NCBI GenBank assembly: GCA_034420475.1
Contig: DAOULH010000042.1
Coordinates: 9,187 to 73,186, forward strand
Direction: 5' to 3'
Length of the DNA: 64,000 nt
Origin: Dehalococcoidia bacterium
Lineage (GTDB): Bacteria; Chloroflexota; Dehalococcoidia; Lucifugimonadales; UBA3495
The notes below the pieces were generated by a model, which was given only the letters and a program-made list of their open reading frames with translations, made no database searches and was not told the origin of the DNA. Every line of letters begins with the position of its first letter. Positions within the stretch are counted from its first letter, which is position 1. The position numbers and the translations under genes were made by a program. This document shows positions 1 through 64,000 of this stretch, piece by piece.

Positions 1-1
1 C

Positions 2-2884
2 CTCACCGACGGCGTCCACTACTTCCTGCGCCGGGTGGGCGAGGAGAAACTGCCGCTGCGACGCGGGGAGACGCATCGCACCTTTGACCGGCCGGAACAG
101 GCGCCCCGGCTGCGGGAGTACCTGCACGGCATCATCTCGGCGCCGGCCGAAAACGTCAGCCCCACGGCGGAGAACCTGCAACGCTGCTTCGGCAGCGACT
201 CCGACGCCTTCCGCGCCGGCAACCTGCTCTTGCAGGAAGCCTACGCGGCCCGCCGCGACGACCCGACGGTGGCGGTGAAACGCCGGCTCTGGCAGGACCT
301 GCTCCAGGTGGCCCTGGGCAAGGACGCCGCCACGGCCGGCGACGAAAGCGACTGGCTGTTCATCCGGCACACCTACATCACCAGCCTGGTCGCCCTCATC
401 ATGCAGCAGCAACTGCTGGGCGACGTGGCCCGCCACGCCGCCGAAAGGCCGGACGCGCTGCTGAAAGGACGCATCCTGGCCGAGCAGTCCGACTTGCACG
501 GCGTCATCGACGCCGACCTGTTCACCTGGCCCACCGAGGCGGGAGAAAGCGCGTATCTGCGGGAAATCGCCCGCGTCGTCGAGCAATTTGACTGGACGCA
601 AAGCCCGCGCGAAGTGGCGCCCACCCTTTACCAGAACGTGATCACGCCGGACGAACGCAAGCGGCTGGGCGAATACTACACGCCGCGCTGGCTGGCCCAG
701 GAAATCACCGCAGCCGTGGTTGACGACCCGCTGCACCAACGGACGCTGGACCCATCCTGCGGAAGCGGCACGTTCATCGAAACCGCCATTGAGCGGATCA
801 TCAACCACGCCGGCGAACTGTCGGCGGCGGCAACGCTGCGGAAGTTGCAGGAGAACGTGGTCGGGATCGACATACACCCGGTGGCCGTCCAACTGGCCAA
901 GGCCACCTGGGTGATGGCCGCCGCCGGAACCATCCGCGCCGCCCGCGCCGAGAACACAGGCACCGGGACGGACACGGGCGCCGGCGCGGTGAGCGCGCCC
1001 ATCTACTTGGGCGATTCCATGCAGTTGCGCTACGACACCGGCACCCTGGCCGCCAGCCAGTCCATCGAACTGGAAACCCGCGAAACCCTGCCGGGCCACG
1101 CCGGGCCGGTCACCTTCAGCATTCCCAAGGAACTGGCCCGCCAGCAGGCCGACGTTGACCGGCTCATCTCCGAAATGGCCGCCGCCATCGACGAAGGGCG
1201 CGACGCGGAGCACGTCGCCGACGGCTACCCGATGTCTGACGAGTGCCGCCGGAGCATGCAGGCCGTCGCCGCCACGATGCGGGAACTGCACGCCGCCGGC
1301 CGCAACCACGTCTGGGCCTACTACATCCGCAACATGATCCGCCCGGCGGTGATCGCCGAGGAGAAGGTTGACCGCATCATCGGCAACCCGCCGTGGCTCA
1401 CCTACGGCCAGAGCGCGGACATCATCCGCGAGGAACTGCGCGGCATGAGCGAGCAGCGCTACCAGATCTGGGCCGGCGGCAAACTGGCCCCGCACCAGGA
1501 CATCGCCACGCTGTTCTACACCCGCTGCGCCGAGCTTTACGCCAAAGACGGCGCGGTCATCGGCATGGTGCTGCCCCACAGCGCCCTGCGCTCCGGACAA
1601 CACCTGAAATGGCGCGGCGGCAACTACAAGCGCAAGGGCGGGCGCAACGCGCCGAGCGTCAACGTGAACTTCAAGGTTCAAGAACCGTGGGACCTGGACA
1701 ACGTGACGCCGGACTTCTTTCCGATGCCGGCCAGCGTCGTGTTCGCGGAGTACGCGGCCGGCGAAACGGGCCGGCCGCTGGCGCCGGGAACCGTGGAGAC
1801 CTGGCGGGGCAACTGGCAGGACGACTACGCCGGCATCGCCAGGGTGTCGGAGGCCCTGCATCACGATGATGGCAAATTCAAGTCGCCCTACGCCGAACTT
1901 TCCAGTCAGGGGCCGACCATCCTTGACCGCCGGCTGTTCTTCGTTGACACGTTGCCGCACACTGCTGCTATTCCCGCCGCCAACAGCACCAACATCCGGG
2001 CACGTCAAGGCAGTCAGGATAACGTCAAGTACGATGGTCAACTGTACTTGCTGGACGGCGTGATACACAACGACCATTTGTTTGACGTGTACCTGAGTGA
2101 GTGCATTGCCCCTTACGTTGCGCTTGACCCGTTGCACGCAGCCCTGCCCGTGCATCGTCCGTCGATGACTATTCCCTTGCTACCCGACGACGGAGGGCTT
2201 GACGTAGCGGCGCTGAACTCCGCGATGCAACGCCGCTGGAATAATGCCTCTGCGATGTTCAGGGAAGCGCATCAAGGGCGCGTCATTATCGAGCTGTTTG
2301 ACAACCTGAACCACCTCAACAAACTCACCAGCCAGCTCGAATACTTGCAAGGCGCAATCGCCGGCGACGGAACTACGCGCATTGCCTACACCACGCAAGG
2401 CGAACCTACTGCGGCGCTAATCAGAGACAATCGTTCCATCGTAGACCACAAACTATTTCAGACGATTTGCCAATCCGAAGAAGAAGCCCATTACGTGCTT
2501 GCCATCATCAACAGCAACGAGTTGGCAACGCGAGCCAAGCCGTTCTGCACCACCAATTGGGCCAAGAAAATCAGAGACTTTCACAAGCACGGCTGGAAGT
2601 TGCCCATCCCGCGCTACGACGCCGGCGAGTCGCTGCACGTCAAGCTGAGCGAGTTGGGAGCGTCGGCGGAGTCGGAGTGCGCGGCGCTGATCGCGGGCAG
2701 CGGGATACTGGATCGTCCGGCCGGCGACGCCCAATCCCGCGCGGCCCGCCGCCTGCTGCGCCACGAGTGGCAGCCGGAGAGCGAAACGGCGCGTCTGATA
2801 GAATTGATGGTAGCCGAACTAATGAGCGACCCGGGGCAGGCTGACTTGGCGGGGCGGCAGATGACAACCCCAGGGACACGGTAA
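2..2884 (+). CDS. Large N6-adenine DNA methyltransferase (gamma-class, Eco57I/type IIG-like); 5-prime end runs off the window
   Basis: The frame is open from base 2 (LTDGVHYFLRR precedes the first listed start at 35). EYYTPRW, then DPSCGSGTF (SAM motif I), then IIGNPPW (motif IV), followed by about 500 aa of C-terminal extension. Confidence 0.85.
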   Translation, partial: LTDGVHYFLRRVGEEKLPLRRGETHRTFDRPEQAPRLREYLHGIISAPAENVSPTAENLQRCFGSDSDAFRAGNLLLQEAYAARRDDPTVAVKRRLWQDLLQVALGKDAATAGDESDWLFIRHTYITSLVALIMQQQLLGDVARHAAERPDALLKGRILAEQSDLHGVIDADLFTWPTEAGESAYLREIARVVEQFDWTQSPREVAPTLYQNVITPDERKRLGEYYTPRWLAQEITAAVVDDPLHQRTLDPSCGSGTFIETAIERIINHAGELSAAATLRKLQENVVGIDIHPVAVQLAKATWVMAAAGTIRAARAENTGTGTDTGAGAVSAPIYLGDSMQLRYDTGTLAASQSIELETRETLPGHAGPVTFSIPKELARQQADVDRLISEMAAAIDEGRDAEHVADGYPMSDECRRSMQAVAATMRELHAAGRNHVWAYYIRNMIRPAVIAEEKVDRIIGNPPWLTYGQSADIIREELRGMSEQRYQIWAGGKLAPHQDIATLFYTRCAELYAKDGAVIGMVLPHSALRSGQHLKWRGGNYKRKGGRNAPSVNVNFKVQEPWDLDNVTPDFFPMPASVVFAEYAAGETGRPLAPGTVETWRGNWQDDYAGIARVSEALHHDDGKFKSPYAELSSQGPTILDRRLFFVDTLPHTAAIPAANSTNIRARQGSQDNVKYDGQLYLLDGVIHNDHLFDVYLSECIAPYVALDPLHAALPVHRPSMTIPLLPDDGGLDVAALNSAMQRRWNNASAMFREAHQGRVIIELFDNLNHLNKLTSQLEYLQGAIAGDGTTRIAYTTQGEPTAALIRDNRSIVDHKLFQTICQSEEEAHYVLAIINSNELATRAKPFCTTNWAKKIRDFHKHGWKLPIPRYDAGESLHVKLSELGASAESECAALIAGSGILDRPAGDAQSRAARRLLRHEWQPESETARLIELMVAELMSDPGQADLAGRQMTTPGTR

Positions 2885-3531
2885 TGCCAGACACAAGCAC
2901 TATGCCAAACCCAACGGAAGAGCGACCGTTTGCAGTAACCGCCGAGAGATACAACGCGGAACACGCAAGCGGTAAAGTGACCGGTTCCAACTTCCCGTTT
3001 CATGAAGTACGAAACCTGCCAGGGTACGCGGAGCGGGCCACACCCGGTTTGACGGGAAGCGACGTGGTCAAGGAGTTAGCCCGCCACCTTGCGGAGTACG
3101 CAAAGCGAAACGGCTGTCCATTACCTTACGAACAACGCGATGTCGCAATCTACCTATGGGCCCAGGCCAGCCGTCGTATGCTGGAGTGGCAAGAGATACT
3201 GCATGCGGTGCGCGCGACTCGGAAGAGAGACCGACGCCCGCGGATCGCTCATTACTTCGGCTACCGCTCAATCATGCGAAAGCAAGGCAGAGCAAAGGAC
3301 CGGAAACTCATCAAACTGATCCGATACATCACGCAGGAAGGCGAATGCACCGGATGTGGGACAGAGTTCCCGTTTGAGCATCTAACCCTAGACAGAATCC
3401 AACCAGGCAAAGCAAACGGCACATACAACTTGCCCAACGTGCAACTGATGTGCCGGCCCTGCAACAACAGCAAGGGAGACAGCTTCGGCTTTTCGCCCCC
3501 CTCTAACCCATCGATGTCCCCGAAGCATTGA
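2884..3531 (+). CDS. HNH endonuclease
   Basis: The ATG overlaps the methyltransferase stop by 1 nt (TAATG). C-terminal CTGCG...HLTLDRIQPGKANGTYNLPNVQLMCRPCNNSKGD is an HNH/Cys-box motif. Confidence 0.8.
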   Translation: MPDTSTMPNPTEERPFAVTAERYNAEHASGKVTGSNFPFHEVRNLPGYAERATPGLTGSDVVKELARHLAEYAKRNGCPLPYEQRDVAIYLWAQASRRMLEWQEILHAVRATRKRDRRPRIAHYFGYRSIMRKQGRAKDRKLIKLIRYITQEGECTGCGTEFPFEHLTLDRIQPGKANGTYNLPNVQLMCRPCNNSKGDSFGFSPPSNPSMSPKH

Positions 3532-3554
3532 TAGAGCCGCTCAAGAACAGAATT

Positions 3555-3600
3555 ACGGCCAATATCGGCGAGGGGCCGCACGCCGGCAGTGGGGAGTGAG
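3555..3600. repeat. Fragment of the R1 element tail (GGCCAA..CGGCGAGGGGCCGCACGCCGGC..GAGTGAG)
   Basis: Near-identical to 4396-4437, the tail of R1 copy 2. Confidence 0.7.
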
Positions 3601-3643
3601 TTGACGGCCGCGCCAACCTCACGCGCGCCCGCTTTCGACTATG

Positions 3644-3750
3644 GTGTTGTCAGAATCAGGATTTGCGGGATTATGGGATTGGCAGGATTGGGTTGGTCGG
3701 CGCTGGCGCTGCGGCATCCTGGAAATCCTGCTTCTGACGATCCCCGGAGG
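3644..3750. repeat. R1 GGATT-rich palindromic element, copy 1 (short right arm)
   Basis: GTGTTGTCAGAATCAGGATTTGCGGGATTATGGGATTGGCAGGATTGGGTTGG...CATCCTGGAAATCCTGCTTCTGACGAT. Its 3-prime end supplies GGAGG and the ATG of the next gene. Confidence 0.9.
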
Positions 3751-3756
3751 ATAACC

Positions 3757-3981
3757 ATGAACCAACTGCTGCAAGAAGCCTTCAACCGGGCCGCCGCCCT
3801 GCCTGCCGAAGAACAGGACCGGCTCGCCAGATTCCTGCTGGCAGAGCTTGAGGCTGACCAAAAATGGGACCAGCTATTCGACCAGCCGGAATCGGATGAG
3901 TTGCTGAGCCGCCTCGCCATTGAAACTCTGGCCGACCACCGAGCCGGCGCCACCGCTCCATTGGACCCGGCCGACCTCTAG
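3757..3981 (+). CDS. Type II antitoxin-like protein (74 aa), copy 1
   Basis: GGAGG lies 7 nt upstream of the ATG. The stop is 2 nt before the toxin start. Small acidic helical protein (MNQLLQEAFNRAAALPAEEQDRLARFLLAELE...). A near-identical copy sits at 5837-6061. Confidence 0.65.
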   Translation: MNQLLQEAFNRAAALPAEEQDRLARFLLAELEADQKWDQLFDQPESDELLSRLAIETLADHRAGATAPLDPADL

Positions 3982-3983
3982 CC

Positions 3984-4253
3984 ATGCGTTCTTTCACGCG
4001 AGGCAGCTTCTGGAATGCCTACCGCCTGCTGCCCAACCACGTCAAACAGCAGGCCAGGAACGCGTACACCCTGTTCCAGGACAACCCGAGCCACCCGAGC
4101 CTGAATTTCAAGCGCGTCGGGCGCAGACATCCCGTTTACTCGGTGCGCGTCAGCGCCGGCTACCGCGCTCTTGGCGTGATGGAACAGAACGACATCATCT
4201 GGTTCTGGATCGGGTCACACCAAGAGTACGACCGACTACTCCGACGCAGTTAG
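3984..4253 (+). CDS. RelE/ParE-superfamily toxin (89 aa), copy 1, intact
   Basis: Tightly coupled to the upstream antitoxin. ...HPSLNFKRV...YSVRVSAGYRALGVMEQNDIIWFWIGSHQEYDRLL is the pattern seen in ParE/RelE-fold toxins. Confidence 0.7.
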   Translation: MRSFTRGSFWNAYRLLPNHVKQQARNAYTLFQDNPSHPSLNFKRVGRRHPVYSVRVSAGYRALGVMEQNDIIWFWIGSHQEYDRLLRRS

Positions 4254-4264
4254 CCCGACGGGGG

Positions 4265-4437
4265 GTGTTGTCAGAATCAGGATTTGCGGGATTACGGGAT
4301 TGGCAGGATTGGGTTGGTCGGCGCTGGCGCTGCGGCATCCTGAAAATCCGATAATCCTGGCAATCCAGGTTCTGACGATTTCCCGGCGGTATAAGGGCCA
4401 ACACCGGCGAGGGGCCGCACGCCGGCGAGGAGTGAGC
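4265..4437. repeat. R1 element, copy 2 (full length plus tail)
   Basis: The left arm has four GGATT units and the right arm has four AATCC units. The outer inverted repeat is GTCAGAA/TTCTGAC. The tail reads GGCCAACACCGGCGAGGGGCCGCACGCCGGCGAGGAGTGAGCC. Confidence 0.9.
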
Positions 4438-4637
4438 CGGCGGGTGCGCGCTGGATACTTTGAAACCGTTGACCTGAGGCACTTATTGTCGAGGGACACC
4501 TCAGCGAACCGCGTTTCGCCGATGGGTCCCTAAACATATTCTGGTCCATGGTCGAAGAACAGGCACAGTAACCCGTTGCGACCCGAATTGCCTTCAGATA
4601 CCCTGAAACCGACCCCCATCCTTCCCGGAGGAGCGAA

Positions 4638-4916
4638 ATGGGAAACCACCCGGCATCAGACTGCGACGCCATTGAGGATGCCCGCGAAACCATCGCCGGC
4701 ATTCGGGAACTCGAACAAGTCTCCGCTGCATTCAGGAAAGCATTGCAGACCTTGGACAATCCTCGCTCCGGCCTGTGGGCCGGCATGACCACCGACCTGG
4801 TAATGAGGTTCGCCCCGGACCAGGAAACCCTGGCCAGGGACCTTCGCGCCATCTCGCCCCAAGGGCCCGCCCGGACCAAGTTCCTGGACCCCCACCCCAA
4901 GGTCATGGTCCTATGA
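4638..4916 (+). CDS. Small protein (92 aa), upstream partner of the retropepsin-like protease, pair A
   Basis: GGAGG lies 6 nt upstream. Homologous to 6461-6733 (shared NPR..WAGM and LDPxP..M.L C-terminus). Its stop overlaps the protease start (ATGA). Confidence 0.6.
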   Translation: MGNHPASDCDAIEDARETIAGIRELEQVSAAFRKALQTLDNPRSGLWAGMTTDLVMRFAPDQETLARDLRAISPQGPARTKFLDPHPKVMVL

Positions 4917-5353
4917 TCCAAGGCTGGTTTGAAGACGCACAACCCACCATTATGGCGCGGGTCCTCATCCCCAGGCTCATGGTCAACGCCTACGCCACAT
5001 TCCTGGTCGACACCGGTTCCGACTCCACCGGAATCCATCCCGACCCCACCGTCTTTGCCGACCTGCCCTACGCGCAACTCGAAAACCCCTTCGTCATCAC
5101 CGGCGCAACCGGCAGCTCAAGGCGCTTCACCGAACCCGCGACCATCGCCATTGCCAGCGCCGACGGCGCCTCGGTTTACCACTACGACGTAGACATCTGG
5201 ATAGGGACGCCCCAAGATGTCCCTGCCGGCTTGCCCTGCATACTTGGTCAGGACATCCTCAAAGACCTGCGGATGACCCACGACCCCACGGACGACATCC
5301 TTACTTTCCATGTACGCAGAGCCGATCACACCATCACACTGTCCGGCCACTGA
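4913..5353 (+). CDS. Retropepsin-like (clan AA) aspartic protease, pair A
   Basis: FLVDTGSDST active-site motif and ILGQDIL flap-like motif. The ATG at 4913 overlaps the upstream stop. Confidence 0.75.
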   Translation: MIQGWFEDAQPTIMARVLIPRLMVNAYATFLVDTGSDSTGIHPDPTVFADLPYAQLENPFVITGATGSSRRFTEPATIAIASADGASVYHYDVDIWIGTPQDVPAGLPCILGQDILKDLRMTHDPTDDILTFHVRRADHTITLSGH

Positions 5354-5548
5354 CCGACCCGGCGCCAACCCCAGACACCAGACAAGCCGTTGCACATCGC
5401 GACGCTCACACCGGTCAGGTCGCGGTAGCGGCCCCCACGCCTCGCCGACTACACCGGAACGAGTGCGCCGGTCGGCATTGACACCACACCGACCACCCTC
5501 GCGTTCCACGTGAAGAGTGAGCGTAAAACAGTGGTTTTGGGTCTAACC

Positions 5549-5585
5549 TGCACAAATAATCGCCTCAAAACCGATTATTTGTGCA
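5549..5585. other. Perfect AT-rich hairpin (14-bp stems TGCACAAATAATCG / CGATTATTTGTGCA, 9-nt loop)
   Basis: Read directly. It sits in an AT-richer stretch between protease A and R1 copy 3. Confidence 0.8.
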
Positions 5586-5706
5586 AAGCTGACGAAACCC
5601 CACGGCATAATAGATGACATGATCCGCACGCTGGAATTCGCCCTGCGTTACTGAACCCAGATAACTGCGATCACGCCAACCTCGCGCGCGCCCGCTTGCA
5701 ACCGTA

Positions 5707-5830
5707 GTGTTGTCAGAATCAGGATTTGCGGGATTACGGGATTGGCAGGATTGGGTTGGTCGGCGCTGGCGCTGCGGCATCCTGAAAATCCGATAATCCT
5801 GGCCATCCTGGCGCTGACGATCCCCGGAGG
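5707..5830. repeat. R1 element, copy 3 (full length)
   Basis: Nearly identical to copy 2 over both arms. As in copy 1, it ends in CCCCGGAGGATAACC followed by ATG. Confidence 0.9.
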
Positions 5831-5836
5831 ATAACC

Positions 5837-6061
5837 ATGAACCAACTGCTTCAAGAAGCCTTCAACCGGGCCGCCGCCCTGCCTTCCGAAGAACAGGACC
5901 GGCTCGCCAGATTCTTGCTGGCAGAGCTTGAGGCTGACCAGAAATGGGACCAACTATTCGACCGGCCGGAATCAGATGAGTTGCTGAGCCGCCTCGCCAT
6001 TGAAACTTTGGCCGACCACCGAGCCGGCGCCAGTACTCCATTGGACCCGGCCGACCTCTAA
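5837..6061 (+). CDS. Type II antitoxin-like protein (74 aa), copy 2
   Basis: Differs from 3757-3981 at only a few residues (A17S, Q43R, AT-to-ST). Confidence 0.65.
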   Translation: MNQLLQEAFNRAAALPSEEQDRLARFLLAELEADQKWDQLFDRPESDELLSRLAIETLADHRAGASTPLDPADL

Positions 6062-6063
6062 CC

Positions 6064-6334
6064 ATGCGTTCTTTCACCCGCGGCGGCTTCTGGAATGCCT
6101 ACCGCCTGCTGCCCAACCACGTCAAACAGCAGGCCAGGAACGCGTACACCCTGTTTCAGGACAACCCGAGCCACCCGAGCCTGAATTTCAAACGCGTCGG
6201 CCGCAGACACCCCGTTTTACTCGGTGCGCGTCAGCGCCGGATACCGCGCTCTTGGCGTGATGGAACAGAACGACATCATCTGGTTCTGGATCGGGTCACA
6301 TCAAGAGTACGACCGGCTGCTCCGACGCGGTTAG
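6064..6334 (+). pseudogene. RelE/ParE-like toxin, copy 2, frameshifted
   Basis: CCCGTTTTACTCGG here against CCCGTTTACTCGG in copy 1 gives a +1 T insertion near 6215. The original stop TAG at 6332-6334 is then out of frame. Confidence 0.8.
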
Positions 6335-6347
6335 CCCGACAGCGGGG

Positions 6348-6414
6348 GTGTCGTCAGAATCAGGATTTGCGGGATTTTGGGATTGGCAGGATTGGGTTGG
6401 CCGGCGCTGCGGCA
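6348..6414. repeat. R1 element, copy 4 (left arm and loop only)
   Basis: GTGTCGTCAGAATCAGGATTTGCGGGATTTTGGGATTGGCAGGATTGGGTTGGCCGGCGCTGCGGCA, after which similarity ends. Confidence 0.85.
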
Positions 6415-6460
6415 GATGCACAACACATGGATTGAACAACTGACCAAGAACGGAGGCGGA

Positions 6461-6733
6461 ATGAGCGAACCCATTCCCACAACGCCCAAAGAAGCGGCGC
6501 GCATCTCTGCCCAAATGGCAGAATACGAAGCCGTCTCGACCTGCCTGCGGGCCGAAACCGAAGGGATGAGCCAACAGAATCCGCGCCAGTGGGCGGGCAT
6601 GAACTCCGACCGGGAGCTCACCCTGGCCGAAACGCTGCCGGAACTGCTGGCAAAACTCAGGCCCGGAGGCGACCGCCAACGCATGGTGGCAGTACTGTAC
6701 CTCGACCCCGACCCGCCGGAGATGATCCTGTGA
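6461..6733 (+). CDS. Small protein (90 aa), upstream partner of the retropepsin-like protease, pair B
   Basis: GGAGG lies 6 nt upstream of the ATG at 6461. Homolog of 4638-4916. Its stop overlaps the protease GTG (GTGA). Confidence 0.6.
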   Translation: MSEPIPTTPKEAARISAQMAEYEAVSTCLRAETEGMSQQNPRQWAGMNSDRELTLAETLPELLAKLRPGGDRQRMVAVLYLDPDPPEMIL

Positions 6734-7143
6734 TCGCCGGTTACTACCGCGACCGCCGGCCAATGATGAGAACCCACGTGACGTTGCCCAGACTGGATGC
6801 TGAAGGCCAAATAGACATCCTGGTCGATACCGGCGCGCAGGTCACGTGCATCCTCGGGCCGGACAGCGACGTACTGAACCTGCCTTATGAGTCCCTCGGA
6901 CAACCGGCGACGCTCCACGGCGTTGGCGGCGCCACCGTCATGTACCGAGAGCCGGCGCTCCTCACGTTCCGGGACTCAGAAAACGGCCGGATCTACCGGT
7001 ACCGCACCGAAGTCAGGATCGGACCCCGCGCCGGATCGGCCAACATTCTGCCGTCCCTGCTGGGCCAGGACATCCTCCAGCACTGGAGCCTGCTCCACGA
7101 ACCGGCTACCGGAAGACTTGAAGCCACGCCACTCACCGGCTGA
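6730..7143 (+). CDS. Retropepsin-like (clan AA) aspartic protease, pair B
   Basis: ILVDTGAQVT and LLGQDIL motifs. Paralog of 4913-5353. The GTG start overlaps the upstream stop. Confidence 0.7.
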   Translation: MIAGYYRDRRPMMRTHVTLPRLDAEGQIDILVDTGAQVTCILGPDSDVLNLPYESLGQPATLHGVGGATVMYREPALLTFRDSENGRIYRYRTEVRIGPRAGSANILPSLLGQDILQHWSLLHEPATGRLEATPLTG

Positions 7144-7167
7144 CGCTGCCCCAGGCTCCTGCGCCGT

Positions 7168-7276
7168 CCGCGTCAGCGCCGGCTACCGCGCTCTTGGCGT
7201 GATGGAACAGAACGACATCATCCGGTTCTGGATCGGGTCACATCAAGAGCACGACCGGCTGCTCCGACGCGGTTAG
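7168..7276 (+). pseudogene. 3-prime fragment of a third RelE/ParE-like toxin gene
   Basis: VRVSAGYRALGVMEQNDIIRFWIGSHQEHDRLLRRG* matches the C-terminal third of 3984-4253. No 5-prime part is present. Confidence 0.8.
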
Positions 7277-7288
7277 CCCGACAGCGGG

Positions 7289-7430
7289 GATGTTGTCAGA
7301 ATCAGGATTTGCGGGATTTTGGGATTGGCAGGATTGGGTTGGCCGGCGCTGACGCTGCGGCATCGTGAAAATCCGATAATCCTGGCAATCCTGGCGCTGA
7401 CGATTTCCCGGCGGGATAAAGGCCAACATC
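7289..7430. repeat. R1 element, copy 5 (full length)
   Basis: Both arms are present. The tail is diverged (GGGATAAAGGCCAACATCGCG). Confidence 0.9.
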
Positions 7431-7580
7431 GCGAGCTGGCTCACGCCGGTTTCCCCGGGCGGGGTTTTGCCAATGGCGCGCTTGACGGTAACCCGAAAGG
7501 GACGTTATGCTGATCCTGATTTGCCCCCCGTCCGCACGAGCTGGCTTGCGCCAGTTTCCCCGGCCGGGGTTTTTTTGATT

Positions 7581-8171
7581 ATGGACACCATAGTTTTCAT
7601 TGACGGCCAGAATCTCTACCACTCGGCAAAGGACGCTTGGCACGGCAACCCTATGGACAAAGCATCGTCATATGCTTGGCCTAGTTACGATGTCGAAAAA
7701 ATAGCCGACGCCCTGGTCAGCAGAGAGGCCGGCCGTGTTCTGTCCCAAATCCGCTTCTATACTGGCGTTCCGAGTCGCTCCGGTAACCCGTATTGGCACG
7801 ATTTTTGGTTAAATAAGCTCCGCTACTTGGCCCGCCGGGGCATCTACGTTTATCAGGGCAAGGTCAACCGGGGCGGCCAGGAAAAGGGCGTTGACGTCAG
7901 CCTGGCCCTGGACTTGGTGCAGGCTACTCACGAACGTCGCTACGACGTCGCCATCATCGTCAGCCAGGATTCCGACTTCAGCCCGGCGGTCAGCCTGGCC
8001 AAGCAGGTTGCCGCGTCGTAGAACCGGACGCTCACTTTTGAATGCGCGTTCCCCGTGGGTCCAGGCAGCGCTTTCCGCCGCGGCATCCACGGCACAAACT
8101 GGGTTAGGATAGACCGGGCGATGTACGACGCCTGCCTGGACCCCCGAGACTACCGCCCCGCCAGACGCTGA
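7581..8171 (+). pseudogene. NYN/LabA-like domain protein, C-terminal part disrupted
   Basis: MDTIVFIDGQNLYHS...EKGVDVSLALDL...IIVSQDSDFSP is NYN-like. A stop at 8019-8021 is followed, in shifted frames, by further coding-like sequence (FPVGPGS..., then IDRAMYDACLDPRDYRP*), consistent with a disrupted C-terminus. Confidence 0.6.
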
Positions 8172-8175
8172 CCCC

Positions 8176-8236
8176 AGCCCAATCCTGAAAATCCCGCTTC
8201 TGACGATTTCCCGGCGGGGTAACGGCCAACGTTGGC
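8176..8236. repeat. R1 element, copy 6 (right arm and tail only)
   Basis: CCCAATCCTGAAAATCCCGCTTCTGACGATTTCCCGGCGGGGTAACGGCCAACG. Confidence 0.8.
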
Positions 8237-8304
8237 GTCCCGGAGCAAGCCGCACTGGCGGAGCGGCCGTTGGCAGCGCAGGATAGTACAAGGACGACCG
8301 CCAA

Positions 8305-8808
8305 TTGATGCGCCATATCAACCACGTCTGGAAGCTGATCCCGGCCGCATCCGCCGGTCTGGCCATAGCGGCCATCGTCCGACTCAACCCGGCCAATATC
8401 AATCTCAAAAGCCCCGACTGGCGCTACACGGTCTCGTTTGCCCAGGACCATGCCTTTGAGTACACTGTGCTTGCCACCGCTATTATGGTGCTGGTCCACT
8501 GGTTCAAGGGCGACATTCACGCCGGGGCCGCTGCCATCGCCAATGCCGCCGCAAACGCGCTGGGCGTTCCGCCACTTTCGTATGCCTACGCGCTGCTCCT
8601 GGAGACGCTCAAAATGGTGTTGCAAAAAATCAAGCGAGACCTTTTCAACTCAATACGTTCCGACGGGCGCAAAGAGGGCCGCGAAGAGGGCCGCGAAGCC
8701 GGCATCAAGCATCTGCTCCGACAGCAAAACCCCCAAGCCGACGAAGCGGAGATTCAGCGCCGCTACGAAGAGGCCATCACCACCATGAGCGACGACCCAC
8801 GGACCTGA
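8305..8808 (+). CDS. Hypothetical membrane-associated protein (167 aa)
   Basis: ORF with hydrophobic segments and a charged C-terminus (GRKEGREEGREAG). No family recognised. Confidence 0.45.
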   Translation: MMRHINHVWKLIPAASAGLAIAAIVRLNPANINLKSPDWRYTVSFAQDHAFEYTVLATAIMVLVHWFKGDIHAGAAAIANAAANALGVPPLSYAYALLLETLKMVLQKIKRDLFNSIRSDGRKEGREEGREAGIKHLLRQQNPQADEAEIQRRYEEAITTMSDDPRT

Positions 8809-8911
8809 TCGAATGCTCGCGCCAGAAGCCTTCAACCGCGCCGCCGACCTGCCTTCTGAGGAAAGTGAGCAGCGCATCGACCCCCAATCCAGCAAATCGA
8901 GGAGCGATGCA

Positions 8912-9267
8912 ATGGGAACCGTAGTGGTCACGATAGGTATCGGAGACCCGCAGGGCCGGAGGTTCGAAGACATTGATGTAATTGTGGACACCGGCTCAAC
9001 CTTCACTGTAGTACCCAGAACCACATTGCAGCGGCTGGGAGTGCCGGTGGAACGCTCAGTGCAATCCGAACTGGCGGACGGAAGCAACGCGCCGGTGGAC
9101 ATCGGAAGGACCATGGCAGACTTGAAGGACAGCAATTCCCCACGCCGGTGATCTTCGCCGAAGCGGGCGAGCCCACTTTGCTTGGCGTGGTCACGCTGGA
9201 AGAGGCGCTGCTGGCCGTAGATCCCGTGGCCGGACGCCTCATACCTACAACCGTGCTGCGCCTTTAG
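8912..9267 (+). pseudogene. Retropepsin-like aspartic protease (short ~120-aa type), frameshifted
   Basis: GAGGAG lies 7 nt upstream of the ATG at 8912. VIVDTGSTFT motif. The frame breaks near 9125-9135. The next frame continues QQFPTPVIFAEAGEPTLLGVVTLEEALLAVDPVAGRLIP...*, matching the layout of the intact paralog at 43153-43518. 8813-8870 upstream is a remnant of the antitoxin 5-prime end (EAFNRAADLPSEE). Confidence 0.7.
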
Positions 9268-9297
9268 ATCAGGAAGCCGGAAGCCAAGAGGAACTGA

Positions 9298-9337
9298 GGA
9301 GATTGCCGAGAATGCTTGGCGGCATTCTCGCAATGAC
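9298..9337. repeat. Half-copy-like hairpin of the R2 family (GAGATTGCC...CTCGCAATGAC)
   Basis: GAGATTGCCGAGAATGCTTGGCGGCATTCTCGCAATGAC has the same terminal words as the right inner arm of R2. Confidence 0.6.
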
Positions 9338-9436
9338 GGTTTGAGGAAAGCGGCAGAGTGCGCGCGGCCGGCGCGGATGCAAACGGAATAGGCCCGTGCT
9401 AAACTTGGGCCAACTGCGCCCGCCGGAGGTAGAGGT

Positions 9437-11647
9437 ATGCTGCGCATCTACAACACCCTGACTAAGAACGTCGAGGAGATCCGGCCGATGACGCCCGGCA
9501 AGGTGTCCATGTACACTTGCGGGCCGACGGTGTACCGCTATGCGCACATCGGCAACCTGCGCACCTACCTGATGGCCGACTGGATCCGCCGCATCCTGGT
9601 GGCCGACGGCAACGAGGTTTACCACATCAAGAACATCACCGACGTGGGCCACATGCGGCAGGAACTGGCCGAAGCCGGCGGCGACAAGATGATCATGGCC
9701 GCGCTGGCCGAGGGCAAGTCCCTACAGGAAATCGGCGAGTTCTACGCGGACGTTTTCTGGCAGGACGAGGAGCGGATCAACATCCTGCCGGCCCACGTGT
9801 TTCCCTGGGCGTCGCACCACATTCCGGAAATGCTGGAGATGGTGGGCACGCTGATGAACAACGGTTCCGCTTACGAAGCGGGCGGCAACATCTACTTCAA
9901 CGTCAACAGTTATCCGGAGTACGGCAAGCTGTCCCGCAATTTCGGCGGCGACCTGCTGGAGGGAGTGCGCGCCGAGGCTGACCCGCTGAAGCGCGATCCG
10001 CGTGACTTCACCCTCTGGAAAGCGGCGGAGCCGGGTCGGGACGTGAAGTGGGACAGCCCCTGGGGCGAGGGTTTCCCCGGCTGGCACATTGAATGCTCGG
10101 CCATGGCGCACAAGTACCTGGGCGAGAAATTCGACATCCACACGGGCGGCGTCGACAACGTGTTCCCGCACCATGAGGACGAGATCGCGCAGAGCGAGGG
10201 GGCGTTCGGGCAGCAGCACGTCAACTACTGGGTGCACGGACAGCACTTGCTGGCGGACGGCGCCAAGATGGCGAAGTCGGCCGGGAACGTGTTCCTGATC
10301 GAGGACCTGGCGACGCGGGGGTTCGATCCTCTGGCATTCCGTTACCTGTGCATGACCGTGCGCTATCGGCATCGGATGAACTTCACCTTCACGTCGCTGC
10401 GGGCGGCGGAGAAGGCGCTGACCGGCCTGCGGAACCGCATCTGGGTGTGGCGGAATATGTCCGGCAATGGCGCGGGGCACCATGCCCTGAGCGCCGAGGG
10501 CCAGGAATGGAGCGGCAAGTTCTGGGACGCAGTGCACAACGACCTGGACCTGCCTACCGCGCTGGCAATCACCTGGGCCATGGCGCGGTCAGAACTGCCG
10601 GCGGCGGACAAGCTGGAACTGATGCTGGACTTTGACCGGGTATTCGGGCTCGACCTGGACCAGATTCCGGAGCGGTACGAGATCGGCACACAGAACAGCG
10701 CTGCGCTGGAGCGCCGGGCTACGTTGCGGCAACAGGCAGCGTATCGGGATGCCGACGCGCTGCGGTCGCAGATGGTGGAAGGCGGGATGGTGGTGCAGGA
10801 CACGGGCGTTGCGACGCTGGTGCGACCGCAGACACCGCTGGAACTGCAAGAGGCGCGGTGGCCTTCAGTGTCCGCTTCGCGGGAAGTGCCTTCCGTCCTG
10901 GACCAACCTGACCTCTACGACTTCACCTTCCTGGTGAATGCCTACGACTACGTGGACGACGTGCGCCGGTGCGTGGAGGCCGTGCTGCGGCACACCGGCG
11001 GAGCATCGGTTGAGATCATCGTGGTGGACAACGGGTCCACGGACGGCACGGCGGAGTATCTGGAAGAGGCACAGGCGGAGCACGCAAACGTTCGGGTCAT
11101 CCACTGTGACCACGTGGTGGGCGACGCCGCCGGCAAGAACATCGGGTTGAAGCAGGCGCGCGGCCGGTACATCGTATTGCTGGACGCCTCGACCGAGGTG
11201 GTCGGGGACATTTTGACTCCGGTGGCGGAACACCTGGCGGACAACAGCATCGGCGTGTTCGGCCCCTATGGGTTGACCACCGACGATATGCAGCACTTCC
11301 ACGAGGAAGTGGACCGGGGCGACGCCGACGCGATGCAGGCGTACTGCATGGCGTTCCGGCGGGCCGACCTGCCCAGCGTGGGGTTGATGCACGAGTCCTT
11401 CCGGTTCTACCGGAACCTGGACATCGACTACTGCTTCCAGTTCAAGAACGCCGGATACCGGGTAGTGTGCGACAGCAGCCTGCCGCTGGTGCGCCACGAG
11501 CATCGCCAGTGGGAAGAGTTGGAGGAGAACCAGCGCGACGAGCTGAGCCGGAAGAACTTCGGCCGGTTCCTGAAGCGGTGGGGCAACCGCCCGGACCTGC
11601 TGATCAACCCCAATGCGCGGGGGTTCGATACGGGTTTCCGGCACTGA
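9437..11647 (+). CDS. cysS: Cysteine--tRNA ligase fused to a C-terminal family-2 glycosyltransferase domain (736 aa)
   Basis: CGPTVY..AHIGN (HIGH-like), [21 protein letters not shown] and KMAKSAGN (KMSKS-like), with a full CysRS C-terminal region to about aa 470. Then [10 protein letters not shown]...[12 protein letters not shown]...LDAST, typical of GT2. Confidence 0.8.
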
Positions 11648-11673
11648 TGCACCGATTACATCGGTTGAACGCA

Positions 11674-11708
11674 GTAGGGGCGACGCATGCGTCGCCCCTA
11701 CGATTTTT
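11674..11708 (+). terminator. Rho-independent terminator between convergent genes
   Basis: Perfect palindrome GTAGGGGCGACGCATGCGTCGCCCCTAC followed by GATTTTT. Confidence 0.75.
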
Positions 11709-11726
11709 GCGGGTTTCCGTTTGTGG

Positions 11727-12611
11727 TCAGCCGCGGCCGAACCAGTCGGGATGCACCGCCTGGAGGCCGAGCTGCGGCCACGCGGCGGGCGCGCCACACT
11801 TCTCGAGACGCTCTGCCAGGGGCAGCGATTCGTCCCAGTAGTAAGCGATGATGCGGCGGCCGTTCCAGTCACTGGCGTCGTCGGAGGCGATCCAGACAAC
11901 GGGCGCCTGCATAACCTCAGGCTGGATGAGGGCGTCGGCGGTCGCGCCCTCGGGCGGCAGCACCATGTTGGTGGCGGTGGCGCCGCCGGGAGTCAGGACG
12001 TTAGCGGTGACGCCCGTACCTTCGAGGTCCTGGGCCATGATGGCAACCAGGGCCTCGTGGCCGGCCTTGGACGGGCCGTAGGGCGCGCCGCCCTTGCGCC
12101 ACATGGTGTCCATGCTGGTGGTGACGCCGATGATGCGTCCAAAACCCTGTTCCATCATGTGGCCGGCCACGGCGTTGGCCATGAGGAAAGGACCGCTGAG
12201 ATTGACGGAAATCACGCGCAGCCAGGCGTCGGGGACAATATCGAAGAAACCGGTGCGGCTGCCGGAGGCGCTGCCGCCAAAGCCGGCGGTGCGGGGGTTG
12301 ATGCCGGCGTTGTTGACGAGGATGTGGAGGCCGCCCATTTCGCCGATGGTGCGCTGCACCGCGTTCTGCACGGATTCAGGGTCGGTGACGTCGGCGATGA
12401 TGGGCAGCACGCACTCGTCGCCGCCAAGTTCGCGCATGTCGTTGGCGGTCTGGTCGAGCCAGTCCTCGTTGATGTCGAGCATGGCAACGCGGGCGCCGGC
12501 CCGCACCAGGCCGGTGGTGATGGAGCGGCCCATGCCGATGGGGCTGGCGGCGCCGGTCACGATGGCAACACGGCCCTGGAGGGTGTCGGAGCGGGTAGTC
12601 ATGGAGGTCAC
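11727..12611 (-). CDS. SDR-family oxidoreductase
   Basis: GRVAIVTGAASPIGMG (TGxxxGxG) at the N-terminus, with a Rossmann-type layout. Confidence 0.8.
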   Translation of the reverse strand: MTSMTTRSDTLQGRVAIVTGAASPIGMGRSITTGLVRAGARVAMLDINEDWLDQTANDMRELGGDECVLPIIADVTDPESVQNAVQRTIGEMGGLHILVNNAGINPRTAGFGGSASGSRTGFFDIVPDAWLRVISVNLSGPFLMANAVAGHMMEQGFGRIIGVTTSMDTMWRKGGAPYGPSKAGHEALVAIMAQDLEGTGVTANVLTPGGATATNMVLPPEGATADALIQPEVMQAPVVWIASDDASDWNGRRIIAYYWDESLPLAERLEKCGAPAAWPQLGLQAVHPDWFGRG

Positions 12612-12685
12612 CTCGGGGTTCAGGCAGAGTTTGGGAGCGCCAAGATGATAACCGCTGTGGCGAGAGTTGTTAAGGGCGAGAGCTG

Positions 12686-12847
12686 CGTAACTGTTCAGAG
12701 TTGCGGGGAAGTGTCATTGCGAAGCGCAGCGCGGCAATCCCGTTGGCGCACAGGAGTCCTTTGGGGCAACAGTTGCTACTACGGGGTCGAGATTGCCACG
12801 GCGCAAGCGCCTCGCAATGACGACCTCATGAATTGTGAACAATTACG
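12686..12847. repeat. R2 nested palindromic element, copy a (~160 bp)
   Basis: Outer inverted repeats CGTAACTGTTC / GAACAATTACG. Inner inverted repeats GTCATTGCGAAGCGCAGCGCGGCAATC / GATTGCCACGGCGCAAGCGCCTCGCAATGAC. About 85-90 percent identical by eye to 58351-58517. Confidence 0.9.
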
Positions 12848-12941
12848 AGCTGCGACCTTCCTTGACCCGACCACCGGCCGATGCTAAATTGGCCGCCGTG
12901 TTTCGTTACTAAGATTACGATTTTCGTCGCGTGGTACAGGA

Positions 12942-13904
12942 ATGAGCGAACTGGCCGAACGGGTGCTGAAGGGCGAGCTGCGCGCTCTGTCACGGGTGTT
13001 GACGTTGCTGGAGCGCGGCGATCCGGCGGCGGCGGAAGCGATGGCCGCGCTGGACCCGCACACTGGCGCGGGATACGCCGTCGGCATCACCGGCCCGCCG
13101 GGAGTGGGCAAGAGCACGCTGGTGGACCGGCTGGCGGAGCATCTGCGGGGAATGGGACTTTCGGTGGGCATCCTGGCGGTGGACCCAACCAGCCCGTTTA
13201 CCGGCGGCGCGCTGCTGGGAGACCGGATACGGATGCAGCGGCACTACCTGGATGACGGCGTGTTCATCCGCAGCGTGGCGACTAGGGGACAGTCCGGCGG
13301 GTTGCCGCGCATCGTCAAGAGCATGGTGCGGGCGCTGGACGCCGCGGGCAAGGACGTGACGCTGGTGGAAACGGTGGGCGTGGGACAAACCGAGCTGGGC
13401 ATCATGGGTGTGGCGGACACCGTGGCGGTGGCGATGACGCCGGAGTCAGGCGACTCGATACAGACGCTGAAAGCCGGCGTCATGGAGATCGCCGATCTTT
13501 ATGTAATCAACAAGGCCGACCGGGACGGCGCCAATCAGCTGTCGGCAGCGGTGACGGCGATGTTGCAATTGTCGGACTTGGGCGACGGCTGGAACCCGCC
13601 GGTGCTGCTGACCCAGGCATACGCCAACGTGGGGATCGGGGAGCTTTGGGACAGCGTGACCGCGCACCGCGATTACATGGCCGATACGGGCGGGCTGGAA
13701 AAGCGCCGGGCCGAGCGGCGGCGCGCGGAATTCCTGGAGACGGTGCAGGAGGAACTGTACCGGCGGATCACGGAGCGGATAGGCGACGACGCGGAGTTGG
13801 GCGACCTGCTGAGGCAGATAGACGGAAAGGCTGTGGAGCCTTACGGCGCGGCGATGGGGCTGCTGGCGAACGAAGGAGGGTTGGCTAATCTTGCCGGCGA
13901 ATAA
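12942..13904 (+). CDS. meaB: Methylmalonyl-CoA mutase-associated GTPase MeaB/ArgK
   Basis: GITGPPGVGKST (P-loop), LAVDPTSPFTGGALLGDRIRM, VETVGVGQ and NKADR. Confidence 0.85.
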   Translation: MSELAERVLKGELRALSRVLTLLERGDPAAAEAMAALDPHTGAGYAVGITGPPGVGKSTLVDRLAEHLRGMGLSVGILAVDPTSPFTGGALLGDRIRMQRHYLDDGVFIRSVATRGQSGGLPRIVKSMVRALDAAGKDVTLVETVGVGQTELGIMGVADTVAVAMTPESGDSIQTLKAGVMEIADLYVINKADRDGANQLSAAVTAMLQLSDLGDGWNPPVLLTQAYANVGIGELWDSVTAHRDYMADTGGLEKRRAERRRAEFLETVQEELYRRITERIGDDAELGDLLRQIDGKAVEPYGAAMGLLANEGGLANLAGE

Positions 13905-13916
13905 TGGAGCATAGCC

Positions 13917-14369
13917 GTGGACAGTGAAGGTCGGCGGCGGGGAGTCGATGGTGATGATTCGCTGCTGGCGTCGGTTGCCGGCGTACCGCTGACACGGATG
14001 GCGCGCATCGCGGTGTGCGTGATTTGGGCCGGGTTTTGGGCGGCGCGCGTTTTGCTGACCGATGCGATGACGCACATTAGCCCGCTCGATGCAAAACTGC
14101 TATTATCGGAATTAGTGGGTCCAGGGCCGGTCGACCAGGCGTTCAGCATCTGCATGGTATGGCTGACGGTTGAGGTGGCGATCATTGCCGCAGACGTTGT
14201 ATCAGGAGGGACAAGAATGCTCTTTGCCAAAACACCGAAAAGCCTCAAAGCAAGTATTTTGGATGGCCTTACCGAAGGCTTTACGGTCGAAGAATTGGAA
14301 GCCCTAGTTGAAAAGAAACGGAAGGAAAGGCAGGAGAAGGCCGCCAAAGAGAACGGCCAGAAAGGCTAA
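13917..14369 (+). CDS. Hypothetical membrane protein (150 aa)
   Basis: ORF with a GTG start, hydrophobic segments and a Lys/Glu-rich tail. No family recognised. Confidence 0.4.
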   Translation: MDSEGRRRGVDGDDSLLASVAGVPLTRMARIAVCVIWAGFWAARVLLTDAMTHISPLDAKLLLSELVGPGPVDQAFSICMVWLTVEVAIIAADVVSGGTRMLFAKTPKSLKASILDGLTEGFTVEELEALVEKKRKERQEKAAKENGQKG

Positions 14370-14399
14370 TCCATATCCGTTATCGAATTGCCGGCGCGC

Positions 14400-14918
14400 T
14401 TACGCGCAGAGCCGGCGGATTTCCTCGCTGACCTCAACAGGAAGTTGAAAGTGGGTCGGCTGACGGCCCAAGCTGTTGCGGGCGGTTTGCGATAGCGCAT
14501 CGCGGAGGAATGTCGTTACCCAGTCGACTTGACGCACGTACCCCCAGTCCTCGAACGACTCGTCAGTGCCCTCGTAGTGCTAGACTACTGTCCTGTATTC
14601 CGCGTCAGATCTGACAATGCCGATATGATAGAGCCGCTGCTGCGGATCGTAGGTTACGACGGGATCGCCAATCTGGACCTCACAGCAAAACTCCCAGATG
14701 CATCGGGTGGCGTTTCCAACCGCGCTAATTGTAAGCATCGGATTGGCACGCGCCACGCGGCCGCGTAAGTCTTCTCTGGTAGTTTCGGGATAGATGATGC
14801 TGGTATCGCCCCAGCCAAGATACGCAATGCGTTGGTCAAGGAAATAAGGCAAAACGTGACCATCTTGGCCCGCACGTATCATCCACATGTTTAAGCTGGG
14901 AATTTCCACCTCGGGCAC
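14400..14918 (-). pseudogene. Hypothetical protein interrupted by an in-frame TAG (112 + 59 codons)
   Basis: The 14580-14918 ORF ends at TAG (14580-14582). The same frame continues for 59 codons (HYEGTDESFEDWGYVRQVDWVTTFLRDALSQTARNSLG...) to TAA at 14400-14402. The region is AT-richer. Confidence 0.55.
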
Positions 14919-14988
14919 CTGCTGAACGGAGAGAAAAGGGCAACCACAGTGGTTGCCCTGTTAGCTTTGTCTACTCGAAGCAGGTGCC

Positions 14989-15900
14989 TCAGGTACGGTT
15001 TTCGTTGTCGGCACTGGCGCCGTTGCCGGTACTGCCACGGTTGTTGCCCCCATCCGGGGGGTTCATGCCGCCCATGCCGAGGAAGGGGGACAGCATGGAG
15101 GTGAACTCCATGGGGAAGATGAACTTGGTGGATGGGCTCTCGCCCAGGGACTTCAGGGTGTCGAAGTACTGAAGGCTCATGGTGCGGGCGTCCACCGTGC
15201 TGGCGACGCTGAAGATGCGCTCCAGGGCGGAGCTGAAGCCCTCAGCCCGCAGCACCTGGGCCTGCTGGTCGCCCTCGGCCTGGAGGATTTCCGACTCGCG
15301 CTGGCCCTGGGCCCGCAGGATGGCGGACTGGCGCTCGCCCTCGGCCAGGTTGATAGCAGCCTGACGCTGACCCTCCGACTCGGTGATCTCCGCGGTGCGG
15401 ATGGCATCGGCGGACTTCTGCCGCTCCATGGCGGCCTTGACGCCGGGAGGCGGGTCAACCTCGTTGATCTCCACCTGGGACACCTTGACGCCCCAACGGG
15501 TGGTGACCTCGTCCATGCGGATCTGGACGTCGTCGCGGATGCGCTCGCGCTCGGACAGCGTGGTCGCCAGATCCAGGGAGCCGATGACGGAGCGCAGGGT
15601 GGCAAAGGCCAGGTTGATGACGGCCGCTTCGAAATTCTGAACCTCAAGCACCGCGCGGTCGACCTGGTCATCCATCACGCGGTAGTAGATCACGAAGTCC
15701 ATGTCCACAACCACGTTGTCGGCGGTGATGTACTTCTGAGTGGGAACGCGAGTGACTCGCTCGCGCAGGTCAACCTTGGTGCCGTGGTATAAGATCGGGA
15801 TGAGGAAGCGCAGTCCGGGCCCCCTCGTACCGATATAGGTACCGAAACGCTGGACTACCATGCGCTGATACTGCTGGACGACGACGATCCCTGCGGCCAT
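14989..15900 (-). CDS. SPFH/band-7 (stomatin/prohibitin-like) protein
   Basis: Band-7 core followed by AEGERQSAILRAQGQRESEILQAEG coiled-coil repeats. Paired with the NfeD gene upstream. Confidence 0.85.
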   Translation of the reverse strand: MAAGIVVVQQYQRMVVQRFGTYIGTRGPGLRFLIPILYHGTKVDLRERVTRVPTQKYITADNVVVDMDFVIYYRVMDDQVDRAVLEVQNFEAAVINLAFATLRSVIGSLDLATTLSERERIRDDVQIRMDEVTTRWGVKVSQVEINEVDPPPGVKAAMERQKSADAIRTAEITESEGQRQAAINLAEGERQSAILRAQGQRESEILQAEGDQQAQVLRAEGFSSALERIFSVASTVDARTMSLQYFDTLKSLGESPSTKFIFPMEFTSMLSPFLGMGGMNPPDGGNNRGSTGNGASADNENRT

Positions 15901-15955
15901 GTTGGCGCCTCCTTATGGGAATCGGGACGAGTGGAGTGTTGATGTCATTCTAGCA

Positions 15956-17404
15956 TCATTCCTGGCCTTCAATTGCGGCGGGACCGCCCTCGGCCTCCAC
16001 GGTGAGCAGCAGGCCATTCACGGCGACCACGCGCACGCGGTGTCCGGCCGGGATAGTAAGGCCGTCGTTGCTGACGCTGGACCAGGTTTCGTCAGCCAGG
16101 GCCACGACACCCCGGGGTTGGAGCGCGGACGTGACCACGCCGGTCTGCCCGACGAGACTACCGGGCGAACTCCGCCCGTCCGTGCCGCTGCTCTCGCCCC
16201 GGCCGGCGCCGCGCCGTCGGCCCGTACGGGACATCATCACCTCGTAGGCGAGATAGCCGGCGATGGACAGTAATACACCGCCAACGCCGACCAAGACCCA
16301 GCGGTTTACCGACACGGTGGGGAAACTGGGAGGAGAAATGCGCCCGCCGCCGAAGTCTCCAAAGAGCAATAACCCGCCGACCACGAGGCTCACCGCAGCG
16401 CCGATACCTAAAGCGCCAAACCCCGACACGAATATCTCCAGGGCGGCCAGCACTATGGCCAGCAGGATGAACGCCACGCCGGCCCAGTTGAAGGGAAGGT
16501 TGCCCAGGGCCAGAAATCCCAAACCCAGGCAGATGATGCCGGCAACGCCGGGACCGATGGCGCCCGGGGTCAGCATCTCGAACACCAAGCCGAGACTGCC
16601 CAGGGTCAGGAGCAGGAAGGCGATGTTGGGATTGGAGATGAAATCGACGAAGCGCTCACGCCACTGCATCTTGAGTTCCCGCACCTCGACGCCGGTGAGT
16701 TGCAGCGTTTGCTCGCCGGCGACGGTGGATATAGTCCGGCCGTCCAGGGCGGCGAGGAGCGCCGGGATGTCGTCGGCAATGAGGTCGATGATTTGCGCCT
16801 CCAGGGCTTCGCTGGCGCTGTAGGAGGCGGCGGAGCGGACGGTTTCCTCCAGCGCGTCGGGGTTGCGGCCGCGCTCCTCGGCGATGGCGCGGATGAGGGC
16901 GGCAGCGTCGTTGGTGACCTTGTCGGCCAGGGTCTCGCTTATTTCTTCTCCGGATCCGGAAACGGGAGTGGCCGCGCCGATGTTGGAGCCCGGAGTCATG
17001 GCGGCGACGTGGCCGGCCGCGGTGATGAACGTCCCGGCCGAACCGGCCTGGGCGCCCCGCGGCGAGACGAACACGGCGACGGGTACAGGAGAGCCGAGGA
17101 GGATTTCGACGATCTCGCGGGTGCTGTCGTATAGGCCTCCCGGGGTGTCCAGGCCAATTATCAACAGCTGGGCCCCGGATTCGTTGGCACGAGTTACGGC
17201 ACGCCGGATTACGCGGACCTTGACCGGGCTGATGGTCTTTTCGATCCGCAGGTTTAGGACAGTGTCCGCCTGCGCGCTAACTCGTGCGTCCGGGCCGGCC
17301 AAGCCGAACACGCCGAGGCAGATGAAGAGGGCGCAGGTCGCCACCACGGCCCATCGCCTCACGACCGGGCGCACGGAGCGGCGGTTTACAGTGATTGAAA
17401 ACAT
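15956..17404 (-). CDS. NfeD-family membrane-bound ClpP-class serine protease
   Basis: N-terminal ClpP-like domain (LIIGLDTPGG, AGSAGTFI), multi-TM middle region and C-terminal OB-like tail. The start is taken at MFSITV; the track ORF extends to 17512. Confidence 0.8.
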   Translation of the reverse strand: MFSITVNRRSVRPVVRRWAVVATCALFICLGVFGLAGPDARVSAQADTVLNLRIEKTISPVKVRVIRRAVTRANESGAQLLIIGLDTPGGLYDSTREIVEILLGSPVPVAVFVSPRGAQAGSAGTFITAAGHVAAMTPGSNIGAATPVSGSGEEISETLADKVTNDAAALIRAIAEERGRNPDALEETVRSAASYSASEALEAQIIDLIADDIPALLAALDGRTISTVAGEQTLQLTGVEVRELKMQWRERFVDFISNPNIAFLLLTLGSLGLVFEMLTPGAIGPGVAGIICLGLGFLALGNLPFNWAGVAFILLAIVLAALEIFVSGFGALGIGAAVSLVVGGLLLFGDFGGGRISPPSFPTVSVNRWVLVGVGGVLLSIAGYLAYEVMMSRTGRRRGAGRGESSGTDGRSSPGSLVGQTGVVTSALQPRGVVALADETWSSVSNDGLTIPAGHRVRVVAVNGLLLTVEAEGGPAAIEGQE

Positions 17405-17529
17405 GGGCAAGCACCTGAGAACATGATCGCGGGCGACGGGATGGTATGTCAATCGTCTGGTTTGACTAGGGCCGGCGGCTGCCCATACAATGCGGCCACT
17501 TGAACAGCGCAACAGGAGCAGCGATTTCC

Positions 17530-18390
17530 ATGGCTTACCAGTACATTCTGTCCGACAAAGAACGTGTCTCCAAGTGGGAAGGCAGCGGCGACCGGCGTCG
17601 TGAGGTGGTAGGGCACGTCGCGCTTCTAACCATGAACCGGCCGGAAGTGCTCAACGCCATGAACCGGCAGCTGACGGAAGAGCTTCACGACGCGGTGCGG
17701 TGCGCCAACGAGGATCCGGAGATCGGGTGCATCGTAATCACGGGCGCGGACACTCACCCCCGGGTTCCGGCGTTCACCGCCGGCGGCGACATCCACGAGC
17801 AGCGGGAGGACCAAGCCGCGCTCAATGCAGGCACGCTGACCCGGGAAGGCATGGACGAACGCGCCACCCGCCGGCAGCGGGGCGGATACGAGGTCAGCGC
17901 GTCGGACAAGCCGGTGATCGGGATGATCAACGGGCTGGCCTACGGCGGCGGGGCGGTGCTGTCATCGTCGCTGGACATCCGCATCGGATCGGACGCGGCG
18001 CGGTTCCGGTTTTTGGCCGCTGCATACGGACGGATCAACTCGACGTGGACGCTGACCAACCAGGTGGGCTGGCCGCAGGCCAAGGAACTGCTGTTCACGG
18101 CCCGGATCGTGGAAGCGGAAGAGGCCTACCGGATCGGGCTGCTCAACCACCTGGTGCCGACCTACCGGCTGCGGCAGAAGACGATGGAAGTGGCCACCGA
18201 GATTGCCACTAACGACACGCCGTCGGTGATCGGGATCAAGCGTCTGCTGCTGCAGCACAAGGGCCAGAGCCTCGAGCAGCAATGGATGAACGAAAAGGAC
18301 TTCACCACCAACGTGCTCCGGGGCACCCTGGCGGAAGAGGCGTTCCCGGACTTCCTGGCGCGGCGGGGCCGACCGGTGCGCGGCGCGTAG
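17530..18390 (+). CDS. Enoyl-CoA hydratase/isomerase (crotonase) family protein
   Basis: LLTMNRPEVLNAMN, FTAGGDI, INGLAYGGG. The start is taken at the ATG at 17530. Confidence 0.8.
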   Translation: MAYQYILSDKERVSKWEGSGDRRREVVGHVALLTMNRPEVLNAMNRQLTEELHDAVRCANEDPEIGCIVITGADTHPRVPAFTAGGDIHEQREDQAALNAGTLTREGMDERATRRQRGGYEVSASDKPVIGMINGLAYGGGAVLSSSLDIRIGSDAARFRFLAAAYGRINSTWTLTNQVGWPQAKELLFTARIVEAEEAYRIGLLNHLVPTYRLRQKTMEVATEIATNDTPSVIGIKRLLLQHKGQSLEQQWMNEKDFTTNVLRGTLAEEAFPDFLARRGRPVRGA

Positions 18391-18414
18391 GCAGGAACCT
18401 CCACATCAGATACT

Positions 18415-18450
18415 GAAGCCCTCCCCGTGATTGGGGAGGGCTTCATTTTG
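18415..18450 (+). terminator. Rho-independent terminator
   Basis: GAAGCCCTCCCC-GTGATT-GGGGAGGGCTTC followed by ATTTTG. Confidence 0.75.
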
Positions 18451-18465
18451 CCTGGTACCGCAGAC

Positions 18466-18738
18466 TCAGCGTGGGTTGCGATGGCGGTGCTCAGGGTTTT
18501 CGTTGAGTTCAGCCGTGTCGCCGCTCCACCTGGTGTTGCCCTCGGCGTCGATGATGGTGTAGGCGACGGGAGATGATGACGGAGGACAATCGCCGGGCAT
18601 CGCGTAGTCGAGGTAGCGACTGGTAAGCGTGTTGGCGATGGGCTGGAACGGGGACAAGACGCGGGCCACAAAAGGCTTGTCCAGGACATTCACGAGAACC
18701 CGGTTGAACTGATTAACTCCGCTGTGAATGATAGTCAT
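18466..18738 (-). CDS. Hypothetical protein (90 aa)
   Basis: ORF only. No motif recognised. Confidence 0.35.
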   Translation of the reverse strand: MTIIHSGVNQFNRVLVNVLDKPFVARVLSPFQPIANTLTSRYLDYAMPGDCPPSSSPVAYTIIDAEGNTRWSGDTAELNENPEHRHRNPR

Positions 18739-18946
18739 GGTTCCCCCGGTTATCGCTTGGTCAAGCCACCATAGTAAGTCTCATTATACTCGATTATCCG
18801 ACGGTGCGGTTGTCGTCGTCGGTATCTATGCCGTAGAGTTCTTCAAGCCGGCGAATACGCGCGATCAGGTCGCCGGCCTGGTATTGGGAGAGCACACGCT
18901 GCAATTCGGCTTCGGCCCGGTCGGCGCGGAGGCGTTCCGCCTCGGC

Positions 18947-19162
18947 TCACTGGCACTCTTCGTCAAGCCGGCTATCTCTCAAGAATGCCAGGACCATCAT
19001 TACACCTCCCAATGTCACGCCGGACAGGTTGGCGGCCAGTTTGTTCAGCGGATGGATTTCCGGGAACAGGCTCTCCAACAGTTGCAATCCGGTGGAAATC
19101 AGGGACCCGGCCAGAACGATGACAAAGGCCAGGACGTAGAATTTGACGTTGTTCCAAATCAC
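18947..19162 (-). CDS. Small two-TM membrane protein (71 aa), possibly longer (see finding)
   Basis: GTG start and two hydrophobic helices. The TGA at 18947-18949 is followed in frame by 50 coding-like codons down to 18794. Confidence 0.4.
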   Translation of the reverse strand: MIWNNVKFYVLAFVIVLAGSLISTGLQLLESLFPEIHPLNKLAANLSGVTLGGVMMVLAFLRDSRLDEECQ

Positions 19163-19197
19163 GAACCTGGATCCACCTGCACCGCTACATTATACCG

Positions 19198-19812
19198 TCA
19201 CGCATCCAGCGTGCCCTTGGTGCTGGGCACCTGGCCGAGGGCCCTAGGATCGGGCTCGACGGCATCACGAAGGGCACGGGCGAGGGCTTTGCAGAGAGCC
19301 TCGGCCTTGTGATGGGGGCTGACGCCGGCCAGCACCCGGGCGTGCAGGTTGATGCGGGCCTCGATGGCAAAGGACTCGAGGAAGTGGGCGACGAGGTCTC
19401 CGGACAACGTCTCGACCATGCTGTCGTTGAGGGTAGTGTCCACGGCAACGTAGGGGCGCCCGCTCCAATCGACGGCCACCATCACCAGCGTCTCGTCCAG
19501 GGGAACGATGGCGTGTCCCATACGCCGGATGCCGCGCGGCTCGCCCAATGCCTGGCCAAAAGCGCGGCCCAGCATGATGGCGGTGTCTTCGACCAGATGG
19601 TGCCAGCCGACGTGGGTATCGCCCTCGGCTTTCAAGGCAATATCGAACAGGCCGTGGCGCGCGATCTGGCTGACCATGTGGTCAAGAAAACCGTTGCCGG
19701 TGTCGACATCGTATCGGCCCTGACCGTCCAAATCTACGGAGATGGAAATGCTGGTCTCGGCGGTGGAACGCTCCAGGGTCGCGGCGCGCGCGGCGGCATC
19801 AGGGACGGTCAT
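19198..19812 (-). CDS. hisB: Imidazoleglycerol-phosphate dehydratase (monofunctional)
   Basis: TGNGFLDHM, HHLVEDTAI, HHKAEA motifs. The start is MTVPD at 19812. There is no N-terminal HAD phosphatase domain. Confidence 0.9.
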   Translation of the reverse strand: MTVPDAAARAATLERSTAETSISISVDLDGQGRYDVDTGNGFLDHMVSQIARHGLFDIALKAEGDTHVGWHHLVEDTAIMLGRAFGQALGEPRGIRRMGHAIVPLDETLVMVAVDWSGRPYVAVDTTLNDSMVETLSGDLVAHFLESFAIEARINLHARVLAGVSPHHKAEALCKALARALRDAVEPDPRALGQVPSTKGTLDA

Positions 19813-19813
19813 G

Positions 19814-20908
19814 CTAGTCCACCCCGAGGACGGCGCGGAATCCGGAGACCACGGCGTCGGTTTCCTCAGGTTTGCCGACGCTGGAGCGGATGTAGTCACG
19901 CAGGAGTTCGTTGTCGAAGTAGCGCAGGAAAACGCCGCGGCGGCACATGGCTTCGTACACTTCCAAGCCGCGCCCGTCGGGCATTTTGCAGAGGATGAAG
20001 TTCGCCTGGGAGGGCCAGACGGTGATGCCGGGAATCTCGCACAGCAGCCGGTACATGCGGCCGCGCTCCTTGACGATGGCGTCGACGCGATCCAGGAGGT
20101 GGGCCGTGTCGGACAAAGAAGCCAGGAGGGCGATTTCGGCCGCGAGGTTGACGTTGTACGGGGGCTTCATGCCCATCATGGTGGCGGCCAGCTCGGAATC
20201 CATGGCGCCGGCGCCAATGCGGAGGCCGGCCAAACCGGCCCACTTGCTGAAGGTCCGCAGGACGACGAGGTTCCGGTACTCGGACAGCAATGGCATCAGG
20301 GTTTGGCCACAGAAGTCGTAGTAGGCCTCGTCGGAGACCACCAGCAGGCCGGTGTCGAGCAATGCGCGGGCCTGGGCTTCGGTGACCACGTTGCCGGTGG
20401 GGTTGTTAGGCGTCGGGAAGAAAATCGCCTTGGTGCGCGGGGTGATGGCGCCCCGGATGGCCTCGATGTCGATGTCGAAGTTCTCGTCGCGCGGAACGGA
20501 GACCGCAGTGGCCCCGGCAACGTCGGCAGAGAAGGAGTACATGCCAAAGGTCGGCACGGGGATGATGATCTCATCACCAGGGGCGAGGAACATGCGCATC
20601 AGGAGGTCGATGATCTCATCGCTGCCGTTGCCGGCGACGATGTTCTCCTCGGAGACGCCAAGGTAATCGGACAGGGCCTCGCGCAGGCGACGTTGCGCGG
20701 GGTCGGGGTAATGGTTGTAGTCGCGGAAACTGCCCAACGCTTCGGCCACCTGTGGCGATGGGCCGTAGGGATTTTCATTGCCGTTCAGGCGGATGACCTG
20801 CTCCAGGGGGATGCCGGCCTCCTCGGCCAGCGTTTCGCTGGGGGACACGCCCTGGTAGGTCTTCAAGCGACTGATGTGGGGGAGGAGCAAGTTTTCAATG
20901 TCAGGCAT
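19814..20908 (-). CDS. hisC: Histidinol-phosphate aminotransferase
   Basis: LNGNENPYGPSP, TFSKWAGLAGLRIG (PLP lysine motif). The start is taken at MPDIENL. Confidence 0.9.
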   Translation of the reverse strand: MPDIENLLLPHISRLKTYQGVSPSETLAEEAGIPLEQVIRLNGNENPYGPSPQVAEALGSFRDYNHYPDPAQRRLREALSDYLGVSEENIVAGNGSDEIIDLLMRMFLAPGDEIIIPVPTFGMYSFSADVAGATAVSVPRDENFDIDIEAIRGAITPRTKAIFFPTPNNPTGNVVTEAQARALLDTGLLVVSDEAYYDFCGQTLMPLLSEYRNLVVLRTFSKWAGLAGLRIGAGAMDSELAATMMGMKPPYNVNLAAEIALLASLSDTAHLLDRVDAIVKERGRMYRLLCEIPGITVWPSQANFILCKMPDGRGLEVYEAMCRRGVFLRYFDNELLRDYIRSSVGKPEETDAVVSGFRAVLGVD

Positions 20909-20928
20909 GAGCAGACGTTCCAAGTACG

Positions 20929-22263
20929 TTAGCGGGTTCGAGTGGCAGCGATGTGGTCGAGGCGGGCCTGCACCGCGCCGGCGTGGCCGGGCAGGCCCTC
21001 GGCCTCGGCGATGCGGACGGCGGCGGCCCCGAGGTCGGTGAACCGCTGGGGGCTGAGGCCGACTACGGGCATGGTGCGCAGGAAGTGGTGGACGCTGAGG
21101 GCGGAGCTGAACCGCGCAGTGCCGCCGGTGGGCATCACGTGGGACGGGCCGGCGATGTAGTCTCCCATGACCTCGGGCGAAAACTCGCCGAGGAAGAGGC
21201 CGCCGGCGTTGCGCACCTGTCCGGCCCAGGCCCACGGGTCCGCGACCATGAGGCAGAGGTGCTCGGGAGCGATGTGATTGGCGACGGCAATGGCCTCGTC
21301 AAAGTCATCGACGACGACGATGCAGCCCTGGCGTTCGAGGGAATGGCGGATGGTCTCGGCGCGGGGGTTGCCGGCGATTTGGGAGTCCAACTCCGCTGCC
21401 ACCGCGTCGATCAGGTTTTGCGAGTCGGTGACGAGGATGGCCGACGCCATGGGATCGTGTTCGGCCTGGGCAATGAGATCGGCAGCGCAGAACACCGGAT
21501 TGGCGGTCTGGTCGGCGAGGAGGATAGTCTCGGTGGGGCCGAACACGCCGTCGATGTCCACCTGGCCCTGGACCATGCGCTTGGCGTAGGCTACGAAGAC
21601 GTTGCCGGGGCCGCAGATCTTGTCAACCTTGCGGATGGACTCGGTGCCGTAGGCCAGGGCGCCGATGGCGGGAACGCCGCCGACCTGGTAAACCGCATCG
21701 ACGCCGGCGATGCGAGCGGCGGCGAGAACGGTGGCGTTAAGCGGCTCATTGCCGCGGCGTGGAGTAGCCAGGACCACCTCACTGACACCGGCAACCCGGG
21801 CCGGAATGGCGGTCATCAGGACGGTGGATGGATAGGCCGCAGTGCCGCCGGGCGCGTACAAGCCGACGCGTTCCAGGGGTCGCACCAGTTCGCCCAGGCC
21901 ACCGCCGAGGTCAACCCAATCACGGGGTAACGTGGCTTCGTGAAATTCGGTGATGCGGCGGGCGGCTAACTCGAGGGCGCGCTTGAGATCATCGGGAGTG
22001 GAGTCCCACGCGGATTCCAGGTCGGATTCGGAGACTTGCAGGTCGTCCAACTCCGCGCCATCCAGCAGGCCGGCGTAGCGGCGCACGGCGGCGTCGCCAT
22101 CGGCGCGAACGTCGCGGAGCATCTGCAGGACGGACGACTCGGGCGTCGCCTTCGCGCCAAAGAGATCCCGAGTGCGCTGTAGCACGGGCTCGGGCAACGA
22201 CGAAAGATCAAGAGGATCGATGCGGGTCAAGACCGACTCGGCGGCGGACAGCCCGCGCACCAT
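20929..22263 (-). CDS. hisD: Histidinol dehydrogenase
   Basis: IAGPGNVFV-like CGPGNVFVAYAK, QAEHDPMA, MPTGGTARF. The start is taken at MVRGLS (22263). Confidence 0.9.
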   Translation of the reverse strand: MVRGLSAAESVLTRIDPLDLSSLPEPVLQRTRDLFGAKATPESSVLQMLRDVRADGDAAVRRYAGLLDGAELDDLQVSESDLESAWDSTPDDLKRALELAARRITEFHEATLPRDWVDLGGGLGELVRPLERVGLYAPGGTAAYPSTVLMTAIPARVAGVSEVVLATPRRGNEPLNATVLAAARIAGVDAVYQVGGVPAIGALAYGTESIRKVDKICGPGNVFVAYAKRMVQGQVDIDGVFGPTETILLADQTANPVFCAADLIAQAEHDPMASAILVTDSQNLIDAVAAELDSQIAGNPRAETIRHSLERQGCIVVVDDFDEAIAVANHIAPEHLCLMVADPWAWAGQVRNAGGLFLGEFSPEVMGDYIAGPSHVMPTGGTARFSSALSVHHFLRTMPVVGLSPQRFTDLGAAAVRIAEAEGLPGHAGAVQARLDHIAATRTR

Positions 22264-22264
22264 T

Positions 22265-23026
22265 TTAAGTTGCACTGAGGTACTCCCGGGCCTGGGCCTT
22301 GGTTTCGTCGATGACCCGTTGGCGGTAGGTGTCGATGAGCTCGCGAGGGACGCGCTCGTACACTCGCTCCAGGCTCTGGGGCATATTCTCCAGGAATCCG
22401 TCCACGACCTGCTGCACCTCATCGTTGTCGCGGTACATGCGGTTGAGGGCACGCTTGAGGCGTTCCCAGGTGAAATCCCAGCCGAGCAGGCGGGCAACCC
22501 AACCGCGCCACTCGTCGATCAGCTCATCCTGCAGGAATTGCAGGGCCGGCATCTGATCCATCGCGGCGATGGCGTCGTTTTCGGCGACAAGGCGGGCGTT
22601 TTCGTCAAGAACCACGCGATCCATGTCGAGCTGGAGGGCGCGGTCCCAGATGTGAGACTCGATTTCGGTGTCGGTGACACGGCTGTCGGGAGCGAAGTGG
22701 GGGCGGAACATAGTCGTGATCCACGTCTCGTCGGCTACCAGATGGCTCACGTAACCCAGGAGGAAGGAGCGGGTCTGGGGGGACAGGCCGTTGTCGGAGC
22801 CCGCCAGGTGCGGGTGCAGCTCGAACATCTTCTCGACGCCGGCGCCGACATGGGTGACCGACAGGTCGGAGAAGTGGGTACGGGCGCGGTCCCACTTGGT
22901 CATGGCGCGGATATCGGGCGTGGTCGACCCGAGGTACGCAGCGCCGGGATGGTCGTGGACGTAGCCCCAGTCCAGATCAACGGCCACTTGCTGGCACATG
23001 TAGATGTGCATGGGCAGGTTAGGCAT
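22265..23026 (-). CDS. Metal-dependent hydrolase-like protein (zinc phospholipase C / S1-P1 nuclease-like pattern), function unknown
   Basis: N-terminal MPNLPMHIYM, then GSTTPDI, THF and GYVSHLVADETW, a His/Asp pattern resembling the Zn-dependent PLC superfamily. It overlaps the hisG stop by 8 nt, with one nucleotide (22264) between its stop (22265-22267) and the hisD start codon (22261-22263). Confidence 0.5.
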   Translation of the reverse strand: MPNLPMHIYMCQQVAVDLDWGYVHDHPGAAYLGSTTPDIRAMTKWDRARTHFSDLSVTHVGAGVEKMFELHPHLAGSDNGLSPQTRSFLLGYVSHLVADETWITTMFRPHFAPDSRVTDTEIESHIWDRALQLDMDRVVLDENARLVAENDAIAAMDQMPALQFLQDELIDEWRGWVARLLGWDFTWERLKRALNRMYRDNDEVQQVVDGFLENMPQSLERVYERVPRELIDTYRQRVIDETKAQAREYLSAT

Positions 23027-24038
23027 GATCGGCTCCCTGCCCGTTCAGTGATGCGATACGGTCCATGAAACCGGCGAAGGCCTGGGACTCGTCCTTGAAC
23101 AGGTACGACAACTGGGCTGCCGCAATGTCCACGCCACCGCACTCACGCAGGTGGGAAACGGCGTCCAGCAGGCGGTTCTTGCGGATCAGCAGGGAAACAG
23201 CGTACCAGTCCTCCTCCTCGACGCTGAACACGCGAGCGACGGTGGGCCCCTGGATGCCGGCGATTTCGGGGCGCGCGAGAATCATGGCGCTGACGTCCTC
23301 GGCGGAACGGCCCTGGACGTTGGCGGTGATCCGATAGTACGGGTCGGCACGGAGGTGGGCCTCCAGCATCTCGGTGAAAGAGCGGGCGAGTTCAAGATCA
23401 TCGGGACAGCGGACCAGCGCAGACGGGTTGGCAATGAGGCAGGCCTGGGAGGAGAGTATAGTGCCGCCGTCGAGGGTCTTCAGGCGGTTCTCGCGAAGGG
23501 TAGTTCCGGTGGCGGACAGGTCGGCGATGAGGTCAGCATAGCCGGCGATGGGCGCGGCTTCCAGGGTGCCGCTGGCTGGGACGAGGGTAAAGTAGTTGAT
23601 GCCGCGCTCGAACAGATAACGGCGCAGCAATCGCGGGTACTTGGTAGCGATGCGCAACTGCCGGCCGCGTTCGTGGAACTCGAGGGCGAGATCCGCCAGG
23701 TCGTCGATGGAAGTTACGTCAAGCCAGGAATCGGGCACGGCCAGCACGTAATCGCAGCCGCCGAAGCCGAGGTCTTCCATGACCGGGACCACCGCGTCAT
23801 CGTCGTGGCGGTATTCCATCAGCCGGTCCAGGCCGGTGATGCCCATCTCCGCGCTGCCCTCTTCGACCTTGGTGGTGATGTCGGCGGTGCGCTGAAAGAG
23901 CACGTCGATGCCGGGCAAGGACGGGATGGAGCCGGTGTAGCGACGGGAGTTGGGCCGGTTCACCCTGACGCCACAGGAGGCCAGGAACCTCATCGTGGGT
24001 TCGCCCAGTTCGCCGTCGCTTGGTATGACCAGTTTCAA
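23019..24038 (-). CDS. hisG: ATP phosphoribosyltransferase, long form with C-terminal regulatory domain
   Basis: Catalytic core (ATKYPRL, DLSATGTTLREN) plus a HisG_C-like tail (GPTVARVF...WYAVSLLI). Confidence 0.85.
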   Translation of the reverse strand: MKLVIPSDGELGEPTMRFLASCGVRVNRPNSRRYTGSIPSLPGIDVLFQRTADITTKVEEGSAEMGITGLDRLMEYRHDDDAVVPVMEDLGFGGCDYVLAVPDSWLDVTSIDDLADLALEFHERGRQLRIATKYPRLLRRYLFERGINYFTLVPASGTLEAAPIAGYADLIADLSATGTTLRENRLKTLDGGTILSSQACLIANPSALVRCPDDLELARSFTEMLEAHLRADPYYRITANVQGRSAEDVSAMILARPEIAGIQGPTVARVFSVEEEDWYAVSLLIRKNRLLDAVSHLRECGGVDIAAAQLSYLFKDESQAFAGFMDRIASLNGQGADHA

Positions 24039-24053
24039 GGCGATGCTCCGTGT

Positions 24054-25463
24054 TTACACTGTATCCGTCCGAGCAAAATCGGAGCGCACGCCGTTTCCGC
24101 CCACGTCCAGAATGGCGACGCCTCCCCGGGACCGGATATCAGCAACGGTACGCAAAGCGGCGACGTTGGATCCTGCACCCTCAGCGGACACCAGGACGGT
24201 ATCGGCGGCGGGACGCGCGTGATCGGCCGGAGGCATCGCGGCAAGCAACGCTTCCAGCGTGCACGCAAAGCCCAGGGCAGGCACGGGAGCCGCGCCCCCC
24301 AGAGCGCGCGCAAGGGCGTCGTAGCGCCCGCCGCCTCCGAGAGAAACGTCGGAGACGCCGCGAACGATGTCGAAGATAATGCCGTTGTAGTAAGCGATGC
24401 CGCGGGCCAGGGAGAAATCGATTTCCAGCCGATGGGAAACCGCCGGGTCCTCACTGACGAGCGCGGTGAGGTCGATGAGCCGGTCGATGGCCCGGGTGTC
24501 CGCCCCGGCGGCAGCAACGATGGACTGGGCCTGAGGCAACGCCTGAGTGGGATCTCCCTTGACGCCGGCCAGTTGGCCGGCCAGCGCGAGCCCGCGTTCG
24601 ACGGCATCGGAAGCGTCACCGCCGCGCAGTTTGCGGAGCAGACGGTCGACAATCTCGTCGGGCGAACGGCGACCCAAAGGCATGTCCGCAGAGGTGTTCC
24701 AGCGCATGAAACCGGCCAGAACGGAGCGGGCCGCGCCGTCGGGGAGGCCGTTGACCGCGACGGCCAGGTGCTTCTCCTCGTCGGGCAGGCCGATGCCGGA
24801 GACGACGTGGAGCTCGGCGGCGCGCTGTAGAGTGGCGGAGATGCTATCGGTTCCTTCGCCAATGCGGTTCATGTTGGCCACGATGAACTCGCGGGCGCGG
24901 TCGGAAAGGCCGACGGTGTCCAGCACGCTGTCCAGCACGTCCAGATCGGCCAGGCGGATGCGATAGTCCGGGATGCCCAACTGTGCAGGAATGCCGGCGG
25001 CCAGGGTCAGGAGCTCAGCATCCGCAAGAACGCTGTTGGAGCCGACCAGTTCGGCGCCGACCTGGGTGAACTCTCCGGTGTCAGCGGCGCTGCCGGTATC
25101 GTAGCGGAAGACCGGGCCACAGTATTGCCAACGTACAACGGGTGGTTCGTCGCTGTCCTCGTTGACCTCCAGGTAATGCCGCATGATCGCGGAGGTGAAC
25201 TCGGGGCGCAGGCTGACCGCGTTGGAGCCGGGATCAACGAAGGAATACATCTGGGAGGCCAGATCGCCGCCGGATTTGCGCAGGAACAGCTCAGTGGCTT
25301 CCAGAACGGGAACCTCCAGCGTCGAGTAGCCGAAAAGCTCGATAAAGTCGGCAAGGCGGCGCTCAACGTCCTGCTTGCGCTGGCGCGCGCCGGCATCGAA
25401 ATCACGCATGCCGGGCAGGCGGCGCACTGGATTGGGACGGAAGGGAGAAACGGCGGAAATCAT
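24054..25463 (-). CDS. hisZ: HisRS-like paralog (HisZ-like ATP-PRT regulatory subunit candidate)
   Basis: GMRDF, LRPEFT, RGIAYYNGIIF and GGGGRYD are present. Motif 2 is degenerate (FRYDTGSAADTGEFTQ instead of FRxERPQxGRxRxFxQ). The start could also be the GTG at 25481. Confidence 0.65.
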   Translation of the reverse strand: MISAVSPFRPNPVRRLPGMRDFDAGARQRKQDVERRLADFIELFGYSTLEVPVLEATELFLRKSGGDLASQMYSFVDPGSNAVSLRPEFTSAIMRHYLEVNEDSDEPPVVRWQYCGPVFRYDTGSAADTGEFTQVGAELVGSNSVLADAELLTLAAGIPAQLGIPDYRIRLADLDVLDSVLDTVGLSDRAREFIVANMNRIGEGTDSISATLQRAAELHVVSGIGLPDEEKHLAVAVNGLPDGAARSVLAGFMRWNTSADMPLGRRSPDEIVDRLLRKLRGGDASDAVERGLALAGQLAGVKGDPTQALPQAQSIVAAAGADTRAIDRLIDLTALVSEDPAVSHRLEIDFSLARGIAYYNGIIFDIVRGVSDVSLGGGGRYDALARALGGAAPVPALGFACTLEALLAAMPPADHARPAADTVLVSAEGAGSNVAALRTVADIRSRGGVAILDVGGNGVRSDFARTDTV

Positions 25464-25544
25464 CGCAGGGTATTGTAGCACCTGCGGGCCTGCGATGGGG
25501 TAAGGAAAGCCGGTCGGGCTCTACACCTACGCTCGCCCGACGGA

Positions 25545-26246
25545 TTACGCGACCGCAATCACCAATCCTTCCAATAGTTCCAACCACTGCCCGAAATGGG
25601 GACATTCTCCGCGAATGGTATCGAGACCAATTGCAGAAACCGCCGCCGTTCCGTCCACCGGCTTTTGATAATCGGGCGCTAAATTCTCGATCCGTTTGGA
25701 CGGAGCGGTCACTTGGGAATCATTGATATCTTCCGGGGTGCTGAAGCGATCTCTTATTGCCTGGAAACTACCGGCGAGTTCGGGGTGATCAATGGCCTGC
25801 GCGAATCTATCACAGTCGCTGAACAGCATGGCTTCAAACTCGTGCATCATCACGTAGGGAATAAGCCGGGCAGGGTTGAATCCATCACCCATCGAGGCTG
25901 CCACATCGGACCGGATGGCATTTTCAACGTGAATCGCCCTTTCCGGGAGAGGGAGGTGCATCGCCTCCGCGCGGCCCGGCCAGCTCCTCGGTCCGCTGGA
26001 GGGCAGGCCATAATAATCGACCATGGTTGTCACGATGAGGCCGGCGTCCTGGCGGAGTTGATTCTGGATGGCGCGGCGGGTTTCCGTCCATGGCCGGATG
26101 CCACCGCGGTGCCTTCTCTGGTGTTGGCCTCCCATTAGTCTGGCGGAGACGTTGATGTAACCGGCGCGATACAGATGCGGCGCAAGGACATCGTTTACGA
26201 AAGTTTCCTCAGTCTCACCTTCAACGAGGACAAAGAGTCGTGTCAT
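25545..26246 (-). CDS. DUF4276-like protein (TOPRIM-like small partner)
   Basis: RLFVLVEGETEETFV at the N-terminus (TOPRIM-type acidic motif), MVDYYGLP, MHEFEAMLF and SQVTAPSKRIENL. The ATG overlaps the ATPase stop (ATGA). Confidence 0.7.
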   Translation of the reverse strand: MTRLFVLVEGETEETFVNDVLAPHLYRAGYINVSARLMGGQHQRRHRGGIRPWTETRRAIQNQLRQDAGLIVTTMVDYYGLPSSGPRSWPGRAEAMHLPLPERAIHVENAIRSDVAASMGDGFNPARLIPYVMMHEFEAMLFSDCDRFAQAIDHPELAGSFQAIRDRFSTPEDINDSQVTAPSKRIENLAPDYQKPVDGTAAVSAIGLDTIRGECPHFGQWLELLEGLVIAVA

Positions 26247-27328
26247 GGGGCGGACAGTCTGTCGCTCCGGTATTCCGGGCTCGGCCGGCCTCCAAACTCA
26301 TTCGTTTCCCACAGTTGCCCCAGGCTGTAATCCTCCAGCCACACTTCCAACCTCTCGGGGTCAAGCCGCTCGAACCTGGCTTCCCCATTCACCCGGTTGG
26401 CCACGATAACGTCTTCCGGCTCAAAGTGGTCCAATAACCTTGGGGATTGGGTGGCCATGATTACCTGACCGTACACTGCCGCCTTCTTGACCATGGCGGC
26501 CAGCATGGTAACCGCGTATGGATGCAGCCCCAACTCCGGCTCGTCCAGCAGGATCACCGAAGGCCGCAGCAGTTTCGGCTGCAACAGCAGGGTCGTCAAG
26601 GCGATGAATCGCAGCGTGCCGTCGGATAAGGACGCTGCGTTGAAGTAAGCGTCAGACCCTTTGTGCCGCCATTCGAGGAGGATCGTGTCCGGGTTCAACG
26701 CCTGCGGCTCAAGCTTGAAATCGTCAAAAAACGGCGCCACCAACCTGACCGTTCGCCTGATTTGCTCGTAGGAAAACGAATGCTTGCTCCGCAGCAAGTA
26801 CAGAAACGCGGCCAAGTTAGAACCATCAGGACGCAGGAAACGATTATCGTGCAAATCAGCCGTCTTCTTCATCGGCGACGCCCGGCTCGTATCGTGGAAA
26901 TGGTACGAAACCCACGGGTCAACATTGATAAAATCCCGTATCAGCGCCGGAGTGTCGTCTGAATTCAGTCCAGGTAGCGACGTCGGCCACTTACTACAGG
27001 CCTGTTCAACTAATGCCAGACGATCATCAAAATACATCGGCTCCAGCGTTAGCCGGTACCAATTCTTGTCGTCGAAAGCAATGACGATATTGATGTCCTC
27101 CGTGATGCGTGAACCAAAATGGAGCACACGTTCCGCTCCCCCAGCCTGCACCGTGAAATAGCCTAGCCTACCGGCAACCACTTCGCGCACCAGCGAGAAC
27201 ACCTCAAGGAAGTTTGACTTGCCCGACCCATTGGCCCCGATAAGCACGTTGATGGGGTTCAGTTTCAGCCGATCAACGGCCTTGATGCTCTTGAAACCTC
27301 TGATCGTGATGTTATCCAGTGTCGGCAT
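26243..27328 (-). CDS. ABC/SMC-like AAA ATPase (AAA_21-type), 361 aa
   Basis: Walker A GANGSGKSN, signature-like SLSDGTLRF, Walker B ILLDEPELGLHP, then ATQSP. The start is MPTLDN at 27328. The track ORF extension to 27901 overlaps the SDR gene. Confidence 0.8.
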   Translation of the reverse strand: MPTLDNITIRGFKSIKAVDRLKLNPINVLIGANGSGKSNFLEVFSLVREVVAGRLGYFTVQAGGAERVLHFGSRITEDINIVIAFDDKNWYRLTLEPMYFDDRLALVEQACSKWPTSLPGLNSDDTPALIRDFINVDPWVSYHFHDTSRASPMKKTADLHDNRFLRPDGSNLAAFLYLLRSKHSFSYEQIRRTVRLVAPFFDDFKLEPQALNPDTILLEWRHKGSDAYFNAASLSDGTLRFIALTTLLLQPKLLRPSVILLDEPELGLHPYAVTMLAAMVKKAAVYGQVIMATQSPRLLDHFEPEDVIVANRVNGEARFERLDPERLEVWLEDYSLGQLWETNEFGGRPSPEYRSDRLSAP

Positions 27329-27342
27329 GGTTGCACCGCCAG

Positions 27343-28125
27343 TCACGGATGCGCGTTCAACCCGCCGTCGATGTACACGGGTTGGCCGGAGGGATAGTCG
27401 CAGTGGGGGGAGCAGAGGTACACCAGCATGGCCGCGAGGTCGCGGGGGTGGCCTTTGCGACGCATGGGGGTATAGCGGACGAGGAGTTCTTCGCGTTGGG
27501 TTTCCAGGGGGATGTCCTCGGCGGTTGACCAGCCAGAGCCGACGGCGTTGACGCGGATCTCGCTGCGGCCCCATTCGACGGCCAGGGAGCGGGTGAGGGA
27601 CAGAACGGCCGCCTGGGTGGCGCTGTAGGCGGAGCAGTTGATGACCGCGCGCTCCGCCAGGTTGGAGATGACGTTCACGATCCGGCCGTACTGCTGGTCC
27701 AGCATCCGTTGACCCACGGCCTGGCTGAGCATGAAGGTGGCGCGGACGTTGCGGGCGTGAAGCTCGTCCCACTCGGCGAGGTCTATTTCGGCGGCGGGCT
27801 TGGCGAAAAAGCTGCGCGTGTCGTTGACCAGGATGTCGACCCGGGGATGCGTGGTAGCGAAGGCATTGACAACCGCAGAGGCTCCGTCCGGCGTGTCCCA
27901 ACGTCCCACGTGGCGGCCGGTGTCATGGCCGGAGACGGCGGTCACGGCAGCGGCGATGGCGTCGGCAGCGGGTTGGTGGCGAGCCACGGCGAACACCGCT
28001 GCGCCGGCCTCGGCCAGGGCCGCGGCCAGGAAGGACGACTCATCGCCCCCGGCTGAGGCGACGATGGCGGTGTAGCCGGAAAGGCTGAACTCGGATGGAA
28101 GGCGGGCCTGGGACGGGATTGCCAC
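27343..28125 (-). CDS. SDR-family oxidoreductase
   Basis: Rossmann N-terminus and YSATQAAV (YxxxK-type region, K replaced). GTG start. Confidence 0.7.
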   Translation of the reverse strand: MAIPSQARLPSEFSLSGYTAIVASAGGDESSFLAAALAEAGAAVFAVARHQPAADAIAAAVTAVSGHDTGRHVGRWDTPDGASAVVNAFATTHPRVDILVNDTRSFFAKPAAEIDLAEWDELHARNVRATFMLSQAVGQRMLDQQYGRIVNVISNLAERAVINCSAYSATQAAVLSLTRSLAVEWGRSEIRVNAVGSGWSTAEDIPLETQREELLVRYTPMRRKGHPRDLAAMLVYLCSPHCDYPSGQPVYIDGGLNAHP

Positions 28126-28148
28126 GTCGCTACGCTCCTCGCAATGAC
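28115..28148. repeat. R2-family half element (GGGATTGCCACGTCGCTACGCTCCTCGCAATGAC)
   Basis: Same terminal words as the R2 inner arm. It overlaps the SDR start codon. Confidence 0.6.
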
Positions 28149-28182
28149 GGATGGATAATGGCTTTCAAGTGGAGATGACGGG

Positions 28183-28992
28183 TTACGGTTCCAGCGCGGC
28201 GACGGGCGCGTGGCCGGTGGGCGTGATGCCGGCGGCCAGGCCGGCGCCGTCGAGGATAAACATCTCGCCGGTCATGTAGTCGGAGGCATCGGAGGCCAGG
28301 AACACGGCGATGGGACCGAGGTCCTCGGGCTTGCCGAGCTTGCCGGTGGGCAGGAAGTCGCCCGATTGGGGCAGGGTGCGATTGATCTCGGCGCTGGGGT
28401 CAATGGTGGGAATGAAGCCGGGTACGATGCTGTTGGCGGTGATGCCGTAACGGGCCAGGCTGAAGGACAGGACGCGCGTCAACTGGATCACGCCGCCCTT
28501 GGAGGTGCAGTACATGTAGATGTCGCGGCCGCCGCGCAGCCCGAAGCCCGAGGCCACGTTGACGATCTTCCCCTTGCCGGCGTCGGCCATGGGCTTGGCG
28601 GCGGCGCGCGCGCAATAGAAAGCGCCGGACAGGTTGACGGACATTGCCGTCTCCCAATCGTCGTCGGTGATCTCCCAGATGGGTTTGAGGACGTTGTCGG
28701 CAACCATCGCGGCGTTGTTGATGAGCACGTCCACCCGGCCGAAACGGGACATCGCGGCGTCGATCAGCGCGTCGGCATCTGAGGATTTGGAAACGTCGGT
28801 GGGAACGGCGATGGCGTCCTGGCCGGCGGCGATCACCTCGTCGCGAGCCGCCTCAATGGGGCCGGGACGGCGCCCGGCGATGGCGAGGTTGGCGCCGGAC
28901 CGGGTGAGGGCGCGCACCATTTCGAGGCCGAGGCCAGTCCCGCCGCCGGTGATGACGACGACTTTGCCGTCAAGGTACAGGTTTTCAAGCAT
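28183..28992 (-). CDS. SDR-family oxidoreductase (FabG-like)
   Basis: VVVITGGGTGLG, NNAA, YCTSKGG (YxxxK). The start is taken at MLENLY (28992). Confidence 0.8.
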   Translation of the reverse strand: MLENLYLDGKVVVITGGGTGLGLEMVRALTRSGANLAIAGRRPGPIEAARDEVIAAGQDAIAVPTDVSKSSDADALIDAAMSRFGRVDVLINNAAMVADNVLKPIWEITDDDWETAMSVNLSGAFYCARAAAKPMADAGKGKIVNVASGFGLRGGRDIYMYCTSKGGVIQLTRVLSFSLARYGITANSIVPGFIPTIDPSAEINRTLPQSGDFLPTGKLGKPEDLGPIAVFLASDASDYMTGEMFILDGAGLAAGITPTGHAPVAALEP

Positions 28993-29788
28993 TGTGTGCG
29001 GGCACTCCTGAGGCTGCACGGAGGGTAATGTCTCCGGCGGTGAGGGTCAACAGCTCGCCGGTGTCAGTGCGCAGCAGGAGATTGCCGTGCTCGTCGATGT
29101 CCTCGGCCAAGCCGGTGTCGTTTGCACCATGGTGGGTGACGGTGACGCGCTGGCCCAGGGTGTCCAGCCAGCGGCGCCACTCCGCGATGGGCGAGCGACC
29201 ACGCTTCAAATCCAGGTACAGAGCGTCCATGTGCTGGAGGATGCGACGGAGTAGTTCGGCGCGGTCGATTTCGGATCCGGAAGCGTGGTTCAGACTGGTG
29301 GCGGTGGCGGAGATTTCGGGATCAGCAGAGACGTCCAGGGCGACGTTGACCCCGATGCCGACGATGGCGTGATTGACGTGAGCGCCCGACAGGGCACTCT
29401 CGGCGAGGATGCCAGCGACCTTGCGGCCGTCGATCATGATGTCGTTGGGCCACTTGATGGACGGGTGGAGTCCGGCAACCTGACGGATCGACCGGGCCAC
29501 GGCCACGCCGGCCAGGGGGCTGAGCAGGGGCAAGGCGTCGGGTTCCGGGCGGAAGAGAGCAGAGAAGTAGAGGTTGCCCTCGTCGGATATCCACCGCCGG
29601 CCCAGGCGTCCCCGGCTGGCGGTCTGAGTCTCGGCGACGACAACGGCGCCCTCATCCGCGCCGTCACGAGCCCATTGGGCGGCATCGTCCATGGTGGACC
29701 CGGTGGACTGGTAGAAGCGCACGCTCCGGCCGACTACGGCGGTATAGAGGCCGGAGCGGAGCATTCGGGCAACGATGGAGGGGGGCAT
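28985..29788 (-). CDS. birA: Biotin--[acetyl-CoA-carboxylase] ligase
   Basis: TASRGRLGRRW (GRGRxGRxW-type), KWPNDI, GIGVNV. Confidence 0.85.
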   Translation of the reverse strand: MPPSIVARMLRSGLYTAVVGRSVRFYQSTGSTMDDAAQWARDGADEGAVVVAETQTASRGRLGRRWISDEGNLYFSALFRPEPDALPLLSPLAGVAVARSIRQVAGLHPSIKWPNDIMIDGRKVAGILAESALSGAHVNHAIVGIGVNVALDVSADPEISATATSLNHASGSEIDRAELLRRILQHMDALYLDLKRGRSPIAEWRRWLDTLGQRVTVTHHGANDTGLAEDIDEHGNLLLRTDTGELLTLTAGDITLRAASGVPAHNA

Positions 29789-29815
29789 CGCTCAGGTTGA
29801 ACCTAACCAGCGGCT

Positions 29816-30265
29816 TCAGATCGCCTCAACCCAATCGGTGAATGACACACCGCCCGTGTATTCATCGGGGAGCAGCTCCCAGAGGATTTCCAACAAGGGG
29901 CACACCTTCTCCAGGGCCAATGCTGCGCGGTACGGGGTCATATAGACCTCGTAGAAATTACCATGCAATTGCTCGGCTGCACCTAGACCATCGTAGATAA
30001 CGTCGATATGCGCCGGCGACTCTTCAGCCAGAGCAGTCAACGCTTCCTGGATGGCCACGTGATCGTAGTGCTGCCAGCCGCGTAGCGTCGCAACCGCTTT
30101 AGTGAGTTGAGCCACGGTACCCCAGCCCTTTTCGCCGGCCTGGCACAGGTCCCCCTCAGCGAGGTGGGCCGGCCACTTGGACCAGTAGTCCCGGGCCTGC
30201 TCCAGATGCTTACGAATGCGAGCGTCCCGGCGGGCCGGAGGTTCGCGACGTGTTCGAGGCGGCAT
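29816..30265 (-). CDS. PaREP1-like helical protein (149 aa), tandem copy B
   Basis: AGEKGWGTVAQLTKAVA and LHGNFYE motifs. The first ~70 aa are near-identical to 30408-30857. The start is MPPRTRR at 30265. Confidence 0.6.
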   Translation of the reverse strand: MPPRTRREPPARRDARIRKHLEQARDYWSKWPAHLAEGDLCQAGEKGWGTVAQLTKAVATLRGWQHYDHVAIQEALTALAEESPAHIDVIYDGLGAAEQLHGNFYEVYMTPYRAALALEKVCPLLEILWELLPDEYTGGVSFTDWVEAI

Positions 30266-30284
30266 GGTGGTCTCCGGTCTTTGC

Positions 30285-30347
30285 TTACCAACCGTGGTCG
30301 TAGCGGTCCTGGAGGACGTCGAGGAGGCGGGTGACGGGGATGCGCTG
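30285..30347 (-). pseudogene. Duplicated 3-prime fragment of glyQS (last ~20 codons)
   Basis: TTACCAACCGTGGTCGTAGCGGTCCTGGAGGACGTCGAGGAGGCGGGTGACGGGGATGCGCTG mirrors 30876-30940, the true glyQS end ([19 protein letters not shown]). Confidence 0.8.
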
Positions 30348-30407
30348 GCAAAGCATTTGGGCAACGATGAAGGGACGCATGGCTGATACCATCGGCCGGG
30401 TCGTCGG

Positions 30408-30857
30408 TCACCTCTCCCCCACCCACTCCGCGAAGGATACACCGCCGGTGTATTCTCTCGGCAGCATTTCCCAGAGGATGTTCAACAAGGGTTGCACTTC
30501 GCTCAGCGCAAACTCAGTAAGCGCGGCGGTCATGTAAACCTCGTAAAAGTTGCCGTGCAACCTCTCTGCGGCAGCAAGACCCCGTCCTATCTCGGTCATG
30601 CGATCAGGCATTTCGTCTGACAACGCGGTCAACGCTTCCTGGATGGCCACGTGATCGTAGTGCTGCCAGCCGCGCACGGTTGCCACGGCTTTGGTGAGCT
30701 GAGCAACGGTACCCCAGCCCTTTTCGCCGGCCTGGCACAGGTCCCCCTCAGCGAGGTGGGCCGGCCACTTGGACCAGTATTCCCGGGCCTGCTCCAGGTG
30801 CTTGCGGATACGGGCGTTCCGGCGGGCCGGAGGTTCGCGGCGTGTTCGAGGCGGCAT
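30408..30857 (-). CDS. PaREP1-like helical protein (149 aa), tandem copy A
   Basis: Same motifs as copy B. The C-terminal half is diverged. Confidence 0.6.
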   Translation of the reverse strand: MPPRTRREPPARRNARIRKHLEQAREYWSKWPAHLAEGDLCQAGEKGWGTVAQLTKAVATVRGWQHYDHVAIQEALTALSDEMPDRMTEIGRGLAAAERLHGNFYEVYMTAALTEFALSEVQPLLNILWEMLPREYTGGVSFAEWVGER

Positions 30858-30875
30858 GGTGATTTCCTGACCCCT

Positions 30876-32195
30876 CTACCAGCCGTGGTCGTAGCGGTCC
30901 TGGAGGACGTCGAGGAGGCGGGCGATGGGGATGCGCTGCTGGGTCATGGTGTCGCGGTCGCGGATGGTTACGGCGTGGTCGTCCAGGGTGTCGAAGTCGA
31001 CGGTGACGCAGTAGGGGGTGCCGATCTCGTCCTGGCGACGGTAGCGGCGGCCGATGCTCTGGGCATCGTCGAACTGGCAGCGGAAGCGGCGGCGGACCAG
31101 GTCGTAAACGCTGCGGGCGGTGGGAGCCAGGCGGGCGTTGCGGCTCAGGGGCAGGACGGCAACGGTCACCGGAGCCAGGGCCTGATGGAAGTGGAGGACC
31201 GTGCGGGTGTCGTTGCCGTCGGGTTCCTCGTCGTAGCTATCGAGCCAGAACGCGAGGGTGGCGCGGTCGACGCCGCCGGAGGGTTCGATGACGTAGGGCA
31301 GGTAACGCTCGTGGATTTCGTCGTCGAAGTAGGTGAGGTCCTCGCCGCTGAACTCCTTGTGGCGGCCCAGGTCGAAATCGGTGCGATTGGCGATGCCTTC
31401 CAGCTCGCCCCAGCCCCAGGGGAAGCGGTACTCGATGTCGTAGGTGGCCTTGGCGTAGTGGGCCAGTTCGTCGCCGGCGTGTTCGCGGAGGCGCAGGTTG
31501 CCGGGTCGGATGCCGTAGCCGACGTACCAGTCGAAACGGGACTGCACCCATTGTTGCAGCCATTCGTCGTCGGTGCCGGGCTTGACGAAGAACTCGATCT
31601 CCATCTGCTCGAACTCTCGGGTGCGGAAGGTGAAGTTTCCGGGGGTGATCTCGTTGCGGAAGGCTTTGCCGATCTGCGCGATGCCGAAGGGCAGCTTCTT
31701 GCGGGTGGCGGTTTGCACGTTCTGGAAGTTGACGAAGATGCCCTGGGCAGTTTCGGGGCGCAGGAACACCTCGTTGCTGGAGTCCTCCACCGGGCCCATG
31801 AAGGTGCGGAACATGAGGTTGAAACGGCGCGGCTCGGTGAAGTCGCCGCCGCATTCGGGGCACCTGTCGGTTTCGAGCTGGTCCTGGCGGAAGCGCCGGT
31901 GACACTGACGACATTCGACCAGCGGGTCGCTGAAATTCTCCACGTGGCCGCTGGCCTCCCAGACGCGGGGGTGCATCAGGATGGCGGCGTCCAGCCCGAC
32001 CACATCATCGCGCTCGGAAACTACCGAGCGCCACCAGGCCTCCTTGACGTTCCGCTTGAGTTCGACACCGAGGGGGCCATAGTCCCAGGTTGATCCGAGG
32101 CCGCCGTACACCTCGCTGGACTGGAAGACGAAACCCCGTCGCTTGGAAAGGGACAGGACTTTATCCATATCGGCGTAGGGGAGGGTGCGCGGCAT
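30876..32195 (-). CDS. glyQS: Glycine--tRNA ligase (single-chain class II, GlyQS type)
   Basis: [25 protein letters not shown] (motif 2), a zinc-ribbon-like insertion CRQCHRRF...CPECG, and PSGGVDR (motif 3). Confidence 0.9.
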
Positions 32196-32365
32196 TTTGG
32201 GACCTCGTTTTGGGGATTAGAGTGGAATTATGTTATCACTGCCGGGCCTGATTCAGCCGGGACCGTCGGTCGCGATAGCGGTAGATTCCTGCCGGCGCTG
32301 GAATTACGGTCCACCCGGCGTGACGATCCGCAGCGGCGGCGCTCAGGCGTAGCGACCGAACGGGA

Positions 32366-34555
32366 TCAGGCGGGTGTGAGATCTTCCACCGGGCGCTCGC
32401 CGGGCAGTTCGCGGCGGACGGCGTCGGCCAAGCTCTGGGCCGCCAGGTCGTCGAGCTTGATGTAACGTGCGGACATGGCGTCGGCGATGTTTTTGGCGAG
32501 CTCGAGCTTGATGAAGTCCTGCTCGGTGTCCACCACGACGGCCGGGATTTTGGCGGCGGCAACCGTCTCGCCGAGCTGACGCACCTCATCGGGCAGCGTC
32601 AGGACGTTGGAAGACTGATCGCCGGTGAGGGTGACGTTGGCACGGCCGTCGGACAGCAGCACCAGCAGGGGCAGGACATCCCGGTCCTTCAGTCGCTCGG
32701 TTTCCAGGGTCTCCATGGCGAGATAGAGGGCGCGGGCCAGGGGCGTGCGCCCGCCGGTGGGCATTTCCTGGAGGCACCACTGGGCCATTTCCACGCTGCC
32801 GGTGGGCGGGAGCAAGACCTCGGCGCCCGTGCCCCGAAAGGCGATCAACCCCACCCGGTCGCGGCGCTGGTAGGCATCGAGGAGCAGCGACATCACCGCG
32901 CCCTTGACGGCGACCATGCGACGCTGGGCGCCCATGGAGCCGCTGGCGTCAACGACGAACAGGATCAGGGAGCCGGTGTGGGTCTCGCGGACCTTCTCGC
33001 GGACGTCCCAGGGTTCGATGAGCAGGGCAGCCGCGTCGGCGTCTGACGTTTGGCGCCGGGACTGCTGGTGAGGCGCGGCGGCGCGCAGGGTGGCGTCCAG
33101 GGCGAGGTCGGATGCGTCGCCTTCGGGGACGCGGGCGCCGACGTACCGGCCGGCAGAAGTGCCGCTGACGGTGGTGGCGCGGCGGCCGGCCGATCTCCGG
33201 GCACGGCGGTCCGGGGGTTGAACCTGGAGGTTCTGAACTGCGTACGGATCGCCGATTTCGAACCACTCATCGCCCAGAGCGGAGTCAGCCGGATCCTCGG
33301 CCTGTTCTTCGGGAGGGTCAGGTTCTCTATCGCTATCGGAGTCACCGGGGTCGTCATTGCCGGAATTGTCGTCGGCTGACGGCTCGCGGTCGCGCTGCTG
33401 GTTCTGGAAGTCCTCCAGCATATTGTCCAGCTGCTCGGTGACCAGGTGAGGCTGCTGGAAGGGCTGGCGGCGCTGGCGATGGAGCAGGGCCATCAGGGCG
33501 GCCTCGCGGACGTCTTCAACGTCGACGACGATTCGACCCTCGTAGGCGGCGATGGTGCTGGCAGTCTTGTACATGACGATGTCGCCGCGCAGCCCATCGA
33601 CCTGGTACTCGGCGCAGATGTCGGTGATGAGCTCCAGGATTTCGTCGGGGACGACCACGTCGGCGAGCAGTCGTTGGCTGCTCAACAGGCGCTCGCGTTC
33701 CGCCTGCTCGGCGTCGGCCCAGCCGTCCATGAAGTCGAATGGGCTGGACTCGAAGGCCATGCGGCGGCGGACCACCTCGCGGCGTTCGGCGGGCTCGAAA
33801 ACGCCGTCGACCTCAACCGCCAGTCCGAAGCGGTCAAGCAGCTGCGGGCGGAGGTCGCCTTCCTCGGGGTTCATGGTGCCGACGAGCATGAACTCGGCGT
33901 CGTGGCTGACCGATATGCCCTCGCGTTCCACATAGTTGCGTCCCATGGCGGCGGCGTCCAGCAGCACGTCCACCAGGTGGTCGTTGAGAAGATTCACTTC
34001 GTCGATGTACAGGATGCCGCGGTGAGCGGAGGCGATGAGCCCGGGCTCGAAGTTCTTTTCGCCGGACTTGATGGCCTGCTCGATGTCCAGGGAACCCACG
34101 AGGCGGTCTTCGGTCGCTCCCACGGGCAGGTCAACGATGCGCACCTGGCGGGCGGACGGATTGCCGGATCGACCCGTCTGCTGGCACCATTGGCACACTT
34201 CCTGGGGCGACCCGGGCTGGCAGCTGTAGGGGCAGCCGGGAACCACGGGAACCTGGGGGAGCAGCGCAGCCAGGGAGCGCACAGCCGTGCTCTTGGCGGT
34301 GCCCTTCTTGCCCCGCACCAGCACGCCGCCGATGCGGGGATTGATAGCGTTGAGCAGCAACGCGCGCTTCATCGGCGTCTGGCCGACGATGGCAGTGAAG
34401 GGGAACCTTGGCTCGCGGCCGGCGGGTTGCGTCACGGGATCACCAAAGGGCTGCGGCTCATCAGCCGGCCGTTGCGCGAGCAGGGCCGCCCGCTTGCGGG
34501 TAGGCGTGTACGTCTCGCTCACGATAGTAGCGGTAGCCGATGGTAGCGAAGGCAA
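32366..34555 (-). CDS. ChlI/ChlD-type chelatase ATPase fusion (AAA+ N-terminus, vWA C-terminus), probable CobN partner
   Basis: FPFTAIVGQ..MKRALLL, GKKGTAKST (Walker A), ILYIDEVNLL (Walker B). C-terminal FVVDASGSMG (vWA MIDAS). The start is uncertain: the ATG at 34555 overlaps cbtA by 95 nt, and GTG alternatives exist at 34522 and 34435. Confidence 0.8.
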   Translation of the reverse strand: MPSLPSATATIVSETYTPTRKRAALLAQRPADEPQPFGDPVTQPAGREPRFPFTAIVGQTPMKRALLLNAINPRIGGVLVRGKKGTAKSTAVRSLAALLPQVPVVPGCPYSCQPGSPQEVCQWCQQTGRSGNPSARQVRIVDLPVGATEDRLVGSLDIEQAIKSGEKNFEPGLIASAHRGILYIDEVNLLNDHLVDVLLDAAAMGRNYVEREGISVSHDAEFMLVGTMNPEEGDLRPQLLDRFGLAVEVDGVFEPAERREVVRRRMAFESSPFDFMDGWADAEQAERERLLSSQRLLADVVVPDEILELITDICAEYQVDGLRGDIVMYKTASTIAAYEGRIVVDVEDVREAALMALLHRQRRQPFQQPHLVTEQLDNMLEDFQNQQRDREPSADDNSGNDDPGDSDSDREPDPPEEQAEDPADSALGDEWFEIGDPYAVQNLQVQPPDRRARRSAGRRATTVSGTSAGRYVGARVPEGDASDLALDATLRAAAPHQQSRRQTSDADAAALLIEPWDVREKVRETHTGSLILFVVDASGSMGAQRRMVAVKGAVMSLLLDAYQRRDRVGLIAFRGTGAEVLLPPTGSVEMAQWCLQEMPTGGRTPLARALYLAMETLETERLKDRDVLPLLVLLSDGRANVTLTGDQSSNVLTLPDEVRQLGETVAAAKIPAVVVDTEQDFIKLELAKNIADAMSARYIKLDDLAAQSLADAVRRELPGERPVEDLTPA

Positions 34556-35261
34556 TACCCATCCAGAGGAGCAGGTGCCCGCCGGCGGTGAAGGTGCGGA
34601 ACATTATGGTCAGTTCCTGCGGAAGCCAGGCCGGCGCGGCGTCGCGCACGCTGGGCACGGCAAAGGCCAGCAGGAGCGCCACCACTGCGTAGGCCAACCC
34701 GATGCCGGCGTAGCGAAGCCACCGCCCCGAGCCGGCCGAACTGCGGTTGATCAGGCCCACGCCGTACACGACCAGGCACACCGAAATGGTGGACACCGCG
34801 ATGAAAAGGAACTGGAAACCCTGGCGCGCCAACAGCGTGCCTTCATCACCGATGCCGGGGGGGTTGAGGGGGAACTTGAGCTGGGTGTACATGGACACGC
34901 CCCAGAAACCCAGCAGGCCGGCCACCGCGGCCCAGGCCCACGGGTTCCAGCCCGGCGTGGCGTTGCGCATCAGGTGGTACAGGCCGGTGAACACGGCGGC
35001 GTAGAGGATGCCGATGACGGCCAGGCCGACGCTCATTCCGATGCGCTGACCGCCCAGAGAGATCAGGAAGGACAAGGGCAGCGGTTCCTCATCCTCGGCG
35101 GCGGCCAACTGCTCAGCACAGCCGGCGCGATCAATGTCGCAGCCTTCGAGGGCGATGGCCCATTCCATGACGGGCACGTTGAAGATGTTCATGTAGGCGG
35201 CGACGATCAGGCCTACGATCACGCCCATGACCAGGGCGGTGGGGAGAATGCGCGTCATCAT
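34461..35261 (-). CDS. cbtA: Cobalt transporter subunit CbtA-like membrane protein
   Basis: Multi-TM protein with a KFPLNPPGIGDEGT loop. Located next to cbtB and cobN in a B12-riboswitch operon. Confidence 0.6.
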   Translation of the reverse strand: MMTRILPTALVMGVIVGLIVAAYMNIFNVPVMEWAIALEGCDIDRAGCAEQLAAAEDEEPLPLSFLISLGGQRIGMSVGLAVIGILYAAVFTGLYHLMRNATPGWNPWAWAAVAGLLGFWGVSMYTQLKFPLNPPGIGDEGTLLARQGFQFLFIAVSTISVCLVVYGVGLINRSSAGSGRWLRYAGIGLAYAVVALLLAFAVPSVRDAAPAWLPQELTIMFRTFTAGGHLLLWMGIAFATIGYRYYRERDVHAYPQAGGPARATAG

Positions 35262-35467
35262 TAACCTCCGATGACTATCTGACTGAACGGGTCATCTGGC
35301 CGAGACGGCCAACCGTGACAAAACGGAATCCGGTCAGGCAGATCCACAGCGCACTCCTCCAGACGCTCCGCAGAGCGTTCGCGCGGCGAAACTTGCCGAT
35401 CCGTTCCGGCTTGTGCCGGAAGATTGAGGCGGCCCGGCGTCAAGTCAACGCCGGGCCGGCGTAGAGC

Positions 35468-35668
35468 CTAGTGGCACATGAAGGCGACGTGGCGGGCGTG
35501 GTGGAAGAACTCGTGAACGGTGGTCAGGATGCCCGGGGCGCCGATGGAAGCGGCGTGCACTCCGCCGTCAACGTAACCGACGATGTAGAGGGCCATGGCG
35601 CCGAGGACGAGCCACGGGGCCCATGCGGCGGTATCGGTGGCGGACAGGAAGCGGTTGATCATACCCAT
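35468..35668 (-). CDS. cbtB: Cobalt transporter subunit CbtB-like small membrane protein (66 aa)
   Basis: AGGAG lies 7 nt upstream of the ATG at 35668. One TM segment and a His-rich C-terminus HEFFHHARHVAFMCH. Confidence 0.65.
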   Translation of the reverse strand: MGMINRFLSATDTAAWAPWLVLGAMALYIVGYVDGGVHAASIGAPGILTTVHEFFHHARHVAFMCH

Positions 35669-35782
35669 GTTTTCACTCCTCTTGCTGGGATGGACCTTTT
35701 GAGTCTCATCACGGGGCCATTTTAGTACTCGGCTTCCGCTAGCACAATACCGGCAGTCGCCTAATATTGGTGAATGCACTGA

Positions 35783-36210
35783 CTAGCGCTCCACGAAGAT
35801 GAGGTCGTCCTCCTTGCCGACCCAACGGTCGCGGGATTCCTCGAAAGCCCGGAGCTTATCCGTCTGCAAGTCGGTGCGTTTTTCGTTTTCGTCCAGGTAG
35901 GGATTGGGGAAGTAGCAGCGCACCAGGGTCTCGTCCCATTGGTGGGAGAACCGGACGTAGTAGGACTTGAGGTCGCCGTGGCTGGTGGCCTCCACGAACT
36001 GGATGCCGTCGATCTTCTCCAGCTGAAGGTGGAAGTGCCAGTTGTCGGCCTCAATGGTGGCCCAGCCGTTGTGGACCTCCGGCGTCTTGATGCCGTGGGC
36101 GTGGTTTTCGCTGACCACGGAACCGCCGCCCACGACCCACATCATCTTGGGGTCGCTGGTCAATTCGTTGAGCAATTCGAGCGTATTTTCCATCGGCCGC
36201 GTCCTCCTGC

Positions 36211-36214
<4 letters not shown>
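35783..36214 (-). CDS. Conserved-looking hypothetical protein (143 aa) inside the cobalt chelatase operon
   Basis: The ATG overlaps the cobN stop (ATGA). No motif recognised with certainty. Confidence 0.55.
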
Positions 36215-40125
<3,911 letters not shown>

Positions 40126-40128
40126 GGA

Positions 40129-40800
40129 TCAGTCTGGATCCTCCGCCGGACGGGGGAACACCATGATGGAGAGATCGCTGAATTCCTCGGTGATCCGGGC
40201 GAGTTGGGCCAGCGTCCCGTCCCAACGCTGCTCGTCGGGCAGGGTGAGACGCTGGAACACGGTGACAGGGTGATTGGGGTCGGCGCCGTCGGTGATTGCG
40301 TTGGCGGCGATGGCCGGCGGCATGAAGTCGAAGGGACGAGGGAGCAGGATCACGTTGCGCCGGCCCTGGTTCAGCGTCTCGACCAGTTCGCCCAGTTCGG
40401 AGCCCCGGTCCCAGCGCTGGTGCAGGGTCAGGAACAGCGACTCTTCCAGAGAAATGCCGGCGCGGGCGCAGGCGAACTGGATGCTGCTGACGCCGGGCAC
40501 CAGCTCGACAACCTCGGCGCGGCGGCGGACCCGGTTCAAGAGCTCTTTGGCAGAGACGTTCAGGTCTCCCCAGACGCAGACCACGCACTGCTTGCCTTGC
40601 TGGGCCTGCTCCTGGGCGTAATCGAGCACGGCCTCCTGGTCGCGGTAGGCCATGGGGCGCACCTCGGCGTCGCCCGTGGAGCCGGCCACAACGTCGAGGA
40701 CGGTTTTGAAGCCCACCACAAGGTCGGCGTGGGCGATAGCCTCACGGCCTTTGAGGGTGAGCATGTCAGGATCGCCGGGGCCTACGCCCACGACGGTCAT
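40129..40800 (-). CDS. Tetrapyrrole (precorrin) methyltransferase, CbiE/CobL-N-like
   Basis: MTVVGVGPGDPDMLTLKGREAI...DLVVG. The start is taken at 40800 (an alternative ATG is at 40827). The track ORF extension to 41133 covers the riboswitch. Confidence 0.75.
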   Translation of the reverse strand: MTVVGVGPGDPDMLTLKGREAIAHADLVVGFKTVLDVVAGSTGDAEVRPMAYRDQEAVLDYAQEQAQQGKQCVVCVWGDLNVSAKELLNRVRRRAEVVELVPGVSSIQFACARAGISLEESLFLTLHQRWDRGSELGELVETLNQGRRNVILLPRPFDFMPPAIAANAITDGADPNHPVTVFQRLTLPDEQRWDGTLAQLARITEEFSDLSIMVFPRPAEDPD

Positions 40801-40840
40801 TTTGATTCCCGAGTTTGAGGATGTCATTGCATTTTCGGCA

Positions 40841-40875
40841 AGAAAAAACCCTGGGAAGCAGCTCCGCCAGGGTTC
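40841..40875 (-). terminator. Riboswitch expression-platform terminator
   Basis: On the minus strand: AACCCTGG-CGGAGCTGCTT-CCCAGGGTT followed by TTTTTCTT, just upstream of the first operon gene. Confidence 0.75.
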
Positions 40876-40974
40876 AGAGTTGTCGCTGATGCAAGTTCGC
40901 ACGGGCCAGATATTAGCCGTCTCACTTACAGCGCGAACCAGAACGACCCTGTTGAGCGCAGAGCAGAGTTCCGA

Positions 40975-41150
40975 GGCAACACCGGGCAGGTCTCCTGGCT
41001 CGCGGCTCTCAACCGAACCGACGCCTTCCCACAATCCGCGTTGGGCGGATGGCAGTGGCCAATCGTCGGCCGGTTCCCCGCTTACAGTGGCGCAACCGCG
41101 GCGGATTCGCACCGCCTTCCCAATTAAGCCCATGGGTTTGAATAGCGCCC
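40975..41150 (-). promoter_or_regulatory. Cobalamin (B12) riboswitch
   Basis: The minus strand reads ...GGGAAGGCGGTGCGAATCCGCCGCGGTTGCGCCACTGTAAGCGGGG...GGCCACTGCC...GGGAAGGCG...GAGCCAGGAGACCTGCCCGG. The GGTGxxAAxCC, GCCACTG and AGCCAGGAGACCTGCC (B12 box) consensus blocks appear in the correct order. Confidence 0.9.
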
Positions 41151-41289
41151 GGTGTCCGGTTTTCGAATGTTAATGCGCGGACGAGCCGCGCAGCCAATGT
41201 AGCCGGGATGCCTGGGCTTGTCAACGGTCGGATCAAGGGGCATGTTACCCTGTCAATGGAATCAACCGCATACCAAGGACGTAATACGA

Positions 41290-43092
41290 ATGCTGATAAA
41301 GATAGTCGGCGCCATTGCTGCCGTAGTGATCATCGCCGTCATAGTCGTTGGGCTGGCCATGTGGCGCGGACTGATACCCATTCCCGGCCCATTGCTGGCG
41401 TTGCTGGCTGGCGAGAAAGAACCGGAATACTCGGCTCGCTACTACCCCTCGGACACGCTGGCTTACACTTGGGTCACCTTGACGCCCGGCGGGGGCCAGT
41501 TCGAGGAAATGCGAGACATTTGGGAGCGGCTCAATGAATACCCCGCTTTTACCGATCTCATCGACGAATTGCGTGAAGAGTTTGAAGACGATACCGGGAT
41601 CAACTTTGAGATGGAGGTAATGCCGTGGATTGGCCCGGAGATTTCGGCAGCCCTGACTGATTTTGACGCTGAGCAAGAAACTCCAACCGCGGTTGCCGCC
41701 ATTGGCGTCCGCGACCAGGATGCCGCCGCCGCTTTCCTCACCAAATGGCGAGACTACATGGCTGAAGAATCCGGCGCCGATTTCGAGGCCGGTTCCCATC
41801 GCGGCGTTGACACCTGGGTTGACGAAGACGCCTCTCAGGCTTACGCGCTGACCGATAACTTGCTGGTGTACGCTACCGACGAAATAACCCTGAAGAACAC
41901 TTTGGACCGCATAGAAGACGGCGGCGATTCCCTGGCCAACGAAGCCAATTTCATAGCGGCCCGGGCGGCGTTGCCGGAACGCCGTTTCTCTTCGTTTTAC
42001 CTGGACTACCAACAGGGTATTGAGCTGTTGGATGAATTCTTGAGTGGCGAATCCGGCGCGCTGATGCCGGGCATGTTCGGCCCGGCGGCCTTCGCCGAAC
42101 AAGCGCCGGATTGGGTGGCCGGCTCCGCCGGGTGGGTGGAGCGCGGGGTGACGATGCAGGTGGTATCGCCCACCGTGCCCACTCTCGGGCTGGAAACCGT
42201 GGCGCTGCAAGACCCGGCCAATCTGCTGCCCGCCGATACCCTGGGCTTCATGGCCGGCGCCTTCGACCCCAACGTTGACCACTGGCGGACGGCGCTGGGG
42301 GAGTATGATCTGGCCGAACTGCTCCCCTATCCCGAATTGATTGACGAAATCAACGACGGCGTGGACGAAATCGCCAGCGGCAACGCGCCGGAACTGAATA
42401 CCGACGCCACGCTGGCGGACGCGCTGGACCTGGGGTTTTGGCTGGTCAAAGACCTCACCGACATCGACCTGGAAGCGGATTTCTTCGACCACCTGTCCGG
42501 CCAGGCCATTCTGGCAGTGCGCGACTTTGATTTCGACGCCGTGACGGATGACCCGGCTGCCAATGCCATTGACGCGGTGGCGATGCTCTCTTATCGGGAA
42601 GACGGGAAAGCAGGGTTGGACGACACAATGGGCAAAGTTGCCAACCTGGTGCGAAACGTCGGCCTGGAGACCAGATCAGTTGACGTCGGAGCGGATGATG
42701 ACGCCACGCTTTTTGACCTGGGCCTGCTGGGAATGATGATGGGCGGCCAAATCGGTTACCGGCCGGGCTACGTACTCCACGACCAGTACCTCACCATTGG
42801 GACTACTGAAAGCGCGCTGTCCGCCATCGTGGCGCGGCAGAACGGCGCGGGAGACGGTCTGACGTCCGATGCCGAATACCGGCGGGCAACCGCCCACCTG
42901 GCGACGGACGGGCAGTTCCTGGGCTATGTTGACGTGCGGCGCATTTTCGCGCGGCTGGACGCGGACGATCTGGAATTGGAACCGGAAGAATACCGGATAT
43001 TGCGGGAGGGAATTGGCGTGGCGGCGTTCAGTTCGACCACCGGGGAAGATTACAGCAGGGGCGAGGCGGTCCTGACCTTGTTCCCGGAATAG
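41290..43092 (+). CDS. Large N-terminally membrane-anchored hypothetical protein (DUF3352-like, uncertain)
   Basis: MLIKIVGAIAAVVIIAVIVVGLAMW is a signal anchor, followed by about 570 aa of acidic extracytoplasmic region. Confidence 0.6.
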   Translation: MLIKIVGAIAAVVIIAVIVVGLAMWRGLIPIPGPLLALLAGEKEPEYSARYYPSDTLAYTWVTLTPGGGQFEEMRDIWERLNEYPAFTDLIDELREEFEDDTGINFEMEVMPWIGPEISAALTDFDAEQETPTAVAAIGVRDQDAAAAFLTKWRDYMAEESGADFEAGSHRGVDTWVDEDASQAYALTDNLLVYATDEITLKNTLDRIEDGGDSLANEANFIAARAALPERRFSSFYLDYQQGIELLDEFLSGESGALMPGMFGPAAFAEQAPDWVAGSAGWVERGVTMQVVSPTVPTLGLETVALQDPANLLPADTLGFMAGAFDPNVDHWRTALGEYDLAELLPYPELIDEINDGVDEIASGNAPELNTDATLADALDLGFWLVKDLTDIDLEADFFDHLSGQAILAVRDFDFDAVTDDPAANAIDAVAMLSYREDGKAGLDDTMGKVANLVRNVGLETRSVDVGADDDATLFDLGLLGMMMGGQIGYRPGYVLHDQYLTIGTTESALSAIVARQNGAGDGLTSDAEYRRATAHLATDGQFLGYVDVRRIFARLDADDLELEPEEYRILREGIGVAAFSSTTGEDYSRGEAVLTLFPE

Positions 43093-43104
43093 CGATCCGC
43101 CCGA

Positions 43105-43113
43105 TGCTATAAT
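43105..43113 (+). promoter_or_regulatory. Candidate extended -10 promoter element (TGCTATAAT)
   Basis: TGnTATAAT lies 40 nt upstream of the ATG at 43153. AAGGAG SD at 43143-43148. Confidence 0.4.
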
Positions 43114-43152
43114 CACGACACTGGACGGCATATAGCCAAAGTAAGGAGCATT

Positions 43153-43518
43153 ATGGGCGTGACTTACGCCAGGGGCAGCATCACCGGCCAGAATGGAGCG
43201 CGCGAGTTCGATTTCCTGGTGGATACCGGCGCGACCTGGGTGGGCATCCCGCAGGCCGACATCGACGCTCTAGGATTGGATACCGTGCCCAACGCCAGCG
43301 CCGCCATGATGATGGCCGATGGCACCATCAAACCCACTCCCATTTACATTGCGGTTGGGATGCTGGAAGGGACAGGCTTTGTCAACGGCGCGGTGCCGGC
43401 GGCAGTCCCGCTAGTCGGCTACAAGCTGCTGCAGGATTTGGGGTTCAAGGTGGACCTGGTGAACGAGCGCATCGAGCCACGGCCTGAAGGGGAGATCGGA
43501 CCGCCGTTCCTGCTGTAA
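43153..43518 (+). CDS. Retropepsin-like (clan AA) aspartic protease, short stand-alone type (121 aa)
   Basis: FLVDTGATWV active-site motif and VGYKLLQDLG near the C-terminus. Confidence 0.75.
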   Translation: MGVTYARGSITGQNGAREFDFLVDTGATWVGIPQADIDALGLDTVPNASAAMMMADGTIKPTPIYIAVGMLEGTGFVNGAVPAAVPLVGYKLLQDLGFKVDLVNERIEPRPEGEIGPPFLL

Positions 43519-43528
43519 CCGAACCGGG
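43492..43528. repeat. 37-bp direct repeat, copy 1 (3-prime end of the protease gene)
   Basis: GAGATCGGACCGCCGTTCCTGCTGTAACCGAACCGGG. Confidence 0.85.
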
Positions 43529-43652
43529 TCGCCCGGTTCGATGAAAACTTCCTGTCCGGGTAGCGAGCGACGTTTCCGAGGTTTCGCGATTTTCAAGCCC
43601 CGCTGGTGCTAACGATCACCGACTCGAATCGAACGGAGTGTGTCAGGGCGCG

Positions 43653-44492
43653 TCAGTTGGGCGCACGGGAGCCGTCGGTTCCACTGAGGTCATGCTGGAC
43701 GACCGACAGCGATATGGCGAGGCTGTCCGTGATGTCCGGCCTGGTGGCCTCGGCGGCGCCGCGCTCGGCTGCCTTCTCCAGCGAGGATAGTTTTTCATCG
43801 GAGGGCGGAGTCGCCATCTGGACGGTCACGACAATTGCAATGGCGTCGCTATCGTAAAAGGTCACGCTGTCCTGTACACCGTCCTCTGCCATTACCGCGA
43901 AATGCGCTCCGACTACCGCTTCCTCCGCCTCCCGCTTGGTGAACCCTGGGTCTTTACCGGTTTGCAGGCTGACCGTAACGTGAGGGTTTTCGGACTGGAA
44001 TTTGTCGATAGCATTCCGGGCGTTGCCGGAGATGGAACCTGAAAAATTGATCCAAGCCGACAATCTGTCGGGTTTGCCGGACCCAGCATCAACGACGCTG
44101 TCGGGGTCCTCGTCCTCGATGGCCGTTACCATCTTCGAGAAGTCGTCGCGCCAGGCATAACGCGTGATGGACTCATCGAGAGTGATGCCATCCTGGTACG
44201 CGATGGTTTGCAGGTCTCTCAATTCGGCGGGGCTGTTGATGCTGGGGTGTTGGCGGATCAGCGCAGCCGCTTCGTGGGGGGTCAACGTAGCGATGTTGTG
44301 GTGTTGCACCACCGTCTCGCCGTCGCCGTGCATCGCCATCGCCACGACCCCGAACATGACCCCGACCGCGATCATTACCAGGATGCCGCCGTAGGCGAGC
44401 CACATATACCAGCGGGTCCAACGATTTTTGGGTGAGCCGCGTCGTTCATTCTCGTTCATCATCGGGAAGCCTCCTACGGAGCCGCGGCCCAT
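43653..44492 (-). CDS. Hypothetical membrane-anchored protein (279 aa)
   Basis: ORF with one TM segment (WLAYGGILVMIAVGVMFGVVAMA). No family recognised. Confidence 0.5.
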   Translation of the reverse strand: MGRGSVGGFPMMNENERRGSPKNRWTRWYMWLAYGGILVMIAVGVMFGVVAMAMHGDGETVVQHHNIATLTPHEAAALIRQHPSINSPAELRDLQTIAYQDGITLDESITRYAWRDDFSKMVTAIEDEDPDSVVDAGSGKPDRLSAWINFSGSISGNARNAIDKFQSENPHVTVSLQTGKDPGFTKREAEEAVVGAHFAVMAEDGVQDSVTFYDSDAIAIVVTVQMATPPSDEKLSSLEKAAERGAAEATRPDITDSLAISLSVVQHDLSGTDGSRAPN

Positions 44493-44508
44493 ATAAAGAC
44501 CCGACGGC

Positions 44509-44545
44509 GAGATCGGGCCGCCGTTCCTGATGTAACCGAACCGGG
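44509..44545. repeat. 37-bp direct repeat, copy 2
   Basis: GAGATCGGGCCGCCGTTCCTGATGTAACCGAACCGGG, with 2 mismatches to copy 1. Confidence 0.85.
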
Positions 44546-44617
44546 CGACAATGGAAGAATGCGCAGAGGGGCGACCCGTGGCCGCCCCTCCGCTGTTGGT
44601 GATCCCAGGCTCAGGGT

Positions 44618-44887
44618 TCAGCCGCCGCCGATGGCGGGGAGGAAGTGCATCTCGGTGTCCTCGCTGACCCGCTCCATCAGGCCAAGCTGGCTGACGTCGC
44701 CGTCAACGATTACGGCCAGACCCGGCGTTATGTCATCCAGCTCTTCATCGTAGAGGAGTTCCTTGATGCCGGGATGAAGCTGCTCCAGGTTGTTGATCAC
44801 CTGGCGCACCGTCGCGCCGGCGACCTGGACACGGTCCGGAGCGCCGGTGATGCGCTGCATCGGCGCGGGTATCCATACGTCAGGCAT
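44618..44887 (-). CDS. MoaD/ThiS-family ubiquitin-like sulfur carrier
   Basis: 89 aa ending in ...HFLPAIGGG* (C-terminal Gly-Gly). Confidence 0.7.
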   Translation of the reverse strand: MPDVWIPAPMQRITGAPDRVQVAGATVRQVINNLEQLHPGIKELLYDEELDDITPGLAVIVDGDVSQLGLMERVSEDTEMHFLPAIGGG

Positions 44888-44930
44888 TCCGACCTCCTCT
44901 CTATTGGTGGCGGTGGCGCGAGGGATAGCA

Positions 44931-44958
44931 GCAGGGGCGAATAATTATTCGCCCCTGC
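44931..44958 (-). terminator. Perfect palindromic hairpin downstream of the XDH-family gene
   Basis: GCAGGGGCGAATAATTATTCGCCCCTGC. No clear U-tract. Confidence 0.4.
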
Positions 44959-44974
44959 ACAGTCCGGAAACGTC

Positions 44975-47299
44975 TTACGAGCCGTTCTTCTCCCACAGGG
45001 CTTCGAGCACGTTGCCCGGGTTCATGGGAAGGACGGTCATGCGGACGCCGATAGCGTCGTAGATGGCGTTGGCGATGGCGGCCATGGGAGGCACGATGGG
45101 CACCTCGCCGACGCCGCGCACGCCGTAGGGATGGTTGGGATTAGTGATCTCCACTATGCAGGTGTCGATCATCGGCAGGTCGAGGCTGGTGGGCATACGG
45201 TAGTCCAGGAAGCTGGAGTTGACCATGTGCCCCTGGTCGTTGGTGTAGTACTCCTCGTTGAGAGCCCAGCCGATGCCCTGGACGGCTCCGCCCTGGATCT
45301 GGCCCTCCACGTAGGAGGGGTGGATCGCCTTGCCGGCGTCCTGGATGGCAGTGTAGCGGACGATTTCCACCTTGCCGGTGTCCTCGTCAACTTCCACGTC
45401 AACGATGTGGACGCCGATGCACGGGCCGGCTCCGCCGGGGTTGACGCCGCCGCGGCCGACAATGGGGCCGCCGGTGGGCACCTGGCGCGCGGCGAGTTGC
45501 TGGAATGTCATCTGCAACTGGTCGTCGGCGCGGTGCTTGAGGACGCCGTCCTCATAGAGCACGTCCTCGGGTTCCACTTCCCAGATGCGGGCGGCGCGAG
45601 CAATCATCTGCTGGCGGACGTCCTGGGCGGCGGTGTAGGCGGCGAAACCGGTCTTGAAGGTGACGCTGCTGCCGCCGGTGTTGGAGGTGAAACCGATGCT
45701 GTCGGTGTCTCCGATCTGAGGGTTCACGTCCTCCACGGCAATGCCGAGCACCTCGGCCAACTGCTGGGACACGGAGGCGCGGGTGCCGCCGATGTCAGGA
45801 GAGCCCTCGGTCAGGGTCACGGTTCCGTCAGGGTTGACCAGGGCAACCGCAGCGGACGGGCCGGTGTTGTTGCCCCAGAAACCGGAGGCGACGCCACGGC
45901 CGCGCTTCTTGCCGTCCTTGGGGGCGCTGTAGTGCGGGTGCGCCTTGGTGGCTTCGAGGGTCTCGACGTAGCCGACTGTGGGGGTCAGCGGGCCGGTGGG
46001 TCGGCGGGTCCCTTCTTTGGCGCTGTTCATGAGGCGCAGGTCGATGGGATCGACGCCCAGCTTCTCGGCCAGTTCGTCCAGGGCGACCTCGACGCAGTAG
46101 GCCGCGGCCGGGGAACCGGGGGCGCGGTAGGCCGCGGTCTTGGGCCGGTTGACCACGATGTCATAGCCTTCGATCCAGGTGTTGGCGATGTCGTAGGCGG
46201 CGAGCACGCAGTTGGCGGCGCCGGCGACGGGCGAACCGGGGAACGCGCCAGCCTCGAAGATCAGGTGGACCTCGGCGGCGGTGATCTTGCCGTCGTTGGT
46301 CGCGCCGATGCGGCAGGAGATCTCGGTGCCGGAGGTCGGCCCGGTGGCCTCGAAGACCTCGGTGCGGTTCATGGACACCTTGACGGGCGCGTGGGCCTTG
46401 CGGGCCAGCAGGGCGGCCAGGGGCTCCATGTACACGGCCAGCTTGGCGCCGAATCCGCCGCCGATTTCCATGGGCACGGCCTTGACCTTGGATACCGGGA
46501 TACCGACCAGGCGGGCGGTGTGGTCGCGGACCGTGAAGTGGCCCTGACTGCTGGAGTAGATGGTCAGGCTGCCGTCGTCGTGCCACATGGCGGTGCCGCT
46601 GTGGGGCTCGATGTAACCCTGGTGCACGGCGGAGGTGGACACGCTGCGCTCCACGACGATGTCGGCGTCGGCGAAGCCGGCGTCGAGGTCGCCCATGCGG
46701 AACTCGAAGTGGTTGGCGGTGTTGGTGCCGCGCGTGTCGTCGTCGTCATCCAGCACGCCGCCGGCGCGGGTGCCGGCTGTTTGGAACGCGGCGAGACGCT
46801 CGTGAACGAGGGTGGCGTCATCGGCCATGGCCTCGCGGGCGTGCATGACCGGAGGCAGCACCTCGTATTCGACGTCGATCAGGTCCAGGGCTTCCTCGGC
46901 GGCGTGAGCGCTGACGGCGGCGACGGCGGCAATGGCGTGGCCTTTGTAGAGGGCCTTGTCCTGGGCCATGATGTTGTTGCTCAGGAACTTGAAGTTGACC
47001 ATCGCGCCCTCGGCCAGGTCGGAGGCGCGGCCGGTGGGCTCGACGATGTCGGCGCCGGTGATGACGGCGCGAACACCGGGCGTAGCCTCTGCCCGGCTGG
47101 TGTCGATGGACTTGATGCGGGCGTGAGCATGGGGGCTGCGCAGGACCTTGCCGTAGAGCATACCGGGCAGGTTCAGGTCGGCGCTGTAACGGGCCATGCC
47201 GGTCACCTTGTCGGCGCCGTCGTGGCGGACCGGGCGGGTCCCGACTACCTTGTATTCCTTGTCGCTAGTCAGGACCATGTTGGGGGTGTAGTCCAGCAT
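44975..47299 (-). CDS. Xanthine dehydrogenase/aldehyde oxidase-family molybdopterin-binding large subunit
   Basis: 774 aa with GGGFG, QGHFT-type and GVGE..VPP motifs characteristic of the family. Confidence 0.85.
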   Translation of the reverse strand: MLDYTPNMVLTSDKEYKVVGTRPVRHDGADKVTGMARYSADLNLPGMLYGKVLRSPHAHARIKSIDTSRAEATPGVRAVITGADIVEPTGRASDLAEGAMVNFKFLSNNIMAQDKALYKGHAIAAVAAVSAHAAEEALDLIDVEYEVLPPVMHAREAMADDATLVHERLAAFQTAGTRAGGVLDDDDDTRGTNTANHFEFRMGDLDAGFADADIVVERSVSTSAVHQGYIEPHSGTAMWHDDGSLTIYSSSQGHFTVRDHTARLVGIPVSKVKAVPMEIGGGFGAKLAVYMEPLAALLARKAHAPVKVSMNRTEVFEATGPTSGTEISCRIGATNDGKITAAEVHLIFEAGAFPGSPVAGAANCVLAAYDIANTWIEGYDIVVNRPKTAAYRAPGSPAAAYCVEVALDELAEKLGVDPIDLRLMNSAKEGTRRPTGPLTPTVGYVETLEATKAHPHYSAPKDGKKRGRGVASGFWGNNTGPSAAVALVNPDGTVTLTEGSPDIGGTRASVSQQLAEVLGIAVEDVNPQIGDTDSIGFTSNTGGSSVTFKTGFAAYTAAQDVRQQMIARAARIWEVEPEDVLYEDGVLKHRADDQLQMTFQQLAARQVPTGGPIVGRGGVNPGGAGPCIGVHIVDVEVDEDTGKVEIVRYTAIQDAGKAIHPSYVEGQIQGGAVQGIGWALNEEYYTNDQGHMVNSSFLDYRMPTSLDLPMIDTCIVEITNPNHPYGVRGVGEVPIVPPMAAIANAIYDAIGVRMTVLPMNPGNVLEALWEKNGS

Positions 47300-47542
47300 T
47301 AGTTATTCCTCCGGCTGGTACGTCAAATGCGGGCTTAACACGGGTGGGCGATGCCCGGAAATCCCGTGCCGGCAGTATGATAGCATAGCGAACCAACCGA
47401 TGGGACGGGCTGATTTCCGTCCCATGTTAATGCGCAGCGAGCGGCGAGATTGCCGTGCTGCGCCCGCAATGAGAAGGATGCAAAGGCGCGTTATCGGCGG
47501 GATCGCTGCGCTCGCATGACAAACACGGAACAGGCGGGAAAC

Positions 47543-48430
47543 ATGGATACGATCATCATCAAAGGATGTCTGAACGGCAGTCGCGGCCGGGAGCAAAACC
47601 CGAATATTCCGTTGGCGCCGGAGGAAGTGGCACAGGAGGCTATTCGGTGCTACGAGGCGGGAGCGTCGATAGTCCATATCCACGCCCGGACGCCGGACGG
47701 CGGCATCAGCTACGACCCGGCGTGGTATGCCCAGACGGACGCGATGATCCGGGCGCAGTGCGACCTGGTGCTGAACCACACCACGGCGCGGCAGGCCCAC
47801 GTGCCGGTGGAGGCGGTGACGCGGTATCTGCTGGAAACGCCGCAGCCGGTGGAGATGGTATCGCTGAACCTGGGTTCCGGCACCCGCTGGGTACTTGATC
47901 CCGAGACGGGCGGAAGGCGCACCGTCACCAGCCCGAACTCCTTTGAGGACATCGTGGCCACGCTGGACGCCTGCTACCAGCGCGGCACCTTCCCCGAGCC
48001 GGCCGTCCACGACGTGGGCAACGTGAACGCCGCCATCACGCTGATGCGGGAGGGCTACATTCGGGATTCCCGGTACTTCCTGGTGGAGCCGGGCGCGCAC
48101 TGGGGCGACGGCCGCCTGAACATGGTGGGTTCGCCGCGCAACTACATGCTCATCGCCGACACTATCCGGGAACACTATCCGGAGGCCACCTGGCTGGCGC
48201 ACAGCAGCATGGGGCAGACCTTCCCGCTGTGCGCCATCGCCATCGCCACGGGAGCGCACATCCGCGTCGGCATGGAAGACAGCCCGTTCCTGCCCAACAA
48301 CCCGCAGCCCAGATCCAACGCCGAGTACATCGAATGGGCGGTCACCATGGCGCGGCTGCACGGCCGGGAGCCGGCGACGCCGCAGCAGGCCAGGGACATG
48401 CTGGGGTTGAATCCGTACCCCGAAGCGTAG
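47543..48430 (+). CDS. 3-keto-5-aminohexanoate cleavage enzyme family (BKACE/DUF849)
   Basis: MDTIIIKGCLNGSRG...ASIVHIHAR... The start is taken at 47543 (an alternative ATG is at 47516). Confidence 0.75.
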   Translation: MDTIIIKGCLNGSRGREQNPNIPLAPEEVAQEAIRCYEAGASIVHIHARTPDGGISYDPAWYAQTDAMIRAQCDLVLNHTTARQAHVPVEAVTRYLLETPQPVEMVSLNLGSGTRWVLDPETGGRRTVTSPNSFEDIVATLDACYQRGTFPEPAVHDVGNVNAAITLMREGYIRDSRYFLVEPGAHWGDGRLNMVGSPRNYMLIADTIREHYPEATWLAHSSMGQTFPLCAIAIATGAHIRVGMEDSPFLPNNPQPRSNAEYIEWAVTMARLHGREPATPQQARDMLGLNPYPEA

Positions 48431-48640
48431 CGACGATGGGAGGGAACAAGCCGACGCCAAGGGACCGGCTCAGCCTCTACGCCGTGCTGTACCGCTACGG
48501 CGGCGTGGAGCGCCGGCTGGACCTGGCCGGCTATCGGGAGCTGCAGGACGCATCAGCCGGGCAGTGACGGCTTTCGCAGCGGAGACGTTTCGCTTGACCG
48601 GGACGGGGGCGGGGGATTTGGCGGATGGGAGGTAGGAACT

Positions 48641-50473
48641 ATGACGCAACAATACAACCTGCTAATGCCTCAACCCGGAGATTTTTACATCGCGGATTGT
48701 CTAACCGTGCTGGAACGTATGCCGGATGAGGTTCTCGACGGCGTGTTTATCGACCCGCCGTTCGGCAAAGCGCGAACCTTCAAAGGAACTCTCATCAAGT
48801 CGCTAGACGGCGAGGAGATGGCCGCTGAAACCGCTCTGCTCAGTCAGTGGAGCATCAACACGAAAGCGGATGCCGATGTGTACGGCATCACCTACCCTGA
48901 TGACACCGACACCACAAATTTCCGTGACCTGTGGGCGTGGCGTGACCACGTGCATGGTGAATGGCTCGATACCTTAGACGAACACGCCCCGAATACCGGT
49001 CTGGTAGTGAAATGCGCAAAGGAGAACGCAGGCAACCAGATTGGTGCGTACATTGCATGGATGGCGATACGCTGCTGGCACATTCACCGGGTCAGCAAGA
49101 CTACTGCATGGTTCACGTACCACTGCGACAGCACCGCCAACGGATACATTCGCCCCATGCTCGACAGCATTTGGGGCAGTGACGGATTCGTCAATGAACT
49201 TACCTGGCGGCGCAAAGAAACTCCATCCGGCAGTCAACACTCAGCCAACAGAATCGGCGTGCTGACCGATACCATCTTTATTTACCGCCGTGAACACGCC
49301 GGCAAGCCCAACACTTTTCGTCCCAGAACCGAAGCAGAAATCAAATCGCATTTCCCACTGGTGGACGAAAATGGAGATCGGTATTTTGATGACACTAAAA
49401 GCATATACCGGGCACCGTCTATGGCACCTAGACCGAACCTATGCTACGAGTGGCGCGGATTCACCAACCTGAACCCAAGCGGATGGCGATTGTCCAAAGA
49501 GCGCATGGAAGAAGAATACGCAAAAGGAAACATCGTCATTCTTGATGAAGGTGATCCTGATAATCGGCGTATTCAGCGCCGCGCCTACGCGAGGAACAGC
49601 CTTGGCCAGCGGCTCGGCAATCTGATCACCGACATCAAACCGCTGACCAATGCTGGCCCGAACGGAGAGAAGACGGGCTATCCTACCCAAAAGCCCATCG
49701 CTCTGCTGGAGCGTCTCCTGCACATTGCCGACATAAAGCCCGGGGCGCTTATCGGAGATTTCTTCGGGGGTTGTTCCACCAGCATCATCGCCGCTCAAAA
49801 CAAAGGGATCGACTGGATTACGTGCGACGTAAACGTCCGCGGCTGGACGATGACCCAACGCCAGTTTCCCAAGCATGGTTACGAGCTTGTGCTGGCCGGA
49901 ACCACGCCGCGCCTCAATGATAAAGCCCCAGTGGACTGCCGAGTACTTGGCCCGCAATACCCACAGCAATTCGATCGGGCTACGCTGGTCATGCCCGACT
50001 ACCACCCGCCGGAACCCATTGAAACCCGAGACGCACTGTTGCTGTCCGAACCGCTTATGCTTGAACTGTTGCTCGCTTCCAGCGGCTGGCAATGTTGGGG
50101 ATGCGGTTATCATGTCCGCAATCAACTTGGCGAACTGCGGCAAGACCGACGGTATTTCCACCTCGACCACGTCAACCCCAAGAGTGCCGGCGGAAGCGAC
50201 GAAATCATCAATCGCGCTCCGTTGTGCCCGCCCTGCAACGGCGACAAGTCGGACGATATGAATTTGAACGCGCTCCGCAATGCCAACAATTCACCGGCCA
50301 TTAACCGTCAGTTCTGGGGTGGCACTGCCCCTAGCCTCAGGCGACTGACACAGGTTCAAGAACGTCTCAATCGTCATTTTGAGACGATGCGCAGCCGTAC
50401 CAGACTGGCACGCACTCGGGAAGCGGAACGTCTGCTTAAAGACTACGCTGAACTCAACAAGATCATCGGATAA
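48641..50473 (+). CDS. Beta-class N6/N4 DNA methyltransferase fused to a C-terminal HNH nuclease domain (610 aa)
   Basis: FIDPPFG (motif IV) comes first, then GYPTQKPIALLERLL and DFFGGCSTS (motif I). C-terminal CWGCG...FHLDHVNPKSAGGSDEIINRAPLCPPCNGDKSD is an HNH motif. Confidence 0.8.
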   Translation: MTQQYNLLMPQPGDFYIADCLTVLERMPDEVLDGVFIDPPFGKARTFKGTLIKSLDGEEMAAETALLSQWSINTKADADVYGITYPDDTDTTNFRDLWAWRDHVHGEWLDTLDEHAPNTGLVVKCAKENAGNQIGAYIAWMAIRCWHIHRVSKTTAWFTYHCDSTANGYIRPMLDSIWGSDGFVNELTWRRKETPSGSQHSANRIGVLTDTIFIYRREHAGKPNTFRPRTEAEIKSHFPLVDENGDRYFDDTKSIYRAPSMAPRPNLCYEWRGFTNLNPSGWRLSKERMEEEYAKGNIVILDEGDPDNRRIQRRAYARNSLGQRLGNLITDIKPLTNAGPNGEKTGYPTQKPIALLERLLHIADIKPGALIGDFFGGCSTSIIAAQNKGIDWITCDVNVRGWTMTQRQFPKHGYELVLAGTTPRLNDKAPVDCRVLGPQYPQQFDRATLVMPDYHPPEPIETRDALLLSEPLMLELLLASSGWQCWGCGYHVRNQLGELRQDRRYFHLDHVNPKSAGGSDEIINRAPLCPPCNGDKSDDMNLNALRNANNSPAINRQFWGGTAPSLRRLTQVQERLNRHFETMRSRTRLARTREAERLLKDYAELNKIIG

Positions 50474-50516
50474 ATCGCGCCTGCCCGTGCTGGCCAAGCG
50501 GAATCGGACCTTGTTA

Positions 50517-50981
50517 CTAACCCAGGGCCATAAACCCTCGGAAGTTCACCGCCACGTCCGCCCCTTTCGCCAGGGCCGCCAAGTACAAGTCGCGGTCCAC
50601 GGTCAACAAGGGAGTTTGGGGGTTGATGGATTCCAACAGGGCGGCGTCAGTGAGGCCCAGCGGCGCGAAATGGGGATTGGCGGCTGCCTGGGCGCTGGCG
50701 ACCACCACCTCATTGCTTTCTTCAATCAGGTAAGCAAGGCGATCCATCAGCAGGGACCGCTCGGGCTCGCGGTGCTGGCGGAGAAGGTTGGAGGCTTCCG
50801 TGAGCGTGTTGGGAGTGACGAATATACGGCGAACTTCGTGCAGTACAACGAGCAAGAGCTCGTAATCGTCGGCGGTAAAATCGTCCAGCCGTCGGTGCCT
50901 GGCGATAATGTCGGTGTCAACACCTCCCGCCACCAAAAGGATGAGCAAGTTCGCGTCAACGAAGTATCCTATCAACGGCAT
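50517..50981 (-). CDS. PIN-domain protein (154 aa)
   Basis: FVDANLL (first Asp), TLTEASN (Glu), GLTDAALL and LLTVDRDL (acidic residues) in PIN order. Confidence 0.65.
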   Translation of the reverse strand: MPLIGYFVDANLLILLVAGGVDTDIIARHRRLDDFTADDYELLLVVLHEVRRIFVTPNTLTEASNLLRQHREPERSLLMDRLAYLIEESNEVVVASAQAAANPHFAPLGLTDAALLESINPQTPLLTVDRDLYLAALAKGADVAVNFRGFMALG

Positions 50982-51262
50982 CAGGCTTTCAGGTCCGGTA
51001 GCAGGCGGTCGGTGAGAGCAACGATTCTGCCATCATCGTTGTTGATGTGAACCACTTTGTAGGCACGGGGAGTCTTCATGCCCATGCGAACTGCTACGGT
51101 GTTTTCCCGGTCCCAGGGACGGGCGAAACCGAAGGTGATGCGCCACTCATCGGAGTCAACATCGTACAGGACTTCTTCCAGTCCAAGCTGAGAGATTTCT
51201 TCATCAGCGAAAACTTCGGCTACGTAATCTCGCGCCGTTTTGGTAACTTCTTTCACGTCCAT
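50981..51262 (-). CDS. Small protein (93 aa) overlapping the PIN gene start; putative cognate partner
   Basis: Its stop overlaps the PIN ATG by 1 nt. No recognisable RHH/AbrB/HTH motif. Confidence 0.5.
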   Translation of the reverse strand: MDVKEVTKTARDYVAEVFADEEISQLGLEEVLYDVDSDEWRITFGFARPWDRENTVAVRMGMKTPRAYKVVHINNDDGRIVALTDRLLPDLKA

Positions 51263-51401
51263 TTGTTGCCTCCTCGTTCCCTGCCGACATTATTGTATCT
51301 TGGCCCGACGGCAGGCGGCAAAGCAAGCGGCAGCGCGTGCTAGAATCTGGGCAGCGCCGCGGTGATGGAACCCTGCCGCCCCGTCAATTGGAGCAACGAA
51401 A

Positions 51402-51788
51402 ATGTCCGCCGCAACCGAGCCGGAGCGCGACGCGCGCGCCATTACCGATGACTACCTCAACCGGGCCTGGGCCGCTTATGAATCCCATCGCCTGGAGCTT
51501 GGCTCCACCTACATCTGGAAGGCTACGGAGGTTGCCCTGCGCTGCGCCGCCGCCAAGCGCGGGATGACTGTGGACACGCCGGATGAGCGGATCGATTTTG
51601 TCGAGTTGCTGGACTCGGAAAACCGCAACAAACATCCCAGCCACTATATCGCAGCCCTGCTGGCCAACGAGCACTATCGGCATGACTCAGAGCTGGGCGT
51701 TATGCCGGGTGATGACCCGACCAAGTACGCCGACCTGGCTGTGGACTTCATCAACGAACTGCTGGAAATGGCAGAGGCCGCGGAATGA
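51402..51788 (+). CDS. PaREP1-like/HEPN-like helical protein (128 aa)
   Basis: Helical. IWKATEVALRCAAAKRG parallels the WGTVAQLTKAVA motif of 29816-30857. ATGA overlap with the next gene. Confidence 0.5.
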   Translation: MSAATEPERDARAITDDYLNRAWAAYESHRLELGSTYIWKATEVALRCAAAKRGMTVDTPDERIDFVELLDSENRNKHPSHYIAALLANEHYRHDSELGVMPGDDPTKYADLAVDFINELLEMAEAAE

Positions 51789-52150
51789 CCTGGCAGGAAC
51801 TTTACGCGATTGCCAGATCGCTACGGCAGCGAGCCGACTGGCTGTTCGACCGCAGCGAATACCAACTCGCCGGCGAAGGGATCTGGGGCGCTTTGCACTA
51901 CACGGCAAGGGCGTTAACCGAATGTTTTGGACGGGCTGCCGGCCAATCCCTCAGCGACGGGCATATTCCTACCCTGCCTAACTTTCCAAGTGACATCAGT
52001 CAACGAAAGCGTCAATGGCGTGCGGCCCGCGCCCTGCATATCCATTTCTATAACAGCAACCTTACTGCCGCAGAAATGGAGCGTAGTCGCGCCCAAGCAA
52101 CGGCACTGTTGAACGAAGCCTTCGGCGTGTTGCAGTCAAATATGGCGTAA
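51785..52150 (+). CDS. PaREP1-like helical protein (121 aa)
   Basis: AGEGIWGALHYTARAL and LHIHFYNSNL parallel AGEKGWGTVAQLTKAV and LHGNFYEVYM. Confidence 0.5.
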   Translation: MTWQELYAIARSLRQRADWLFDRSEYQLAGEGIWGALHYTARALTECFGRAAGQSLSDGHIPTLPNFPSDISQRKRQWRAARALHIHFYNSNLTAAEMERSRAQATALLNEAFGVLQSNMA

Positions 52151-52167
52151 CCGCCAACCGTCCCGCT

Positions 52168-52992
52168 TCAATCAATCCGCCGGCCGCGCCAGTATTGGGG
52201 CGGCCGTTGGTAATCGTCGTCGCGCCGGCCGCGACCGCCGGATCGGGAAATACCGCCCGGGCCGCGCCGGAAGGGTCGGACGGCCAACCCCACGATGGCT
52301 CCGACCACGAAGCCGCCGATGTGGGCGAAGAAGGCAGTGGAGACCTCATGGCTCACACCGATGGAGAGCAGGCCCTGGATGGCTTGCAACGCGAACCAGA
52401 TGACGAGTAGCCAGACCGCGCGGAGCTCGATCACGGTGATCAGAATGTAGATCAGCAGGGTGCGGATGCGATTGCGGGGGTAGAGGAGGAGATAGGCGCC
52501 CATGACGCCGGAGATGGCGCCGCTGGCTCCGACCAAAGGGGTCTGCGACGACGGATCGATTGCGTAATGCGAAAGGGTGGCGAGGACACCGGCCACCAGG
52601 TAGAACAGCAGGTACTTGAGGTGACCGAAGGTGTCCTCGATGTTGTCCCCAAAGACCCACAGGAACAGCATGTTGCCGATGAAGTGCATCAGGCTGCCGT
52701 GGATGAACATGGAGGTGAGCATCGTGCCCCAGGTCGGGATGGGAGACGCGATGTCGATCCCACCGGAGCCGACCGGGATCAACTCGAATGCCCGGCCCGA
52801 CGACAGTTCGGCGGGTATGAAGCCGAACTGCAGGAAGAAAACGAAAATCGGCAGGCCGCCTCCGCCGAAGAGGAACCCGAAGCCGCCGACGCTGATCTCG
52901 TAAAGGAATACGAGAGAGTTGAGGCCGATCAGGACGAGGTTGACGACCGGGCGGGAGCCGTGACGCCGCCCGGCGTCGGAGATGGGCAGCAC
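52168..52992 (-). CDS. Rhomboid-family intramembrane serine protease
   Basis: HGSLMHFIGNM, GASGAISGVMGAY (catalytic Ser) and FAHIGGF (catalytic His). Confidence 0.85.
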   Translation of the reverse strand: MLPISDAGRRHGSRPVVNLVLIGLNSLVFLYEISVGGFGFLFGGGGLPIFVFFLQFGFIPAELSSGRAFELIPVGSGGIDIASPIPTWGTMLTSMFIHGSLMHFIGNMLFLWVFGDNIEDTFGHLKYLLFYLVAGVLATLSHYAIDPSSQTPLVGASGAISGVMGAYLLLYPRNRIRTLLIYILITVIELRAVWLLVIWFALQAIQGLLSIGVSHEVSTAFFAHIGGFVVGAIVGLAVRPFRRGPGGISRSGGRGRRDDDYQRPPQYWRGRRID

Positions 52993-52994
52993 GG

Positions 52995-53705
52995 CTAGGC
53001 GGGGACGGCGGCGGTGATGTCTTCGGCAGCGTGGGCGATGATTTCCGCGGCGGTGCTCTGAGAAATGCGCCCGATGTTGAGCATCAGGTGGAACTTGGTG
53101 GGATCGTTGGCTTCGGCCCGGAAGAACTTGCGGTAGAAGGTGACCCGAGCGTTTTCCAGGTCCTCGGAGTAGACGCGGGCCTCGTCAGCCGAGAACAGCT
53201 CGCGCTTGGCCATGGTGTCGATGCGAACGTCCATGGGCGCGAGGAGGCCCACGTGGATGACGCCGGGGGTATCAGCCAGGATCATGTTGCTGCCGCGGCC
53301 GATGATGACGACGTCACCGCCGCCGGCCAGCTCTTTGATGACCGACGTGGTGGCTTCAATGAACGCCCGGTCGTGGACGTTGGAGGAGGAAGCGGCGTCG
53401 GATACCAGCTCGGTGTACGCTTCGGCCGGGAGCATTTCGATGCCGCGGCCGAAGTAGGGTTCGGCTCCGGCGCCGGCCACGGCGGAACGTTCGAGGACGG
53501 TCTGCATGAAGCGGGCGACCTTTTCGCGGAAGGGGACTACCCGCTGCTCCTTCTCGATGAGCCGGCTGACCGGAGACCCGACCAGGCGGGCCGCCTCGGA
53601 GAAGATATATCGGTCCACGTAGTTCAGACCCATGTTCTGGGCGACCAGGTGGCCGATCTCCAGCGTGCCGCTGCCGATGACGCCGTTGATGGTTATGACC
53701 GGCAT
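52995..53705 (-). CDS. Cytidylate kinase-like family protein
   Basis: MPVITINGVIGSGTLEIGHLVAQNMGLNYVDR at the N-terminus. The start is at 53705. Confidence 0.6.
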   Translation of the reverse strand: MPVITINGVIGSGTLEIGHLVAQNMGLNYVDRYIFSEAARLVGSPVSRLIEKEQRVVPFREKVARFMQTVLERSAVAGAGAEPYFGRGIEMLPAEAYTELVSDAASSSNVHDRAFIEATTSVIKELAGGGDVVIIGRGSNMILADTPGVIHVGLLAPMDVRIDTMAKRELFSADEARVYSEDLENARVTFYRKFFRAEANDPTKFHLMLNIGRISQSTAAEIIAHAAEDITAAVPA

Positions 53706-53748
53706 GATGCTTCCTCCGTCTGGGTCATTCTCCCGTCTCGGGCGCGGG

Positions 53749-54336
53749 TTACGCCGTGTACTGGGCCAGGACCCGTTCGCGGCGGCGGTGGTACTCGTCG
53801 ACCAGCAGACCCATGGCGAAGGAGTCGTACCAGTTGCCGTCCTTGCGGTGGGTGCGTCGCAGGTGCCCTTCAAGCACGAAGCCCAGGTGCCGGAACATCT
53901 GCAAGGCGTGCTCGTTGTACTCCGGAACGTCCACCCACACGCGGTGAAGTTCCAGGTTGTCGAAGGCTTCGTCCAGCAGGGTGACCAGAGCCGAGGTCCC
54001 GTAGTGGTGGTGCCAGAGGTCCTTGCGTCCGATCAATATGAAGAGCTGGGCTTCTTCCAGGGGCCATTCGACCAGCAGCTGACCCTCTCCGATATGGGCC
54101 TCGTCGGTGGCATAGATGGAGTAGATGCGCCTTTCATCCTGGTTGAACGTTTGATGCCACGTGTCGTCGTCGGCGTCCTGGATGGCTTCGGGAGCGTACC
54201 CGATGTGGAGGGCGTGGCCGTCGGAATCGTCGGTGCCGTACCACAGCGAACTGACCTCGGGATCGCGCAGCCAATCGCGAATGCGTGAAACATCTTCACG
54301 GGAAACGTCTGAGTTAAGGCTAACCGTTGGGAACAT
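53749..54336 (-). CDS. GNAT-family N-acetyltransferase
   Basis: HRVWVDVPEYNEHALQMFRHLGFVLEG (acetyl-CoA binding region pattern). Confidence 0.7.
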   Translation of the reverse strand: MFPTVSLNSDVSREDVSRIRDWLRDPEVSSLWYGTDDSDGHALHIGYAPEAIQDADDDTWHQTFNQDERRIYSIYATDEAHIGEGQLLVEWPLEEAQLFILIGRKDLWHHHYGTSALVTLLDEAFDNLELHRVWVDVPEYNEHALQMFRHLGFVLEGHLRRTHRKDGNWYDSFAMGLLVDEYHRRRERVLAQYTA

Positions 54337-54464
54337 ATACCGGCCTCCTAGAACTGCAATGGCAATGATTTTCCGGCTTTCCGGGGGCCAAATTTATACT
54401 GTGAATTACCCGGATTATAACACGGTGGTTGCGCCGGGAAGGGGCCGCTTCCCGCCAGGAATCG

Positions 54465-54498
54465 AAAGAGGGGGCGAACCGGCGTTCGCCCCCTCTTT
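54465..54498 (-). terminator. Terminator hairpin downstream of aroG
   Basis: AAAGAGGGGGCGAAC-CGGC-GTTCGCCCCCTCTTT, with T-rich flanks on both strands. Confidence 0.7.
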
Positions 54499-54526
54499 GG
54501 ATCGGACGGGTCAGCCGGGCAAGGCG

Positions 54527-55600
54527 CTAATCCGCGGGTACGGCAACCTCGCTGCCGATCGATTCGTAGGCCCACTCCAGCAGGTCCACGGTCTCGTCCC
54601 AACCGATGCAGGAGTCGGTGATGGAGATGCCGTACTCCAGCTCGGACGGGTCGGCGCCGAGCTTCTGGGCGCCGGGATTGATGTTGCTTTCCAGCATCAC
54701 CCCGATGAGGTCGGAGTTGCCGGTCAACCGCTGCTGCAGCACGTCGCGGAAGGCGATGTGCTGGCGGGTGTGGTCCTTGTTGGAATTGCCGTGGCTGCAG
54801 TCCACCACTATGGGAGCGGGAGCGCCGGACTTGCGGAGGGCGTCAGTGGCCTCGGCGATGGATCGGGCGTCGAAGTTGGTGCCGCTGCGGCCGCCGCGCA
54901 TGACCAGGTGACAGTTGCGGTTCCCGCGGGTCTCGACGATAGAAGCCTGGCCGTCGTGGTCGATGCCGAGGAACGCCTGCGGCGTCCGGGCGGCGACGAG
55001 GGCGTCAACGGCGGTCTGGGGGTCGCCGTCGGTGCCGTTCTTGAAGCCCACGGGCATCGACAGGCCGGATGCCATCTGGCGGTGGATCTGGCTCTCGGTG
55101 GTGCGGGCGCCGATGGCGGCCCAGGTGACGAGGTCGGCGACGTACTGGGGCACGATGGGGTCGAGGAATTCGGTGGCGGAGCTCAGTCCGGTTTCGGCGA
55201 TCTCAAGCAGCAGCTGGCGAGCGCGATGCAGACCGTCCTCGATCTGGTAGGTGTCGTTGAGGTTGGGGTCGTAGATGAGGCCCTTCCAACCAACGGTGGT
55301 GCGCGGCTTCTCGAAGTAAACCCGCATCACGATCATGATGCGGTCGCTGAGGCGGTCGGCCAGGGGCTTGAGACGGGCCGCGTAGTCCAGCGCGCCCGAC
55401 TGATCGTGGATGGAGCAAGGACCGACAATGACGGCGAAGCGCTCGTCGTCGCCGTTGAGCACGTTCTCGAGTTGGCGACGGCTGTCGAGCACGACCTCTT
55501 CTGCCTTGTCGGTGAGGGGAATTCGGGCCTCCAGTTCGGACGGTCGGATCAATGCGTTGTTACTCATCACGTTCACATCTTTTGCCGGTGAGATTGCCAT
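54527..55600 (-). CDS. aroG: 3-deoxy-7-phosphoheptulonate (DAHP) synthase, class I
   Basis: GPCSIHD, KPRTTVGWKGLIYDP, IGARTTESQ, DCSHGNS. AGGAGG lies 8 nt upstream of the ATG at 55600. Confidence 0.9.
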   Translation of the reverse strand: MAISPAKDVNVMSNNALIRPSELEARIPLTDKAEEVVLDSRRQLENVLNGDDERFAVIVGPCSIHDQSGALDYAARLKPLADRLSDRIMIVMRVYFEKPRTTVGWKGLIYDPNLNDTYQIEDGLHRARQLLLEIAETGLSSATEFLDPIVPQYVADLVTWAAIGARTTESQIHRQMASGLSMPVGFKNGTDGDPQTAVDALVAARTPQAFLGIDHDGQASIVETRGNRNCHLVMRGGRSGTNFDARSIAEATDALRKSGAPAPIVVDCSHGNSNKDHTRQHIAFRDVLQQRLTGNSDLIGVMLESNINPGAQKLGADPSELEYGISITDSCIGWDETVDLLEWAYESIGSEVAVPAD

Positions 55601-55643
55601 CTTTTTGTCCTCCTGACGGTACCGGGTGCGGGGCTGACGTTAC

Positions 55644-55682
55644 CAACAAAAAGGACTTCAGCCTCCGTCCGGCTGAAGTCCT
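55644..55682 (-). terminator. Attenuator terminator in the aroG leader
   Basis: On the minus strand: AGGACTTCAGCC-GGACGGA-GGCTGAAGTCCT followed by TTTTGTTGG, 44 nt upstream of the aroG ATG. Confidence 0.8.
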
Positions 55683-55717
55683 GCCAAAGTGGTTGTCACC
55701 AAGTTTTATCGGGCTTC

Positions 55718-55810
55718 TCACGCCGGGTTTACGCTGGCCGCGCTGCGGTAAGCGTAAAAGTAAAAGGGGCGATAATACCCGGGGGCGATTTGGCGGCAGG
55801 CGGTACTCAT
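55718..55810 (-). CDS. Candidate aromatic-amino-acid leader peptide (30 aa)
   Basis: MSTACRQIAPGYYRPFYFYAYRSAASVNPA* has 5 Tyr and 2 Phe within 10 residues. The stop lies 36 nt before the terminator stem. Confidence 0.6.
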   Translation of the reverse strand: MSTACRQIAPGYYRPFYFYAYRSAASVNPA

Positions 55811-55820
55811 GTTGACGGAA

Positions 55821-55849
55821 ATGCTACTCCCGCCGCACTCCGTTGTCAA
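55821..55849 (-). promoter_or_regulatory. Candidate sigma-70-type promoter of the aroG leader
   Basis: The minus strand has TTGACA, a 17-nt spacer, then TAGCAT. Only 10 nt separate the -10 element from the leader ATG, which would imply a near-leaderless peptide. Confidence 0.4.
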
Positions 55850-55950
55850 CGGGTTTCGGCGAAAGCAAGTGTTCGCGTTTGAAGGGCATCCTGGTAGCAC
55901 AGGCATTCCTGCCCGTGGGAGCCGCCAGGGTGCTCCGCTATAGTGAGCAG

Positions 55951-56481
55951 TTATCGGCGAAGCTCTTCGCGGCCAAGGGACTCAGCCAGCAGGCGACCAC
56001 ACAATTCGCAGGGTGAAGACCCCGAGTAATCATAGTCGCGTTGCAACATCCGGCGCCAGTCGCGGTTGATAGCGTAACAGCAGATGGGGGCGGTAATCGG
56101 AAAGGTAAGCAGCACGAACAGTACGATGAGGATGATGGTAATGACGTTGCCCATCGGGAGGTCATCGATCCAGACCAGACTGCGGCCCAGGATTCTTTCC
56201 CAACGAGGCATAGGTTCGGAGCGGTATCCTGGCAGCGGCTCCCGAAAAGGGCGCCCTTCGGCTTGAGCGTAACTTCTGCGCGTCAGCCACAGGTTCATCC
56301 TGTCAGCCGACTCACGGTCGCGGCGCTCGGCCCGTTCGGCTTCCAGAGGATCGGTGTAATGCTCTTTCAGGTAAATCTGGCGCGCCCGCATTGTTGAGCC
56401 GGGCATCAAGAAACTCGGAACCCGGCTGTTAAGGTTAAGACTGGCGAGGTGCTGCTGGCGGCATTCCGGATGCATCGGCAT
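55951..56481 (-). CDS. Hypothetical membrane protein (176 aa or shorter)
   Basis: ORF with one TM segment (VITIILIVLFVLLTFPITAPICCYAI). The start is uncertain. Confidence 0.4.
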   Translation of the reverse strand: MPMHPECRQQHLASLNLNSRVPSFLMPGSTMRARQIYLKEHYTDPLEAERAERRDRESADRMNLWLTRRSYAQAEGRPFREPLPGYRSEPMPRWERILGRSLVWIDDLPMGNVITIILIVLFVLLTFPITAPICCYAINRDWRRMLQRDYDYSGSSPCELCGRLLAESLGREELRR

Positions 56482-56528
56482 TCCAGACGTGCCTCCTGAA
56501 AAGATTGCCGGCCGTGGGATCCAATGGG

Positions 56529-57353
56529 CTAAACTCTGCCGGCCAGTTCCGCGACGACGCCGGCTCCCCGATCCGCCGCCTCATCATCGGGGCCATCGGA
56601 CAGGGCACGCACCAATAGGCTGCCAACCGCCGCCGCGTCCGCCCTCTGGCCAACGTTCAACACGTGCTCGCGGCTGGAGATGCCGAACCCGACCGTGATG
56701 GGAAGATCCGTCCGCTGGCGGACCCGGTCAACCAGGTCCAGGCCGCGATCAGACAACTCGGAACGAGCGCCGGTGATCCCCACCACGCTGGTGCAATATA
56801 CGAACCCCCCGCCCAGAGCGACCGAACGCTCGATGCTCTCGTCGGTGCTGGTTGGCGCCAACAGAGGTATCAGGCGGACGCCGTAGGGATCGAGTTCCGA
56901 CACCAGCGCCTCCGCCTCCGAACCCGGCAGGTCAACGATAATCAGGCCGTCGACGGTGGCCTCGGCGCACGCCGCGGCAAATTCCTTCAGGCCAAAGGAC
57001 ATCACCGGGTTGTAGTAGCCCATCAAAATGAGCGGGGTATCGCCGACCTGGGGACGCAGGGCGGCCGCAGTGTCCAGGCAGTCCCGGACGGTAACGCCGT
57101 TCTGCAAGGCAACGTAGCTGGACGCCTGGATTACGGGGCCTTCGCCAATGGGATCACTGAACGGAATGCCCAGCTCGATGGCGTCGGCGCCGGCCTCCAC
57201 CAGTCGCGGCACGACGTCCAGGGCGGCGTCCTTGTAGGGGTGGCCGACGGTGACGAACACCACGAGACCGGGGCGGCCCTCGGCTTTGACGGCGGCGAAC
57301 TTGGCGGCGATGCGGTCCTGGACGGTGGCAGCCTGGGTTGTCATCTTTGTCAC
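56529..57353 (-). CDS. trpA: Tryptophan synthase alpha chain
   Basis: IELGIPFSDPIGEGPVIQ, MGYYNP, GFGIS motifs. Confidence 0.9.
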   Translation of the reverse strand: MTKMTTQAATVQDRIAAKFAAVKAEGRPGLVVFVTVGHPYKDAALDVVPRLVEAGADAIELGIPFSDPIGEGPVIQASSYVALQNGVTVRDCLDTAAALRPQVGDTPLILMGYYNPVMSFGLKEFAAACAEATVDGLIIVDLPGSEAEALVSELDPYGVRLIPLLAPTSTDESIERSVALGGGFVYCTSVVGITGARSELSDRGLDLVDRVRQRTDLPITVGFGISSREHVLNVGQRADAAAVGSLLVRALSDGPDDEAADRGAGVVAELAGRV

Positions 57354-57481
57354 TCTAGGAAGGGAAAGGATCGAAGCGTAACTAGACTATCCTACGGGCC
57401 GGCGAGTGTCCAGACGGCGCGATGGCGCAGATGCCCGCTGCCGGTAAGGGCGACCATTCTCGGCTGGGACACGACCCGGGT

Positions 57482-58249
57482 TTACAGGCCCAACCACGCG
57501 CTGAGCACGGCCACCAGGTTCTGCGCGGCGTGGACGGCGATGCAGGGCCACAGCGAACCGGTGCGGTGATACAAGAAGCCCAACAGCAGGCCGGTGACGA
57601 AGACCGGCAGCAGCAGGGCCGGCGCCAGATGCAGGGCGGCGAACACGGCGGCCGACACGACGATGGCGGGCGCGAATCGCCAGCGATTGGCGAGCCCCCG
57701 CAGGATGAACCCGCGGAAGAACGTTTCTTCGGCGATGGGAGTCCAGACCGCCAGGGCCAGCGCGCTGAATACAACCCAACCTCCGGGAAGCAGCAGACCG
57801 TCGGGAATCTCGGGAGGCATCAGGTAGTCCCAACTGAAAGCCATCACGGCCATGGTGTACAGTTGGGCAAAACCGAGACTGCACGCCAGCGCGGCCACCG
57901 CAAGCATTACGGAGGCGCGGAATGAAGTCCGCGGTCTGGTGAACCCCACCAGCGCTAACGGCGGCGGCCAGGTGCGGATGCCGAGGAGCCACACCAGGGC
58001 AACCTGGAGCAATCCCAGGGCGGTGGCGGAAATCACGGCGGCGACGGCCAGGGGAATCACCAGGACCAGGGACGCGATCAGCACCGCGGTGGGCACGAGG
58101 ACCATCAGCCCCAGGGCGGCTTGCCAGACACCCCATGCGCGCGGGTCGGTTGGGGTCTCAGCGGGCGCCAAAGCTGCGCGACACTCCGCGCATTCCGTCG
58201 CGCCGGGCGATAGCGCGGCGCCGCAATGGGTGCAGAAGGATTGCATCAT
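57482..58249 (-). CDS. CPBP-family intramembrane metalloprotease with N-terminal zinc-ribbon
   Basis: CTHCGAALSPGATECAECR, then IAEETFFRGFI and FAALH motifs. Confidence 0.75.
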   Translation of the reverse strand: MMQSFCTHCGAALSPGATECAECRAALAPAETPTDPRAWGVWQAALGLMVLVPTAVLIASLVLVIPLAVAAVISATALGLLQVALVWLLGIRTWPPPLALVGFTRPRTSFRASVMLAVAALACSLGFAQLYTMAVMAFSWDYLMPPEIPDGLLLPGGWVVFSALALAVWTPIAEETFFRGFILRGLANRWRFAPAIVVSAAVFAALHLAPALLLPVFVTGLLLGFLYHRTGSLWPCIAVHAAQNLVAVLSAWLGL

Positions 58250-58350
58250 TAAAACGCCATTGTAGATGGAGCCCGAAGTTGGACGATGCAGTATAGAACA
58301 CGATCAACGGCGGGGCGGATTCGGAATGTTGGATGGAGCACGGGGGCGTG

Positions 58351-58517
58351 GGTAACCGTTCAGAGTTGCGGGGAAGGGGAAGTGTCATTGCGAGCGCAGC
58401 GCGGCAATCCCGTTGGCGCAAGGGAGTCCTTCGGCGCAGACGTTCCCGCTGCGGCGTCGAGATTGCCACGGCGCAAGCGCCTCGCAATGACAACATCCCG
58501 AATTCCGAACAGTTACG
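58351..58517. repeat. R2 nested palindromic element, copy b
   Basis: GGTAACCGTTCAGAGTTGCGGGG...GTCATTGCGAGCGCAGCGCGGCAATCC...GAGATTGCCACGGCGCAAGCGCCTCGCAATGAC...GAACAGTTACG. Confidence 0.9.
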
Positions 58518-58611
58518 GGCGTGGGTCCCATTTGCCAACTTGGGATCATTGGGCCATAATTGCGGGCGCCCGCCTGGACAGCAAATCAGGGCGATGTTGC
58601 GGGGAGAGCAA

Positions 58612-58845
58612 ATGGCCACGGGTTCTGAATCACCAGGGTATGGCGAGGGGTTTCTGCGCATGGCCCAGGCGTTGGGCTTGGACGTGTCGGACGAAGAACG
58701 AACCCAGGACCTGGCGCGCCGTGTATCCCTGATGCGTGAGGGTCTGGCTCGCCTTTATGAGATCGACGTCTCCGGCGCCGAGTCTCCTTCGGCCTTCGTC
58801 CCGTCGGCGAACCAGGGTTCCAACTCAGGATCGGGGAGGCGTTAG
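58612..58845 (+). CDS. GatC/AtzG-like small subunit (77 aa)
   Basis: FLRMAQALGLDVSDEERTQDLARRVSLMREGLARLYEIDVSGAESP follows the GatC-like pattern. It ends 3 nt before the amidase start. The start is uncertain (58594 is an alternative). Confidence 0.5.
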   Translation: MATGSESPGYGEGFLRMAQALGLDVSDEERTQDLARRVSLMREGLARLYEIDVSGAESPSAFVPSANQGSNSGSGRR

Positions 58846-58848
58846 ATC

Positions 58849-60261
58849 ATGGCAGGCGGCGAACTTCATTACATGTCGGCCTGGGAACTGTCCGGCCTCA
58901 TCCGCAATCGGGAGGTATCGCCGGTCGAGGTGATCGAAGCTTGCCTGGCCCGGATCGAAGAGACCGAACCAACCCTTAATTCGTTCATCACCCTGATGCC
59001 GGAGCAGGCGAGGAGCGCGGCGCGGCGAGCGGAGGATGAAATCGGGCGGGGAAATTATCGCGGGCCGTTGCACGGCATCCCGGTGGGATTGAAGGACCTG
59101 TTCAACACGGCCGGGGTCAAGACCACCTCGGGAACGCGGATATACGACAACTACGTGCCCGACGAGGACTGCACAGTGGCGACCCGGTTCGGGCAGGCCG
59201 GCGCGGTCCTGCTGGGCAAGCTGAATATGCACCCGTTCGCGTTTGGTCCTACGGGCGAGAACGGTGATTACGGCCACATGCACAACCCGTGGAACCCGGA
59301 GCGGATCACCGGCGGTTCCAGCGGCGGCAGCGGATCGGCGGCAGCAGCAGGACAGTGCACCATCACCATGGGCAGCGACACCGGCGGCAGCGTGCGAATT
59401 CCCGCGGCGCTGTGCGGGATTGTTGGCCTCAAACCGACCTATGGCCGGGTGAGCCGTGCGGGTTTAACACCGTTGTCATGGTGCCTTGACCACCCGGGCC
59501 CCATGGTGCGGACGGTGGAAGACGCCGCGCTGACCATGAACGTGATCGCCGGCCACGATCCACGGGATCATGCCACAACGGACGCGCCGGTTCCCGACTA
59601 CACGACGGCGCTGACCGGAGACGTTCGCGGCTTGCGCATCGGCGTCGTCCGGGAATACTTCGAAACCGAAATAGATCCGGCGGTGGCCGCGCTGACGCAA
59701 CAGGCGATAACCGTGCTGGGCGAACTGGGCGCGGAGATCGTGGACCTTTCCCTGCCGCTGTACGAGTACGCCCAGCCCATCAGCAACGCGATCCTCAGCG
59801 CCGAGGCGACGGCGGCCCATCGGGACGTCCTGCTCAGCGACGGCGACAAGATGTACCCGCAGGTACGCGAGCGGCTGGAAGAGGGACTGTTTATCTCGGC
59901 GGCCGAATACCTGAGGGCGCAGCAGGCGCGACAAGTTTTCTGCCAGCAAGTTGCCGGCTTGCTGGAATCCGTCGATCTCCTGGCCGGGCCCGTTGAGCCG
60001 GTAACGGCCCCGAAGATCCTGGAAAGGCGGATTGAGATCGGAGGGCAGGCGCTGCCGGCGGTGCCCATGCTGACCAAGTACACGCGGGTGTACAACATCA
60101 CCGGATCGCCGGCTATCTCCGTGCCCTGCGGCTTTGGGCCGGACGGGCTGCCGGTGGGGCTGCACCTGGCGGGCCGAAACTTTGACGAATCGACGGTGCT
60201 GCGGGCCGCCTACGCTTACCAGCAGGCGACGGACTGGCACACGCAGCGGCCTCCGCTGTAA
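58849..60261 (+). CDS. Amidase-signature family amidase (not canonical GatA)
   Basis: GIPVGLKD, GGSSGGSGSAAAAG, GSDTGGSVRIPAALCG. NMHPFAFGPTGEN replaces the GatA-type NxDEFAMGSS. Confidence 0.85.
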   Translation: MAGGELHYMSAWELSGLIRNREVSPVEVIEACLARIEETEPTLNSFITLMPEQARSAARRAEDEIGRGNYRGPLHGIPVGLKDLFNTAGVKTTSGTRIYDNYVPDEDCTVATRFGQAGAVLLGKLNMHPFAFGPTGENGDYGHMHNPWNPERITGGSSGGSGSAAAAGQCTITMGSDTGGSVRIPAALCGIVGLKPTYGRVSRAGLTPLSWCLDHPGPMVRTVEDAALTMNVIAGHDPRDHATTDAPVPDYTTALTGDVRGLRIGVVREYFETEIDPAVAALTQQAITVLGELGAEIVDLSLPLYEYAQPISNAILSAEATAAHRDVLLSDGDKMYPQVRERLEEGLFISAAEYLRAQQARQVFCQQVAGLLESVDLLAGPVEPVTAPKILERRIEIGGQALPAVPMLTKYTRVYNITGSPAISVPCGFGPDGLPVGLHLAGRNFDESTVLRAAYAYQQATDWHTQRPPL

Positions 60262-60315
60262 CCCGGTTTTACAAACCAAAACCACCTTTCCACGACGGCA
60301 GGAACCGCAAACAAA

Positions 60316-61077
60316 GTGGCTACAATAAACGCCGTTACCTTCGACCTGTGGCAGACCCTGATCCTGGACAACCGGGAGCTCGGCCTGCAACGGGCGCAAG
60401 TTCGCCTGGATGGCGCCCGTGACCTGCTGGCCGAGCAGGGGATTCAGCACGACCCGGATCACATCCGCGAAGCTTACCGGGGGTGCTACCGAGCCTGCCG
60501 GGCGGTGCGGAACAACAACGTGGACGTAAGTTTCCGCGAGCAGGTGGAGATCTTCGTCAACCTGATCGAAGAAGGGCTCGTCGGGCGTTTGCCGGAACCG
60601 ACGGTCGCGGAGATCGAGAGGATCTACGCGGAGTCGTTCTTCGACTATCCGCCGCGGTTCCACGAGGCGACGCAGCAGACGCTGGAATCGGTGCGCGCTA
60701 TGGGCCTGCGGATCGGCCTGATCTCGAACACCGGGATGACGCCGGGATACACGTTCCGGCAATTTTTGCAGCAGCACGGGCTGGCCGACTATTTTCAGAC
60801 GATGACCTTTTCCGACGAAGTGCTGCTGGCCAAGCCTTCGGACGAGATCTTCCTGATGACCATCGGGGCCCTGGACTCGAGCCCGGCCAACGCCATCCAC
60901 GTGGGCGACCACGTGAGCAACGACGTGGTTGGAGCCAACCGGGTGGGCATGAAATCCGTCTGGATTCGCGGTTTCTACGAGCCCGAGGACCCGGACGACC
61001 CGGACAGCCAGGCGGACGCCGAGGTCGATGACCTTTCCGGCGTCGCGGCGGCGATACGGGATTTGATCACCGGCTGA
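60316..61077 (+). CDS. HAD-superfamily hydrolase
   Basis: VTFDLWQTL (motif I variant), ISNTG (motif II), GDHVSNDVVGA (motif IV). Confidence 0.75.
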   Translation: MATINAVTFDLWQTLILDNRELGLQRAQVRLDGARDLLAEQGIQHDPDHIREAYRGCYRACRAVRNNNVDVSFREQVEIFVNLIEEGLVGRLPEPTVAEIERIYAESFFDYPPRFHEATQQTLESVRAMGLRIGLISNTGMTPGYTFRQFLQQHGLADYFQTMTFSDEVLLAKPSDEIFLMTIGALDSSPANAIHVGDHVSNDVVGANRVGMKSVWIRGFYEPEDPDDPDSQADAEVDDLSGVAAAIRDLITG

Positions 61078-61107
61078 CACCAGGATCGACGAATTTCCCC
61101 CATCGCG

Positions 61108-61722
61108 GTGAGCGATGGGGGCCGATTGGGCGCAAGGAGCACAACCTTGTTCCAGGAACTCAGCGGCGGGCCGCTCCCCAACGGACGGTATCCCGACATC
61201 ACCCTGGCCATCTTCCCGCACCTGAAGGAATTCGTGGCGGTGGACACCCGGGGAACGGCGGCAGAGGTCAGGCTGATGTCCACCGAGGACGTGTTCAACG
61301 ACGAATACTACCGCACGGTGGAAAGTGAATTCGCCAGCGCTCTGCGGGAAGGCGGGGATCGACCGTTCCTGCACCTCATGCACCTGCCCAACCAGGTGGA
61401 TGACATCGTGCGCGGCGTGGCGATGCACTACATCCTGGAGCGCCTGGGGGTGGACTATCACGACGAGGACAGGATGCCGGAGGTGGTGGTATTCGTCATA
61501 TCGGGTCCAACGCTGGCCATTCCCACCGATCAGGTCGTGGAGGGCTTCTCCGAGATGCTGTCAGGCAAGCTGGACGGCGCAGCCATCGACCGTTGGTCGC
61601 GGGAGTTGAGCCGGCTGATCGAGATGGAAAGCAGGGCGTTCCCCGCGGCCGGGGAGGCGCTGGGCGAAACCATGACCGACGAATCGCTGGACCCGTACTA
61701 TATCTGGCAAAACCGGAATTGA
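61108..61722 (+). CDS. Hypothetical protein (up to 204 aa)
   Basis: ORF only. The start is uncertain. Confidence 0.4.
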   Translation: MSDGGRLGARSTTLFQELSGGPLPNGRYPDITLAIFPHLKEFVAVDTRGTAAEVRLMSTEDVFNDEYYRTVESEFASALREGGDRPFLHLMHLPNQVDDIVRGVAMHYILERLGVDYHDEDRMPEVVVFVISGPTLAIPTDQVVEGFSEMLSGKLDGAAIDRWSRELSRLIEMESRAFPAAGEALGETMTDESLDPYYIWQNRN

Positions 61723-61731
61723 GGGACAACC

Positions 61732-62751
61732 TTGACCACCGAACGCATGGCGCTGACCTTCAGCAGTCGCGACAACAACGATGACGACGACCTCATCGCC
61801 GTGGCGCAGGCCGCCGACCGCCTGGGATACGAGTCCTTCTGGACCGGAGAGTCGTGGGGACGTGACGCCTTCACCGTGCTGACGATGCTGGCGTGCCACA
61901 CGGAACGCATCGGCTTGGGCACCGGCATCGTCACCGTGTACAGCAGGACGCCGGGTCTCGTGGCGCAGAGCATCGCATCGCTGGACCGCATCAGCAACGG
62001 ACGGGCCATCCTGGGGCTCGGCAGCAGCGGCCGCATCGTGATCGAGGACTGGCACGGGGTGAAGTTCGACCACCCGGTGGGGCGCACGGCCGAGTACATT
62101 GACATCATCCGGCTGGCGCTTTCGGGCGAGCGGGTCAACTATGAGGGCCGGTTCTATAATCTGAAGCGTTTTCGCATGGGCGTGCGGCCGGTGCAAGAGC
62201 AGGTGCCGATCTACGTGGCGTCGCTGGGGAAACGCAACCTGGAGTTGACCGGCCGATCCGCGGACGGGTGGCTCCCCATCTGGACGCACCGGGAGAGGCT
62301 GCCTGAAGTGAAAGAACCGCTGGCGCAGGCGGCGCAAGCGGCCGGCCGGCAGGTGTCCGACGTCACCACCGCCCCGCAGATCCTCAGTTGCGCCAGCGAG
62401 GATCAGGCGACGGTATCCGACGCGATTGCCCAGGCCCGTTCGCACATGGCGTTTTACATCGGCGGGATGGGAACTTACTACTACGATCTGTTCTGCCGGT
62501 ACGGATACCGCGACGAGTGCGACCGACTGCGGACAGCATGGGCTGAGGGAGACCGGGGGAAAGCCGCCTCCTGCATAACCCACGAGATGGTGGACAACAT
62601 CACCGCCATTGGGACACCCCACGAATGCCGGGACAAGATGGCCCGGTTCCGGAGCAACGGCGTCGATATGCCGATAGTGGCCTTCCCCCACGGTTCCGAC
62701 CGGGACACCATGCTGGGCACGCTGGAAGCGTTGGCCCCCGCAGAGGCATAA
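61732..62751 (+). CDS. Luciferase-like monooxygenase (LLM) class oxidoreductase, probably F420-dependent
   Basis: LGYESFWTGESWGRDAF, GTGIV and LGLGSSG patterns. TTG start, or the ATG at 61747. Confidence 0.75.
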   Translation: MTTERMALTFSSRDNNDDDDLIAVAQAADRLGYESFWTGESWGRDAFTVLTMLACHTERIGLGTGIVTVYSRTPGLVAQSIASLDRISNGRAILGLGSSGRIVIEDWHGVKFDHPVGRTAEYIDIIRLALSGERVNYEGRFYNLKRFRMGVRPVQEQVPIYVASLGKRNLELTGRSADGWLPIWTHRERLPEVKEPLAQAAQAAGRQVSDVTTAPQILSCASEDQATVSDAIAQARSHMAFYIGGMGTYYYDLFCRYGYRDECDRLRTAWAEGDRGKAASCITHEMVDNITAIGTPHECRDKMARFRSNGVDMPIVAFPHGSDRDTMLGTLEALAPAEA

Positions 62752-62760
62752 GTTGATCCG

Positions 62761-63321
62761 GTGAAGATCGGGCTGATCTCCGACACTCATTCCGCCGGGA
62801 GCGGCCGGGACCTGCCGATGGCGGTGTTCGATGCGCTGGAGGGCTGCGACCTGCTGCTCCACTGCGGCGATCTGGAGTGCATCGGCGTGCTGGATTACCT
62901 GGAGGAACTGGCGCCGGTGCTGGCGGTGCGCGGGTACGAGGACCCGGTGGAGCCCGGGGGGCGACTGGCCAACGTCTCTCGCATCGTCGAGGTAGCGGGG
63001 GTACGGATCGGCATGGTGCATGACATACAGTGGCCGCCGCCGGCGATTGCGACGACGCCCGACGGAACTGGGCTGGTTTGGCCGGAATCGGGTCTGCAAG
63101 CGTTACTGCAAAAGAAATTCGGCGGAGAGGTCGACGTGATCGTTTTCGGGGACACCCACGAGGAGATGGTGGAATGGCGCGATGGCGTGTTGTTCGTCAA
63201 CCCCGGCAGCCCAACCTACCCCGGCCGTCGCCACGCGCCGGGAACGTTGGGTACAGTCGCGTTGCTGGAAGTAGATGATGGAGTGAATGATGCGCGCATC
63301 GTGCAGTTGGCGGCGGGATGA
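62761..63321 (+). CDS. YfcE/MJ0936-type metallophosphoesterase
   Basis: KIGLISDTHS, HCGD, GDTHE, NPGS motifs. Confidence 0.8.
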   Translation: MKIGLISDTHSAGSGRDLPMAVFDALEGCDLLLHCGDLECIGVLDYLEELAPVLAVRGYEDPVEPGGRLANVSRIVEVAGVRIGMVHDIQWPPPAIATTPDGTGLVWPESGLQALLQKKFGGEVDVIVFGDTHEEMVEWRDGVLFVNPGSPTYPGRRHAPGTLGTVALLEVDDGVNDARIVQLAAG

Positions 63322-63403
63322 GAGTTCATTGACACCCGAACAGGGCCTGTGCTAATTTCGCAACGTTTGTCGTAATTTGTAGCCGAAAAACGGAGAGGAA
63401 TGT

Positions 63404-64000
63404 ATGGAATCAATACCTATCATCGTGCCCTTGGCTGCGGGAGTCATTGCGCTGGCCTTTGCCGCGTTTATGGCCTGGCGAGTGGTCGGGGCAGACGCGG
63501 GCAACGAGCGCATGACGGAAATCGGCGACGCCATCCGCACCGGCGCGTCCGCCTTCCTGCGTCGGGAGTATATGTCCCTGCTGCCCTTCGTTGTGGTAGT
63601 GGCCGTGATCCTGGCCGTACTGGACTACACGGTCTTCACTCACAACCTGGGCGTTCCGGCCACGGCCATTTCATATCTGGTCGGCACGATCTGTTCCGGT
63701 CTGGCCGGATTCGTCGGGATGAACGTGGCAGTACGCGCCAACGTGCGCACCGCCGCGGCGGCCATGCGGGGACTGAACCCAGCCCTGCGGGTGGCTTTCT
63801 CGAGCGGCACGGTGATGGGCGTGACCGTGGTGGGCATTGGACTGCTGGGCGTCACCATCCTGTACCTGATTTTCCAGGACATCGGCGCGGTGGCGGGGTT
63901 CGGCTTCGGCGCCAGTTCCATCGCCCTGTTCGCCCGCGTGGGTGGCGGGATTTTCACCAAGGCGGCGGACGTGGGTTCAGACCTGGTGGGCAAGGTGGAA
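63404..64000 (+). CDS. hppA: Membrane-bound proton/sodium-translocating pyrophosphatase, 3-prime end off window
   Basis: MESIPIIVPLAAGVIALAFA...MTEIGDAIRTGASAFLRREY...GGGIFTKAADVGSDLVGKVE. GGAGAGG SD upstream. The frame is open to the window end. Confidence 0.85.
   Translation, partial: MESIPIIVPLAAGVIALAFAAFMAWRVVGADAGNERMTEIGDAIRTGASAFLRREYMSLLPFVVVVAVILAVLDYTVFTHNLGVPATAISYLVGTICSGLAGFVGMNVAVRANVRTAAAAMRGLNPALRVAFSSGTVMGVTVVGIGLLGVTILYLIFQDIGAVAGFGFGASSIALFARVGGGIFTKAADVGSDLVGKVE

What the first reader, a model, noticed from the sequence alone, without database searches (positions are those of the whole stretch)
55644..55849. Tyr/Phe-rich leader peptide plus terminator upstream of DAHP synthase: ribosome-mediated attenuation candidate
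Between the upstream gene and aroG the minus strand encodes MSTACRQIAPGYYRPFYFYAYRSAASVNPA*, with 5 Tyr and 2 Phe in a 10-residue run. A strong terminator (12-bp stem, 7-nt loop, TTTTGTT) follows 36 nt after the stop and lies 44 nt before the aroG ATG. The Tyr/Phe codon run (TTTACGCT..CCGC) can pair with downstream GCGG..AGCGTAAA, a 1:2-type hairpin. GAAGCCC just after the stop can pair with GGACTTC in the 5-prime terminator arm, a possible antiterminator. Leader-peptide attenuation is classical for pheA, trp and his in Proteobacteria. Its use on a DAHP synthase in this high-GC, apparently non-proteobacterial background would be noteworthy. One caveat: the best promoter match (TTGACA-17-TAGCAT) leaves almost no 5-prime UTR and there is no SD, so the peptide would be leaderless or translated from a longer upstream transcript.
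Basis: partly seen in the sequence, partly recalled or inferred. Interest (0 to 1): 0.6.

Follow-up and report, generated by a model that had tools for sequence, protein, structure and literature searches.

The report
Tyr/Phe leader-peptide attenuator before aroG
A short tyrosine/phenylalanine-rich mini-gene and a transcription stop signal in front of the first gene of aromatic amino-acid synthesis most likely form a classic ribosome-sensed on/off switch; this mechanism is already known for the same enzyme in another phylum, and here it appears in sponge-associated Chloroflexi.

Summary
On the minus strand, a promoter-like site (55849-55821) precedes a 30-codon ORF (55810-55718). Seven of ten consecutive residues in that ORF are Tyr/Phe. 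A 12-bp intrinsic terminator (55682-55652, U tract to 55645) follows, then a class-I DAHP synthase gene (55600-54527).

In 23 loci from related Chloroflexi genomes (AroG 82-97% identical) the promoter, ATG, aromatic run and terminator are all conserved. A segment overlapping the leader stop codon can capture the terminator's 5' arm. It pairs in 90% of cells against 14-47% in slid controls, and includes one three-way compensatory change. This capture is predicted only when a ribosome is stalled on the aromatic codons.

Independent aromatic mini-ORFs with terminators precede aroG in 20 of 151 loci from several phyla, against 0 of 151 in the control.

The mechanism on a DAHP synthase gene outside the Proteobacteria is not new: Corynebacterium glutamicum aroR-aroF is an experimentally characterised precedent. 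This is a new member of a known kind, with no Rfam family and apparently leaderless translation. Interest is moderate to low.

The parts
55844..55849 (-). -35 box TTGACA
   Evidence: It is invariant in every relative whose alignment reaches it.
55821..55826 (-). -10 box TAGCAT, with a 17-nt spacer. It ends 10 nt before the leader ATG, so the leader mRNA would have a 5' UTR of roughly 0-4 nt.
   Evidence: TAnnAT is conserved and sits 6-10 nt from the ATG in relatives. The spacer sequence varies while its length is kept. The transcription start site is inferred, not mapped.
55718..55810 (-). Leader ORF of 30 codons plus TGA: MSTACRQIAPGYYRPFYFYAYRSAASVNPA. It has no Shine-Dalgarno sequence.
   Evidence: The ATG is invariant in 16 of 16 aligned leaders. 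In most relatives the TGA is replaced by TGT and the ORF ends 4 codons later at TAA.
55748..55777 (-). Regulatory codon run TAT TAT cgc ccc TTT TAC TTT TAC gct TAC (5 Tyr, 2 Phe)
   Evidence: One search shows it is unique in the window. One search shows 5-8 aromatic residues in relatives. One search shows both Phe codons are the rare TTT, which makes up 18% of Phe codons in the window's genes.
55745..55781 (-). Region 1, the 5' strand of the anti-antiterminator: CGGGU..UCGC.CC plus UUUACGCU..CCGC. It lies under the aromatic codons.
   Evidence: Seen in the MFE folds. It pairs in 83% of cells against 31-44% in slid controls, but has no two-sided covariation.
55710..55741 (-). Region 2: GCGG..AGCGUAAA plus GG.GUGA...GCCCG. 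It contains the antiterminator strand CCGGC-GUGA-GAAG-C-CC (55726-55711) and the leader stop codon (55720-55718).
55690..55701 (-). Small spacer hairpin UGGU-GACA-ACCA enclosed by the antiterminator
   Evidence: It is partly conserved. Its role is unknown.
55652..55682 (-). Intrinsic terminator. Region 3 is the 5' arm AGGACUUCAGCC (55682-55671), the loop is 55670-55664, and region 4 is the 3' arm (55663-55652).
   Evidence: The stem is nearly invariant while the loop varies. L177 has U-A changed to C-G, and five leaders have U.G at the same pair.
55645..55651 (-). U tract UUUUGUU of the terminator
55608..55614 (-). Shine-Dalgarno sequence AGGAGGA of the DAHP synthase gene
   Evidence: GGAGGA is invariant in 16 of 16 leaders, in contrast to the SD-less leader ORF.
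54527..55600 (-). Regulated gene: class-I (aroFGH-type) DAHP synthase, 357 aa

Best explanation
This is a ribosome-mediated (leader-peptide) transcription attenuator that ties expression of the DAHP synthase gene to the supply of charged tRNA-Tyr and tRNA-Phe.

Transcription starts at a sigma-70-type promoter a few bases before the leader AUG. A ribosome begins translating the 30-codon leader on an essentially leaderless mRNA.

When Tyr and Phe are plentiful, the ribosome runs to the stop codon. That codon lies inside region 2, so region 2 is occluded. The terminator (regions 3:4) then forms and RNA polymerase stops at 55651-55645.

When Tyr-tRNA or Phe-tRNA is scarce, the ribosome stalls on the TAT/TAC/TTT run. 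The stalled ribosome covers region 1 and leaves region 2 free. CCGGC..GAAG.CC of region 2 pairs with GG.CUUC.GCCGG, which is the terminator's 5' arm plus its first loop bases, before the 3' arm has been made. Polymerase reads through into aroG, which is then translated from its own strong SD.

Without any ribosome, regions 1 and 2 pair and the terminator forms.

Shown here: the parts, their conservation, the alternative pairings and their dependence on a modelled ribosome position. Inferred: the transcription start, translation of the ORF, and the response to amino-acid supply.
For: 1. Parts in the right order: promoter, SD-less ORF with an aromatic run, terminator, SD, aroG.
2. The aromatic run is unique in 64 kb across six frames.
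3. In 23 loci whose AroG is 82-97% identical, the leader core G-Y-Y-R-P-F-Y-F-Y-A-Y-R is kept, with Y/F/W interchanges and 5-8 aromatic residues.
4. The module stays with aroG when the upstream gene differs, as in L168, L174-176 and L180.
5. The antiterminator pairs in 89.9% of cells, against 14-47% when the partner is slid. Column 151:217 is A-U in four leaders and G-C in four, and it links region 2 to a terminator loop base. In L177 the 5'-arm U->C change is matched both in the 3' arm and in the antiterminator strand.
6. With the 3' arm not yet transcribed, a ribosome modelled on any Tyr/Phe codon gives the antiterminator as the MFE structure in all 16 leaders. The probability that the 5' arm is paired is 0.73-0.83 in most (0.53-0.55 for some stall sites in L174), against 0.32-0.39 in nearly all (0.56 in L177) with the ribosome at the stop.
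7. The energy of 5'-arm capture is -10.3 kcal/mol in the window, against -5.2 +/- 2.7 for shuffled spacers and -5.2 with the ribosome at the stop. In independent leaders z reaches -5.3.
8. 20 of 151 aroG loci from several phyla have an aromatic mini-ORF plus terminator, against 0 of 151 reverse-complement controls.
9. The rare codon TTT is used for 28 of 34 Phe codons in the leaders, against 18% in the window's genes.
10. Precedent: aroR-aroF in C. glutamicum (PMC4046766, PMC11802643).
Against: There are no transcript or expression data.

At equilibrium the terminator is predicted in every state, so the switch has to be kinetic. From my recollection this is also true of E. coli trp.

The window's own antiterminator is only modestly better than shuffles (z = -1.9, 4.5% of shuffles as good). 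In L177, L168 and L103 it is not significant.

The 1:2 pairing has no two-sided covariation.

The 16 aligned leaders are closely related (effective sequence number 1.36), so the covariation rests on very few events.

The leader has no SD, and the -10 to ATG distance of 10 nt in the window implies a 1-4 nt 5' UTR rather than a strictly leaderless start. Leaderless genes were predicted for only about 5% of genes in 4 of 12 Chloroflexi genomes (PMC3160421).
Confidence: 0.8

Rival explanations
1. The hairpin is just the terminator of the upstream transcription unit (trpA and the 176-aa ORF), and the small ORF is a chance reading frame.
For: The terminator lies downstream of co-directional genes, and no other strong terminator-like site lies between trpA and aroG.
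Against: A conserved promoter sits between the upstream gene and the terminator. The promoter-ORF-terminator module stays attached to aroG when the upstream gene is different. The ATG and the aromatic run are conserved. The aromatic run is unique in the window. The reverse-complement control found 0 of 151.
Confidence: 0.03
2. The terminator/antiterminator switch is real, but it is set by a trans factor or a ligand (an RNA-binding protein, an uncharged tRNA as in T-boxes, or a metabolite). The ORF is incidental to the RNA structure.
For: Thirteen consecutive bases, UUACGCUUACCGC (55757-55745), are invariant even at synonymous sites, while their pairing partner varies. This suggests a constraint beyond coding and beyond that hairpin. 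The leader has no SD.
Against: No Rfam family, T-box included, matches even at E <= 10. Leaders in distant lineages share neither sequence nor the non-aromatic residues, yet all keep a run of Tyr/Phe/Trp codons just upstream of an antiterminator strand. That is what codon sensing predicts and ligand or protein binding does not. The invariant ATG and open frame are kept in all relatives.
Confidence: 0.07
3. The ORF encodes a functional small protein, or the terminated ~165-nt leader RNA is a trans-acting sRNA. In this reading the attenuation-like layout is secondary or additional.
For: Within the close family the peptide core, including non-aromatic residues (R-P, A, R), is highly conserved. 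Dual roles are documented for the Sinorhizobium trpL attenuator RNA and peptide (PMC7968998, PMC7298713).
Against: The conserved non-aromatic codons coincide with the paired segments of regions 1 and 2, which explains their conservation. The N- and C-terminal parts of the peptide vary freely. Distant leaders conserve only aromatic composition.
Confidence: 0.05
4. Translation of the leader mainly controls aroG translation, not transcription, for example by opening a long-range pairing that masks the aroG SD.
For: RNAalifold pairs CC.CC of leader codons 3-4 (55803-55799) with GG.GG of the aroG SD.
Against: That pairing is only four pairs with an internal mismatch, and it shows no covariation because the SD is invariant. 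A canonical 12-bp terminator with a U tract lies between leader and gene and is the most conserved element.
Confidence: 0.05

Closest known systems
aroR-aroF attenuator of Corynebacterium glutamicum (Mentz et al. 2013, PMC4046766; Neshat et al. 2014, as described in PMC11802643 and PMC7356990)
   Same: A short leader ORF with Phe/Tyr codons (Phe-Tyr-Phe) lies upstream of a DAHP synthase gene. Ribosome stalling on these codons increases transcription of the gene. The organism is high-GC and not a proteobacterium.
   Different: The phylum differs (Actinobacteria versus Chloroflexi). The present leader has a much longer aromatic run, 7 of 10 residues and Tyr-dominated. Sequence or structural homology could not be tested here. 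The C. glutamicum system has experimental support; this one has none.
pheL-pheA and trpL-trp leader-peptide attenuators of Enterobacteria (Rfam Phe_leader and Trp_leader, named from memory)
   Same: The logic is the same four-region scheme: regulatory codons in region 1, a 2:3 antiterminator, and a 3:4 intrinsic terminator. Energies are comparable: the antiterminator is worth about -10 kcal/mol and is weaker than the terminator.
   Different: No Rfam covariance model matches. The regulated gene is the first enzyme of the common pathway, not a terminal-branch enzyme. Tyr and Phe codons are mixed. There is no SD. The leader stop codon lies inside or directly after the antiterminator strand.
Leaderless leader peptides of Deinococcus deserti (PMC4007540) and poly-Cys leaderless short ORFs of mycobacteria (bioRxiv 10.1101/834739)
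   Same: The sensor ORF starts at or within a base or two of the transcript's 5' end, has no SD, and precedes an amino-acid biosynthesis gene that has its own SD.
   Different: In those organisms the 5' ends were mapped. Here the leaderless start is inferred only from conserved promoter-to-ATG spacing of 6-10 nt. The amino acids sensed and the phyla differ.

Membership tests
Ribosome-mediated (leader-peptide) transcription attenuators | A short upstream ORF enriched in codons for the end-product amino acid(s) of the regulated pathway | tested here: met
   The 30-codon ORF has 7 Tyr/Phe in 10 residues upstream of a DAHP synthase gene. It is unique among 104,682 six-frame windows.
Ribosome-mediated (leader-peptide) transcription attenuators | An intrinsic terminator between the leader ORF and the structural gene | tested here: met
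   A 12-bp stem with a U tract at 55682-55645, conserved in all 16 aligned leaders.
Ribosome-mediated (leader-peptide) transcription attenuators | An antiterminator (2:3) mutually exclusive with the terminator | tested here: met
   CCGGC..GAAG.CC pairs with GG.CUUC.GCCGG in 89.9% of cells against 14-47% in slid controls, with two pairs changed on both sides. Capture energy is -10.3 kcal/mol against -5.2 +/- 2.7 in shuffles.
Ribosome-mediated (leader-peptide) transcription attenuators | An anti-antiterminator (1:2) whose 5' strand overlaps the regulatory codons, so that a stalled ribosome frees region 2 | tested here: met
   It is present in the MFE folds and pairs in 83% of cells against 31-44% in slid controls. 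Modelled stalling frees region 2 in all 16 leaders. Covariation for 1:2 is absent, so the support is thermodynamic and from conservation only.
Ribosome-mediated (leader-peptide) transcription attenuators | Regulatory codons conserved in orthologous leaders while the rest of the peptide drifts | tested here: met
Ribosome-mediated (leader-peptide) transcription attenuators | The leader ORF is actually translated | tested here: inconclusive
   There is no SD. The ATG is invariant, and the conserved promoter ends 6-10 nt upstream, which is compatible with leaderless initiation. No transcript or ribosome data are available.
Ribosome-mediated (leader-peptide) transcription attenuators | Read-through responds to the supply of charged tRNA | not testable with these tools
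   This needs Term-seq, reporter or in vitro assays.
Rfam leader families (Phe_leader, Trp_leader, His_leader and others) | A match to the family covariance model | tested here: not met
   cmscan of the window at gathering score, and of 55500-56050 at E <= 10, gave no match in the leader.
T-box riboswitch | Stem I with a specifier codon and the conserved T-box sequence | tested here: not met
   No Rfam hit at E <= 10. The leader from ATG to terminator is only about 165 nt and is mostly coding.
aroR-aroF attenuator of C. glutamicum | Sequence or structural homology to the aroR leader | not tested
   The aroR sequence is not in the collections searched here. Only functional analogy is claimed.
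Leaderless attenuator ORFs (Deinococcus, Mycobacterium type) | The transcription start lies at or within about 1-5 nt of the start codon | not testable with these tools
   The spacing from the -10 box to the ATG is 10 nt in the window and 6-10 nt in relatives. In more distant Chloroflexota leaders it is 7-12 nt. The start site is not mapped.

The most novel reading that the evidence does not exclude
Two readings go beyond a plain attenuator, and the evidence excludes neither.

First, the terminated ~165-nt leader RNA, or its conserved peptide core RPFYFYAYR, could have a second role in trans, as shown for rnTrpL/peTrpL in Sinorhizobium. The peptide might also act as a nascent-chain sensor. The hint is a 13-nt block, UUACGCUUACCGC, that is invariant at synonymous sites while its pairing partner drifts.

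Second, and more modestly, strictly leaderless translation would make the switch readable only on transcripts started at its own promoter. Read-through from upstream genes would then always terminate.
Probability: 0.07. Interest if true: 0.6.

Novelty: new member of a known kind. Interest (0 to 1): 0.35.

Why it matters
It extends classical leader-peptide attenuation of the committed step of aromatic amino-acid synthesis to Chloroflexi/Dehalococcoidia, here in uncultured sponge-associated lineages. I found no description of such attenuators for this phylum in the searchable literature.

It also shows that aromatic-codon leaders recur in front of class-I DAHP synthase genes in several phyla (20 of 151 loci) without any Rfam family. 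The practical value lies in annotation: a new cis-regulatory family, and mis-called or uncalled 30-34-aa 'hypothetical proteins'. The element could also serve as a read-out of Tyr/Phe limitation in symbiont metatranscriptomes. It does not change the understanding of the mechanism.

Tried and rejected
- **Rfam** gave nothing in the leader.
- **The JGI metagenome scan** returned only relatives at 63% identity or less. Close relatives had to come from exact-protein look-ups.
- **Equilibrium folding** of the full leader with a masked ribosome footprint does not discriminate between states, because the terminator always wins. It was replaced by folding the nascent transcript without the 3' arm.
- **A long-range helix** GCCAAA (codons 6-8): UUUGGC, just 5' of the terminator, appears in the window's MFE fold. 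It is not kept consistently in the relatives, so I make no claim for it.
- **Covariation for the 1:2 pairing** was sought and not found.
- **Homology of distant leaders:** the covariance model R1 gives only weak hits (E from 7e-4 to 0.08) on L084, L098, L103, L110, L002, L003 and L182. Common ancestry with these leaders is therefore possible but not shown; convergence is equally possible.
- **Unavailable sources:** the supplementary table of D. deserti leader peptides and Lopatovskaya et al. 2010 were not held. I could not check whether a DAHP synthase leader or a Chloroflexi attenuator was listed there.
- **The extra ~600 bp with a 176-aa ORF** has no family match and no similarity in any fetched locus.

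Full report
**What is there**

All features lie on the minus strand. The layout, 5' to 3', is as follows.

| Feature | Coordinates | Notes |
|---|---|---|
| -35 box TTGACA | 55849-55844 | followed by a 17-nt spacer |
| -10 box TAGCAT | 55826-55821 | 10 nt before the leader ATG |
| Leader ORF, 30 codons | 55810-55718 | MSTACRQIAPGYYRPFYFYAYRSAASVNPA, no Shine-Dalgarno |
| Terminator hairpin | 55682-55652 | 12 bp, 7-nt loop |
| U tract UUUUGUU | 55651-55645 | |
| Shine-Dalgarno AGGAGGA | 55614-55608 | belongs to the DAHP synthase gene |
| DAHP synthase gene, 357 codons | 55600-54527 | PF00793; TIGR00034 aroFGH |

The protein scores below the cut-offs of the AroG- and AroH-specific models, so its feedback specificity is unknown.

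**Is it more than chance?**

- The promoter-like site is the only one in 4 kb.
- The 230-nt leader folds better than its shuffles (z = -3.3).
- Of 104,682 stop-free 10-residue windows in the six frames of the whole 64-kb window, only four contain six or more F/Y/W, and all four are in this ORF.

**Organism and relatives**

The AroG protein has many relatives at 82-99% identity in ENA/NCBI assemblies. These are named Chloroflexi or Dehalococcoidia bacterium, or were mis-assigned to the sponge Geodia barretti. The nearest species-representative genome is 'Chloroflexi bacterium SB0662_bin_27' (L001, 87%).

Twenty-three loci with AroG 82-97% identical, plus three at 64%, were fetched. Every locus that extends far enough upstream has the same mini-ORF. 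The core G-Y-Y-R-P-F-Y-F-Y-A-Y-R carries 5-8 aromatic residues, with Y/F/W interchanges, occasional losses (Y->C, Y->R, F->T) and gains (R->Y). The N- and C-terminal parts vary.

In the DNA alignment several things stand out:
- The -35 box, the TAnnAT -10 box, the ATG, the terminator stem, the U tract and the aroG SD are conserved.
- The promoter spacer, the terminator loop and the terminator-to-SD spacer vary.
- The -10 box ends 6-10 nt before the ATG, and no relative has an SD.

The module stays with aroG when the upstream gene is not trpA (L168, L174-176, L180). It therefore belongs to aroG and not to the upstream unit.

**Alternative structures**

The free leader folds into a long hairpin. 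In it the codons for P-G-Y-Y-R-P (CGGGU..UCGC.CC) pair with GG.GUGA...GCCCG around the leader stop codon. The terminator follows.

At equilibrium the terminator is predicted whatever part is masked. From my recollection of E. coli trp this is expected, because there too the antiterminator is weaker than the terminator and the choice is kinetic.

I therefore folded the nascent RNA up to the terminator loop, before the 3' arm exists. With a ribosome modelled on any Tyr/Phe codon (everything up to 12 nt past the A-site codon masked), all 16 leaders adopt the same structure. CCGGC..GAAG.CC (55726-55711) pairs with GG.CUUC.GCCGG, which is the 5' arm plus the first two loop bases. In most leaders the probability that the 5' arm is paired is 0.73-0.83 (0.53-0.55 for some stall sites in L174). 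With the ribosome at the stop codon this strand is covered, and the probability falls to 0.32-0.39 in nearly all leaders (0.56 in L177).

The energy gained by capturing the 5' arm in the window is:
- -10.3 kcal/mol with a stalled ribosome;
- -5.2 kcal/mol with the ribosome at the stop;
- -6.2 kcal/mol with no ribosome;
- -5.2 +/- 2.7 kcal/mol for shuffled spacers (z = -1.9).

**Comparative support for the pairings**

| Helix | Cells paired | Slid controls | Two-sided changes |
|---|---|---|---|
| Antiterminator (2:3) | 89.9% | 14-47% | two pairs |
| Anti-antiterminator (1:2) | 83% | 31-44% | none |

For the antiterminator, column 151:217 is A-U in four leaders and G-C in four. It links region 2 to a terminator loop base that the terminator itself does not constrain. 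In L177 a U->C change in the 5' arm is matched by A->G both in the 3' arm and in the antiterminator strand.

For the terminator, one pair shows a full compensation and five leaders show U.G at the same pair.

The aligned leaders are close relatives (effective sequence number 1.36). These are few evolutionary events, and the shuffle statistics should not be read as probabilities.

**Independent lineages**

I scanned 151 aroG loci from many phyla (AroG about 50-63% identical). Twenty-four have a mini-ORF with 5 or more of 8 aromatic residues within 400 nt upstream, and 20 of these are followed by a terminator. The reverse complements of the same regions gave 0 of 151.

The leaders fall into at least a dozen unrelated peptide types. 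Examples:
- MRELPANRYFGYYFYRTDCEVVG
- MIQNYFTYYYYFKKRRANCRV
- MNTRKTGKFYFYYRYYFYTRLPVLR
- MNLTLQKRSAEFTNETTTGFFWFGFYYFFEK

They come from Dehalococcoidia/Chloroflexota, Deltaproteobacteria and Pseudomonadales MAGs, and from unassigned metagenome contigs.

In most of them the spacer contains a strand complementary to their own, different terminator 5' arm. Capture energies with a stalled ribosome are -9 to -18 kcal/mol, with z down to -5.3 against shuffles. With the ribosome at the stop they are near zero.

Several other leaders fetched with aroG (the named Dehalococcoidia L002 and L003, plus L081, L084, L098, L103 and L182, which carry no taxon name) also have TTGACA-17/18-TAnnnT ending 7-12 nt before the ATG with no SD. 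The deltaproteobacterial ones have SD-like AAGGA/AGGGA.

A covariance model of the window's family finds one copy in the window (164 bits) and one upstream of aroG in all 23 close-relative loci (114-158 bits). It gives only weak hits on the distant leaders. The close family is therefore one RNA family. The wider set shares the design, but common descent is not demonstrated.

**Codon choice**

In 29 long ORFs of the window, TTT makes up 18% of Phe codons and TAT 18% of Tyr codons. The leader uses TTT for both Phe codons and TAT for two of five Tyr codons. Across the relatives, 28 of 34 Phe codons are TTT. This fits tuning for sensitivity, but it could equally reflect RNA-pairing constraints.

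**Mechanism**

This is a four-region ribosome-mediated attenuator sensing Tyr-tRNA and Phe-tRNA, as laid out under the best explanation.

One detail stands out. The leader stop codon lies inside the antiterminator strand in the window, L163 and L165, and directly after it in most other relatives (CGA UAA). A terminating ribosome therefore physically blocks antitermination.

The parts, their conservation and the alternative pairings are shown here. The transcription start, translation of an SD-less ORF and the physiological response are inferred.

**Comparison with what is known**

- Leader-peptide attenuation is classical for trp, pheA, his and other operons.
- For a DAHP synthase gene it is published for C. 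glutamicum aroR-aroF, whose leader contains Phe-Tyr-Phe and whose read-through rises under Phe limitation (PMC4046766; Neshat 2014 as cited in PMC11802643 and PMC7356990).
- SD-less or leaderless leader peptides are documented in D. deserti (PMC4007540) and in mycobacteria (bioRxiv 10.1101/834739). The reference list of PMC4046766 also cites a C. glutamicum ilvB leader formed without a ribosome-binding site.
- In 2010, leader peptides were said to be known only in Proteobacteria and Actinobacteria, with Firmicutes newly added (PMC2965389).
- I found no paper describing such attenuators in Chloroflexi. The library is incomplete, and one relevant survey (Lopatovskaya et al. 2010) was not available.
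- No Rfam model matches.

**Verdict**

This is a new member of a known kind: the phylum is new, the RNA family is uncatalogued, and translation of the leader is apparently leaderless. Confidence in the mechanism is 0.8 and interest is 0.35.

Noticed in passing
window 40968-41167 (-): A cobalamin riboswitch (RF00174) at 99.4 bits, E = 1.2e-23. It was the only Rfam hit at gathering score in the 64-kb window.
   Followed up: no
window 55951-56481 (-), within the trpA-to-leader gap 55850-56528: The window has about 600 extra bases between trpA and the leader promoter, carrying a 176-aa ORF with a hydrophobic stretch. In relatives the trpA-to-aroG gap is about 315 nt, against 929 nt here. The ORF matches no Pfam or NCBIfam family, and the segment has no similarity to any fetched locus or to the rest of the window.
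   Followed up: partly
window 55745-55757 (-): Thirteen consecutive bases, TTACGCTTACCGC (codons F-Y-A-Y-R), are invariant in all 16 aligned leaders, including synonymous positions. Their pairing partner (GCGG..AGCGTAAA) varies. The constraint goes beyond that hairpin and is unexplained.
   Followed up: partly
window 55799-55803 with 55609-55613 (-): RNAalifold pairs CC.CC of leader codons 3-4 with GG.GG of the aroG Shine-Dalgarno sequence, a possible long-range SD mask. It is only four pairs and shows no covariation because the SD is invariant.
   Followed up: partly
L168, L174-L176, L180 (upstream of 1501): The gene upstream of the leader-aroG module is not always trpA. It is an unannotated 372-aa protein in L168, unannotated ORFs next to an IS1-type transposase fragment in L174, and a PLD/SNF2 helicase in L180. 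Downstream synteny (GNAT acetyltransferase, then cytidylate-kinase-like where the fetched DNA reaches it) is kept; in L174-L176 an extra reverse-strand ORF lies between aroG and the GNAT gene. This suggests rearrangement hot spots just upstream of the promoter.
   Followed up: no
L064, L073, L110 (Deltaproteobacteria-type) and L077 (Pseudomonadales MAG): Unrelated Tyr/Phe-rich leader ORFs with terminators precede aroG here too. The deltaproteobacterial ones have SD-like sequences. L077 has a promoter-like TTGCAG-16-TATTAT ending 7 nt before its ATG, so it looks leaderless as well.
   Followed up: partly
L166 1407-1508: In one relative the leader ORF had been called as a 33-aa gene with no annotation, and the aroG call was extended upstream to 390 aa across the terminator. 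This is an example of how such leaders get mis-annotated.
   Followed up: no
L008, L012, L017, L018, L030 (Dehalococcoidia/Chloroflexi MAGs), upstream of aroG: These loci have weaker aromatic-containing mini-ORFs, for example ...YFGYGYTDRLFMYGRSYRS and ...NYRWFYICRRRA. They fell below my threshold and may be degenerate or differently organised leaders.
   Followed up: no
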